Assembly: GCF_963921235.1 (NCBI RefSeq)
Contig: NC_086097.1
Location: 84,694,001-84,758,000, forward strand
Reading direction: 5' to 3'
Origin: Mobula hypostoma
Lineage: Eukaryota
DNA: 64,000 nucleotides
In this document: piece by piece, positions 1 through 64,000 of the stretch
How positions within the stretch are numbered: position 1 is the first letter of the stretch
Layout of the letters: every line of letters starts with the position of its first letter
Made by a program: the position numbers and the translations under genes
Notes under the pieces: model-generated
What the model was told of the DNA's origin: nothing
The model's database searches: none
Seen by the model: only the letters and a program-made list of their open reading frames with translations

Positions 1-100
1 AACATGTGGAGGTGTTTAAAGACCACCTGCAGAGTACAGCACCAGAATGTTCCAGTCAGAAGGAAGGATAGGATGGCAAGGTGAGGAGGTGTCAAGGGAG

Positions 101-1392
101 GTTTCATTAGGTACATTTAATGCATCCAATATACATCCTGAAATTCTTTTTCTTCGCAAACATCCACGAAAACAGAGGAGTGCCCCAAAGAATGAGTGAC
201 AGTTAGAACCCCAAAGCTCCCCCCAACACGCGCAAGCAATGACCCCCTCCCCCCAGCCCACCAGCAAAAAGATCAGCGCCCGCCACTGAGCACTCAAGCA
301 TGCAGCAAGCATCAGTAAAGACACAGACTTACAGTACCCTAAAGGCTACTCGTTCACCTGGTAATTCAACATAGGACCATAAGACATAAGAGCAGAATTA
401 GGCCATATGGCCCATTGAGTCTACTCTGCCATTCAATTATGGCTGATTCTTTTTTTCTATCTCCTCTTCAGCCCCAGTTCCTGACCTTCTCTCCGTAACC
501 TTTGATGCCATGTCCAATCAATCTCTGCCTTAAATACACCCAATGACCTGGCCTCCACAGCTGCACGTGACAACAAATTCCACAAATTCGCGACCCTTTG
601 GCTAAAGGAACTTCTCCACATCTCTGTTTTGAAAGGGCGCACCTCTGTCCAGAGACTCTGCCCTCTTGTCCTAGACTCTCCCATCATGGGAAACATCCTT
701 TCCAGATCTACTCTGTCTAGGCCTAATAACATTTGAATAGTTTCAATGAGATACCCCCCCCACGATTCTTTTGAATTCCAGTGAGTACAGACCCAGAGCC
801 ATCAAACGTTCCTCGTATGATAACCCTTTGATTCCTGGAGTCATCCTTGGTGCTCTCTCCACATACCACAGGCTCTCTCTCTCCCTAATAAGGGAAAAAG
901 AGGTGTCCCTGTTTCACAGTGAGAGGGGAGACATAACAAACAACTCACTAATTTACAATGTTAAAAGTTTGTTGTGACGCTTTTTCCGAGCTTTGCGCCC
1001 AGAGAGTCGGCGCTAGAAAGGCGCAGCTCTTTGGACACACAACCCACGGCAGCTAACTCACTGCTTCTGATATTCCGTGTTCTCCCATGACACTTGAGTC
1101 AGGGGCACTGGCCTGGAATCAGCCTGTCTCCAGAGCCTTGAAAATCCGGCACCCTGAAGATGTGCTTGTCTTCCAGGCCACGTCCTTGGGGTATCAAAAA
1201 GAGGCCGATTGTGAGGCCCAGAGAGCAGGTCCCATTCCCGCTATGAACCAAAATGAGAGTGTTACTCCAGGTCAGGGTCTTCAAAAGAACCTTGAAAAGG
1301 GAAAAAAAGAAATATCGAAGATAGAAATAGAGCTGTTTCCGAAGATGCAAGTAGAGTAGTCGCCGTTTAGTGCCATCATAACTTTGCTCCAT
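101..1392 (-). mobile_element. Unclassified non-coding interspersed repeat (probable non-autonomous non-LTR element), copy 1
   Basis: Colinear similarity to 12595-13357 (e.g. aatatacatcctgaaat, catcca.gaaaacagaggagtgc, ggtcccattcccgc); terminal fragment also at ~58975-59035; no credible ORF. Confidence 0.6.
373..848 (-). mobile_element. CR1 LINE 3' end nested in the repeat above
   Basis: ORF 457-732 (LDRVDLERMFPMMGESRTRG..FSQRVANLWN) is the CR1 ORF2 C-terminus; short tandem tail seen as cataagacataag on +. Confidence 0.85.
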
Positions 1393-2315
1393 CCCTGATT
1401 AATTTAGTCATGAAAAATAAGGAGAAGTATGTAAATCTTAGGAAACTAGAATCAAACAGAGCCCTTGAGGATCATGAAGTAGCTGGAAAAGAACTCCAGA
1501 AGGAATTGGGAGAGCCAGGAGTGTGTGGGGGTGGGGGGGAATAAAAAGTCCTTGGGATGCTTTCAGAAAACTGTGGAAAATACTGTGTTTGTTGGTTAGG
1601 TGGGAAGAAGTTAAGGAGACAGGTGAGGATTGAGGGAGTCATGTGAGAGTGTGAAGGATTTGGTGTGTGAGAAGAAAATGTAGACTAGGCTATAATCGAG
1701 AGGCTGAAATGAGCTTGAAAGGGAGTTCTGTGGGAGATAGGCAACAACAGAAGTGCCAGTGAAATCAGATTATTAGAGGCTTGAATGTAAACCAAAATTG
1801 CCTCCTTAAAGTAAAACTCTTTTCATAATAGTCTCTCTCGTGTCTTGAATTATGAATCTGGCCTTTCTCTATAATCCACTTTCCCACACCCTCCACCCCA
1901 AAGTTTTGTAATTGCTGCAGGTTTGCGTTGGTTCAGTGAAGGCAATAATTTACATTAGGGATTCTGTTGACATTTCACTGTTACAGCTATTTAAAGTTTA
2001 ATAATGCTAGTAGAATTCTTGATGTAATTGGATGCCAATCATTTTATTCCCCTCAATTTGACATATACTGAATATAAGTACATTGGATTTTAATCTTTTG
2101 TGTGCATTAAAGTTCTTTTTTCTTTGCCATATGTAGAAGTAGAGTTAGCAATATTTTTATAAATGCTATGTAAATTGCAGAGTGTTTTAACTAATCCTTG
2201 TAAATTCCTGTCATAGTAGTGAAATTACTCCCATTATCCTCTTTCTTACTAAACTGGTTTTTATTCCTTTGTTGCTGAAAAGGATTTTTGAATACCCTTG
2301 TCTGGCTACTGGCTA

Positions 2316-5300
2316 TTAAACCATCTCTCACTGCTCCCCATCTGTAATTTCTTCGACTCTTCAACTTTTCGACCACACTTTGACTCAGACTCGCTATCAC
2401 AGCCATATATCCTTTCTTGGAACGTGCCTCCGTCGCCAACTTACTCCAGTTGGCTTTAGGATTCGTTTCCAAGCCTCTCAATTTGGACCTTCTGAGGATC
2501 CCAGGTACTCACATTTTATTGACTCTGCCTCTCGCCGCTTCTCCTGTCAAGCTCTGAAGGCGACTGTCTCCACCATGAGGTGGTACTTGGTGTCCCTATC
2601 CCAGACCCTTCCACACCTTCGGGACACTTTCTTCGCCGTCTGTAATGGTCCTACCCGTTATTTCATCCTCCGTCGGATTCACGCCTGCAATCGCCATTTT
2701 TTTGACTTTGTCATGTTAGGCAAAGATCGCAAGATCCTACATCTACGGACTCCAGAGCCTGCTGGCCCTGAAACTAGCAGGCATGAACTTCAGATTGTGG
2801 CCCCTGCCATTGATCTCGTCGGCTTCAACACCTCAGGGCATATTCAAAACCCGGACTCCAGCAACAACCATGGAGACATTCAAAGTGATTACGCAACCAC
2901 CAGCTGCGACTCCAGCCTTGAACTCCAGGCCGAGTCTTTATGTGCTGCTGTTGTGACTTCCGTCTCCCCTTCCCCCACCAATACTCTGCAATCCCGTCTC
3001 CCTCAGATCCCACCGTCAGCTCCTGGGCCCTCGGAGGCTCCATCTTCCTCTCACCCCAACTCTCCCCTCTCCATTGACACACCCAGCCTCCCCCCCTCCC
3101 CCTTCTGATCCCAGCTCTCATCCGTGCCGGGTCTTTACCATCCCCTCCGACCTTCAACTGTCGGAGGCAGAACGTTCTGTTCTCAGTAAGGGCCTCACGT
3201 TTGTCCCCCTTCGCCCACACCTCAGCGAGTTCCATGTTCGCCATTATGCGGAACTTTTCTTCCGCCGTCTCCGTCTCCGAGCCTACTTCTTCGGCAAGGA
3301 CTCTTCCACCCCCACCGATGACCCCTTCTCCCGTCTTCAACCCTCCTCTTCTTCATGGACACCCCGCTCTGGTCTTCTGCCTGGTCTGGATCTCTTTATC
3401 GCTAATTGCCGACGGGACATCAACCGTCTCGACTTCACCGCACCTTGTCCCCATTCCAACCTAACTCCTTCGGAACGCTCTGCTCTCCACTCCCTCCGCA
3501 CTAATCCTAACCTTATTATTAAACCCGCCGATAAGGGGGGTGCTGTTGTAGTCTGGCGTACCTTGCCGAGGCACAGCGACAACTCACGGATACCTCCTCT
3601 TATTTACCCCTCGATCGTGACCCCACTAAGGAGCACCAGGCCATTGTCTCCCACACCATCACCGACTTTATCCGCTCAGGGGATCTCCCATCCACTGCTA
3701 CCAACCTTATAGTTCCCACACCCCGCACCTCCCGTTTCTACCTCCTACCCAAGATCCACAAACCTGCCTGTCCTGGCCGACCTATTGTCTCAGCTTGCTC
3801 CTGCCCCACCAAACTCGTTTCTGCATACCTCGACACGGTTTTATCCCCCCTTGTTCAATCCCTTCCGACCTATGTTTGTGACACTTCTCACGCTCTTAAA
3901 CTTTTCGATGATTTTAAGTTCCCTGGCCCCCACCGCTTTATTTTCACCATGGATGTCCAGTCCTTATATACTTCCATCGCCCATCAGGAAGGTCTCAAAG
4001 CTCTACGCTTCTTTTTGGATTCCAGACCTAATCAGTTCCCCTCTACCACCCACTCTGCTCCATCTAGCGGAATTAGTCCTTACTCTTAATAATTTCTCCT
4101 TTGGCTCCTCCCACTTCCTCCAAATTAAAGGTGTAGCTATGGGCACCCGTATGGGTCCTAGCTATGCCTGCCTTTTTGTTGGGTTTGTGGAACAATCTAT
4201 GTTCCGTGCCTATTCTGGTATCTGTCCCCCACTTTTCCTTTGCTACATCGACGACTGCATTGGCGCTGCTTCCTGCACGCATGCAGAACTCGTTGACTTT
4301 ATTAACTTTGCCTCCAACTTTCACCCTGCCCTCAAGTTTACCTGGTCCATTTCACCTCCCTCCCCTTTCTAGATCTTTCTGTCTCTGTCTCTGGAGACAG
4401 CTTATCCACTGATGTCTACTATAAGCCTACTGACTCTCACAGCTATCTGGACTATTCTTCTTCTCACCCTGTCTCTTGCAAAAACACCATCCCCTTCTCG
4501 CAATTCCCCCGTCTCTGCCGCATCTGCTCTCAGGATGAGGCTTTTCATTCTAGGACGAGAGAGATGTCTTCCTTTTTTAAAGAAAGGGGCTTCCCTTCCT
4601 CCACTATCAACTCTGCTCTTAAACGTATCTCCCCCATTTCACGTACATCTGCTCTCACTCCATCCTCCTGCCACCCCACTAGAAATAGGGTTCCCCTGGT
4701 CCTCACCTACCACCCCACCAGCCTCCGGGTCCAACATATTATTCTCTGTAACTTCCGCCACCTCCAACGGGATCCCACCACTAAGCACATCTTTCCCTCC
4801 CCCCCTCTCTCTGCATTCCACAGGGATCGCTCCTTATGCAACTCCCTTGTCCATTCGTCCCCCCCATCCCTCCCCACTGATCTCCCTCCTGGCACTTATC
4901 CGTGTAAGCGGAACAAGTGCTACACATGCCCTTACACTTCCTCCCTTGCCACCATTCAGGGCCCCAAACAGTCCTTCCAGGTGAGGCAACACTTCACCTG
5001 TGAGTCGACTGGGGTGATATACTGCGTCCGGTGCTCCCGATGTGGCCTTTTATATATTGGCGAGACCCGACGCAGACTGGGAGACCGCTTTGCTGAACAT
5101 CTACGCTCTGTCCGCCAGAGAAAGCAGGATCTCCCAGTGGCCACACATTTTAATTCCACATCCCATTCCCATTCTGACATGTCTATCCACGGCCTCCTCT
5201 ACTGTAAAGATGAAGCCACACTCAGGTTGGAGGAACAACACCTTATATTCTGTCTGGGTAGCCTCCAACCTGATGGCATGAACATCGACTTCTCTAACTT

Positions 5301-5734
5301 CCGCTAAGGCCCCACCTCCCCCTCGTACCCCATCTGTTACTTATTTTTATACACACATTCTTTCTCTCACTCTCCTTTTTCTCCCTCTGTCCCTCTGAAT
5401 ATACCCCTTGCCCATCCTCTGGGTCCCCCCCCTTGTCTTTCTTCCCGGACCTCCTGTCCCATGATCCTCTCGTATCCCCTTTTGCCTATCACCTGTCCAG
5501 CTCTTGGCTCTATCCCTCCCCCTCCTGTCTTCTCCTATCATTTTGGATCTCCCCCTCCCCCTCCAACTTTCAAATCCCTTACTCACTCTTCCTTCAGTTA
5601 GTCCTGACGAAGGGTCTCCGCCTGAAACGTCGATTGCACCTCTTTCTACAGATGCTGCCTGGCCTGCTGCGTTCACCAGCAACTTTGATGTGTGTTGCTT
5701 GAATTTCCAGCATCTGCAGAATTCCTGTTGTTTG
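2316..5734 (+). mobile_element. Penelope-like element (Neptune-type), near full length, frameshifted RT + GIY-YIG ORF
   Basis: KPADKGGAVVV, GVAMGTRMGPSYA and YIDD RT motifs; Cys linker CKRNKCYTC; GIY-YIG motif GVIYCVRCSRCGLLYIGET..RFAEH; 14-bp TSD ctggctactggcta at 2302-2315 and 5735-5748. Confidence 0.93.
5600..5635 (+). ncRNA. Minimal type I hammerhead ribozyme in PLE 3' pseudo-LTR
   Basis: AGTC-CTGACGA-AGGGTCTCCGCCT-GAAA-C-GTC^GATT: both core boxes, stems I and II, GUC cleavage triplet, palindromic ACGT in place of stem III. Confidence 0.8.
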
Positions 5735-6176
5735 CTGGCTACTGGCTACCATTTTTAATCTTTATTTGACAATTTAGTTGCTGTAAATGGCATAATCAGA
5801 TAATAGGAGATTGTTCAGCTAATTCTCATCCTGATCTCCTCCAATGGCTTGTGATAGTATATTTTCTAGCCAAGATTGGTAGGAAGTCATTTGAAGCTAG
5901 CGTTTTGGTGTTTTCTTCTTGCCTGCCTTGCCTCATTCCTTCCTTAATTTTGGGTCACTGAACTGATATTTGTGACATTAGTCTAGATTTGGGATGGAAT
6001 TGGAGAGCTTGCATTGCTCAAGGTAACCACTTGCAGTCATAGTGAGGGAGTTTATTTTAAAATACTTGTTTTGTGCCATGTGAAACCTCAAATCCATATC
6101 TTTTTTGGGGTGAGAGTGGTATTCTTGATGTAAATGCATTATTAACTAAATTGAAAACAGTATTCAGACAATTCAG

Positions 6177-9100
6177 ACAATGACGTGGGTAGGAAGAGTG
6201 AGGAGGTCCTGAAAGGTGAGTTTAGGGAGTTAGGCACCAAGTTAAAGGACAGGACCTCCAGGATAGCAATCTCAGGATTGCTACCAGTGCCACGTGCAGG
6301 CAGGTTTAGAAATAGTAAGGTAGAGCAGATCAACACGTGGCTGAAGACATGGTGCAGGAGAGAGGGCTTCAGATTTATAGATAATTGGGCAGTTTTCCAG
6401 GGAAGGTGGGACTTGTTCCAGCGGGACGGTTTACATCTGAACTGGAGGGGGACAAATATTCTTGCAGGTAGGTTTGCTAGAGAGGTTCCGGTGGATTTAA
6501 ACTAGATACGGGGGGGGGGGAGGGGAATCAGAGTGTGGGAACAGATGTAGGGGAGAAGGAAGAAAAAGAAAATAGTAAAGTTGTTCGCACCATTAGAGAT
6601 AAACAGAGAGTAAGAGGTGGAAAATTTCTAAAATGCATTTATTTTAATGCTAAGAGCATTATAAGAAAGGTGGATGAGTTTAAAGCATGGATTGATACCT
6701 GGAAGTATGATGTGGTAGCTATTAGTGAAACATGGTTACAGGAGGGGTGTGATTGGCAACTAAATATTCCTGGAATTAATTTTTTTAGGTGTGATAGAAT
6801 CGGAGGGACAAGAGGGGGAGGTGTTGCATTGCTTGTCAGTGAAAATATTACAACAGTGCTCTGGCAGGATAGATTAGAGGGCTCGTCTAGAGAGGCTACT
6901 TGGATGGAATTGAGGAATGGTAAAGGTGTAGTAAAACTTATAGGGTGTATTATAGACCACCAAATGGGGAGCGAGAATTGGAGGAGCAAATTTGTAAGGA
7001 GATAGCAGATATTTGTAGTAAGCACAAGGTTGCGATTGTGTGAGATATTAATTTTCCACACATAGACTGGGAAGCCCATTCTGTAAAAGGGCTGGATGGT
7101 TTGGAGTTTGTAAAATGTGTGCAGGATAGTTTTTTGCAGCAATACATAGAGGTACCAACTAGAGAAGGGGCAGTGTTGGATCTCCTGTTAGGGAATGAGA
7201 TAGGTCAGGTGACAGAGGTTTGTGTTGGGGAGCACTTTGGGTCCAGTGATCACAATGCTATTAGTTTCAATATAATTATGGAGAAGGATAGGTCTGAACC
7301 CAGGGTTGAGATTTTTGATTGGCGAAAGGCTAACTGAGGAGATGCGAAAGGATTTAGAAGGAGTGGATTGGGATAATTTGTTTTATGGGAAGGATGTAAT
7401 AGAGAAATGGAGGTCATTTAAAAGTGAAATTTTGAGGGTACAGAATCTTTATGTTCCTGTTAGGTTGAAAGGAAAGGTTAAAAGTTTGAGAGAGAGCCTT
7501 GGTTTTCAAGGGATATTGGAAACTTGGTTCTGAAAAAGAGAGATGTCTACAATAAATATAGGCAGCATGGAGTAGATGAGGTGCTTGGAATATAAAGGAT
7601 GTAAAAATAATCTTAAGAAAGAAATTCGAAAAGCTAAAAGAAGACATGAGGTTGTTTTGGCAAGTAAGGTGAAAATAAATCCCAAGGGTTTCTACAGTTA
7701 TATTAATAGCAAAAGGAGAGTGAGGGATAAAATTGGTTCCTTAGAGAATAAGAGTGGACAGTATGAGTGGAGCCAAAAGAGATGGGGAGATTCTGAACAA
7801 TTTCTTTTCTTCGGTATTCACTAAGGAGAAGGATATTGAATTGTGTAAGATAAGGGAAACGGGTAGAGAAGTTATGGAAACTATGATGATTAAAAAAGAG
7901 GAAGTACTGGAGCTTTTAAGAAATATACAAGTGGATAAGTCTCCAGGTCCTGACAGGATATTCCCTAGGACCTTGAGGGAAGTTAGTGTGGAAATAGGGG
8001 CTCTGACAGAAATATTTCAAATGTCATTAGAAACGGGGATGGTGCCAGAGGATTGGCGTATTGCTCATGTTGTTCCATTGTTTAAGAAGGGTTCTAAGAG
8101 TAAACCTAGCAATTATTGGCCTGTGAGTTTGACATCAGTGGTGGGTAAATTGAGGGAAAGTATTCTTTGAGATAGTATATATAATTATCTGGATAGACAG
8201 GGTCTGATTAGGAACAGTCAACATGGATTTGTGCGTGGAAGGTCATGTTTGACAAATCTTAGTGAATTTTTTGAAGAGGAAAGTTGATGAGGGTTAAGCG
8301 GTGGATGTTCAGAAGGGCCTTTGACAAGGTTCCACACGGAAGGTTAGTTAGGAAGGTTCAATTGTTGGGTATTAATATTGAAGTAGTAAAATGGATTCAG
8401 CAGTGGCTGGATGGGAGACGTCAGAGAGTATTGGTGGATAACTGTGTGTCAGATTGAAGGCCGGTGACTAGTGGTGTGCCTCAGGGATCTGTACTGGGTC
8501 CAATGTTGTTTGTTATATGCATTAATGATCTGGATGATAGAGTGGTAAATTGGATGAGTAAGTATGCAGATGATACTAAGATAGGTGGAGTTGTGGATGA
8601 TGAAGTAGGTTTACAAAGCTTGCAGAGAGCTTTAGGCCAGTTAGAAGAGTAAACTGAAAGATGGCAGATGGAGTTTAATGCTGATAAATGTGAGGTGCTA
8701 CATTTTGGTAGGACTAATCAAAATAGGACATACATGGTAAATGGTAGGGCATTGAAGAATGCAGTGGAACAGAGGGATCTAGGAATAATGGTGCACAGTT
8801 CCCTGAAGGTGGAATCCCATGTGGATAGGGTGGTGAAGGAAGCTTTTGGTATGCTGGCCTTTATAAATCAGAGCATTGAGTATAAGAGTTGGGATGTAAT
8901 GTTGAAATTGTACAGGTCATTGGTGAGGCCAAATTTGGAGTATTGTGTACAGTTTTGGTCACTGAATTATAGGAAAGATTTCAACAAAATAGAGAGAGTA
9001 CAGTGAAGGTTTACTAGAATGCTACCTGGGTTTCATCACCTAAGTTACAGAGAAAGGTTGAACAAGTTGGGTCTTTATTCTTTGGAACATAGAAGGCTAA

Positions 9101-9487
9101 GGGGGGATTTGATAGAGGTATTGAAAATTATGAGGGGGATAGATAGAGTTGACGTGGATAGGCTTTTTCCATTGAGAGTGGGGGAAATTCAAACAAGAGG
9201 ACATGAGTTAAGAGTTAAAGGGCAAAAGTTTAGGGGTAACTTGAGGGGGAACTTCTTTACTCAGAGTGGTAGCTGTGTGGAACGAGCTTCCAGCAGAAGT
9301 GGTTGAGGCAGGTTCGATGTTGTCATTTAAAGTTAAGTTGGACAGCTATATGGACAGGAAAGGAATGGAGGGTTATGGGCTGAGTGCAGGTCGGTGGGAC
9401 TAGGCGAGAGAAAGAGTTCGGCATGGTCTAGAGAAGCCGAGATGGCCTGTTTCCATGCTGTAATTGTTATATGTTTATATGGTTATA
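6177..9487 (+). mobile_element. CR1 LINE, 5'-truncated: ORF1 esterase C-terminus + degenerate ORF2 (APE-RT)
   Basis: SGNH-esterase-like ORF1 end (ISGLLP..DGLHLN); APE motifs (AISETW, GSSDHN); RT motifs GVPQGSVLGP and YADDTK; tail gttatatgtttatatggttata; many stops/frameshifts. Confidence 0.92.
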
Positions 9488-11445
9488 ATTCAAAGTAAAC
9501 AATGTAAGTATGTACACTCATGGCCACTATTGCCATCAGTATGATGTCAGAGAAGTGCAGTCTCATGGAAATGAATTTGTATAACACGTTTAAACTATCT
9601 CAATTCCTCACAATGAATTACATCAATGAATTGTCTAAGTTAAGCACACAGCTATGTGGTGCACAACAAGATCCCAAAATCAATGGGAGAAAAGGCTAGA
9701 AAATCTTTTAATAGTTGAGACAGGAATGCAAACCCAAATGGGGGTAGGGGAAGCCAGATATTCTTGCATTTATACCAAGATTTTTCAGTATGTGCTTAAA
9801 TGTGCAGGTGAACAGAGATCTTGTCTTTCATTTCAAAAGTGCCTCAATGCTCTGATCCTTCAGTTGTACAGAAGCTTTATTTTAAATTTGATGTGGCAAT
9901 TGGACATTAACATTACTCCTGATTCTGAAGTTTTTTATTGGTAGAGGTGCATTGTCTTCCTGATGATTCCAATTTTAACTTGTCCTTGGTCATTTGGAAA
10001 AAAATGTTGTCGAGCTATGCACTTTTTATATACTGTACAGTATTTTGTGTAAGTGGGCGACCTCTGACATAATCCAGCAATAATTGTTCAAGTGCCTTTT
10101 ATAATAGTCCACATTAAAATGAAATTGCTTCATTCTACAACTTATTAGACCCAGTTTAATCAAAATATATCTGGGCCAGCATTATGATGTGGATAATATA
10201 GGCTTAATTTTAAAAACTCACTTGTGATTTCATGAAGTTATGAGTTATGCTGTCAGTAAGTGTAGATATTTATCAGATTTATAGTTTTGACATGGCTTTT
10301 GTGTTAAGTGTATAATAATGTGATACAACATAAATTTCACTATTGATATTCAAAGCAAGTTTGTTAAAATTATTCCTCTGAGTCAGAATGAGAATTATTG
10401 GTGCTTGCAATGGAGCCTTTGGAATTCATGACCTGTATTCCCTGGAAGTAGAATAATTTAAGTGGAAGGGACGGTGTAAGGGGCTAGAGGAAGGAATGAA
10501 ATTTGCACACACTTTAGTTTCTACTCCTGTGCTGTTCAAAAGATTAAAAGGTGATTTACTGAAGAGATTAAAATGTTAAAGAAATTTGTTAGGTAGGGCA
10601 GAAGCTTTTTTTTCCTTTTGGTAGAGGAAATCAGACCAGAGTTCTAATTTTAAGTGTAGGGCTTGACCAACCTGGAGTGAAATCAGAGTGCATCTTTACA
10701 CACAAGAGGTAGTGACAGAGCCTGGAACACTTTTTCATCAAAGCCCATAAATTGCTGAATTAGTTGAAAATTTTCGAACTGTAGTAGTTAGATTTTTGGG
10801 TTGGCCGAAGTTGTTCAAAAAGTCACCAAACTGAGTAACCACCCAGTATTTTGTTTCTTTTTCAGATTGGGAGGATGTAACTCTTGGAGTACCCCAATAC
10901 TCATTTCTCTACTATTTAGTTTCAAGTCTTTTTTCTGTTTGCTTTTGATAAATTGTGCCTCAACTTAACCCAAGTGGTCTTATCCCAATTTAGAACTGGT
11001 TTACATTTCAGTCCTTTCTCTCATCATGTTAAATTGAAGATTGTCTCCACTGTTTTCTCCCCAATGCCCTTTCCACTTTTCCAGGTTTATTGGCGAAAAC
11101 TAAGTCTTGTACTGCCCTCTCCCTTTGGGACTTGCTACACTGTGATTCTTTTAAAGAAATTTCTGAAGTTTCAAGAATTATTTTATAACTTACTCAAATA
11201 CTCTATCTAGTTAATGCTTTTGAAGACCCTTATAATTACTGCCTTGCTATTTTCACACCCGTAATTTGCCAACATGTTTTCTCTTTTATCTTTTTCTGAC
11301 TTGGAGGTCAGCAGTACAAATGAGGTTTAGAGCAGCCACTTTTTAATAGAATGGCAGAACAGGCCTCCTTCTGCTCTAATGTTTCCAAACTGTTCAAATA
11401 AACTTATACTTGCATTTGGAAGTTATTAAATTTCTAGATTCAGAG

Positions 11446-11456
11446 GTGTGTGTGTG

Positions 11457-11528
<72 letters not shown>
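11446..11528. repeat. (TG)n(TA)n(CA)n microsatellite
   Basis: About 32 CA units preceded by short TG and TA runs, directly abutting a Tc1 end. Confidence 0.95.
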
Positions 11529-11530
<2 letters not shown>

Positions 11531-12460
11531 GACAAGCAAAAGTTTGGGCACACCTGGTCAAAATTTCTGTTACTGTGAATAGCTAAGCGAGTAAAAGATG
11601 AACTGATTTCCAAAAGGCATAAAGTTGAAGATGACACATTTCTTTAATATTTTAAGCAAGAAAACTTTTTTCCATCTTTTACAGTTTTAAAATAACAAAA
11701 AAGGAAAAGAGCCCAAAGCAAAGGTTTGGGCACCCTGCATGGCAGTACTTAGTAACACCCCCTTTGGCAAGTATCACAGCTTGTAAATGCTTTTTGTAGC
11801 CAGCTAAGAGTCTTTCAATTCTTGTTTGGGGGATTTTCACCCATCCTTCCTTGCAAAAGGCTTCTAGTTCTGTGAGATTTTTGGGTCGTCTTGAATGCAC
11901 TGCTCTTTTGCGGTCTATCCACAGATTCTCGATGATGTTTAGGTCACAGGACCGTGAGGGCCATGGCAAAACATTCAGCTTGCGCCTCTTGAGGTAGTCC
12001 ATTGTGGATTGTCCATTGTCATTAACCTGTTGCAGAAGCCATCCTCTTTTCATCTTCAGCGTTTTTACAGACGGTGTGGTGTTTGCTTCCAGAATTTTCT
12101 GGTATTTTATTGAATTCGTTCTTCTCTCTACCAGTAAGTGTTCCCCGTGCCACTGGCTGCCACACAAGCTCGCGATGATCGATCCGCCCCCGCACTTAAT
12201 AGTTGGAGAGGGGTTCTTTTCATAAAATTCTGCATCCTTTTTTCTCTGAACATACTTTTGCTCATTGCGGCCAAAAAGTTCTATTTTAACTTCATCAGTC
12301 CACAGGACTTGTTTCCAAAATGCATCAGGCTTGTTTAGATGTTCCTTTGAACCTTTTGAATAGAACTTTTTGGCTTGAAATATTAAAGAAATGTGTCATC
12401 TTTAACTTTATGCCTTTTGGAAATCCTTTTGTAGTTGGGTGCCCAAAACTGCTCACAGTA
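11527..12460 (-). mobile_element. Tc1/mariner transposon, internally deleted
   Basis: ORF 11679-12167 carries WPSRSCDLNIIENLW (Tc1 DDE signature); inverted ends (11606-11653 vs 12378-12426); repeated gtttgggcac motif suggests IR/DR ends. Confidence 0.88.
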
Positions 12461-12594
12461 ATGCAAATGTGGTCTGGCCAATGTCTTATAAATCCTCAAC
12501 ATTACATCCTTGCTTTTATATTTTAGTCCTCTCCAAATGAATGTTAACTTTGCATTTGCCTTCCTTACTGACTCAACCTGCAAATTAACTTTCC

Positions 12595-13357
12595 AAAGGT
12601 GTAATTTAATGTTAGAGAAATGTATACAATATACATCCTGAAATGCTTTTTCTTTGCAACCATCCATGAAAACAGAGGAGTGCTCCAAAGAATGAACGAC
12701 AGCTAAATGTTAGAACCCCAAAAGTCCCCCCCAGATCTCTCCTCCTGCGAGCAACAATCCCCCCTACCCCCCACAGGCTTTAAAAAAAAGCATTGGCACT
12801 GCCACCGAGCACTCAAGTGTGAGCAAAGCAATAGCAAAGACACAGACTTGTAGTTACCCCAAAGACTTAGTGTTTCACCTGGTATTCGTCATACTGCGGG
12901 TTCTCTCTTTCCGTAATAAGGGAGAAAGCAGTGTCTTCATTTTCCCGGCGAGTGGGGAAACATAATAATCAACTCAGTTTACGATGTTAAAAATCCATTA
13001 CGTCGCTTTTTTTGAGCTCTGTACCTGAAGATAGCAAAGATCCCAGGTCTCCAGGCATAGAGCCGTAGATATTTTTACTCCTCCAATGACACACGGGTCT
13101 CCTGTCGTAACACCAGAGCCCCGAGATCCTAGGCTTCTGAATCCAAGCTGGACTCTTGGGCCAAGCCTTAGGCATATCGAACAACGTCGAGTTATGGAAT
13201 CCCGAGAGTGGGTCCCATTCCCGCAAAGAACCGCAGTCAGGTCAGGGTCTTCAAGGGAAAAATAGAGATATTAGAGATGGAAATAGGGCTATTTCCAAAG
13301 ATGCAAGCAAAGGAGTCTCCGTTAGGTGCCATTAACCCTCCGAAGCTCCGCCTTCTT
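12595..13357 (-). mobile_element. Unclassified non-coding interspersed repeat, copy 2
   Basis: Colinear homology with 101-1392. Confidence 0.6.
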
Positions 13358-13864
13358 TAGACATTCTTGCACAAGGACTCCTAAATCCCTTTGCACCAAC
13401 AATTTCTGAATTCACTCCCCATTTGGAAAATAGTCTATGCCTTTATTCCTTCTACCATCCACTTCCCTATACGTGCCACTTCTTTGCTGAATCTCCTAAT
13501 CTGTCAAAGTCCTTCTGCAGACTTCCTGCTTCCTCAACATTGCCTGCCTCTCCACCTATCTTTGTATCATCCATAAACTTGGCCATAAAGCCATCAATCC
13601 TGTCATCCAGATCATTCGCATATAATGTGAAAAGTAGTGGATCCACACCAACCCCTGAGGAACACTACTAGTCACTGGCAGGAAATCAGAAAGAGGCCCT
13701 TTTTATTCCCACTCTTTGGCTGACTGACAGAAGCAAACTGCTGTCCATGATAGTATCTTTCCTATAATACTATAAGTTCTTATCTTGTTTAGCAGCTTCA
13801 TGTGCAGCCTCCTTTGTCAAAGGCCTTCTGAAAATCCAAGTAAACAGCATTTGCTAACTCTCCT

Positions 13865-14522
13865 TTTTAGAGGATCTGTCCTAGGGCCAGCACCATCATA
13901 AAGAAGACGCAACAATCCCTGTACTGTCATCTACAACTTTGACAAACCTTTATAGAGGAACAGTGAGTGTATCCTGACTGGTTCCATCACAGCCTGTCAT
14001 GGAAACAGCAATGCCATGAACAGAAAAGCCTACGAAAAAGTGGTGGATACTGCCTAGTTCATCACAGGTAAAGCCTTCCCCAACATTAAGCACATCTAAA
14101 GGAAATGCTGCCGCAAGAAATCAGCATCTATTATCAACACCCCCACCATTCAGGCCATACTCTTCTGCCATCGGAAAGGAGCTTTGTGTCCCACACCACC
14201 AGGTTTAGGAACATTTTATTACCCTTCAACCATCAGGCTTCTGAACTTGCTTGGGTAACTTCCCTCACCTCCACAATAGATTCTACAATCTACAGACTCA
14301 CTTTCAAGAACTCTACAACTCATGTTCTTGGTATTATTTATTCACGTTTTTTTAATTTGCACAATTTTTCTTCTTTTGTAAGTTGTTTGTCAGTCTTTGT
14401 GTGTAATCTTTATTGATTCTATTGTACTTGTCTGTTCTACTGTGAATGTCTGCAAGAAAATGAATCTCAAGGTAGTAAATGGTGATGTATACATACTTTG
14501 ATAACAAATTTACTTTGAACTC
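13865..14522 (+). mobile_element. Rex1/Babar-like LINE 3' fragment
   Basis: Decayed LTNLYRGTV..ILTGSITA and KVVDTA post-RT motifs, HTTRFRN, tail aaatttactttgaac. Confidence 0.65.
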
Positions 14523-16639
14523 TGTGCTCTACCCTGCCCAGTATTTCCTCAAATAATTCCAACAGATTTGTCAAACAAGATTTACCCTTAAGGAAACCAT
14601 GCTGACTTTGGATTATTTTATCATATGCCTACAGGTACCCTGAAACCTCGTCCTTAATAATGTACTGTAACATCTTGCCAACCACTCAAGTCAAGCTAAC
14701 TGGACTATAATCTCGTCTTTTGCCTCCCTCCTATCTTAGAGTGGAATGACATTTGCAATTTTCTAGTTCTCCAGAACCATTCCTGAATCTAGTGATTCTT
14801 GAAAGATCACTATTAATGTCACCACAATCTCTTCAGCTACCTCTTTCGGAAACCAGGGGTGTAGTCCATCTGGTCCTGGTGACTTGCCTACATTAAGACC
14901 TTTCAGCTTCCCAAGCACCTACTCCTTACTAATAGTGACTACGGTCACCACTTCTGACCCCTGACTCTCAAATTTCTGTCAGACTGCTGGTGTCTTCCAC
15001 AGTGAACACTGATGCGAAATATTTATTCAATTCACCCGCCGTTTCTTTGTTCCCCATTACTACTTCTCCGGCATAATTTTCCAGTATTCTGATGTCCACT
15101 CGTGGTTCTCTAATACTGTTTTTGTTGCTACATGAGAACGATCTTTGCTGTGCTGCAGACAAATTGCATCTGCGAAAGGAGAGAATAAGCAGCCAAGTGA
15201 CCCAGCCACTAGCCGCAGCCACCACTTACTCTTGCCCACACTGCACAAGAATATTTGCATCCCAGGTCAGAATCAATGGGTCAAGTTGTTCAACTTCACC
15301 AAACCTACCAACCATTAGGTTTTCCTTTACACGTTTAAGTTTTTTAAATTGCTCATGGCACGTCACCAGAGAAAATCTGTAAGCTGATAGGAGTGCAGTG
15401 AAGAAAACCGGATAAGCAAATGTCTACATTCTTGACCAATGAGACAGAAGGATTATTACCAATAGCACAGGGCCGACACCAAACATTTTAGTGAATCTCA
15501 AATAGCAATAAAGATCTGGAGAAATGGGATTCCATTTTAATTGCAGTCAGTTTGCACTGCCCAAGAGACTGACGGTCACTAAACTTCATTTGGTCACTAC
15601 AGGATTCAGACTGGACAGTTAATTGACACATGTATGTTAACATGTGTAAATGCAAGTTGATAGCAGGAAGTATAGAATCACCTACAGCTCCAAGAACAAA
15701 TTGTTGACTGCTTGAGATAAATTAACTGAGGTATCTGTGGATGGAGGTAAACAAGTTATTAGCATGTAGCACTACAAGTTAGTGAAGCACTCTGCACAGA
15801 ATAAAGCAGAATAAGAGAAGAATGAACAGGTTTTTTTGTTGAAAAGATTGAGGTGACTGAATGAAGATCTCAAAATTATAAATCCGTTGAATAGAATAAA
15901 CTTGTCTGTAGGGGAAACTAAAACAGAAGCTATATATATGAAATAGTTAATAAAAAATCCAAAAGGGAAAGAAAAATTTATCTGTACAAGTCAGTGATTA
16001 AAATCTGGAACCAATCACCGCAGAAAGCAGCTGAGGCAAGCATGTAAACCAATGTAAAGAAGAAACTAGTTTTGGCATTCCCAACCTTTTTTACGCCAGA
16101 GAGCCTCACCATTAACTGAGGGGTCCGTGGAACTCCTGAACTAGATAAGCAGTTGAGATAAAAATAAACAAGAAGGGATCGTCAAAGACTGAGATGAAAT
16201 TTTTCTAAAGTCTTGTACTATGTGTGAAGCACCAGCACAAACCTATGAGCTGGACGGACATCTGTGTGTTCTTTGCTACAAATATACTGAGCAGACATTG
16301 AGGGACTGGCTTTACAAAATATATGATGGAGCTCCCCAATTTCAATATCAAATTTTAAATATGTGAATTTAAAATTGAAACTTAACCTTTCCGTTTCTGG
16401 ATGAAGAATGGAACTATTAATTTCACTGCTGCTTTGACAAGAAAATCCAGAGTACTATGACCTTGTGGTGTCTGAACTTATTTTCTACACTGACTAAGCA
16501 ATACTAATTTCTATAAAACTGGTAACAAAAATGTAACAATTGGCAGGTAGCTTAAGAGAGCAAGGTTTTCACCTAGGCTACGTAACTGTAACAATGGATT
16601 TGTGATTATCAATACAGTATTAAATAAGAAAGGTGTATT

Positions 16640-17460
16640 CAACAGCTTGGAAAAGTATGGATAGAGTAAGAGGGAAGGTGAGTGCAGGAGAGGTTACTGA
16701 AGTCCCCAGAATAATGGATAAACCAAGTCGTTTAGAAAGGAATATGAATTTAACTTCAGGCAACATGGAGACAAAATTGAAAAGAAGAGTGGTGAATACA
16801 GGACTGAGGGTGCTATATTTGAATGCACACAGTATATTGAAATAACCTAGATAATCTTGTAGTGCAGTTAGAGATTGGCAAGTATGGGCATCACAGAGTG
16901 GTGGTTGAAAGATCACAGCTTAACATCCAAGGATACCTATTCTATCAGAAGAACAGGCAGGTAATCAGGGGGTGGTGTGGCTTTGTTGGAAGAAATGAAA
17001 CCAAATCCTTAGAATGAAGTGACATAGGATCAAAAGGTGCAAATTCCTTTTGGGTAGAGTTAAGAAACTGCAAGGTAAAAGGACTCTGACAGGAGCTATA
17101 TATAACCCCCAAACAGTAGCCAAAATTAGGGGTACAAATTACAATGGGAGATAGAAAAGAATTGTAAAAAGGACAATGTTATGATGGTCTTGTGGATTTC
17201 ATTATGCAGGTAGATTGGGAAAATCAGGTTGGTGTTGGATCCCAAGAGAAGAAATTTGTAGAAAGCCTGTGAAATGGCTTTTCAGAGGAAACCGTGATTG
17301 AGCCCACTAGGGAAAGGGCAGTTCTGGATTGGGTGTTGAATAATGAACTGGATTTTATTGGGGAACTTAAGGTAAAGGAGCCAATAATCGTCATATGATA
17401 GAATTTACACTGCAGTTTGAGAGGGAGAAGCTAAAACCGGATGCAGTATTGCAGTATTAC
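16640..17460 (+). mobile_element. Old CR1 ORF2 endonuclease fragment
   Basis: LRVLYLNAHSI followed by decayed APE motifs and MIEFTLQFERE. Confidence 0.7.
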
Positions 17461-18951
17461 AGGGGTGAAAGAATTCATTTGGATGGAGAGATGGCTGAAA
17501 CTGGGGCAGCACTCTTTGGAACAAAGATGGTTAGTAGGAGTTTTGTGGAGCTTTTCACTTGCAAGTGGCTTTGTAATGAATAAGCGAGGTGCGATTGTTT
17601 CTGTTGATAACAGCTGATAAATTAGGTATCAACCAAAAGGGTTCATTAAGGAGCATTTTAACTCTGTTTTGATAAAGATTCTATTGCTTGAAATGTTCAG
17701 TGGACTGGTTGGCCGATTTCTGTGCTCTAAGATTTTGATTTGTTCCATTGTCAGTTTGTGCTGGAGAACTATTACTAACTTGAGAATATCTATGCTGCCT
17801 TCACTTCATTTGGCACATGGTAGCTGTGATCAAAAAGGTCTCTGTCACGGAATTTAAAGGTTTTTTTACAACCATTGAAAGCAACTGACTTCTTTCTCCT
17901 TTGCTATCTTTAAAGAATTTATTTTCTAAATCTAGGGCATCCATTCATCAGTGTCAGAGTTCTCATAAGGCAGGAGAATGATATCCAACCCACTCACCCC
18001 ATTGTACTCCTTTCAAACATAAGTGGCCTGCTCACATAGTGGTATGATGACCAAGATCCAAGCTGGAAGGAAAGAGTTATCATGTTTCTGTAATTCATTC
18101 AAGAGCTTCACTTACAATTAATTATTTGGATTAGGTTGGAAACTACAGTAGCATTTTGTTGCATAGCAACATCTTGCATTTGGTTTAGGTGATAATAATT
18201 GGAGAGCATGATTTTACTGGTGCACTAGCAGAATTCATGTTCTCTGTGTACTACCAGAGCATCCAAATCCCTCTGAGATGGGTACTTGACCTTTGCTTTA
18301 ATATCTTAGCAGGTGGAGGCTTCAACAGATTTGGCATCACTTCCCATTCTCGTAAGATATTCCTGTGCCTGTATGTAGTGTAGCATACTTTCCCCCCCCC
18401 CCCCCCCCGGTGTGTAGAAGTACCATGCTATGATTTTCAGTTCACTGTGCACTAGATTCTGTTTGGTCATGTGTCCTGTGTGGTGTTGTCTTTCAAAAGT
18501 CAGCCAGCTGAGCACCTGGGGTATGCTGAGGAAATTTGTAAACCAAGTAAACTGTTGTTTTCAGCAGAAGGAAAGTAGACCAGAGTGTAGTTGATGTAAA
18601 GTTATGTTTTTTAGTCATTACTGATAACATGATGAATAATAAACTGCATGTCGAAGGCCAGTGACGAGGACGGGTGACGAAGTCTGCACGCGTGAAAGGC
18701 CAGAGATGTAGACACGGTGATGAAGGACACTTGGGGAGTTTGGGATGTCCCAGATCGGTGGATACCAATGTGAGCAGGAGGCGGGCTCCAGGTTTGAGCC
18801 TGGAGTTTAGGGTCCTGTCATTGATTAGGCCAGGAGTTGATACCAAAGATCAAAGCCTGGAGACTGGAGGCTTGTCTTGGAGCTAGAGGCCTCTCTGTAT
18901 GCATGAATGGGAGGGAGGGTGGGAGAGGGAAAGGGGCTTGTTTTGTTACTA

Positions 18952-20412
18952 GCAACACACATAAAAGTTGCTGGTGAACGCAGCAGGCCAGGCAGCATCT
19001 CTAGGAAGAGGTGCAGTCGACATTTCAGGCGGAGACCCTTCGTCAGGACTAAGTGAAGGAAGAGTGAGTAAGGGATTTGAAAGTGGGACGGGGAGGGGGA
19101 GATCCAAAATGATAGGAGAAGACAGGAGGGGGAGGGATGGAGCCAAGAGCTGGACAGGTGATAGGCAAAAGGGATACGAGAGGATCATGGGACAGGAGGT
19201 CCGGGAAGAAAGACAAGCGGCAGGGGGGGACCCAGAGGATGGGCAAGGGGTATATTCAGAGGGACAGAGGGAGAAAAAGGAGACTGAGAGAAAGAATGTG
19301 TGTATAAAAATAAGTAACAGATGGGGTACGAGGGGGAGGTGGGACATTAGCGGAAGTTAGAGAAGTCGATGTTCATGCCAGCAGGTTGGAGGCTACCCAG
19401 AGGGAATATAAGGGTGTTGTTCCTCCGACCTGAGTGTGGCTTCATCTTTACAGTAGAGGAGGCCGTGGATAGACATGTCAGAATGGGAATGGGATGTGGA
19501 ATTAAAATGTGTGGCCACTGGGAGATCCTACTTTCTCTGGCGGACAGAGCCTAGGTGTTCAGCAAAGCGGTCTCCCAGTCTGCGTCGAGTCTCGCCAATA
19601 TATAAAAGGCCACATCGGGAGCACTGGACGCAGTATATCACCCCAGCCAACTCACAGGTGGAGTGTTGCCTCACCTGGAAGGACTGTTTGGGGCCCTGAA
19701 TGGTGGTAAGGGAGGAAGTGTAAGGGCATGTGTAGCACTTGTTCCGCTTACATGGATAAGTGCCAGGAGGGAGATCAGTGGGGAGGGATGGGGGGGACGA
19801 ATGGACAAGGGAGTTGCGTAGGGAGCGATCCCTGCAGAATGCAGAGGGGGGGGGGAGGGAAAGATGTGCTTAGTGGTGGGATCCCGTTGGAGGTGGCGGA
19901 AGTTACGGAGAATAATATGTTGGACCTGGAGGCTGGTGGGGTGGTAGGTGAGGACCAGGGGAACCCTATTCCTAGTGGGGTGGCGGGAGGATGGAGTGAG
20001 AGCAGATGTACGTGAAATGGGGGAGATGCGTTTAAGAGCAGAGTTGATAGTGGAGGAAGGGAAGCCCCTTTCTTTAAAAAAGGAATACATCTCCCTCGTC
20101 CTAGAATGAAAAGCCTCATCCTGAGAGCAGATGCGGCAGAGACGGAGGAATTGCGAGAAGGGGATGGCGTTTTTGCAAGAGACAGGGTGAGAAGAAGAAT
20201 AGTCCAGATAGCTGTGAGAGTCAGTAGGCTTATAGTAGACATCAGTAGATAAGCTGTCCCCAGAGATGGAGTCAGAAAGATCTAGAAAGGGGAGGGAGGT
20301 GTCGGAAATGGACCAGGTAAACTTGAGGGCAGGGTGAAAGTTGGAGGCAAAGTTAATAAAGTCAACGAGCTCTGCATGCATGCAGGAAGCAGCACCAATG
20401 CAGTCAATGCAA
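18952..20412 (-). mobile_element. Neptune-type PLE, 5'-truncated, inserted in an older non-coding repeat (~18650-20610)
   Basis: Highly similar to 4250-5698; 13-bp TSD tgttttgttacta at 18939-18951 and 20413-20425; hammerhead at 19015-19050 with GAAAC>GAAAT change. Confidence 0.93.
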
Positions 20413-20619
20413 TGTTTTGTTACTACTTGTGTTTTGTTTAGTTGTGTTTGTGATGTTCTGCCGAGCATTGTGGGCATGCTGTGTTGGTGCTGGAATGTCT
20501 AGTGACACCTGCAGACTTTCCCCAGCATATCCTTAGGTTGTGTTGGTTGTTAACACAAATAGCACATTTCACTGTATATTTCGATGTACAAGTGATAAAT
20601 AAATGAATATGTATTAGAT

Positions 20620-20945
20620 TCTTTCTTCTTCAGCCCTTTACCTCTTCCACCTGTCATCTCCTAATTTACTTCATCCCCCCACCCACCCACTCACCTCATC
20701 TCAATCTCAATCCCAGGTGCTGGGGATTTCCCCTCAGCTGGTTTCACCTAACACCAACCAGCTCGTACTCCTTCCCCTCCCCCTCCCTTATTCTGACAGC
20801 TGCCCCCCTTCCTTTCTAGTCCTGATTGGCCGGAAACATCAACTGCTTATTCTTCTCCATAGCTACTGCCTGACTTACTAGTTTTTCTAGCATTCTGTGT
20901 GTGTTGCTCAAGATTTCCAGCGTCTGCAGAATCCCTCGTATTTAT
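20620..20945 (+). mobile_element. Old PLE pseudo-LTR remnant with decayed hammerhead
   Basis: Pyrimidine-rich tract, agtcctga..gaaacatcaact and tail tgtgttgctcaagatttccagcgtctgcagaat, shared with young PLE ends. Confidence 0.7.
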
Positions 20946-21249
20946 CCCTTCCCCTCACAGCCGAGAAGTACCATACCAATGAAATCTGAATATCATACAT
21001 ATTCTTTGGCAAAGGATCCACTATCTCTTTTTCCTGTAGAGTCGTAGTGATATTTTGCCTGATTGCAGCTTACTAGCCAGATAAAATCCCTCTGTGCTCG
21101 GTGAATATGTCATTCTTGCATTACATCTAATCCACTCCGGTTTAAAATGAAATGCTTAAAATTTTAAAAGGTAACCCATTTCTCTTTGGGCAGCTTATTC
21201 TAAATTCATATCTAACCCTATTTCATTCAACCTCCACCCACATCCCACA

Positions 21250-22330
21250 ATATGGGATCCAGGGAAGTTTGGCCAGGTGGATTCAGAATTGGCTTGCCTG
21301 CAAAAGGCAGAGGGTGGTGGTGGAGGGAGTACATTGAGATTGGAGGATTGCGACTAGTGGTGTCCACAAGGATCTGTTCTGGGACCTCTACTTTTCGTGA
21401 TTTTTATTAACGACCTGGATGTGGGGTTAGAAGGGTGGGTTGACAAGTTTGCAGACGACACAAAGGTTGGTGGTGTTGTTGATAGCGTAGAATATTGTCA
21501 AATATTGCAGAGAGTCATTGATAGAATGCAGAAGTGGGCTGAGAAGTGGCAGATGGAGTTCAACCCGGAGAAGTGTGAGGTGGTACACTTTGGAAGGACA
21601 AGCTCCAAGGCAGAGTACAAAGTAAATGGCAGGATACTTGGTAGTGTGGAGGAGCAGAGGGATCTGGGGGTACATGTCCACAAATCCCTGAAAGTTGGCT
21701 CACAGGTAGATAGGGCAGTTAAGAAAGCTTATGGGGTGTTAGCTTTCATAAGTCGAGGGATAGAGTTTAAGAGTTGCGATGTAATGATGCAGCTCTGTAA
21801 AACTCTGGTTAGGCCACACATGGAGTACTGTGTCCAGTTCTGGTCGCCTCACTATAGGAAGAATGTGGAAGCATTGGAAAGGGTACAGAGGAGATTTACC
21901 AGGATGCTGCCTGGTTTAGAAAGTATGCATTATGATCAGAGATTAAGGGAGCTAGGGCTTTACTCTTTGGCGAGAAGGAGGATGAGAGGAGACATGATAG
22001 AGGTTTACAAGATAATAAGAGGAATAGATAGAGTGGATAGCCAGCGCCTCTTCCCCAGGGCACCACTGCTCAATACAAGAGGACATGGCTTTAAGGTAAG
22101 GGGTGGGAAGTTCAAGGGGGATATTAGAGGAAGGTTTTTTACTCAGAGAGTGGTTGGTGCGTGGAATGCACTGCCTGAGTCAGTGGTGGAGGCAGATACA
22201 CCAGTGAAGTTTAAGAGACTACTGGACAGGTATATGGAGGAATTTAAGGTGGGGGCTTGTATGGGAGGCAGGGTTTGAGGGTCGGCACAGCATATAGAGA
22301 ATGTGCTGTACTATTCTATGTTCTATATAT
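21250..22330 (+). mobile_element. CR1 LINE 3' part (RT)
   Basis: 293-aa ORF 21397-22278 with FADDTK, YCVQFWSP, FFTQRVV; tail ctattctatgttctat. Confidence 0.92.
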
Positions 22331-22760
22331 ACTTCCATTGTCACCAAATCAGAAAGTATGCGAGTCATAAGATTTAACTATTATAAGCACCAACTGAACT
22401 TTTAACAAACCTTTTAATTTAAATTTTTTTTACCCAGGAAAACGTAGAAATCGATGGTGCTAAGCTAATGTATAAACAAGGTATTTCTGTTAAAGTGTAC
22501 AAAATATCTTGACACCATGTTCTAAGTTCTATTAATTTTATTTCAGTTCAAGTTGATCACTTTGATGACTGAAACTCTGATCTCTATGCCAGAATCAATC
22601 CTTGCCAGAAGATCTAGGTCACATCATTACATTCTAGAAAATAATCCTTGGTTAGCAATTGCCTTTTGTTATGAACAATATCTGATTGTTCACTAAGCTT
22701 TTTCCATACAGTGTTCATCCTTGTTTTAAGTTTGGGCAGGCATGTATATATTGGCTATAG

Positions 22761-23300
22761 ACTCAGTGGCCACTTTATTAGGTATATTTGCTCGTTAGTA
22801 CAAATATCTAATCAGTCAGTAATGTAGCAGCAGCTCAATGCAGAAAAGCATGTAGCCACCGTCAAGAGGTTCAGTTGTTCTTCGGAGCAAACATCAGAAT
22901 GGGGAAGAAATGTGATCTAAATGACTTTGACCATGGGATGATTGTTGATGCCAGACAGGGTGATTTAAGTATGATAGGAACTGCTGACATCCTGGAATAT
23001 TCACACACAGCAGTCTCTAGAGTTTATAGAGAATGGTGTGATAAACAAAAGCATCCAGTGAGCGATGGTTCTGTGAGGAAAAATGCCTTATTAGTGAGAG
23101 AGGTCAAAGGAGAATGGCCAGACTGGTTCAAGTTGACAGGACAGCAACAGTAACTCAAGTAACCACGTTACAACAATGGTGTGCTGAAGAGCATCTCTGA
23201 ACCGTGAAGTGGTTGGGCTACAGCAGCAGAAGATCACAAACATATACTCAGAGGCCATTTTGTTAGGTACAGGAAGCACCTAATGAAGTGACCACTGAGT
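22761..23300 (+). mobile_element. Non-autonomous Tc1-like element
   Basis: TIRs actcagtggccactttattagg / cctaatgaagtgaccactgagt; N-terminal HTH remnant MGKKCDLNDFDHGMIVDAR..AVSRVYREW. Confidence 0.85.
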
Positions 23301-25408
23301 TAGATATCTAATACATTCCATGTTCATGCTTAAAAATGGATTTTGCTTTTTTTATATAACGTAAACAGCACACCTGCATCTTCCAACAGCACCATTACTA
23401 TACTGAGTTCTGTATCACCCAGGTATCTAAAGCAATCCCTATATTTTAGCCTGCATGTTTTATGACTTGGTTTTATACCAGCATCTGTTTTTGCTTATTT
23501 AAAACAAATGATACATGTATAACTTAAAAATAGCATCAACATGTCCCAGCATAGGTTGAAAACTAATTTAATACAAAACTACGGGAGATTGACTGGTTTT
23601 GCCATTTATAGGAGGCAATCTTCTATCTAACCTGTCTAATAGATTTTCGTATTTTCTTGAAAATACTTTATTTACACAGATTTATATAATACAAAACACT
23701 TAAAGGGCATTTTCAGCATGTTATGTTATTCCATTTACTTAATATTAGCAAACCATCAATTTTTGTTTACATTAATAATTTGAGCAGTTTCTAAAACTTT
23801 TACAGATTTGAGCTGCATAGTGTGTGATGCCTGGAGGGTCTTAAACAGTGCCCTTTATCATGGAACCTTTGCAGTGGATGCACCTGGCTTCAGTCTGACT
23901 TGCGAAGTATAGCCCTAGACTTGGAGCGTGTTTGTTTCTGGGCAGCACCTTCCTTTGGAGATCCAATGACCTGTGGGCAGTTCCTTAAGGATCCTTCACC
24001 AAGTTGATGAATGACTTGTGGTCCTCCAACAGCAATGTCTAATTGTCTCAGTGTGTATCCCCTGGGAACCACCCATTGTTGGACCCTGGTGCTTTTGCAA
24101 TCCAAGGTTCTTTGGAAATCAAGAATGAGGCATAAAACTTATTGTTTATAATAGTTTTATTAAGTGCTACAAGAGTGGAAAATGAACAAGGAAGAAGAGC
24201 CAAGAGAACAAAGAGTGGGGGGGGGGAGGCAAAAAAGATAGTTCTGATCTTCTCATACTCAGACTAGAGATAAACAGAAGTTTGATGATAACAATGAATC
24301 TACAAAATAGCTAGATTCAAGTGGCATAACATCTACTTCAGAAAAATGACATTTCTAGAAAAATACAGAAGTAACTGTACCATAATTATTGGAAAATTCA
24401 CCGAACAAAAAAAAACATGTATATTGAAAGGTTCATTTTATTGTCAAAGTATGCATGTAAAATACAACTCTGATATTCGTATTCTCCAGCTAGCCATGAA
24501 ATACAGGATTGATGATAACATCAATCCCCCAAACCCTTCCCTCACAAAAAATAATCAGTGACAATAACATCAAATTCACAACCCTCTCCCTCACGGAAAA
24601 AACAGTGACAATAGCATCCAAAGTCCCCCCCCCCCCACACACACACACACACACACAAATCTAACAAATGTAATGATTATATAAAAATACAAGCAAGCAT
24701 AGGAAAATTAAACTACATGAAAAAACTATTCTACAAACCAATCCAACACATCATAGCACAGTGTGATATTTAATGCAGCTTTGAGGGATGGACCTGTTCT
24801 ATCAATTCTCAGATCTTCTTAGTGAACATGCAGTTCAGTAAGAGATAGATGGGGATCTTACTCCCACCGAAACTATCTTGAAAATAGCATGAGCTGACAC
24901 TGAGACTCCGGATACAGGTGTCCCCCGCTTTTCGAACGCTCGCTTTACGAAACCTCACTGTTATGAAAGACCTACATTAGTATCCTGTTTTTGCTTTCAG
25001 AAGGTGCTTTTACTGTTATGAAAAAAAATCAGCGCGCGATAAAAAGCCAGCATGTGAAAAAATCAGCATGCAATAAAAGGCAGCGCCCACCCCGAACAGC
25101 CACTCTCCCCCGGATTCGGAACGGCATTGTTTAAACACGTGCCTGTGAGCAGCCATTTGCAATATGAGTTCTAAGGTATCAGAAAAGCCTAAAAGAGCTC
25201 GTAAGGGTGTTACACTTAGCATAAAACTAGACATAATTAAGCGTTTTGATCGTGGTGAACGAAGTAAGGACAACATGAGTTTGGCTTGTGGAAGCTGACG
25301 AACATGATGTTGACAACAGGAATTCTGCAGATGCTGGAAATTCGAGCAACACACATAAAAGTTGCTGGTGAACACAGCAGGCCAGGCAGCATCTCTAGGA
25401 AGAAGTGC

Positions 25409-25444
25409 AGTCGACGTTTCAGGCCGAGACCCTTCGTCAGGACT
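25409..25444 (-). ncRNA. Minimal hammerhead ribozyme
   Basis: Reverse complement reads AGTC CTGACGA AGGGTCTCGGCCT GAAA C GTC GACT. Confidence 0.8.
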
Positions 25445-26228
25445 AACTGAAGGAAGAGTGAGTAAGGGATTTGAAAGTTGGAGGGGGAGGGGGAGATCCA
25501 AAATGATAGAAGACAAGAGGGGGAGGGATGGAGCCATGAGCTGGACAGGTGATAGGCAAAAGGGATACGAGAGGATCATGGGACAGGAGGTCCCAAACAG
25601 TCCTTCCAGGTGAGGCAACACTTCACCTGTGAGCCGGCTGGGGTGATATACTGCGTCCGGTGCTCCTGATGTGGCCTTTTATATATTGGCGAGACCCAAC
25701 GCAGACTGGGAGACCGCTTTGCTGAACACCTACGCTCTGTCCGCCAGAGAAAGCAGGATCTCCCAGTGGCCACACATTTTAATTCCACATCCCATTCCCA
25801 TTCTGACATGTCAATCTTCAGCCTCCTCTACTGTAAAGATGAAGCCACAGTCAGGTTGGAGGAACAACACCTTATATTCCGTCTGGGTAGCCTCCAACCT
25901 GATGGCATGAACATCGACTTCTCTAACTTCCGCTAAGGCCCCACCTCCCCCTCGTACCCCATCTGTTACTTATTTTTATACACACATTCTTTCTCTCACT
26001 CTCCTTTTTCTCCCTCTGTCCCTCTGAATATACCCCTTGCCCATCCTCTGGGACCCCCCCCCTTGTCTTTCTTCCCGGACCTCCTGTCCCATGATCCTCT
26101 CGTATCCCTTTTGCTTATCACCTGTCCAGCTCTTGGCTTCATCCCTCCCCCTCCTGTCTTCTCCTATCATTTTGGATCTCCCCCTCCCCCTCCAACTTTC
26201 AAATCCCTTACTCACTCTTCCTTCCGTT

Positions 26229-26264
26229 AGTCCTGACGAAGGGTCTCGGCCTGAAACGTCGACT
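26229..26264 (+). ncRNA. Minimal hammerhead ribozyme
   Basis: AGTC CTGACGA AGGGTCTCGGCCT GAAA C GTC GACT. Confidence 0.8.
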
Positions 26265-26707
26265 GCACCTCTTCCTAGAGATGCTGCCTGGCCTGCTGCG
26301 AACATGATGTTGAAGAGGTTTTGGCATCCCATGACCAAAAACTGACAGATGAAGAGCTGATGCAATTGGAAGAAAAAAGGATAACAATCAAAACCAAATG
26401 AGTAATGATAAAGTACAACTTTAATTTTGAAAGGGTACGTCGGTTTAGGGGATATTTGCAGGATGATTTTAGTCCTTACAAAGAACTGTGTGATAGAAAA
26501 ATGCGCGAGGCTCAGCAGTCAAGCATGCCTTCCACATCAGCCACAGCAGACGATGAACCTCGACCTTCGACATCAAGGCGGGCAGAGATAGAAGAAGATG
26601 AGCTGCCTGCTCTAATGGAAACAGACGATGACGAGATGACACCCCAGTGTCCCACCACCCCAACCCCCAGGCCACGGACAGATACCGATTTGCGGAGAAT
26701 GCAATGG

Positions 26708-26924
26708 TAGCCGGGAGGCACACAGCATCTTTAAGAAAAAAGCCGAAATAAACACGCTAATTAATTAGGTGCCGCCGACACGTAATTGTCGGCCCAGATC
26801 AGAGACGACGCAATGGGAAATCGGCACTGATCTGGGCCGACAATTACGTGCCAGGCGGCACCTAATTAATTAGCATGTTTATTTCGGTTTTTTTCTCAAA
26901 GATGTGCTGTGTGCCTCCCAGCTA
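26708..26924. repeat. Long inverted repeat (hairpin) inside the Tigger-derived element
   Basis: ~95-bp arms, e.g. gctaattaattaggtgccgcc..cacgtaattgtcggcccagatcag vs ctgatctgggccgacaattacgtg..ggcggcacctaattaattagc. Confidence 0.95.
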
Positions 26925-28344
26925 CAGCTGGACCCCTGCATGCTTCGCGGCAATGTATCACTCAGCGGCCTGGAGGGGGGGGCCCACTGCACCACCCAAA
27001 CTCCGACTCAGCCTAACACACCGTCATCAGTGTGCTTGGCGCTGTCCCGATTCCGGTAAGTGATACTACACTGTACATAAGTTATTTCTACTTTATATAG
27101 GCTGTGTATTTTTATGTGTTATTTGGTATGATTTGGCAGCTTTATAGCTTAAAGGTTACTGGAGAGCGCTTGCGCCGTGTTTTTGCCAACAGCGCTTGCG
27201 TGAGATTTACTGCTGACGGCACTTGCGTGAGATTTTCGCCACGGAGAACAGTTCAGTAATGATTGTGGAAAAGTATTTCTACTTTATATAGGCTGTGTAT
27301 TTATCATATAATTCCTGCTTTTACTATATGTTACTGTTATTTTAGGTTTTATGTGTTATTTGGCATGATTTGGTAGGTTATTTTTGGGTCTGCGAACACT
27401 CACGACATTTTCCCATATAAATAAATGGTAATTGCTTCTTCGCTTTATGACATTTCGGCTTACGAACCGTTTCATAGGAACGCTGTACCTTCGGATGGCG
27501 GGGGAAACCTGTGCATGTGTCCTTACCACCAGCAGCCAAGCAATCTCATGGAGCTTGTTTGACAGTTCTAGTGATAAAGCATTCTGCAAGGTGAGCAAGA
27601 TCCACCCTATCCCTTTCATGTAGGGCTTTAAGTACATTTCATGTGATTTGTGATTTTAAAAAAAAAAGGTCTGCAAGGAATAGGTGAAATAGCATAATCC
27701 AACTAAAATAAATGTTTTGTGGTAACATGCCCAAACTGTCCTTTGCACTGTCAGGGACAAACAGAATTTGAGCACATTCTGATACATCTGTCTATTCAGG
27801 ATCTATGTACAACTTTATTCAACAATATACAAACATAGACATCAAAATGGAGGCCACCACATCTGTTTGTCTTTGCAGATTTTTCATTATGTTTCTGTGA
27901 ATTGAATCTATTTTGGAGTTCCAGGCAAACTGAATGTCATTTAAAAAAAAAACATTGCATATGTGGGAAATCAGAAATGAAAACAAGAGATGTAATGCAT
28001 GTGCTGGTTGTGGGCCACCCTGTACTGCTTAGGGCAAACCCCAGAGCCCCATGCACTTGATGACTCGGTTCTTTCTGATCATCAAGTGTGAGTGCTACTG
28101 TCTATGCAGTTTCTTCACCTTGCATATAGACCTTGCTCCATCTCCAGCAGTTCACATTGCCAGCACTCTCTGGAATCCCATCTGACTCTAAACAGCATTG
28201 GTTAGTCTGGCTGCCTCTGAGCATGGCCTTGATTTTGCTTGGGTTCGGTGTGACTGCCAAGGCGAGTTGGAACTGTTTACAGCTGCTTTTCTATCTGTGG
28301 ACCACACAGGAAGTCTGAACACAAGACAATGATATCCATGTGTA

Positions 28345-28665
28345 GAATCAGAATCAGGTTTATTATCACCGGCATGTGACTTGAAATTTGTTAACTTAGC
28401 AGCAAAGTTCAATGCAATACATAATCTAGCAGAGAAAATAAATCAAATACAGTATACGTATATTGAATAGATTAAAAAACGTGCAGTAAAACAAAAGTAC
28501 TGTATATTTAAAAAAAGTGAGGTCGTGTCAGGAATCGGATGGCTGAGGGGAAGAAGCTGTTCTGGAATCACTGAGTGTGTGCCTTCAGACTTCTGTATCT
28601 GCTGCCTGATGGTAATAGTGAGAAAAGGGCATGCCCTGGGTGCTGGAGGTCCTCAATAATGGACG
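28345..28665 (-). mobile_element. Rex1/Babar-like LINE 3' end
   Basis: gaatcagaatcaggtttatt tail; similar to the reverse complement of 14120-14250 and 51150-51420. Confidence 0.6.
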
Positions 28666-28789
28666 CTTTGCTCTGAGTGTCTGTACTGCTTCCTGTTCTG
28701 CTTCCTGATGGACTCATCAGGAGGCTCTGTGGAAATCTTAAAAAAAAGGCAGTGGAGAGATGACAGCCTTGCCTTACTCCAGATTTTTC

Positions 28790-30600
28790 TGCTTTGTAAC
28801 TTCAAAAACTAATTGAAAGAAAAGTATGGGAGTCTGGGAAAAGATGTCTGTTTCATTGTTACTTTAGCAAGCTGCACACATGATGTGCTGGCAAAATGAC
28901 ATGTGCTAGTCACGTACCTTTATGTATAACCCATAATGAATTATGTAAACATGCTTAATCAAACAATACATTTGCAATATTATTCAATTATTGCTGAAGT
29001 GTTAAATACACAACACTCTTCCCTGCTTAGCTATAAATTCTAACTTGGTATAGAACATAATTTTGTCCTGGGGCCTCTGCCATGGTGGTTCTAGGAGTTG
29101 ACTCTGGCTGCAGGAAGTGATTCTGATGACTGGATGCAATTCTTCTCTCGCTGTTACGAATGTCATTCCCATAGGAATGATCTTTACTCCAGTATAACTT
29201 CTTAGCTGGATATCTGCAGGCTTCAGTTCAGTATCTTTGATATGTCATTCCCATAGGAATGATCTTTTCTCCAGTATAACTTCTTAGCTGGATATCTGCA
29301 GGCTTCAGTTCTGTATCTTTGAAATGCCATTCAAACTCATTTTGTTGAATGACTGAAACAGCTGAGCCAGTGTCTAATACCATTTTAATTAATTTGCCGT
29401 TCACTTCTGGTGTAAGCCATATCACTTGCCTTCTGTTAGTTTCCATATTGCAAATCTCAAGGCTACTCAGTTCTGTGTTTTCATCAACAGGATGCAGATC
29501 AGTGCTCTTCTTGATACTGCAACTTGACTTCTTAGCTTTTTCTCTTCCCTGTGCAATCCATTTATTTTTGTCTGCCTGACAAATTCTTTGTATATGTCCT
29601 ACTTCGCCTTTAAACTTGCATTGGTCTAGTGTATGTAAGCCTTTGCCATAACAGTAATGCAATTTGTTCAGTCAGGCAAGTTTCTATTTAGACATTGCAA
29701 TTTTGTTCACACTCTTTCATTCCTGACTGCAACTCAGTCGTGTCTCTAGCAGCTGTTTCCTTTGATACAGCGATTTCAACTGCTCTTTTTAAGTGTGAGT
29801 TGTGCTTCACTTAGGACCCATTTTTTGAATCCTTTTTTATAAGATTGCACAAACAAAGCAATCTCTCAGTGCATCATTAAGCCCACCACTGAACTGACAA
29901 TGCTTAATTTCTTCAATTCAGCCACATAATCTGAAATGGACGCCCTGCCTTTTGATTCTGCTTATGAAAACTAAAGTGTTCTGTAATCAATAATGGTTTC
30001 GGTTCTAAATGTTCCTGCATTACTTTCACGATAAAAGCAAAGCTCATTTTGGTTGGTTTGGTTGGAGCAATCAAACTTCTAAGCAAGCTGTGTGCTCTTC
30101 CACCTATTACAGTCAGAAAAACTGACACTCGTTTCTTATTGGCTATTCCATTTGCTTTAAAATACTGCTCAATCCATTCAGTATAGATGGTTCAATCATC
30201 TGTTGTGTAATTGAACTCATCTATCTTTCCAAAGTAGCTAGTCACTTATGCTTTATTTATTTTTATTACTATTATTATTATTACTTGGTATTCACTCTTT
30301 ATGAGCTTTACTTCAATAGGTAGGTAGTCGTCTCAGGTTCATTTTAAAGCTTGCTCATTGCTGCTGTTATATTTTGTAACTCAAAAAACTAATCGAAAGA
30401 AAAAGCTGGGAGCCTGGGAATATGTGTCTAGTTCGTTTTTACTTTACCGAGGGGCGCACATATGACATGGTGGCCTAATGACATATGCCATTCACACACT
30501 TTTACCCATAACCCATAATGAAATAGGTAAACACAAAGAATGCGTAAAGAATATATTTACAATATCACTCAAATATTACTGAAATTTTAAATACACAACA
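28790..30600 (-). mobile_element. Degenerate Gypsy LTR retrotransposon (gag-protease remnant)
   Basis: Direct repeats ~28790-29015 and 30365-30600 (TG..CA); PPT aagcagggaagag at 29016-29028 (-); gag VFLTVIGG..LLRSLIAPTKP; protease LDTGSAVSVI. Confidence 0.85.
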
Positions 30601-31304
30601 CAGATTTGATTAGGAAGCCTTCAGTTTCTCAAGCTTAGTTTAAGACTGTGCTACTAAAACCAAACAGATGGAATAATGAAAAATCAGCTCCAAGAACCAA
30701 AAGTCTTTAGAGAAAATACTTCTCAGTATGGGTTCTACCTTTAAGATTGTCATATTAAGATAATTACTTCTAGATTTTATAGCCATCCATTAATTTATTT
30801 AAAACAGTTTATTTTATAAGTGTTCACAGTGATCTAAATTTGACATAAGAAATGTTATGATCTTAAAATTGGAAAAGGAATTTGCACTTAATACAAACAT
30901 AAGTATTTACAGTATTTATCTGCAATTTCTTAACTTGTGCAACTTGCAATTGCACTTGACTATTAACAGTTGACTGTTTCTCTTTTTCAGTTCTGATGAA
31001 GTGTCTTGGCATGAACCATTAACAAGAATCCTGCCTGACTTGAGTGTTTTGAGCATGGTTGCTTTTATTCTGACTTTCGTCATCTGTAGTCGTTATATTA
31101 TTTTCATTTACTGTCATTGGCTGTTGACCGTACTAGCTCCAAGTTCACTTACAACAAAAAAACTTGATATTGTAATGCATTCCACAGTCTTCTCTTCAAA
31201 TGCAACTCTCGGCATTTAGATTAAACATGGGCAGTTTGCCACCATCTTACCCGACAGTATGGATACAATACGAATCACATTATCTTCCTTGAATTGAAAA
31301 TACA

Positions 31305-31450
31305 ATAGATTCTGCAGATGCTGGAAAGCTTGAGCAACACACATGCTGGAGGAACTCAATAGGTCAGGCAGCAGCTATGGAGGGAAGTGAGCAGCTGGTA
31401 TTTTGACATGAGACCCAAAGGAAAGGAAGGGAACAAAAGCCAGAATAAGA
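31305..31450 (-). mobile_element. Old PLE pseudo-LTR remnant
   Basis: gattctgcagatgctggaaa..gagcaacacacatgctggaggaactca tail shared with PLE ends. Confidence 0.65.
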
Positions 31451-31561
31451 AACAGCGTCTCCAATTTGAGTGGAGTATGTTCACATCAATTGTGTCATTA
31501 AATTTTCCAGACTTCCATTTTCTTTCACTGCTTCATCAAAGCAGCTGAGTACAGAATTTAA

Positions 31562-32736
31562 AAACGCAAACAACAGGAATTCTGCAGATGCTGGAAATTC
31601 AAGCAACACACATCAAAGTTGCTGGTGAACGCAGCAGGCCAGGCAGCATCTCTAGGAAGAGGTACAGTCGACGTTTCAGGCCGAGACCCTTCATCAGGAC
31701 TAACTAAAGGAAGAGTTAGTAAGAGATTTGAGAGGGGGAGGGGGAGATCCAAAATGATAGGAGAAGACAGGAGGGGGAGGGATGGAGCCAACAGCTGAAC
31801 AGGTGATTGGCAAAGGGGATACAAGAGGATCATGGGACAGGAGGCCCAGGGAGAAAGACAAGGGCAGGGGGGAACCATGGGATGGGCAAGGGGTATAGTC
31901 AGAGGGACAGAGGGAGAAAAAGGAGAGTGAGAGAAAGAATGTGTGTATATAAATAAATAACGGATGGGGTACGAGGGGGAGGTGGGGCATTAGCGGAAGT
32001 TAGAGAAGTCGATGTTCATGCCATCAGTTTGGAGGCTACCCAGACGGAATATAAGGTGTTGTTCCTCCAACCTGAGTGTGGCTTCATCTTTACAGTAGAG
32101 GAGGCCGTGGATAGACATGTCAGAATGAGAATGGGATGTGGAATTAAAATGTGGGGCCACTGGGAGATCCTGCTTTCTCTGGCGGACAGAGCGTAGATGT
32201 TCAGCAAAGCGGTCTCCCAGTCAGCGTTGGGTCGCCAATATATAGAAGGCCACATCGGGAGCACCGGACGCAGTATATCACCCCAGCCGACTCACAGGTG
32301 AAGTGTCGCCTCACCTGGAAGGACTGTCTGGGACCCTGAATGGTGGTAAGGGAGGAAGTGTAAGGGCATGTGTAGCACTTGTTCCGCTTACAAGGATAAT
32401 TGCCAGGAGGGAGATCAGTGGGGAGGGATGGGTGGGATGAATGGACAATGGAGTCATGTAGGGAGCGATCCCTGCGGAAAGCGGGGGGTGGGGGCGGAAA
32501 GATGTGCTTAGTGGTGGGATCCCGTTGGAGGTGGCGGAGGTTACGGAGAATAATATGTTGGACCCGGAGGCTGGTGGGGTGGTAGGTGAGGACCAGGGGA
32601 ACCCTATTCCTAGTGGGGTGGCAGGAGGATGGAGTGAGAGCAGATGTGCATGAAATGGGGGAGGATGCGTTTGAGAGCAGAGTTGATGGTGGAGGAAGGG
32701 AAGCCCCTTTCTTTAAAAAAGGAGGACATCTCCCTC
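31562..32736 (-). mobile_element. Neptune-type PLE, 5'-truncated
   Basis: Similar to 4556-5735; GIY-YIG region; hammerhead at 31666-31701 (CTGATGA variant); no clear TSD. Confidence 0.92.
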
Positions 32737-33385
32737 CTTAATTTCTTGTAATTAATGACTTTTATCTGTAGGAGATGGGCAATATATTTATGTATTTATT
32801 TTTTGATATAATAATGATATTATATAATTCTGTATTAAGAACTCTTATGGAAACAAAATAGTGGTCTTCCTATCGGTCTCCAAATAGAGAAGACCGATAT
32901 GTTATATATAATTCCAAGCTGCACTGAACTGAAGAAACTTTTCTAGTCTGATTAATGCAAGTTAAAACTGGGTTTGCTCTGATTGCTTGCAAGTGTTAGC
33001 TTTAAATAAGAATCAGACAGACACAAGTTGCTGCTTCTTGCTCACCACTGACTCCTTTTGGAAGATGGTAACATAGGGCATTAAAGCAATGATTGGTTCA
33101 GGCTTGGCTCAGATAGGATGTCTGAGTGATCAAATGACTTGCTGATGCCAGCTGTTGGAATATACACATGAGTAGCCACTGAGTAACTGAAGCAATCTGT
33201 TCTGAAATGTTGTTTGGTAATAGAATCCTGAAGTTCTTGGCACTTGGAACATTTTTCAGTATGCCATGAACGTTTACCTTCTACTAACTTTGACCAAGTA
33301 ATGTTTTACAATTTATGTTTACAATTTTTTGTCTTTTGTATTTACATTAAATACTCACTTATATTTATCTTGGTTTTTTTCCCAG

Positions 33386-33454
33386 TTGGATCCTGCACTT
33401 GAAGCACAGTTAAAGAAGAATAAAGACAAGGTTACACTAGAGTCAGAATATCAG
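33386..33454 (+). CDS. COX16: COX16 cytochrome c oxidase assembly factor, penultimate coding exon
   Basis: tttttttcccag|TTG..CAG|gtgtag; 69 nt, phase 0/0; LDPALEAQLKKNKDKVTLESEYQ resembles human COX16 [21 protein letters not shown] (recalled). Confidence 0.92.
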
Positions 33455-35119
33455 GTGTAGTATTAAAATTATGTGGTCCTGGTCAAATAATCTCAATGTT
33501 TATTAACATTTTTTTCAGGATTTATGAACGCATGGCAATGCATAGTATTCATTCAATATCAGTGATGCTACCTCAGACCTGCTCAAACCCTCTCTGTGTG
33601 TCTCCTTATTTCTTCCTCCTGCCCTAGTGCAATTAAACAATCAGTATTTTGGTTTGCTATTACGCCCATGTTTGTTTTGATCTTGCTGTCTCTTTACTCT
33701 GGAGAGTCTCAGAGCTGTACTCTGAATGCTCATCTAGCCAATACTAGCTTCACATTTCCAATTGATATCACTGGATTGGCTATTTCTTTTCATTGCAAGA
33801 TTGTTTTGCTACTTCATAAGAAAGCTGAGCGATGTTTTTAAGTTTACGTTATCATGTTGTATAAGGCGTAATTGTACTATAGCAGGATTGTAGGTGCGGC
33901 CAAGTAGACAATGTTGATCAAAATATTGAATGGGGATTTGCGAGAGGAGTCTCAAAGCATACCCTATTAGTGAAACTGTTATTTCTATTCCTTACCCTTT
34001 ACTTAAAATACTTTGTCACCAATTGCTCACAAGTTCCTCTTGATATTGAAACCTCCAAACAGCTTTTCTTGTCTTTTGAAAAGGTGAGTGAACAAAACTC
34101 ACAAAGAATCCTAAATCTGTATTGCTGAACATGTAAATCTGGGCACAACAGCTACAGGATGCCAATGGGCTCCTTGAGATGTCTAACACAGACTGCCAAC
34201 AAGTTAGTTTTATTAATGGTTAAACCAGGTAAGTCGATGAAGGTGAAAGGAATGGCCGGAAATGTCGCTTGGTTAGTGAAGAGGTATGAGTAAAGACTGT
34301 AGGACAATTTAAATGCCAATCTGGAGCCTTTGGGCGGGCATTCCATCTAATGGTGCAATTGAACAGCATGCTAGTGGGCTTACACCTGTGGAGCTTGGCC
34401 GCAACAACGTTAACTTGTAGTTTTCCCTTAGTTTATAGAATTGAAAGGAAAGTGCACAGCACAAGTGTTAAAACCATGGTCGTTTCATTTGGCATTGATT
34501 ACCACAACTTATTCTTCATTTCTCTTTAGTTATTTTCCTTTGAAGGTAACTAAAGCTCTGTCATGCCACAATTGTTCTGATGACTAATATTTGGCACTGC
34601 CACATGTCCCTTGTTAGGCTTACTAGGCTAATGTCTTGGAAGTGTATTTCTGTAGTACACCTGAATGCTGTTGATCACTGACCAGTTTTGCCACTTCTGT
34701 CTTGGGGATATGCACCTTGATACTTATATTCTTTCACACTACTCTAATCCTACAGATCAGTGGCTTAGGTGATTCTAGCTCTGTAAGATCTTCAGTTCAC
34801 AGAACTGACAAAAGACTCTGCAATTTCACTTTAATTCAGTGAAGTGGAATTGTACAATCCTCGATCAGTTCTGTGAACAGAAGAGCTTGGTGCAAAGTGG
34901 ACACAAGAAGGTCAGGTAACCGAAACATGCTGTGATCTGATGATGATCACCATTTTTACAAACCACCAGTAGCTGGAAAATTAAATTCGGAAGGTTGAAA
35001 GGCATATTATCCTGCTGCATTTTTTTTCTAATTCCTCTCCTTGGGCTGATTTAACTTAACATGCCTTACAGATAATCCTTTGATTTATTTATTTTTTTTC
35101 TCTTCTTTGGCTGGAGTTC

Positions 35120-36355
35120 TAAAGAGATTGAATAGGCTAGGTCAGTTATCCCTGGAGTGAAGAAAGCTGAGAGGTGACATGATGAAGGTATATAAATTTA
35201 TTAGTGGCATAAATATGAGAAATAGTCAGAATTTGTTTCCCTGATAGAGGTGCTAAAACTTGAGGGCACTGGTTTAAAGTAAGAGGGTGTTGGTTGAAAG
35301 TTGATCTGAAAGGTAAATCATTCATAAGGTAATTGGTATCTGGAAAGAGCTGCCAGAGGAGGGAGAGGCAGCAGGAATACCAATAACTTTAAGAGTCTTT
35401 GAAGATGAAGGCATAGAGAAATATGGAGTTAACACAAGCACGGTAGCGTAGTGTTGATCACTGATCGGGGTTTGATTCCCACCAATGTCTGTAAAGAATT
35501 TGTATGTTCTCCCATGGATGTGTGGGTTTCTTCCCACATTGCAAAGACATGGGGTTAGGGAGTTGTGGACATGCATGGCAACCCTTGTGGTCTGCCCCCA
35601 GCACAATACTCACTGATTTCATTTGGCATAAATGATGCATTTCACTCTATGTGCCAATGTACATGTGACTAATAAAGCTTATCTCTTTAATCTTTAGAAG
35701 TGGTCTAGATGAGCCATAGACACGGTGAGCCAAAGGGCCTGATTCTTTGATGCACAACTGTATGGTTTGGTCCCAGTCTACTCAGTGAGCCATCAGCAAT
35801 ACAAGACATTGGTGCAGCCTAATTTGGAGTATTGCATGCAGTTTTAGTCACCTACCTACAGGAAAGATTTATATAAGGTTGAAAGAGTACAGAGAAAATT
35901 TACAAGGATGTTGTTGGGTCTGGACGATCTGAGTTATAAGGGAAGATTGAATAGGTTAGGATTTCATTCCTTAGAATGCAGAAGATTGAGAGAGTTGATA
36001 GAGGTATACTAAATTATGAGAGGTATAGTAGACAGGGTAAACGCAAGCATATTTTCCACAGAAGTTGGGTGGGACTACAACCAGAGGTTACAGGTGAAAG
36101 GTGAAATGTTTAAGGTGAACATGAGTGGGAACTTCTTCACTCAGAGGGTCGAGAAAGTGTAGAATGAGCTGCCAAGTGTTGCATACAAGCTCGATTGCAA
36201 TGATTAAGAGAAGTTTGGATAGGTACATGGATTGTAGCACTAAGGAGGGCTATGGTCCCACTACAGGTCAATGGGAGAAGACAGTTTAAATGGTTCAGTA
36301 CAGACTAGATGAGCTGAAGAACCTGTTTTTCTGCTGTACTTTTCTATGACTCTAC
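35120..36355 (+). mobile_element. Two decayed CR1 3' fragments with a nested SINE
   Basis: CR1 C-terminal peptides (LRGDMMKVYK; LEYCMQF; GNFFTQRV) and ctatgactcta tail. Confidence 0.75.
35438..35695 (+). mobile_element. tRNA-derived V-SINE-like element
   Basis: acggtagcgtagtg head, gtttgattcc B-box-like motif, V-domain-like tttgtatgttctccc..gtgggtttc. Confidence 0.6.
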
Positions 36356-37509
36356 CGAATTTATTGGTTTCAATGTTGATTGTTTCCCTTTTCGTGATTT
36401 TGTACAATACATAATCTCTATGTTGTTTTATACTTTTTCTTTGGCTCTGTGACCTTCTTTTAGCTGCTGTAATGTGCCATCTATCATTATATGTTCTTTA
36501 GAATTATTTACTATTATTTAGAATGATTTTGAGGAGGAAAGAAGGGGAAATCAGTACTGGAAGACTGATGCAGCTGAGATTGACTGGGGTTAGCACCATG
36601 ATTAATGTTAGACCACTGCAAGCCATAAGATTGATTATAGTGCTCTTTATGTAAGCACTGTACTGTGAGAAGGATTTGTCCCTTCCATTTGGGAATTCTT
36701 ATTCTGCCTAATTATCTCTGAGCCAAGTGACGAGTACTGTGCAGAGAAGTCAGTGTAGTGACATTTTCAACATTTCATTTTTACAGGCAACAAAGGTTCT
36801 CTGTCTTGCAGCTGTAAAATCTTTTCAGAATTCTAAAAGCTCATTTTCTGCTGGATCTCTATATTAATTGCAGTAAATGGATTGAAGAAAATAGTTATGA
36901 TGGAATCATAAATTTGACATGCAACGTAGCTTCTGATTTGAGAGTCGAAACAAAGCTTTGGAGTTTTATGATCTAGAATTCTGATTAGGAGAGTTTTCAA
37001 TCTGCTGCATCAGAACTGCCACTGTAGCTGTCAGGCATGATTTCTTCCAAGCTGTGCAGCTGTCCTGTACAGAATTTCCACTGTGAAGCTTTCCATTTGA
37101 AGAGGTGGGCAGCTGTTCTGGCTTGAACTATTCAGCGAGAGCAACTGAAACTAATGAAGGTTTGTCTGAAAATCCTGGAGGTAATGAGACTTCTCAGTCC
37201 AATTAAAATGTTAACCACCATACATGATACAGTTATGTAACTCTGCAACTATACTTCACTGAGGTCATTGTGGTTGAAGGAAGGAAAGAACAAAGATCTT
37301 CAAATGTAAAAGTATAGATTTGTATGCAAAATTATTTTTCACATGTGCACGACCAAATGCAGGTACGCTATATAATATCTAAAATGTACATATGTACTTG
37401 CCATTGTAACATGTAACAAAACCAAGGTCAGTCTCTATGCAGATATACCGTAATTATATTTAATGTGTATAATTTAACATTATAACAATCTTTTTAATTC
37501 TGATATTGT

Positions 37510-37885
37510 TTGCGGAGAGGGGGTTGGTGGTTGGAGAAACATCTCTTCCAAAGGAGGTGCTCCTTCCCTCCGCTAGCTTGCTGGATACCCTTGGGCAAGG
37601 TGTAGCACTTGCTTAGCCCCCCGCCCCGATCAGGGTTACCTGAAGCCATAGGAGCAGGTGGTAGCTGGTTGTCTGAACAGCTGGTGCATATCACAAGTCC
37701 TGGTTATGCGATCTCTGATGCTAGGCAGGCAATCTCTGAAGAGTATTGATAATGGCTGGGGTCGCCTGTCTTGTAAAGACACTGTCCTGAAAATGTCAAT
37801 GGCAAATCAATTCTGTAGAAAAATTTGCCAAGAACAATCATGGTCATGGAAGACCATGATCACCCAGGTCATATGACCCATCACA
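37510..37885 (+). mobile_element. Probable SINE or RTE-tail repeat, unclassified
   Basis: GC-richer island with cccttgggcaag motif and terminal hairpin atcatggtc..gaccatgat. Confidence 0.4.
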
Positions 37886-39650
37886 TAACAGATGAACAAT
37901 TGTTCCAACAACTGTGTTCATTCAAACTGTGACCACCCATCTGCCGGCTGTCGGCCCTGTGCTGACCAAAATACAAAATTTGCATTACTACTTGTGGTGT
38001 TCAGGATATGTTTGCCTGAAATTCCAGTGCTATTTAAAGGATATGTACTTGGAAATCTTAATGGGTTAACATTTTCATTTATGGAAAGCATTCCCAAATT
38101 CTGATCATAGGATACTTCTGTCCGGAAATTCATTGGAATCTTTCCTTGCCTCGGTTTTGCTCCCTTGAGTGGAGAGGACAGACCTTCCCATTATTAACAT
38201 TTATATTACAACAATGTGCAGTGGCTGAAGTATTGTCCTACTATACTTAAGACTCAAGTTCAACTGCAGCTAAAATCGACAGAGTAAAAATCTTCTTTCT
38301 CCGTGGGCATGAAAATGTGAGATCACAATGAAACAGGTTCCAAGTATTCATGATTGTAGAACAGTCTTAACTTGCAGTTGAATAACTGCCTCAGCCCTTG
38401 TTCATTATAATCTTAAAAGTGGTGCTTTGTTCTCCACTGTGCAGCTTTGGGACAATACTTTGGGAGCAAGCTTTAGTTATTGTGGGTTTGGCACAGTTTG
38501 ATGTAGTGATGTTTCCTGGTCAGAGGAAAGAAAGAATATGGTGCTGATCTGTTTGGTGTTGTGTGATGTCTTGTTGCTCATTTATTAAATTCTGTGAGTG
38601 TACACAATGACTTTTATTTACCTGAAGAGTTTAGGAATGCGCATGTTTGAACAGTTGAATAATTTGAATTTTACTTTGCAATTTGTAGCATTATAGTTAT
38701 TGGTTTGTATCCTGAATCAACACACAACCTGATTGATTAGACACATATTGCATAGGTGGTTCATGTGACATTTTATAGAAGTAGATTCTGAAGCAATGCT
38801 ACTCATAAACTTTGATGAGGGTTGCATTTCCAAACACGTTTCTTGACAATGGCAGTTTCAGAAATTCTGTATAAAGCTCTATTACAGTAGTGAAGCCTCA
38901 CTGATTCCCAAACTGAGTTTCTGTATGATTGCAGGACTATCAGCTAGAGAAGCTTACTACTTTTTCCAAAGAAAGGGAAGGCAGGTTAGTGAAAAGATAA
39001 CAAACAATGCAATTTGCTGCTTACCTGTATCCTAAAGAGTGAAAGGCAGTACCCCATCTTGGATAATACTTCAGCTATTAGTTTTTTTTTGGAGGAGATG
39101 TATGGAATAAGAAAAGACAATTGAACAGAAATCTAAATGATGTTTAAAGAGATGCAAATATATTTCTGCATGGAAATACTTTATTCTCCTGAAGCTTTTC
39201 CACTTTCTTTCCTTGCATTGAGAGATGCTATTTAAAGCACAAATGAGATCTTAGTGAGGATGACACATACCCTCTGTTCAAGCCCCCTTACTTTCACTGA
39301 TGAGAAAGGGGGTAATTGTTCTATTCTAGCATTGCAATGCCCTGTAACAGGAGCATATGGAGCAGTGTGTTAGCTGGAACAAGGAACTCTCATCAAAGAT
39401 AGCACTGCATCTACAGAAAGGTGGTTATGAAGTGTTTAGAGAAACAGTTTTATAGCTTTCAGCGTATGTGCAAATAATTGATGTTATGCTGTTCAAACCA
39501 CTGAATTGTAATTGTTTATATTATATTGCATACATTCTGTTGTGCATGTGATTTTTTAAAAATTGACTTTTGGTAAAGAATATAATACATCAATTTTGTT
39601 ATGTAACAAAGTGATGATGTCCAACTTTGTTCTCTTAAATAAAAATACAG

Positions 39651-39767
39651 AAACTTCCAAAGCCTAACTCTGAATGGGTAAACATCAGAGGACCACGTCC
39701 CTGGGAAGATTCAAAAGCTGTCCAAGAACAACAACGGAAGATTCAAATTGGGAGCAGCATTAAATAG
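39651..39767 (+). CDS. COX16: COX16, last coding exon
   Basis: acag|KLPKPNSEWVNIRGPRPWEDSKAVQEQQRKIQIGSSIK*; WxNIRGPRPWED is the COX16 signature; in frame with the preceding exon; TAG followed directly by TGA. Confidence 0.95.
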   Translation, partial: KLPKPNSEWVNIRGPRPWEDSKAVQEQQRKIQIGSSIK

Positions 39768-41454
39768 TGACGCGAATCGCCTGGTTGTTATTCACTTGCG
39801 TCTGGAAACTGAATGCCTCAGCTAATTTGAATTTAAGATGTTATATACATAAAATTTTTGCATTGTCTGTTTTGTTTTTTTTGTATTGATTTAATAATAA
39901 CTGTAAAATGGGAGATCAGAGTGAATGTGAATGGATCTACTGATGGTATTGGAAATCCCTTACAATGTATGAAATATGATTTTTCTTTTGAAATTACCTT
40001 TTGAAGGTTTCAATAATGCAAAATGAGCTTTGAACTATTTCAGCAGGAAATTATAGCCATATGCTATCTTAGTTTTCCAGTGTTCGTACACTGCTTTCAA
40101 GCAGCAATGTCTATTGTTTCCTAGCAACCAGTGCTGCTGGCTCTCAATTAGAGCTTGGTCTAGATTTGTGAAAGATGCAGCTCCTTTTGAGCTGCTTCAT
40201 GTTGGGTTTCATTTTTGGAGCCCCAGGTACTAGGCCAAGTCTGTTCCCTGCATTCATGTAATTGTACCTGTAATTGCACATCCCTAGAGATTGCTTAGAT
40301 GCCTCTGGAGGAATTTTCACCTCCTAGATTAATAGATGGAACCCTAACTGGATTTTTTTTTCAACTAGGCAGATCCCCAAAGAAAATCACTGTTTCTTGT
40401 TGGGTATCCCCACAACAGTTTCTTCATCAGGAACGATAATACCCAAAACAGGCTTGTGCCAAGCTGGTAGCTTGTGAGTGAAGACTTTGCATTGTTATGA
40501 GAAGAGTTAACCTTCTGAAAGTTTCATGTGTCTTGCATATTACTGTCCCAAACAACCTTAGGTGCATGGTACTCGCTGGATTAATGCTATATAAGGTTTC
40601 TAGACCTGATAACTGCGCGGGTTTGGGTTCACCATTAAATGTAAACAGATTTCATGTCTCTTATAATCCAAGGTTTATCTTAACTGGCCTTCATTATCCT
40701 GAATGATAATCATACAACCCCACAGGAAAGTTTTGTCAGGATGCCAGCAGCTTGAATGTTTTATCTGCCATCCTTTGCATTACTCTTTGAAAGGAAAGCT
40801 GAACATGCACTTAATTGATGAAAACATCAGTAAGTGTACACTAATAAACATTGAATTGCAAAGTTCATTCTAAGCCTATATACATAAAATAATGATCTCG
40901 CTTTCTTTCCAAACTTTGGCGTTATTATGGAGCTTCAGTTTTCACAGTGTGAAGTATACAGCGTCTTCAAGCTGGCCCAGTTTCTCTGCTTGGCTGGCAA
41001 AAATGCAGTCTTTCTTCAGCTAAATAAAAATAGTCTGATAAAACAGCTTACCAAAAATAAGTTACATTATGAAGCATAATTCTAAGTTTTTTGTTAGGGT
41101 TAAGCCTTGTCAATTCATCATATTGCATTGTAGCCATATTACTCAACTCAATTATCTGAAATCTTACTGTGGTGGAAGCATGGGCATTGTTGTCTCAGTA
41201 GAAAAGAGCAGTGATGTAGTGCCGGGATGGGGGAAGAGAGGAGGTAATAACTGATGTAGCAAATAGGCAGCAAAGCCACAGCCGCAGGAACAGTGTAAAT
41301 GTTAAATGTAACTAAAATTGACTGTGTATGGTATGTATAGTTAAAATAAGATATTTGAAAGTTCACTAGTCAAGAATTGGGAAGATCTCCTCAGGTTATG
41401 AAGCAGGAGAAAAGGAAAAGGAGAAATGGATTTCCTTCCCTCTGTGTCTCTAAA

Positions 41455-41880
41455 GACAAAGTTGAGTTTATTGCTATAGCCACAACTGCATGAATGCACA
41501 GGTACGGTAGGAAACTTACTAGTCGCAGCATCTCAGCCACATAGCATCACAGGAAGAACATAAAGTGGAATGAATTATACAGTATTTTTTACAAGATAGA
41601 ACAATTAGAACAAAAAGAAGTCCATTTTAGTACTAGGTGATCAAAGTAGGCATAGTGTTGCTAAACTGTTTTGATTACAGTCATGCCATTTGGTCCAGGA
41701 ACGGAATGGTTGAAGGGCAATCGCTGTTCTTGAACCTGGTGGTGTGGGGCTTGGGCTTTTGTACCTCCTGTCTGATGGTTGCTGCAAAAAGATGGCATGG
41801 CTGAGTGGTGAGGGTCTTTGATGAAAGATGTTGCTTTCTTGAGGCAGTGCCTCCTGTGGATACCACTGATGGTGGGGGGG
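41455..41880 (-). mobile_element. Rex1/Babar-like LINE 3' end
   Basis: CLKKATSFIKDPHH and HTTRFKNS peptides on -. Confidence 0.7.
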
Positions 41881-43225
41881 GGGGGGGATGTTGGAATTAA
41901 CAAGCCCACAGGCTGTGGACGCTCAGTTACCGAGTCTATTCAAGACCAAGATCGATTTTGTTTTTGGACTCGAAGTCAGAAACTTGGTGGGAAAGTAAAT
42001 TTGAAATGAAGTATAAACTATGAGATTAAAATGTGGTGCAAGCTCAAGGAGCTATAATGGTATAGTCCTTGTAATCTTATTTAATTTTAAGTTTTGAATA
42101 TCTAAGTTTCCTTTTGCCAAATGCTTGGTGAGCAAAATTAAATACACTTCAGGGAATTGAACACCATTTTAACGAACAGTCAGAAAATGATCTTGGAAAA
42201 GATTTTAGGTGTTATGCACTTTTTTTTAAACCAATTTAGAAATTAACTCTATTATGCAGTTCCCATTCATTATTCTCCTGTATATTCCTGCCATCTCTTA
42301 CCCATGTAATACAGAACACTCTTTGTGCTCCAGCATACCTCGTACACCAACTTGCAAAAAACTGATGAGATGAGAAAAAGCATTATGAACATCATATTCA
42401 GTCACATAATCTTGCTCCAGGATCTGCTTATTTTCATAACTAAAATTCATAGTGCTAAGATTTCTGTAATTTCTTCAATATTCCATTGGTAATCAAATTA
42501 AAAAAAAAAACAAGCTGCAGAGTTGAATCAGATATATAGTGATTCAATACAGATGAATTCCATTTTGCGAAAAATGTTTTGAACAGCATCAAATTGGGGA
42601 AAGGACCCTTGAACAAAAACTGAAGCTTTAGGAGAAAATAGTCATAGTGAGAAGGAACACATGCACAATGCTGGAGGATCTCAGCGGCCCAGGCAGCATC
42701 TGTGGAAAAGAGTAAACAGTTGATGTTTCGGGCCGAGACTCAGTGTCTGCTTGGGTTCCTCCAGCTTTTGGTGTGTCTTGCTTTGATTTCCAGCATCTGC
42801 AGATTTTCCCTTGATAGTGAGAAGGAAGTGCTTTTATTTCAATGTCCTAATCAAAACATACCAGTTCCTATGGTAACACCAAGGCTGCCCAAGCTGAAGA
42901 ACATTTTTATCGGCCAATCAAGAGCAGCAATGTAATGCCATTAGCATTAGGACCTCATGGAATTTGGAGTGAAACTGGGTGATAGATGCAAATATCATAT
43001 GGCAGTAAGTGCAATGGCAAGAAGACAGAAGTGGACCTAAGAGGACTGCAGGTGCACTGGGCAGACCCATTCCAGAAGCCAGATGTGCCTGCAGACTACA
43101 TAATGTGTTGGTGTTCTTGAGTCTACTGTTAGGATGGATTGGTAACAGCATCTCCTCCTCGCTAATAATCAACATAATTGCATCTTAAGGATGTGTGCTT
43201 ACTCTCTACATTCGTGACTGTCTAG

Positions 43226-44198
43226 TGTGATGGGATCCTGAATTACCCCTATGAACTGTGCTTTTGAAAAGAGAGAGAGGTATTTAACACCAACATGTTT
43301 TGAAAAGAGAGAGAAAGCGAGAGAGAGAGATGAAGACTAACTTTTGGACTGTCACTTTAAGGCACGAGAAAGAACTGACTAACTTTTGGATTTCTGCTGA
43401 GTTCGGAGCTCGTAAGTCACTATGGTGACCGAGGGCGGCGTTATTTGATGGACAATCGATCTTATGATTTTTCGGCAGCGTGTTTATACTTCTCAAGGAC
43501 ACTTGCCTGCTCGTACATTTCTTACACAGACAAAGAAAGGAGGAATTATGTGACTGACAGTTGGTACTCAGTACAGTGAGATAAATAGGAGGTCAGATGA
43601 TACAGACCTCAGACACGTTTGTGGACACTGAATGAGCTTTGTTGTGCCCACAGAAAAAGTGGGTTTTTGGAGGATCGATCAGTGGCTCTTGCAGTGAAAA
43701 GAAAAGGCAGTGACCAGTGGGGAGTTGTTCATGTGTCCACCCTTGTCTGGGTTGTTAGCTCCACCACAGAAAACCGGTCCCCTTTGTTGTGGTCACAGTT
43801 GGTGACTTTTAAAGGATTTCGGAGGACAACGAGAGGATCGACGGGGTCAGCTCACCTGAAGACTCAAATCTATCTATCTATCTCTCTCCGTCCCCCCTCT
43901 CCCCCCCTCTCTCCCCGCCCTCAACTCAATACCACGAACTGAACTGAACTTTACTCATCATCGTAAGACTTTTTTTTTTACCCCTAGACTTGAAGCAGCT
44001 TGGTTTTTCATATATATTTCCACACTTACTGATTTACTTACTTATATATATAATCATTGCTAACCTGTTTGATTTATCTACATTTATATTACTGTATTGC
44101 GTAGTTACTAATAAATATTATTGCTTAATAGCAATACTGGACTCCAAAGTGTTTTCCATCTCTGCTAGTTCTTTATTCCCATCACGGGGTACGTGACA
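43226..44198 (+). mobile_element. Solo LTR
   Basis: TGT..ACA ends, 4-bp TSD ctag (43222-43225 and 44199-44202), TATA-like gataaata at ~43580, AATAAA at 44110, no ORF. Confidence 0.8.
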
Positions 44199-45507
44199 CT
44201 AGGCAAAGGAGAAATGTGATCTATAAATTCGCGGGTGGCAGCACTGTGTTGGTAAAATCTCAGACGGTAATGAGGAGGAGTACAGAGCTGACACATGTAG
44301 CCCCCTGGTAAGCCTCAGGCTCGCTCAGCTCACTTTTGTCTAGGGGGAGCAGCCTTCAGCCCTGCCATACTGGGTAATCAAGTTTGTGTAGATGCTGTGT
44401 GATGTATCCCACCCCGCCAAATAACAGACAATACACCGTATACGATTTACAGAATGCAATTTATAGATCTTACTGGAACTAAGTAATTAATAGAGATGCA
44501 ATACAAAAGGAAAAGTAAAAGGCGCCAAACTTATCAGAGTTCAACCACTTCGTGCACAACCGTTGGAGCTCAGTTATCGGGGTCCTCTTTCTACCATGTG
44601 ATCTCCAACCTCCTCGACCCTCTGCCTGGGACCAACCACAGTGGTCGACCAGATGCTCCACACGAGTCTGTCCTCGTCTCGTCTCCTTGCCGAAGACCCT
44701 GGGCCTCGGAGTCCCGCACAGGGTCCGTTCCGTCGCCCAGCTTACAGCATCGTGACTCCTCTCTCTGTCCCCATTGCGCCTTCTCCCCCAAAGCCCGCAA
44801 AACAATAGCTTACAGACACACAAGAAAGAATAACAATTATTCCAATTGGTTAGCAAATGAATCCAGTTCTCGTTATCAGTAATTATAACCCAAAACAAGC
44901 TGCTAGAGAGAACCACTGTCTCAGCAGTTAACATCACAGAGAAGCCATTTTATTTTAACATAACAAAGAAGCTATTTTATTCACCTTAGCAGTAACATAA
45001 AAGAAGAAACCCCTTACACTCTCCCCCCACCAAATTTAGTCATGTTCTCATAACTTCTAAATAACTTGCCGACCCTTCCTGCAGACACAAAAATCCAATC
45101 CAGGTACAAACAGTGACATTGCTCCCAAATGGTGGTCCTTACGCCCTGTTCTTCAGGCGCTACATAGGCCAACCTATCTGGGAGTTTCCTAATCCTCCGA
45201 GACCTCTGTACCCCCTCACCTAAACCCTTCAGGCTCGGACACTACTAGGGATACCTCGGGCCTGCTTGCCAAATCCTCTCTCAATCTCTTACTCGTGCCC
45301 CCACTGCAACTCGGAACCCCTTGTCCCGTGTCCAGGGCCCTGCTTCTTTTCCTTAAGGGTCCTGCTGTAACCCAGACTGCCCACAGATAACCCTCCTCAC
45401 TACCCCTAACTCAGTGGGGGAAGGGCCAAAAGTCTCTTCATCTAACAAGGGGAAGTTAGCGAAAGGCACATCCAGCACTCATCCTTCGAATCTGTATTCT
45501 TTCCCAT

Positions 45508-45957
45508 TTCCTCGATTGGTAGCTGCTGTTTGATTTTCTCCCAACTGAAGCACTTAGTCTGGGCTGCCTGGGCAGCCTCCTGCAATCGAGACGTCAGTTT
45601 CTTCTCTGACTCCTCTGCCTCCAGCCGCAGTCGCAGCAGTTCGGACACACGCTTCGTGTTCATCTCCATCTGGAATGCAATTACACCACCAGCTTCTTCC
45701 AATCTGTTCTGGATCGATTTCTTGAGTTTCTGCTGATCCTTTCGAAGGTTGGTCATTGTTCCGTCTCTCTGGATTAATTCATCAGTAAATGACCTCCATT
45801 TCGGCGCGGAATTCCGTTTCCCCGTCTCCACTTTGACAAGCGTGGACTCCAATTCTTCAGTGGTTGTCCCGAAATTGCAGCACTCAGTCTCCAGCCTGCA
45901 TTTCTGAGCATTCAGTTCAGCGATGCAAATTTCCTCTCTCAGGAGTTGCGTTCTTCT
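45508..45957 (-). pseudogene. Captured sarcomeric myosin heavy-chain rod fragments inside Gypsy pol
   Basis: ELNAQKCRLETEC..ELESTLVKVE, RLEEAGGVIAFQMEMNTKR and KKLTSRLQEA..KCFSWEKIKQQL match three separate myosin II rod segments recalled from memory. Confidence 0.85.
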
Positions 45958-47810
45958 CTAGACCTGGCACTCGTCCAAAGAAAGTTTTACTTCGTTAATC
46001 CCTAGTCGACTGGGATCCGTCACTCGCCTCACTTCATAGTCTTCCAAGGCGAATCCCAATGCTAGGAGATCATCCAAATACACCAAAGCTCCAAACACCT
46101 CCACATCCCCCATGGTCTTCCCCATGTCCCACGGGAAGGTTGCAAGGGCTCCGGATATGTCCTGTGGCATCTTTTCAGACCATAAGAATCCTAGGGGATT
46201 TATAATGGCCGTCTCCTCCTTGTCAGCCTCACTCATCGGGATCTGGCAACATCCACTCCTCAGATCCAGCACATTAAACCATGTCGCACCACACAAACAG
46301 ACCATCGCGTCTTCGGCCCTGAGGACCGTATTCTGGTTACTGACAGTGCGCCTGTTCAGAGTCCTATAATCCACTCACATGCTGCCTATGTCTTCCAAGT
46401 CTGCAGAGGCCAGTCACCGCGACCTCTCTCTCACCGAGGTGTCTTCAGCGGTCAACTCCCCTCCCTCGTGGTATTTTGGAGCGTCTACTAAGAGGGTCTC
46501 ACCCTCAGATACTTCCCCCGGGCCGTACTGCCAGTGGCTCTCGTTCAAATTCGGTACAGGCCCAATGTTACTACACACGTCCTCACAAGCAACTCGAAAC
46601 ACTGGGTGCACAGACAATACCCCCAAACAGCTCTCACCCGCCTCCTCATCAGCGGGGTGTTGGTCCCCTCCTGAATCGAAACACTGCCCGTCGCACCAGG
46701 GTCCGGACACATCAGCGTTAACGATTCACGACCCTCTGACACCCACACATTGGCCTCCAAGAATTCCAGTGTCACTGACCAATAACCGTCGTCTGGATAA
46801 TCACTGGCACTGGTACCCCAAATCTCCAGTGCCCTTAATGTTGTCAAGGGTAAATGCTTCAGAAACCAGTTGTAAAACGAACTGTACAACAACTTGACCT
46901 GCGCCCCGGTGTCAAGGATGGCGTTAGCATAGCTTCCACCTATCCGTAACGACACCCGAGGGTGTGGTCCCTCTAAGCTTTCAGGAATAGGGTCTGTTCC
47001 TTTTGGGAGTTCCTTGGTACATTGCTGGGAATGTGCTCTCCCAGAGACCCCAAGCCGTTCCCCCACTGAGCCTCCACTAAGTTTCCCGACACCTCTCTGA
47101 TCAGCTGAACAACTGAGAGAGGGGCTGATCCCCTTAAATGATCGATGGCACTGCAAGCAATTTAGCTGCCCCCCCCCCAGCCAGAGAAGATGCACTGAAA
47201 GCTTTTCCCCAAACTCCTGACACAGGTAAGGAAAGCCCCCCAGGTGCTGCACTTTACTTCCGGTCGAACCAGACGTATTTTCCCCCGCTTTCAGGTGACT
47301 GGCAGCTGTCACTACGGGCTAATTGACCCTGACAGTTCTAACACCGTCACCAGCCCGCCTACTCAAACTTTCAACCTATCCCTGCCGCTCTCCCTCAACC
47401 GAGCACTGCTACTCATCTAACAACTGAGAGATCTGCTCCGCCCACCTCTCGTACGCCTCCGCCCCTTTAGGGGTGGACATTATCCCAAAAACCAGGTGGA
47501 GCCTGCCATAGCTACAACATTTATTCACAGACACTACCTCCGAATCAGACCACTCTTTCCTCTCTCTCCTAATAGTGTGGCCAGCCAATGGTCCCGCATC
47601 ACCTGGGGCACCAATAGACACTGGCAGCCCCACCACCATTTCGTCAGCGCTAGTCTGAACTCGAACAAAGACCTCCGGGGTACCAACAGCCACCCCACGC
47701 AACACGCATGCAGTAATAACCAGCAATCCCACAGAGGCACACCAGCTTTCCATCCCAGCAGCATGCATAATTTAAAGAGGGCAATCACACAGCTTCCTAC
47801 AAAAATCCAT

Positions 47811-47828
47811 ATCCTGGATGAGCCCCAA
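47811..47828 (-). other. Primer-binding site, tRNA-Pro-like
   Basis: ttggggctcatccaggat vs PBS-Pro tgggggctcgtccgggat (15/18; two mismatches are CpG-type), 3 nt inside the 5' LTR boundary. Confidence 0.75.
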
Positions 47829-48085
47829 CAATGTAACCCCCGGTAAGCCTCAGGTTCGCTCACCTCGCTGTTGCCTAGGGGTAGCAGCCTTCGGCCCTGC
47901 CAAACTGGGTAATCAAGTTTGTGTAGATGCTGTGTGATGTACCCCATCCTGCCAAATAAAAGACAGTATACCATATGCGATTTACAGAATACAATTTATA
48001 GATCTTACTGGAACTATGTAATTAATAGAGATACAATACCAAAGGAAAAGTAAAAGGCGCCAAACTTATCAGAGTTCAACCACTT

Positions 48086-50038
48086 TTGTTAGGCACACCT
48101 GAGGACTGGGAGAAATTCAGAGACCAGCAGAGGAGGACAAAGGGCTTAATTAAGAAAAGGAAAAAAGATTATGAGAGAAAGCTGGCAGGGAACATAAAAA
48201 CTGACTGTAAAAGCTTTTATAGATATGTGAAAAGAAAAAGCTTGGTTAAGACAAATGTAGGTCCCTTACAGTCAGAAAAAGGTGAATTGAACAAGGACAT
48301 GGCAGACCAATTGAATAACTACTTTGGTTCTGTCTTCACTAAGGAGGACATAAATAATCTTCTGGAAATAGGGGACCGAGGGTCTAGTGAGATGGAGGAA
48401 CTGAGGGAAATACATGTTAGTAGGGAAGTGATGTTAGGTAAATTGAAGGGATTAAAGGCAGATAAATCCCCAGGGCCAGATGGTCTGCATCCCAGAGTGC
48501 TTAAGGAAGTAGCCCAAGAAATAGTGGATGCACTAGTGATAATTTTTCAAAACTCTTTAGATTCTGGATTAGTTCCTGAGGATTGGAGGGTGGCTAATGT
48601 AACCCTGCTTTTTAAAAAAGGAGGGAGAGAGAAACCGGGGAATTATAGACCGGTTAGCCTAACATCGGTGGTGGGGAAACTGCTGGAGTCAGTTATCAAA
48701 GATGTGATAACAGCACATTTGGAAAGTGGTGAAATCATCGGACAAAGTCAGCATGGATTTGTGAAAGGAAAATCATGTCTGACGAATCTCATAGAATTTT
48801 TTGAGGATGTAACTAGTAGAGTGGATAGGGAGAACCAGTGGAAGTGGTGTATTTGGATTTTCATAAGGCTTTTGACAAGGTCCCACACAGGAGATTAGTG
48901 TGCAAACTTAAAGCACATGGTATTGGGGGTATAGTATCGATGTGGATAGAGAATTGGTTGGCAGACAGGAAGCAAAGAGTGGGAATAAATGGGACCTTTT
49001 CAGAATGGCAGGCAGTGACTAGTAGGGTACCGCAAGGCTCAGTGCTGGGACCCCAGTTGTTTACAATATATACTAATGACCTAGATGAGGGAATTAAATG
49101 CAGCATCTTCAAGTTTGCGGATGACACGAAGCTGGGCGGCAGTGTTAGCTATGAGGAGGATGCTAAGAGGATGCAGGGTGACTTGAATAGGTTAGGTGAG
49201 TGGGAAAATTCATGGCAGATGCAATTTAATGTGGATAAATGTGAGGTTATCCACTTTGGTGGCAAGAACAGGAAAACAGATTATTATCTGAACGGTGGCC
49301 GATTAGGAAAAGGGGAGTGCAACAAGACCTGGGTGTCATTGTACAACAGTCATTGAAAGTGGGCATGCAGGTACAGCAGGTGGTGAAAAAGGCGAATGGT
49401 ATGCTGGCATTCATAGCAAGGGGATTCGAGTACAGGAGCAGGAAGGCTCTACTGGAGTTGTATAGGGCCTTGGTGGGACCACACCTGGAGTATTGTGTTC
49501 AGTTTTGGTCCCCTAATCTGAGGAAAGACATTCTTGCCATAGAGGGAGTACAAAGAAGATTCACTAGATTGATTCCTGGGATGGCAGGACTTTCATAAGA
49601 TGAAAGTCTGGATGATCTAGGCTTATACTCATTGAAATTTAGAAGATTGAGGGGGGATCTTGTTGAAACGTATAAAATCCTAAAGGGATTGGACAGGCTA
49701 GAAGCAGGAAGATTGTTCCCGATGTTGAGGAAGTCCAGAACGAGGGGTCACAGTTTAAGGATAAAGGGGAAGCCTTTCAGGTCTGAGATGAGGAAAAACT
49801 TCTTCACACAGAGAGTGGTGAATCTGTGGAATTCTGTGCCACAGGAAACAGTTGAGGCCAGTTCATTAGCTATATTTAAGAGGGAGTTAGATATGGCCCT
49901 GGTGGCTAAAGGGATCGGGGTTATGGAGAGAAGGCAGGTACAGGGTTCTGAGTTGATGATCAGCCATGATCATACTGAATGGCGGTGCAGGCTCGAAGGG
50001 CCGAATGGCCTACTCCTGCACCTATTTTCTATGTTTCT
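48086..50038 (+). mobile_element. CR1 LINE ORF2 (RT), 5'-truncated, inserted in the Gypsy 5' LTR
   Basis: KSPGPDGLHPRVLKE, DFHKAFDKV, PQGSVLGP, FADDTK; tail tttctatgtttct; LTR sequence resumes with duplicated actt. Confidence 0.95.
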
Positions 50039-50682
50039 ACTTCGTGCACAACCGTTGGAGCTCAATTAACGGGGTCATCTTTCCAGCATGCGATCTCCTC
50101 CGATCTCCTCGACCCGCCGCCTGGGACCAACCAAGGTGGTTGACCAGACGCTCCACACAAGTCTGTCCTCGTCTCTTTTCCTCACCGAAGACCCTGGGCC
50201 TCGGACTCCCGCTCAGGGTCTGTTCCGTCGCCCAGTTTACAGCATCGCATCTCCTCTCTCTGTCACCATTGCACCTTCTGCCCCAAAGCCTGCGAAAACA
50301 ATAGCTTACAGACACACAAGAAAGAAAAACATCAATCCCAATTGGTTAGCAAATGAATACAATTCTCGTTATCAGTAATTATAACCCAAAACAAGCTTCT
50401 CAGCAGTTAGCATCACAGAGAAGCCATTTTATTTTAACATAACAAAGAAGTCATTTTATCCACCTTAGCAGTAACATAAAAGAAGAAACCCCTTACACGT
50501 AGATCAACTGGTTGAACGATGTTGGAACAACAGATTGTGGACTTCGGGAATGGGAAGTCTGGAAAATGCACATCAGTCCTCATTGAGGGAGGTCAGCAAT
50601 GGAAAGGGTTAACAGCTTTAAATTCCTGGGTGTCAACATGTCAACAACTAGGAGGACCTTCCTTGCTCCCAAAATATTTATG

Positions 50683-50958
50683 CAGTGGGGTATCACGGTA
50701 GCGTACCACTAGCGTGACGTTATTACGGTTTGGTGCGTTCAGAGCACAACAGCAGAGCTGTCTGTAATAAGTTTGTACATTCTCCCTGTGAACTACAGAC
50801 GAGTGCCCTGGTTTCCTCACACATTCCAAAGACATACCAGTTAGTAGGTAACTGGTCATTGCAAATTGTCCTGTGATTAGTCAAGTGTTAAACAGGTAGA
50901 TTGTTGTGCGGTGTGGCTTGTAGGGCCAGAAGGGCATATTCTGCGCTGTATCTCTAAA
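50683..50958 (+). mobile_element. V-SINE (HE1-like)
   Basis: tRNA-like head cacggtagcgta; V-domain-like agtttgtacattctccctgtg..tttcctcacacattccaaagac; CR1-like tail gggccagaagggc..ctgtatctctaaa. Confidence 0.7.
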
Positions 50959-52179
50959 CATGTTTCTAAATCACGAAGCAGGCACACCAGCAGCTCCAAT
51001 TCATTAAGAGTTTTGAGGTATGTCACCATCAGCTGTTAGAAGAGGCTGCAAAGGGTTGTAGACTCAGCCAGTTCTATTATGGGCACAACCCTCCCTACCA
51101 TCGAAGATATTTACAAGAAGCAGTGCCTTCAGAAGGCAGTATCCATCACTAACGACCATCACCATCGTGAGCTTGCTCTCTTGTTAGTTCCATCAGGGAG
51201 GTGGTAGAGGAGCCTGAAGACCCACACCCAATTATTCAGAAACTGCTTTTTCCCTTCTGCCATCAGATTCCGGATCAGTGCGTGACCACTACCTCATTAT
51301 TCCTTTTTAGCATTAAGCTTATTTTGTAATTTATTGTAATTTTATGTCTTTGCACTGTACTGCTGCCACAAAGCAACAAATTTCATGTCACATGAGACAA
51401 TGATAATAAAACCTGATGCTGATTGTTCGAATGAACTGTTGTCATACCATGCCAAGGCAAGAATGCCTTTCAATTAAGCACGGAGAACTAACCATAAAAA
51501 GACCTCCAGATTGTATGTAAGATTTGCCTTATGCATATAACATTTGCCATCTAAAGTTCTTTCTTTATCTAAATGGCTATTAAAACACTGTACACAGCCT
51601 TCCAAATAGCCGCATTTCATAGCTTTTGCTATTTTTGAAGAAGTATTTTTCCCATTCTTCCTGCCTCGCTTTTTTTCCTCCAGATTTCGTTTACTGTCAT
51701 ATTTATTGCTCATTAACCTTTTCAATCTGTCTCCTAACTGATTATTTTTCCAGTCATATACTGTTAACAAGAGTAAAACATTTTACTCAACAGTCATTAA
51801 TGTATGATAGAAATAATTATGCAAAATAATGATTCATATAGCACTCTAAATATAACAGCCTGTGGAGCTGAAAATTCTATTTTTTATGACAGTTGGCTAT
51901 CATTTAGCACACATCTACTAGTCTGATAGTTTGTCAGCCTTATGATCACTTATCGTGTAATACCTTGACAATGTCTTTAATAATCTTGTACTATATCCAG
52001 TGCTTTTTTTTCTACCCTCCTCGTAATACTAAAGTAACGTTAGGTTTGTCAAAATCTATTACAGTTTCATGAAAATATTCTGACACTGCTTAATTGTAAT
52101 GTGGGATTATCTAAGTATCTGGTACTAACTTAATAACAGATTCAAGTAAAAGTCAGTAAAAATATCATATTGGCAGTAT

Positions 52180-52494
52180 GTAGATAAAGGCATCTGTTAG
52201 TCTTGCGAGACCATGGATCTGCGCCTGGAAAGTCTTCACTCTCCAGGGCGAAGGCCTGGGCAAGGTTGTATGGAAGACCAGCAGTTGCCCATGCTGCAAG
52301 TCTCCCCTTTCCACGACACCAATGTTGTCCAAGGGAAGGGCATTAGGACCCATACAGCTTGGCACCAGTGTCATTGCAGAGCAATGTGTGATTAAGTGCC
52401 TTGCTCAAGGACACAACACATTGCCTCAGCTGGGGCTCGAACTCATGACCTTCAGGTCGCTAGTCCAATGCCGTAACCAATTGGCCACGTGCCC
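52180..52494 (-). mobile_element. tRNA-derived SINE with TSD
   Basis: Box A gtggccaattgg, box B gagttcgagcc, gtgtccttgagcaaggcacttaa core; 11-bp TSD attggcagtat at 52169-52179 and 52495-52505. Confidence 0.88.
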
Positions 52495-52912
52495 ATTGGC
52501 AGTATATGTTACCATATATTACCTTAAGATTCATTTTCTTGCAGGCATTTATCAGAAAATAAGGAAATATAATAGAATTTATGAAAAACTATACATAAAA
52601 AGAGACTGCCGAACAATGTGCAATTGAAAATTAAATAATATTGAGAACATGAGTTGCAGAGTCCTTGAAAAGGAGTTTGTAGGTTGTGCAATCAGTTCAG
52701 AACTGTGGTAAGTGAAGTTATCCATCCTGGTTCAGGAGCCTGATGGTTATAGGATAATAATTTTCCTGAACTAGGTGGTGTGGAATCTAAGGCTCCTGTA
52801 CCTCCTGCCCAATGATAGTAGTGAGAAGAAAGCATAACCTGGATGGTGGGGGTCATTGATGTTGGATGCTGCTTTTTTATGGCACTGCTCCGGATAAATA
52901 TGCTCAATGGTG
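52495..52912 (-). mobile_element. Rex1/Babar-like LINE 3' end
   Basis: Similar to the reverse complement of 14085-14520. Confidence 0.65.
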
Positions 52913-53064
52913 GTACTTGCTTGAACTCCTGTCGTCATATCAATCATCTACAGTTCACTAATTTCTCTTTCCTCTCTTGGATAACGCTGTTGTAATTGCT
53001 TTCTTCTAATCCATTGAGGCCTTACAGAAATCCGGTCTGCTGTGACAGATCAAAAAGACATACC

Positions 53065-53385
53065 TACTCGAATAAACTCTTCTCAGGCTTCCAGCTGGGT
53101 ATAGATATCGATTATAACTGACATTTCAATGACAAACCCTGTCATCTTCTTCAGGGGTGATCCCTGTGGAAAGTGGAGAGTAGAGGGGAGGTAAAGATGT
53201 GTTTGGCAGTAGGATCTTTTTGGAGATGGCAGAGTTGCAGAGAATGATGTGTTAGATGTAGAGGCTCATGGGATGGTAGGTAAGGATATGCGGAACTGTT
53301 AACACTGTTAAGGCAGTGGGAAGATGGGCTGAGTGTCTATGTCCTGGAAATGGACAAGATGCAGGTAAGGGCAGCATCAATTGTT
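53065..53385 (-). mobile_element. Old PLE remnants including a second hammerhead type
   Basis: 53116-53158 (-) CTGAAGA-A-GATGACA-gggtt-TGTCATT-GAAA-TGTC; 53165-53385 resembles the ILTYHP region of the Neptune ORF. Confidence 0.6.
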
Positions 53386-54056
53386 GGCTTTCTGGTTGGT
53401 TCCCTGATGTACTGTTCCTAGACAAATGTCCCCAGTGATTTCTCTGAACTTGCCCTCCAACCTGCTGCCCATCTGATTTGTCCACTTCACATGAAGATCG
53501 AAACTTTTCATGGTAATTGCGTTCCCTTTCTTTTAGGCTTTTCTCATTTCTTAGTTACTTTTCCCCATCAAATAACTACTGAGCTGTGCATGTTCAAAAA
53601 AAGTCTAATGATTCAAAAAATGACATTCTTGATTTTGGTTTCAGTCAGTCTTCATTATTTCTGGTTCAATTTGTGCTCAATATAAATAGTGATGTCAGGT
53701 ATATATTAATGCAACATTACCTGCACCGGAGAACTGTTCTATTGTTGTTTTTGTCATGAATCTAAATATGGAAACAACATTTTATAATAAGACAGCAATC
53801 AACAACCTCCATACTGCTCTCTTTGCTATGAGAGTCTTTTTGCTGCAGCTTTTATCTACACTGGGACATTAGGCTTGGGTAGGTAATGTGATATGATGTG
53901 ATGTGGTTATTTAGTGTACAGTTATTAATTTACATGGTGTGGCATACTTATTAGGCAGATTTGATCCAATGTTCCTGGGCGTGACAACAATCTAAAAATA
54001 ACAGTTTTCAAGACAGGGCACATGGGCTTGTTTTGCGGATTGAAAATAAAGCTTCT

Positions 54057-56480
54057 AAAGGTCGTTACTCTTTTTATAATATTCGTACACTGTTAAATAT
54101 CGTTTATACTCCCTCACAAAATGTTCCTGAGTGTGTTATCTCTTTAGATGCCGAGAAAGCTTTTGATAGAGTAGAATGGCCTTATTTATTTAAGGTGCTT
54201 GAAAGGTTTAATTTCAGCTTGAAATTTATATCCTGGATTAAACTCTTATATTATTCTCCTGTGGCCTCGGTCCGTACTAACTCTTTAAGTTCACCTTTTT
54301 TCTCTCTTTTTCGAGGTACTCGACAAGGCTGTCCTCTTAGTCCCTTATTATTTGATATTGCATTAGAACCTCTTGCAATTGCCATTCGGGAATCTCCAAA
54401 TATTACTGGGATAACTCGGGGCTTAAAGTCCCATAAATTATCACTCTATGCTGATGATTTACTTTTATATATTTCTAATCCTCAAAAATCCATCCCGGCT
54501 GTTTTAGAGTTATTAGCACAATTTGGTCTTTTTTCAGGTTATAAATTAAATCTTAGTAAGAGTGAACTCTTTCCGATTAATAAACAACTTCCCTTATATT
54601 ATAAATTTCCATTTAAATTGATTAATAATTATTTTTCATATCTTGGGATTAAAATTACTTGTAAATACAAAGATTTATTTAAGACTAACTTTTTACCATT
54701 AATAGACCATATTACTCAACTTTCATCTAAATGGCTTCCTTTATATTTAACTTTGATTGGTTGTATTAACGCAGTTAAGATGTTTTTTTTGCCAAAATTT
54801 TTATATATATTTCAGGCGTTACCAATCTTTGTTCCAAAATCTTTTTTTGACAAAGTTGACTCTAAAATTTCTTCATTTATTTGGCAGAATAAAAACCCGA
54901 GACTGGGTAAAATACATTTACAGAAAGCTAAGAGAGATGGAGGCTTAGCATTACCTAACTTTAGATTTTATTATTGGGCAATTAATATTCGACATATGAA
55001 ATTCTGGTTACTGGACCAGGATATACTATCCATTCCTAAATGGGTAGCATTGGAATTACAATCTGTTCAGGGTTTTACACTTGGCTCTATTTTAGGTTCC
55101 TCTCTTCCTTTTGATTGGAAACGCCTTAAACAGGTGTCTAACCCAATAGTTAAATATACCTTGCATATTTGGTTTCAATTCAGAAAATTTTTTGATCTTA
55201 ATCAATTTGGGTTAGCGATTCCTATTTTAGGTAACATATTTTTTCCTCCCTCTTTTACGGATCGTGCTTTTCAAATTTGGAAGACTAAGGGTATTTCACG
55301 GTTTATGGATTTATTTTTAGATGGTTCCCTTATGTCTTTTGAACAATTATCTAATAAATATAATTTATCAAGAATACATTTTTTTAGATATTTACAAGTT
55401 AGAAATTTTCTAAGTACTATACTTTCTTCCTTTCCAATGCTCGCTCCTACATACATTTTAGATACTATAATCAACCTTAATCCATGTCAGAAAGGTGCAT
55501 CGGCTATGATTTATAATATTATTATGAAACTTAGGAAAGCTCCATTTGATAAGATTAGGGTAGATTGGGAACAGGAATTGGGGTTTACCATTTCTGTGGA
55601 TGACTGGGGGCAGATTTTACAATTAGTCAATACTTCCTCTATTTGTGCTAAACATTCCCTAATTCAATTTAAAGTTGTTCATAGAGCACATATGTCCAAA
55701 GATAAGTTAGTGCGCTTTTATTCTCATATTAATCCTTTTTGTGATAGATGTCCGGGGCAGATAGCCTCTTTAATCCATATGTTTTGGTCTTGCCCTACTT
55801 TGGAAACTTTTTGGAGAGACATTTTTAATATTATCTCCAAGGTATTGAATATAGATATCTCTCCTCACCCTATTACTGCTATCTTTGGACTACCTAAAAT
55901 TTCCAGTAATCTCTCCCCTTCAGCCCGTAGAATGATTGCATTTCTTACTTTAATGGCGAAAAGATGTATCTTACAACATTGGAAAGAGCTTAATGCTCCA
56001 ACCACCTTTTTTTGGTTTTCTCAGACGATGTTATGCTTGAACTTGGAGAAAATTAGAAGCAATCTTTATGACTCCTCATTTAAATTTGAACAGACTTGGA
56101 GATCTTTTATTCAATATTTTCATTTAATGTAATATATACCCTTCTTGTTTTTTTCATTGTTTTTAATGGAGGTCGGGATTGAGGACGTGATTTTAAGTTT
56201 AACTCTGTTTGGTTTCAAGTTAGCCCATTGCTTTGCTTTGCTTTTAGTTAGTTGCACGGTGGGTTTTTTTTTGGGGTTTTTTTTTTCTTTTTCTCCATTG
56301 ATATATATATATAAATTAGTATACTATTATGTTACCTTGGTATGTTATGTTTAAATTACATTGTTTGTAGTATTTTTTTTGTATTAATATCTTCTGTAAT
56401 TTTATTATATTCTAACAATGTATTAGTGTCTATATGGCTTACCTTTTTGTATACTTATTTAATAAAAAGATTTAAAAAGG
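54057..56480 (+). mobile_element. L1-clade LINE, 5'-truncated, uninterrupted ORF2 (RT + Cys/His C-terminal domain)
   Basis: SLDAEKAFDRVEW, RGTRQGCPLSPLLF, YADD, CDRC..HMFWSC; ORF ends at 56132; AATAAA at 56461; 13-bp TSD aaataaagcttct at 54044-54056 and 56481-56493. Confidence 0.95.
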
Positions 56481-56571
56481 AAATAAAGCTTCTGCAATCT
56501 GCTTCAAACAATATATCTATTAATTCAAAAATCTAATTTCTTTAGTTCTTGACAATCTAAATATGAATTTA

Positions 56572-56708
56572 TGAGTTTTGATGAAGGGTCTTGGCCCTAA
56601 GCATCGACTGTTTACTCTCTTCCATAGATGCTGCCTGGCCTGCTGAGTTTCCCCGGCATTTTGTGTATGTATGTTGCTTAGATTTCCAGCATCTGCAGAT
56701 TTTTTCGT
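56572..56708 (+). mobile_element. Old PLE end with decayed hammerhead
   Basis: agttttgatgaagggtcttggccctaagcatcgactg followed by the shared tail. Confidence 0.75.
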
Positions 56709-56747
56709 AAATGTGAATTTAAGTTAGGAGATCTCTATGGTTTAGAC

Positions 56748-57495
56748 CACTGGTTCACAATGTGGACCTTATGACTTCCCAGTGGTCCATGATGGATTTT
56801 TACAGAGGCCACAAGTAAAAAAAAACAAGAAACTGAAGCCACAGGAGTTTCTGAATGGGCCAAGATAAGTTTACAGTTTCAATGAAGTATTACATAAATA
56901 AAAAATTAATATATGTAATTTAACTGGAAACCTGAATGAAATGAATGGGAAAATATGTTTATTGATGCAAATAAGACAGAAAACAGCTTAGCATGTCTGT
57001 ATATATGTGTGGGGTGTGTCTGAGGGGTGGCCCCTCAACTGTTATCTCTGCTCCTGCTGGGCCATGCACAAATCACGTTCACACCCACCAGGGCAGGAAG
57101 AGGATAAATACGGAAAGCCTGGTGTGGCCTGTGTTTTGGTAATATAATTAAAACAGTTTTGAGTATCATGAACAAACTGCAGATTGGGTGGGGCTGTCTG
57201 CAGCAAGCCCAGTCAGTGCGTATGCAGGTGAGGGCTGGTTCTCTCTGCCTTCCATTGACCTTTACGTGTTATAATACTTAAGTTTTATTTTTCATATACA
57301 TTTGTAACACTATATTCAACTTTTAATAATACTTATAACCTGTTAAGCCATAAATATTGACCGTATATTAGAATAATTATTACAGTTGCCCCCAAAAAAA
57401 CCTCATCAACTAACAGTTACTATAAAGAGTGGGGGCCACAGAGGTAAATGAAGTCACCATTGGGCCTCAAAACAGAAAGTGGTTGAGAACCACTG
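56748..57495. mobile_element. hAT (Charlie-like) non-autonomous transposon
   Basis: TIRs cactggttcacaa / ttgagaaccactg; 8-bp TSD gtttagac at 56740-56747 and 57496-57503. Confidence 0.85.
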
Positions 57496-60151
57496 GTTTA
57501 GACCAATGATTTTCACCCTTTTATCACTCAGTATTTTATATACCCAAGCAACTTCCTCTTTATCCATTTAAAATTTTTTGTATTAAATGTTTTATACGCT
57601 GCAGCAGTGTGCTGATTGCAGCCTGGGTTGAGAACTCATTGGAGGACTATGGTACAAACCAATGGGCTTCAGAGTTTCTCCAAATCCTGCAACTCTACAC
57701 TGAGTGACTCCCTTATCTCAGTGATGACTGCTTCCTTGGGCAGAGTGGAGAATGAGATGACAGCCTTTTGCACATAATCCAAATTACTCTTGCTTATTAG
57801 CATAGAGTACTCCCACCTCACCTACAATATGCAACTTATACATGGCAAAAATTACATAAGCCTAAAAATACAAAGATTTTTCCATTCGCAAATTCAACAG
57901 CACAGTAAAATCAGGATTCGAAAGGAATGGAATTGTGTAAAATACTATTACATGAGATGGTGCATAGCTTTTGACTGGAAGAAGCAAATATATTTGAATA
58001 TATGGTTAATTGTTAGATATTACTTCTATTGATTCAGCTTCATGCTAAGACTGATGAATTCCATTGTGCATGTCCTTAATCAAAATCCTTCTGCTAGAAT
58101 GACACATGGCATCAAACAGTCCTATTTTTAGAGAGAACTCTGACAGCTTGAGGGTCTTTTAGTTGTTCCCAGCTAATTTCAGCACTAAATACAGTTGTTT
58201 TAAGTGATTCTAGACATGAGAAAATCAACTAGTCTCCATTACCTGTGACTACATGCTTGAAAATGCAGAGCAAAATCCTGGTGGGAAGAGGATGGGTGTC
58301 AGAATATTGTGATCAAATACCGTAGCTCGAAGTTGTGGAAGCTCATGCACTTGGGAGAAGTGCTGGGACTGCAGTGTCTCAGTACTTCATTGTTTTCAAG
58401 ATTTGAGATTAAAAATCCATTGATTGATTATATTGTATGATTGATTGATGGTCAAAATGTATTGATTAGCTAATGCACAGTTGATAATAGAATGATCCAT
58501 TTTTTTGATATGATCACATGCAGTATCAATTACAACCGACTGCTGTTTTGGTCAAATTGGATACTTAGGCAAGTAACTGTTTGTTGAGGTTCTTGATTAA
58601 TTTGCAGCTTTGAAGTATATATACCGTGTGCATTATATACTGTAAATGAATCCCTAAAATACCACCAAGCTTAGGATGAAATTGCATTATTTTAAAATAC
58701 TGCTTGTACTAAACATGAAATGTATTTTCAGGATTTATTTGTGTACTCTATTAGTAATGAGTTGAAAATTGAAAACTGGTGCAAGTCTATCAATGGGAAG
58801 GAATCTGTTCTTTTGAACCTATACATAATGGCATCCCCCTAGATTCTTACACTATGGCAAAGTATACATTATACCCTGTAAATATCGCTCTGCATTGAAT
58901 GTACGAGGCTTTCTGAGTATGTACGTACTTGGCAGTATGCGGTTCAACATTGTCCCTGGCTTTGTGACTTAATAGGTTTCAATAGGTACATTTAATGTCA
59001 GAGAAATGTATGCAATATATATCCTGAAATACTTTTCCAGTATACAGTGTGGTATACTTTTTTAGTATACAGGGTGGATTGTCTGTGATATCCTGTTGTG
59101 AAATAACAATTTCATTTACCAATTGGATAAAGTCTTCTGATTGCTGACACAAATTGGTTTCCTCTGATATCGATATGAGTCCCTGGATTGACCCAGTGTT
59201 AGTTACAAAGGTAGGTGCAAGAGGCATTGCTAATATAATTAAAAATAATTTCTTTCAGAACTATAACCCTGCTTAAATTATATAGCTATGTTATCAGTGT
59301 AAGTGGAGAGTGTAAATGGATCTGTTTGCATACATATATGCATTTAGTGTTGGCTCTGAGAGTTGAAAGATATATTTCTCAATACTAATGTTCCTCAACT
59401 TCATAATTTCAGAAATAGCAGTTCCATGTATTATATTAAAGTATACTATTCATTTGCCAACTAGGCATATGACTGCCTTCTGGGCTTGATAATATGTTCA
59501 ACTGCTGCAGATAATCGATATTACTAGCATTTTTATTTTAGATTACCAGCAGATTACTCTGTAATTTTGAATAATAATTATGCATTTACATTTCCTGGCC
59601 CTAACATTTATTCCAAAGAATATATTTTCCACTTTGCATGATCATTCCTTTGACATTTAAGCTCTCCTTTCCTCTACTTTTCACAGATGATATGTCTTTT
59701 TGCCTCTCACCTGTTTATAAGCAAAATAGTAGATCTCTTGTCCCTTGAGCTGGCCCTGCTATTTAATAAAATTGTGCCTGTTCTGATTCTACACCACTTC
59801 CTGCATTCCCATTTACCCATGGCAACCTTTCACCCAGGAACAAATGCTGTAAAAGTATTTAGATTCTGCTTCACTGTCCTGTGAAGAAAAAGATTCAAAG
59901 ATCCATAGGCCTCTGAGCGGGGTGGGGACTTCATCTCTGTTTTAAGTGGGTGACCATTTTTTTAACAAGACTAGATAAAGCAGCAGAATTTGGCAGTTTG
60001 GCCCATTGAGGCCATTCGATCATGGCTGTTTTTTTTTCCAACCCCACTTCCTTGAATCTCTTAACCCCTTAAGCACATCAAAGAGGATCAACTCACTCAC
60101 AAGAGGAAGCACTTTCTTTACATTTATCCATTCACAACCCCTCAGTATCTT

Positions 60152-60395
60152 CAAACACAAGAGATTCTGCAGATGCTGGAAATCTGAAGCGACACACGCA
60201 CACAAAGTGCTGGAGGAACATAGCGGGCCAGGCGGCATCTATGGAGGGAAATGAGCAGTCAATGTTGCAGGTTCAAATCCTTCATCAGCAGTGCAAACCA
60301 GCCTTGATGAAGAATCACAGCCGCAGTGTCAACTGCTCATTTCCTTCCATTGATGCTGACTGACCTGCTCAGTTCTTCCAGCATTTTGTGTGTTG
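60152..60395. mobile_element. Head-to-head pair of old PLE ends
   Basis: Minus tail 60152-60290 and plus tail 60300-60395, each beginning at a decayed (c/t)tgatgaag core. Confidence 0.7.
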
Positions 60396-60567
60396 CTCTC
60401 TTTAGGAATTTGTATGTTTCAGACAAGTCCCCTCTCAATCTTTCAAACTGCAGCAAAAACAACCCTACTAGGTCCAACCTCTCTTCATAATACAACACAC
60501 TTTTTCCAGTTAATTAGTTCTGTAAATCTTCTCTGATCTGTTTCCGACACATTAATACTGTACCTTA

Positions 60568-63168
60568 CATAGAGTCATAGAGCAGTACGGCACAGAAACA
60601 GGCCTTTTGGCCCATCTAGTCCTTGCCAAACCAGTTAAACTGCCTACTCCCATCGACTTGCACCGGGACCACATCCCTCTATACCCTTACCATACACATA
60701 CCTATCCAAACTTCTCTTAAATATTGAAATTGAGCTCACATTCACCACTTGTACTGGCAGATCATTTCACACTCTCACGACCCTCTGAGTGAAGAAGTTT
60801 TCCCTCATGTTCCCCTTAAACTTTTCACCTTTCACCCTTAACCCATGACCTCTAGTTGTCTTCCCACCCAATCTCAGTGGAAAAAGCCTGCTTGCATTAA
60901 CCCTGTCATTACCCCTCTTAATTTTGAATACCTCTATCAAATCTCTCAATCTTCTATGTTCTAAGGACAATAGTCCTAACATTTTCAATATTTCATAATT
61001 AACTTGGGTTCTCCAGACCCGGCAACATCCTTATAAATTTTCGCTGTATCTTTCAACCTTGTATACATCTTTCCTGTAGGTAGGTGACAAAAACTGCACA
61101 CAGTGCTTCAAGTTAGGCTTCACCAATGTCTTATGCAACTTCAACATAACATTCCATCTCCTGTACTCAATACATTGATTTATGAAGAGCAGTGTGTGAA
61201 AAGCCTTTTTTACGACGCCTTTTTCAACGGATTATGGACCTGCAAGATCCCTTTGTTCTACCGCACTTCTCAGTGCCCTACCTTTCACTGTGTTAGACCT
61301 ACCCTGGTTGGTCCTACTAAAGTGCAAAACCCTGCGCTTGTCTCCATTAAATTCCATCTGCCATTTTTCAGCACGTTTTTCTAGCTGTTGCGGGTCCCTC
61401 TGTAAGCCACGACAACCTTCCTCCCTGTCCACTAGACCCTCAATCTTGGTGCATTCTGCAAATTTGTTGATCCAGTTGACCACGTTATCATCCAGATCAC
61501 TGATGTAAATGACAAACAACTTAGGACCCAACACTGATCCCAGCGGCACACCACTAGTCATAGGCCTCCAGTCAGAGAGGCAATTGTCTACTACCACTCT
61601 CTGGCCTCTCACACAAAGTCAATGTCTGTTCCAATTTACCACCTCATCTTGAATGCCAAGTGACTCAATCTTCTTGACCTTTGCTTCCCATGCGGGGCCA
61701 TGTCAAGTGCTTTGCTCATGTCCATGTAGAGAACATCCACTACCTTGTCTTCATCCACTTTCCTGAAGAACTCTAAGATTGGTTGGTCATGATCTACCAC
61801 ACACAAAGCCATGCTGTCTATCCTTAATCAGTCCATGTCTATCAAAATACTTGTATATCCAGTCCCCTAGAATATATTTAAGTAACTTTCCACAACTGAT
61901 GTCAGACTCACCAACCTATAATTTCCTGATTTATATGTATGCCCTTTTTTAAACAGTGGAACAACATTGGCTATCCTCCAATCCTCTGGTACCTCTCCTG
62001 TCACTAAGGATGATTTAAATATCTCTGCTAGAGCTCGGGCAATTTCTGTATTTGCCTCCTGTAGCATCAGAGGGCATACCTTGTCAGGCTCTGGGGATAT
62101 ATCCACACTGATTTGCCACAGGATAGCATACACCTGTGATCTCTATATGGTCCAGGAAGTTGATGTTGCTTTGCCTCACTTCTATAGACATTGTGCCTGT
62201 CTCTTGAGTAAATACAGATACAAAAAAATTATCTAAGATCTCCTCCAACACATATAAAAGTTGCTGGTGAACGCAGCAGGCCAGGCAGCATCTCTAGGAA
62301 GAGGTGCAGTCGACGTTTCAGGCTGAGACCCTTCGTCAGGAAGATCTCCTCCATCTGTTTTGGCTCCACACATGGATTCCATTCTGGTTTTCCTGAGGAC
62401 CAGTTGTGTCCCTTGCAATCATTGTGCTCTTAACATATCTGTAGAATCTCTTGGGATTCTCCTTCACTTTGTCTGCTAGAGCAACTTCATGCCTAATTTT
62501 AGCCCTCCTGATTTCTTTCTTAAGTGTTCTCTTGGCATTTCTTAAAGTCCGTAAGCACCTCATTTGTTCCTATCTGCCTATACCTGCTATGCACCTCCTT
62601 TTTTTCTCTTAACCAGGGCCTCTATATCTCTTGAAAATCAAGGTTCCCTATACTTGTTATCTTTGCCTTTTATTCTGACAGGCACATACAAGCTTTGTAC
62701 TCTCAAAATTTCCCTTTTGAAGGCCTCCCACATACCAAGTACACCTTTGCCAGAAAGCAGCCTGTCCCATCCACACTTACTTGCCAGATCATTTCTGATA
62801 CCATCATAATTGGTGTTACTCCAATTTAGAATCTCAACCTGTGGATCAGACCTAACTTTTTTGCTAATTTATTTTGAAACTAATGGCATTGAAGTCACCC
62901 AGATGCAAAGTGTTCCCCTACACAAACTTTTGTTGCCTTCTCTGTCTTGTTTCCTAATAGCAGATCCAGAATCGCATGCTCCCTTGTTTGGACCTCTACA
63001 TACTGATGAAGGAAGCTTTCCTGAGCACATTTGACAAACTATCCATCTAGTCCTTTTATAGTATGGGATTTCCAGTCAATATATGGAAAATAAAAATCCC
63101 CTACTAAAACAACCTTATGTTTCTCGCAACAGTCTGCAATCTCTCTACAAATTTGTTCCTTTAATTCT
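60568..63168 (-). mobile_element. CR1 LINE ORF2, degenerate
   Basis: SGVPLGSVLGP, VPEDWRIANVVPLFKKG, FFTQRVV on -; tail seen as catagagtcatagag on +. Confidence 0.92.
62248..62340 (-). mobile_element. 93-bp PLE terminal insertion (hammerhead core + tail) within CR1
   Basis: 13-bp TSD aagatctcctcca at 62235-62247 and 62341-62353; minus strand starts CCTGACGAAGGGTCTCAGCCTGAAACGTCGACT. Confidence 0.92.
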
Positions 63169-63179
63169 CTAAGATTTAA

Positions 63180-64000
63180 AGTGGCAGTGTTAGCTGTGAG
63201 GAGGATGCTAAGAGGATGCAGGGTGACTTAGATAGATTAGGTGAGTGGGCAAATTCATGGTAGATGCAATTTAATGTGGATAAATGTGAGGTTATCCACT
63301 TTGGTGGCAAGAATAGGAAAACAGATTATTATCTGAATGCTGGCCGATTAGGAAAAGGGGAGGTGCAATGAGACCTGGGTGTCATTGTACACCAGTCATT
63401 GAAAGTGGGCATGCAGGTAAGCAGGCGGTGAAAAAGGTGAATGGTATGCTGGCATTTATAGCGAGAGGATTCGAGTACAGGAGCAGGGAGGTACTACTGC
63501 AGTTGTACAAGGCCTTGGTGAGACCACACCTAGAGTATTGTGTGCAGTTTTGTTCCCCTAATCTGAGGAAAGACATTCTTGCCATAGAGGGAGTACAAAG
63601 AAGGTTCACCAGATTGATTCCTGGGATGGCAGGACTTTCATATGATGAAAGACTGGATCAGCTAGGCTTATACTCTCTGGAATTTAGAAGATTGACGGGG
63701 GGATCTTACTGAAACGTATAAAATCCTAAAGGGATTGGACAGGCTAGATGCAGGAAGATTGTTCCCGATGTTGGGAAAGTCCAGAACAAGGGGTCACAGT
63801 TTGAGGGTAAAGGGGAAGCCTTTTAGGACCGAGATGAGGAAAAACTTCTTCACACAGAGAGTGGTGAATTTGTGAAATTCTCTGCCACAGGAAACAGTTG
63901 AGGCCAGTTCATTGGCTATATTTAAGAGGGAGTTAGATATGGCCCTTGTGGCTAAAGGGATCAGCAGGTATGGAGAGAAAGCAAGTACAGAGTTCTGAGT
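63180..64000 (+). mobile_element. CR1 3' part, same subfamily as 48086-50038, running off the window end
   Basis: Near-identical to 49137-49954. Confidence 0.92.

Follow-up and report, generated by a model that had tools for sequence, protein, structure and literature searches.

A Ty3/Gypsy-type element in the genome of the ray Mobula hypostoma carries, in frame with its reverse transcriptase (RT), a condensed piece of a myosin II heavy chain rod that was copied from spliced host mRNA. The element lies in the 64,000-nucleotide stretch of DNA that we analyzed (NC_086097.1, assembly GCF_963921235.1, positions 84,694,001 to 84,758,000 of the forward strand; hereafter the window, within which all positions below are numbered unless a contig is named). 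The explanation that accounts best for the evidence as a whole, and that we think very probably correct, is a non-autonomous Ty3/Gypsy family which captured a spliced myosin rod and then lost parts of it, and of itself, by deletion.

On the minus strand, an RT-fragment open reading frame (45958-46374) ends KLSLDECQV followed by a TAG at 45958-45960, and the same frame then remains open for another 171 codons (45442-45957), about 150 of which the original prediction, made from the sequence alone, had described as a condensed myosin rod. A phmmer search of this frame against PDB sequences returned 13 matches at E≤1, 12 of them to myosin II heavy chains or MYH7 constructs (best E 1.7e-4), in three colinear stretches: i) frame residues 6-101 correspond to MYH7 927-1019; ii) residues 67-118 to MYH7 1131-1182; and iii) residues 74-148 to MYH7 1349-1423. 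The three predicted segments agree with our borders to within a few codons, except that the first four codons assigned to myosin (RRTQ, 45946-45957) derive from RT; and the segments are indeed colinear in myosin, where they had been placed roughly 150-200 residues apart and where 143 and 211 rod residues prove to be missing between them. Heptad a/d hydrophobic periodicity in the frame is pronounced (z 5.3, equaled in 0 of 500 shuffles; z 11.4 for a real paralogue), and 25 of the 30 named Atlas matches are to "Myosin tail" clusters.

A search with the Pfam profile Myosin_tail_1 (PF01576), proposed beforehand as a check, never reached the cut-off of 38.1 bits: the window frame gave no match and its relatives 12 to 16 bits (12.1 for family copy L062), but the host exon alone is also below the cut-off, at 16.0 bits. 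Although Pfam does not class the window frame as a myosin tail, as might be expected if its resemblance were only that of one coiled coil to another, the 228-codon frame of L062 matches MYH7 994-1144 at E 5.9e-23, with all 12 of its matches to myosin II, and DNA identity to a host myosin exon (below) reaches 86-89%. The similarity is to myosin II and goes beyond generic coiled-coil resemblance, as had been claimed, and establishes that the frame originated from myosin.

The copy in the window is a decayed, defective derivative of a Ty3/Gypsy element, in which LTRs, a PPT and a Gypsy-type RT can still be recognized. Its parts, given in ascending coordinates and therefore from 3′ to 5′ for the element, are:

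44296-50497, minus strand: the whole LTR element, carrying the myosin-bearing frame.
44296..45018, minus strand: 3′ LTR, TG...CA, 723 nt, a direct repeat with 47831-48085 plus 50039-50497.
45019..45031, minus strand: PPT adjoining the 3′ LTR, GGTGGGGGGAGAG, immediately upstream of the LTR.
45032..45441, minus strand: 3′ internal remnant of the parent element; its DNA is 67% similar to that of an autonomous relative at the 3′ end.
45442..45507, minus strand: end part of the fusion frame, probably from the integrase C-terminus, shortened here by a private indel.
45508..45603, minus strand: myosin segment 3, KKLTSRLQEA..KCFSWEKIKQQL, about MYH7 1394-1423.
45604..45693, minus strand: myosin segment 2, AGGVIAFQMEMNTKRVSELLRLRLEAEESE, corresponding to about MYH7 1153-1182 and taken from mid exon E, which is 390 nt long.
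45694..45945, minus strand: myosin segment 1, LLREEICIAELNAQKCRLETECCNF...SIQNRLEE, about MYH7 927-1009.
45946..45960, minus strand: last RT-derived codons, RRTQ, and the private TAG (45958-45960); the RT of family copy L063 continues here as ...CQVWRKMQFM...
45961..46374, minus strand: shortened reverse transcriptase, with YLDD at 46069-46080, KLSLDECQV at 45961-45987 and a further motif at 46252-46281.
46545..47318, minus strand: protease-bearing frame, with ILDTGAQ at 46899-46919 (RVP E 0.0011, 19.7 bits; cut-off 20.7).
47319..47830, minus strand: gag-like remnant, with RERKEWSD at 47544-47567; related gag frames match PNMA.
47831-48085 and 50039-50497, minus strand: 5′ LTR in two halves, separated by a LINE.
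48086..50038, plus strand: 5′-truncated LINE RT fragment inside the 5′ LTR, with open reading frames matching RVT_1 at 35.1 and 77.6 bits.

The PPT and LTR expected downstream of the frame are thus present. Comparison of the two LTRs shows 68 differences in 706 aligned sites (mismatch fraction 0.096, 90.4% identical; JC distance 0.103), and in 13 of 19 other copies the alignment ends within 5 nt of 44296. We sought a target-site duplication of 4-6 bp at the window copy and found none (the flanks are ACACA and CGTAG), an absence that may reflect decay at about 10% divergence. Changes since insertion (LTR distance 0.10) include the private stop, the tail indel and the LINE in the 5′ LTR. Protease (PR) and the shortened RT are all that the window copy keeps of the order PR-RT-RNase H-integrase; the RT lacks about 33 aa of the fingers as well as the thumb, and neither RNase H nor an integrase core is present, in line with the first description, which saw no motif of either. 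In keeping with their shortened frames, the window RT and that of family copy L020 score 17.6 and 27.9 bits with Pfam RVT_1, below the cut-off of 29.6, and the PR-RT part is 42-49% identical to the Ty3/Gypsy polyproteins P0002, P0006 and P0009. Protease frames of the family are 39-49% identical to the N-terminal part of P0002 and P0006. The gag piece of the window had no match in a Pfam search; the gag frames of two relatives match PNMA at 24.9 (L049) and 26.2 bits (L063), around the cut-off of 25. The fusion-frame tail, which in other copies continues ...NTDSKDDVLDVWYMLPF...GRASCG..., weakly resembles the VKVLHRNHILP region of four autonomous polyproteins (E 0.07-2.5), and a remnant of the pol C-terminus, PDRLAYVAPEEQGV, is found in another frame at 45140-45181, where the frame of the autonomous relative reads PERLTYIAPGEQGV.

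We searched the window's own genome with Myosin_tail_1 for a donor and located several MYH genes. Those on contigs C45, C36 and C68 (at 25.4 Mb) match poorly and are of the wrong type, but a sarcomeric paralogue in a tandem cluster on contig C68 (15.38 Mb) covers all three segments. Segment 1 crosses the junction ATENK|VKNL of this paralogue, between 45814 and 45813, and the 93-nt GT-AG intron found there in the gene is absent from the element; further along the gene, at distances of about 1.0 and 5.8 kb, are the counterparts of segments 2 and 3, segment 2 matching its exon at 80% over 55 nt (blastn) and segment 3 beginning no more than a codon away from the junction EELEEAK|KKLAQ. A search with the paralogue exon led to the closest counterpart of the captured sequence in the genome, another exon, C68:14524969-14525196, which has 76 codons and AG/GT borders; we call it exon A of the donor candidate, and letter the exons of the paralogue A to E. 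With the window it shares 34 identities in 45 aligned residues, compared with 14-21 in 40-52 for the exons of nine other MYH paralogues, which were tested against four copies; at the DNA level it is 86% identical to the window over 131 nt, and 82-91% identical to all 24 family copies compared (89% for L010). The donor is a divergent sarcomeric MYH gene, for which the candidate consists of one exon: no further donor exon was found within 8 kb downstream of it. A protein search with this exon returned nothing at E≤0.001 among 377 candidates, and the Atlas goes no further than "Myosin tail"; the MYH16/MYH15/MYH7B-like type suggested in the original prediction is a candidate label only.

Family sequence extends beyond both ends of exon A without introns, and the source must therefore have been spliced RNA. 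Relatives of the window copy cross further junctions in the same intronless fashion (B|C, C|D and D|E, as well as the junction upstream of exon A), bringing the introns found to be absent to those at both ends of exon A, by reference to the donor candidate, and those at A|B, B|C, C|D and D|E, by reference to the paralogue. The prediction of mRNA capture is borne out, segment 1 itself running across the 3′ end of the donor-candidate exon and the ATENK|VKNL junction: the capture took place at the RNA level, with host myosin mRNA as the source.

Neither the myosin insert nor its junction with RT is peculiar to the window. In the 3.48-Gb assembly, the 516-nt stretch has 850 first-look candidates; 40 matches were scored, every one of them 85-100% identical to it. 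The layout RT-myosin-tail-LTR recurs in all 19 other copies fetched, which were sampled from the best-scoring matches only; each of the 19 has a sense codon at 45958-45960, and the TAG, whose absence from a family consensus the original prediction had proposed to test, is private to the window copy; several copies have fused PR-RT-myosin frames of 253-583 codons. A 36-nt word spanning the RT-myosin joint of the window subfamily is found, when up to 3 mismatches are allowed, at 37 places, and a 36-nt word spanning the diagnostic joint of a second, long subfamily at 180 places; the reversed control words occur at none. The long form came to light through P0001, a 432-aa "uncharacterized protein" of Mobula birostris, in which an RT fragment is joined to a longer stretch of myosin and which was the sole longer protein homologue found. 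Searched against the window's genome, P0001 gave 3730 first-look candidates, of which 97 were scored with matches 78-95% identical; 21 of 92 near-full-length matches contain no stop, and the total of 122 stops (mean 1.33) is consistent with an open founder frame that decayed at random. The long subfamily is the younger and retains more myosin; the window copy belongs to an older one. Contigs from four public sequencing runs, representing three organisms, cover the whole stretch, and in these contigs the loose ends at the long-form exon A deletion run on into exon A sequence, so the undeleted form must also be present in those runs.

We consider it extremely improbable that nothing was captured and that a processed myosin pseudogene or a segmental duplication simply came to lie beside Gypsy debris. 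Intronless MYH stretches do exist elsewhere in this genome (L021-L024) and might be thought to supply such a neighbor, but these and three other loci (L021-L025, L028 and L032 were compared) resemble neither the element nor Gypsy proteins; the same joints recur at 37 and 180 dispersed places with controls of 0; and the similarity between copies stops at the LTR ends. Dispersed copies with common joints, bounded by LTRs, are those of a chimera that spread as a non-autonomous family, as the original prediction had suggested.

The parent of this family was a Ty3/Gypsy element with a PNMA-like gag, in which myosin took the place of the integrase core. Among 24 polyproteins found, those ranked first to eighth, with lengths of 1446-1975 aa, combine the domains RVT_1, RT_RNaseH, rve and Integrase_H2C2; PNMA is present as well in one of these eight and in three others lower in the list, and the named matches include "transposon opus" and "Gypsy retrotransposon integrase-like". 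The order PR-RT-RNase H-integrase is present in P0002 to P0009 and partly so in L062, which has PR, RT and RNase H. In L062, the RT fingers are retained, and P0002 residues 621-821, which cover the RT connection and RNase H, stand immediately before the myosin; the latter begins one exon ahead of exon A and extends through A, B, C and D into E, but without segment 2. With RNase H before the myosin and an integrase-like tail after it, the cargo must have replaced the integrase core. L063 has the RT thumb and only the start of RNase H, followed by myosin from the middle of exon A, with the RT part and the RNase H-myosin part in different frames.

The original capture joint was therefore at the end of RNase H, not in RT as first proposed, and the RT-myosin joint of the window is a secondary deletion. 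That joint reads RT ...CAG|CTC CTG... myosin, with a microsimilarity of about 3-5 nt; a 13-residue peptide resembles KVKLELEAQV of the donor. The window subfamily has lost a piece of RNase H and 143 rod residues, RT being joined directly to the middle of exon A; the long subfamily has lost most of exon A and 10 exon D residues and, from RT, 26 residues and the thumb. What is missing from the window is retained in the long subfamily, L063 and L062, which demonstrates the structure of the family and the order of its deletions and upholds the earlier view that frame-preserving deletions followed capture. We also considered deletion by multiples of the 28-residue or heptad period of the rod and rejected it, 143 and 211 being multiples of neither.

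We propose that the chimera could have arisen as follows. A spliced sarcomeric myosin mRNA would have been packaged together with element RNA, and reverse transcriptase would have switched template twice, from element RNA to myosin mRNA and back, so that some 500 rod codons (about MYH7 900-1430) came to stand where the integrase core had been, sharing a reading frame with RNase H on their upstream side and with the C-terminus of integrase on their downstream side; the product between two LTRs would have been gag-PR-RT-RNase H-myosin-integrase tail. Without integrase, such a chimera would have needed a helper, and it was presumably mobilized by being copied in trans by autonomous relatives; as it spread, it lost pieces of RT, RNase H and myosin in about a dozen nested deletions, giving rise to several subfamilies. 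The genome contains many autonomous relatives: the 32 candidates that were scored have identities of 57-68% with P0002 in long matches. We were unable to find a helper with matching LTRs, the one autonomous 3′ end examined being only 67-76% similar to the chimera. We infer template switching by analogy with retroviral transduction and with the LTR-mediated chimeras of Tan et al. 2016 (PMC5131818).

We infer 13 rearrangements, each of which can be observed in natural copies within a frame that has no interruption; all of them, like one 12-nt indel, are multiples of three in length. Rod sequence is itself codon-periodic and rich in Glu, Lys and Leu, and frame retention could thus be a by-product of microhomology-driven deletion, helped by luck, with myosin as a neutral passenger; we regard this as unlikely, though less so than the other alternatives discussed here. 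Controls give it some substance: repeated 4-7-mers 30-700 nt apart are in frame in 47-71% of cases in myosin cDNA, repeated 4-9-mers in 55-92% in the paralogue cDNA, and 4-8-mers in 47-52% in the myosin part of L062; the RT remnant evolves neutrally; and the protease motif of the long form reads DPG in all three copies in which it is intact (a fourth is deleted there). Seven of the events, however, fall in non-myosin sequence, where repeated 4-7-mers are in frame in only 28-37% of cases and where seven in-frame outcomes would have a chance of 0.35^7, or about 6e-4, and at both capture joints RNase H, myosin and the integrase tail are each still read in their native frame. Taking the six myosin-internal events at about 0.6 and the seven others at about 0.35, the joint chance is about 3e-5; about a dozen frame-preserving nested deletions are more than chance allows.

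A frame kept open need not be kept for its protein. The dN/dS comparison suggested at the outset, made for six pairs of long and short forms and resting on a few dozen changes, gave 0.8-1.1 for the RT remnant, 0.3-0.9 for myosin and 0.3-0.8 for the tail, and amino acid constraint on the coiled coil is weak. One might nonetheless suppose that the coiled coil is a working dimerization or oligomerization module that replaces integrase and brings element RNA into helper particles. In favor of such a role, the frame is intact across all rearrangements, some myosin sequence is retained in every lineage seen, dN/dS is lower in myosin and tail than in the RT remnant, and the heptad a/d pattern is strong (z 4.6-5.3, 0 of 500 shuffles as high, compared with z -0.5 for the PR-RT part). 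Yet that pattern would be expected by inheritance alone at about 12% divergence; the rod pieces kept differ by lineage, L062 having no segment 2, the long form lacking most of exon A and the short form 143 residues; neither 143 nor 211 is a multiple of 7, so that heptad register is broken at the joints; substitution counts are small; and the pooled dN/dS of 0.62 relative to the donor exon, in which non-independent copies are counted, includes the purifying selection on the donor itself. We judge a working coiled coil improbable on these grounds; a predicted complex of two copies of the long-form myosin part, with a score of zero and an uncertain partner fold, speaks neither for nor against it.

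We lean instead towards the view that the frame was kept unbroken by selection for a genomic RNA that can be translated, and not by selection on the protein, and wish to stress that the evidence for such selection is indirect and that the differing frames of L063 count against it. More speculatively, and with considerable doubt, we suggest that defective Gypsy elements of the ray lineage might succeed only with a translatable gag-pol-type frame, regardless of what is encoded, for which the host cDNA would be a filler or a coiled-coil substitute for integrase; if this were true, it would point to a cis-acting, translation-dependent step in LTR-retrotransposon replication, for instance one by which the genomic RNA evades nonsense-mediated decay or is packaged during translation.

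Acutely transforming retroviruses offer one precedent: in their Gag- and Pol-onc fusions, spliced host cDNA replaces replication genes, and the viruses depend on helpers. The myosin family is similar in that host cDNA is fused in frame to the coding sequence of a replication-defective element, but differs in being a Ty3/Gypsy retrotransposon with no env seen and a structural coiled coil as cargo, and in showing no sign of conferring a growth advantage; it is a germ-line repeat family, not an infectious agent. ETn and MusD form a pair consisting of a non-autonomous LTR element and its autonomous partner. MaLR and MERVL are named as another such pair in PMC5131818. Like the non-autonomous members of these pairs, which combine LTRs and packaging signals with a defective or foreign interior and outnumber their autonomous partners, the chimera described here is defective within, but its foreign part is an identifiable host cDNA in one long gag-pol-type frame.

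The closest parallels are the LTR-mediated chimeric retrocopies of animals described by Tan et al. 2016 (Genome Res 26:1663, PMC5131818). In that paper, a piece of spliced mRNA replaces part of the internal open reading frame, both LTRs are retained, some chimeras retropose again as non-autonomous elements, and the mechanism proposed is microsimilarity-dependent template switching in the particle; maize Bs1 is cited there at 1-5 copies, and the chimeras are single or low copy. The ray element shares with these chimeras the position of the host sequence inside the element, the replacement of part of the open reading frame, the absence of donor introns and secondary retroposition as a non-autonomous element; unlike them, it is found at 37 and 180 junction places (with 850 and 3730 first-look candidates), in several subfamilies forming a nested-deletion series, and in at least three organisms. 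Among the titles and abstract openings that we covered, outside subscription journals and Repbase, we found no myosin-carrying LTR element and no Gypsy chimera from a ray or manta. A chimera of this kind is already known; what is unusual is the scale, the preserved intermediates and the retention of frame.

The family indicates that LTR-mediated mRNA capture can seed a vertebrate repeat family of hundreds of copies or more, and successive stages, from RNase H with a long rod to the shorter forms, coexist in one genome as a readable record of its whittling down. The combination of an intact frame with little amino acid constraint hints, in a form that can be tested, at a role for the translatability of genomic RNA in non-autonomous LTR elements. 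Copies are also being annotated as proteins, as P0001 of Mobula birostris illustrates, and could inflate or confuse counts of myosin genes in rays and mantas.

The 5′ LTR of the minus-strand, non-autonomous Gypsy chimera is interrupted by a 5′-truncated LINE, and since the LINE sits within the LTR, its insertion is later than that of the chimera; the LTR is followed by a putative primer-binding site.

Window 47813-47830, minus strand: TTGGGGCTCATCCAGGAT, putative primer-binding site immediately following the 5′ LTR
Window 48086-50038, plus strand: 5′-truncated LINE whose RT frames score 35 and 78 bits for RVT_1

The window's own assembly (G000) holds autonomous Ty3/Gypsy relatives at G000:C76:3021651-3025655 and 31 further places. 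Their open frames are very long, reaching 2780 codons, and there are 50,860 first-look candidates; their Gypsy group is a major part of the genome.

Myosin heavy-chain (MYH) sequence lacking introns was found in stretches L021, L022, and L023/L024, whose coverage of the myosin-tail profile reaches 407 positions and which contain several stops.

G000:C18:48745314-48746731: L021, intronless MYH stretch

Because no similarity to the chimera element or to Gypsy proteins was found in these stretches or their 1.5-kb flanks, they are probably ordinary processed MYH pseudogenes. L023 and L024, both on small contigs, look like one sequence assembled twice. Sarcomeric MYH genes form a tandem cluster at G000:C68:15308885-15895763, where one 82-codon exon recurs at intervals of about 75 kb: 5 copies share 100% protein identity, and additional copies, on both strands, are 79-99% identical.

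Closely downstream of L062, the older and longer chimera copy, lies a second coiled-coil-like frame (...LEVDLERRRLEASNKQREIELAIAQ), and beyond it a Gypsy-type RT of another kind; together these may represent an unrelated adjoining element.

L062:4958-5536 and 5771-6365: coiled-coil-like frame, then different Gypsy-type RT
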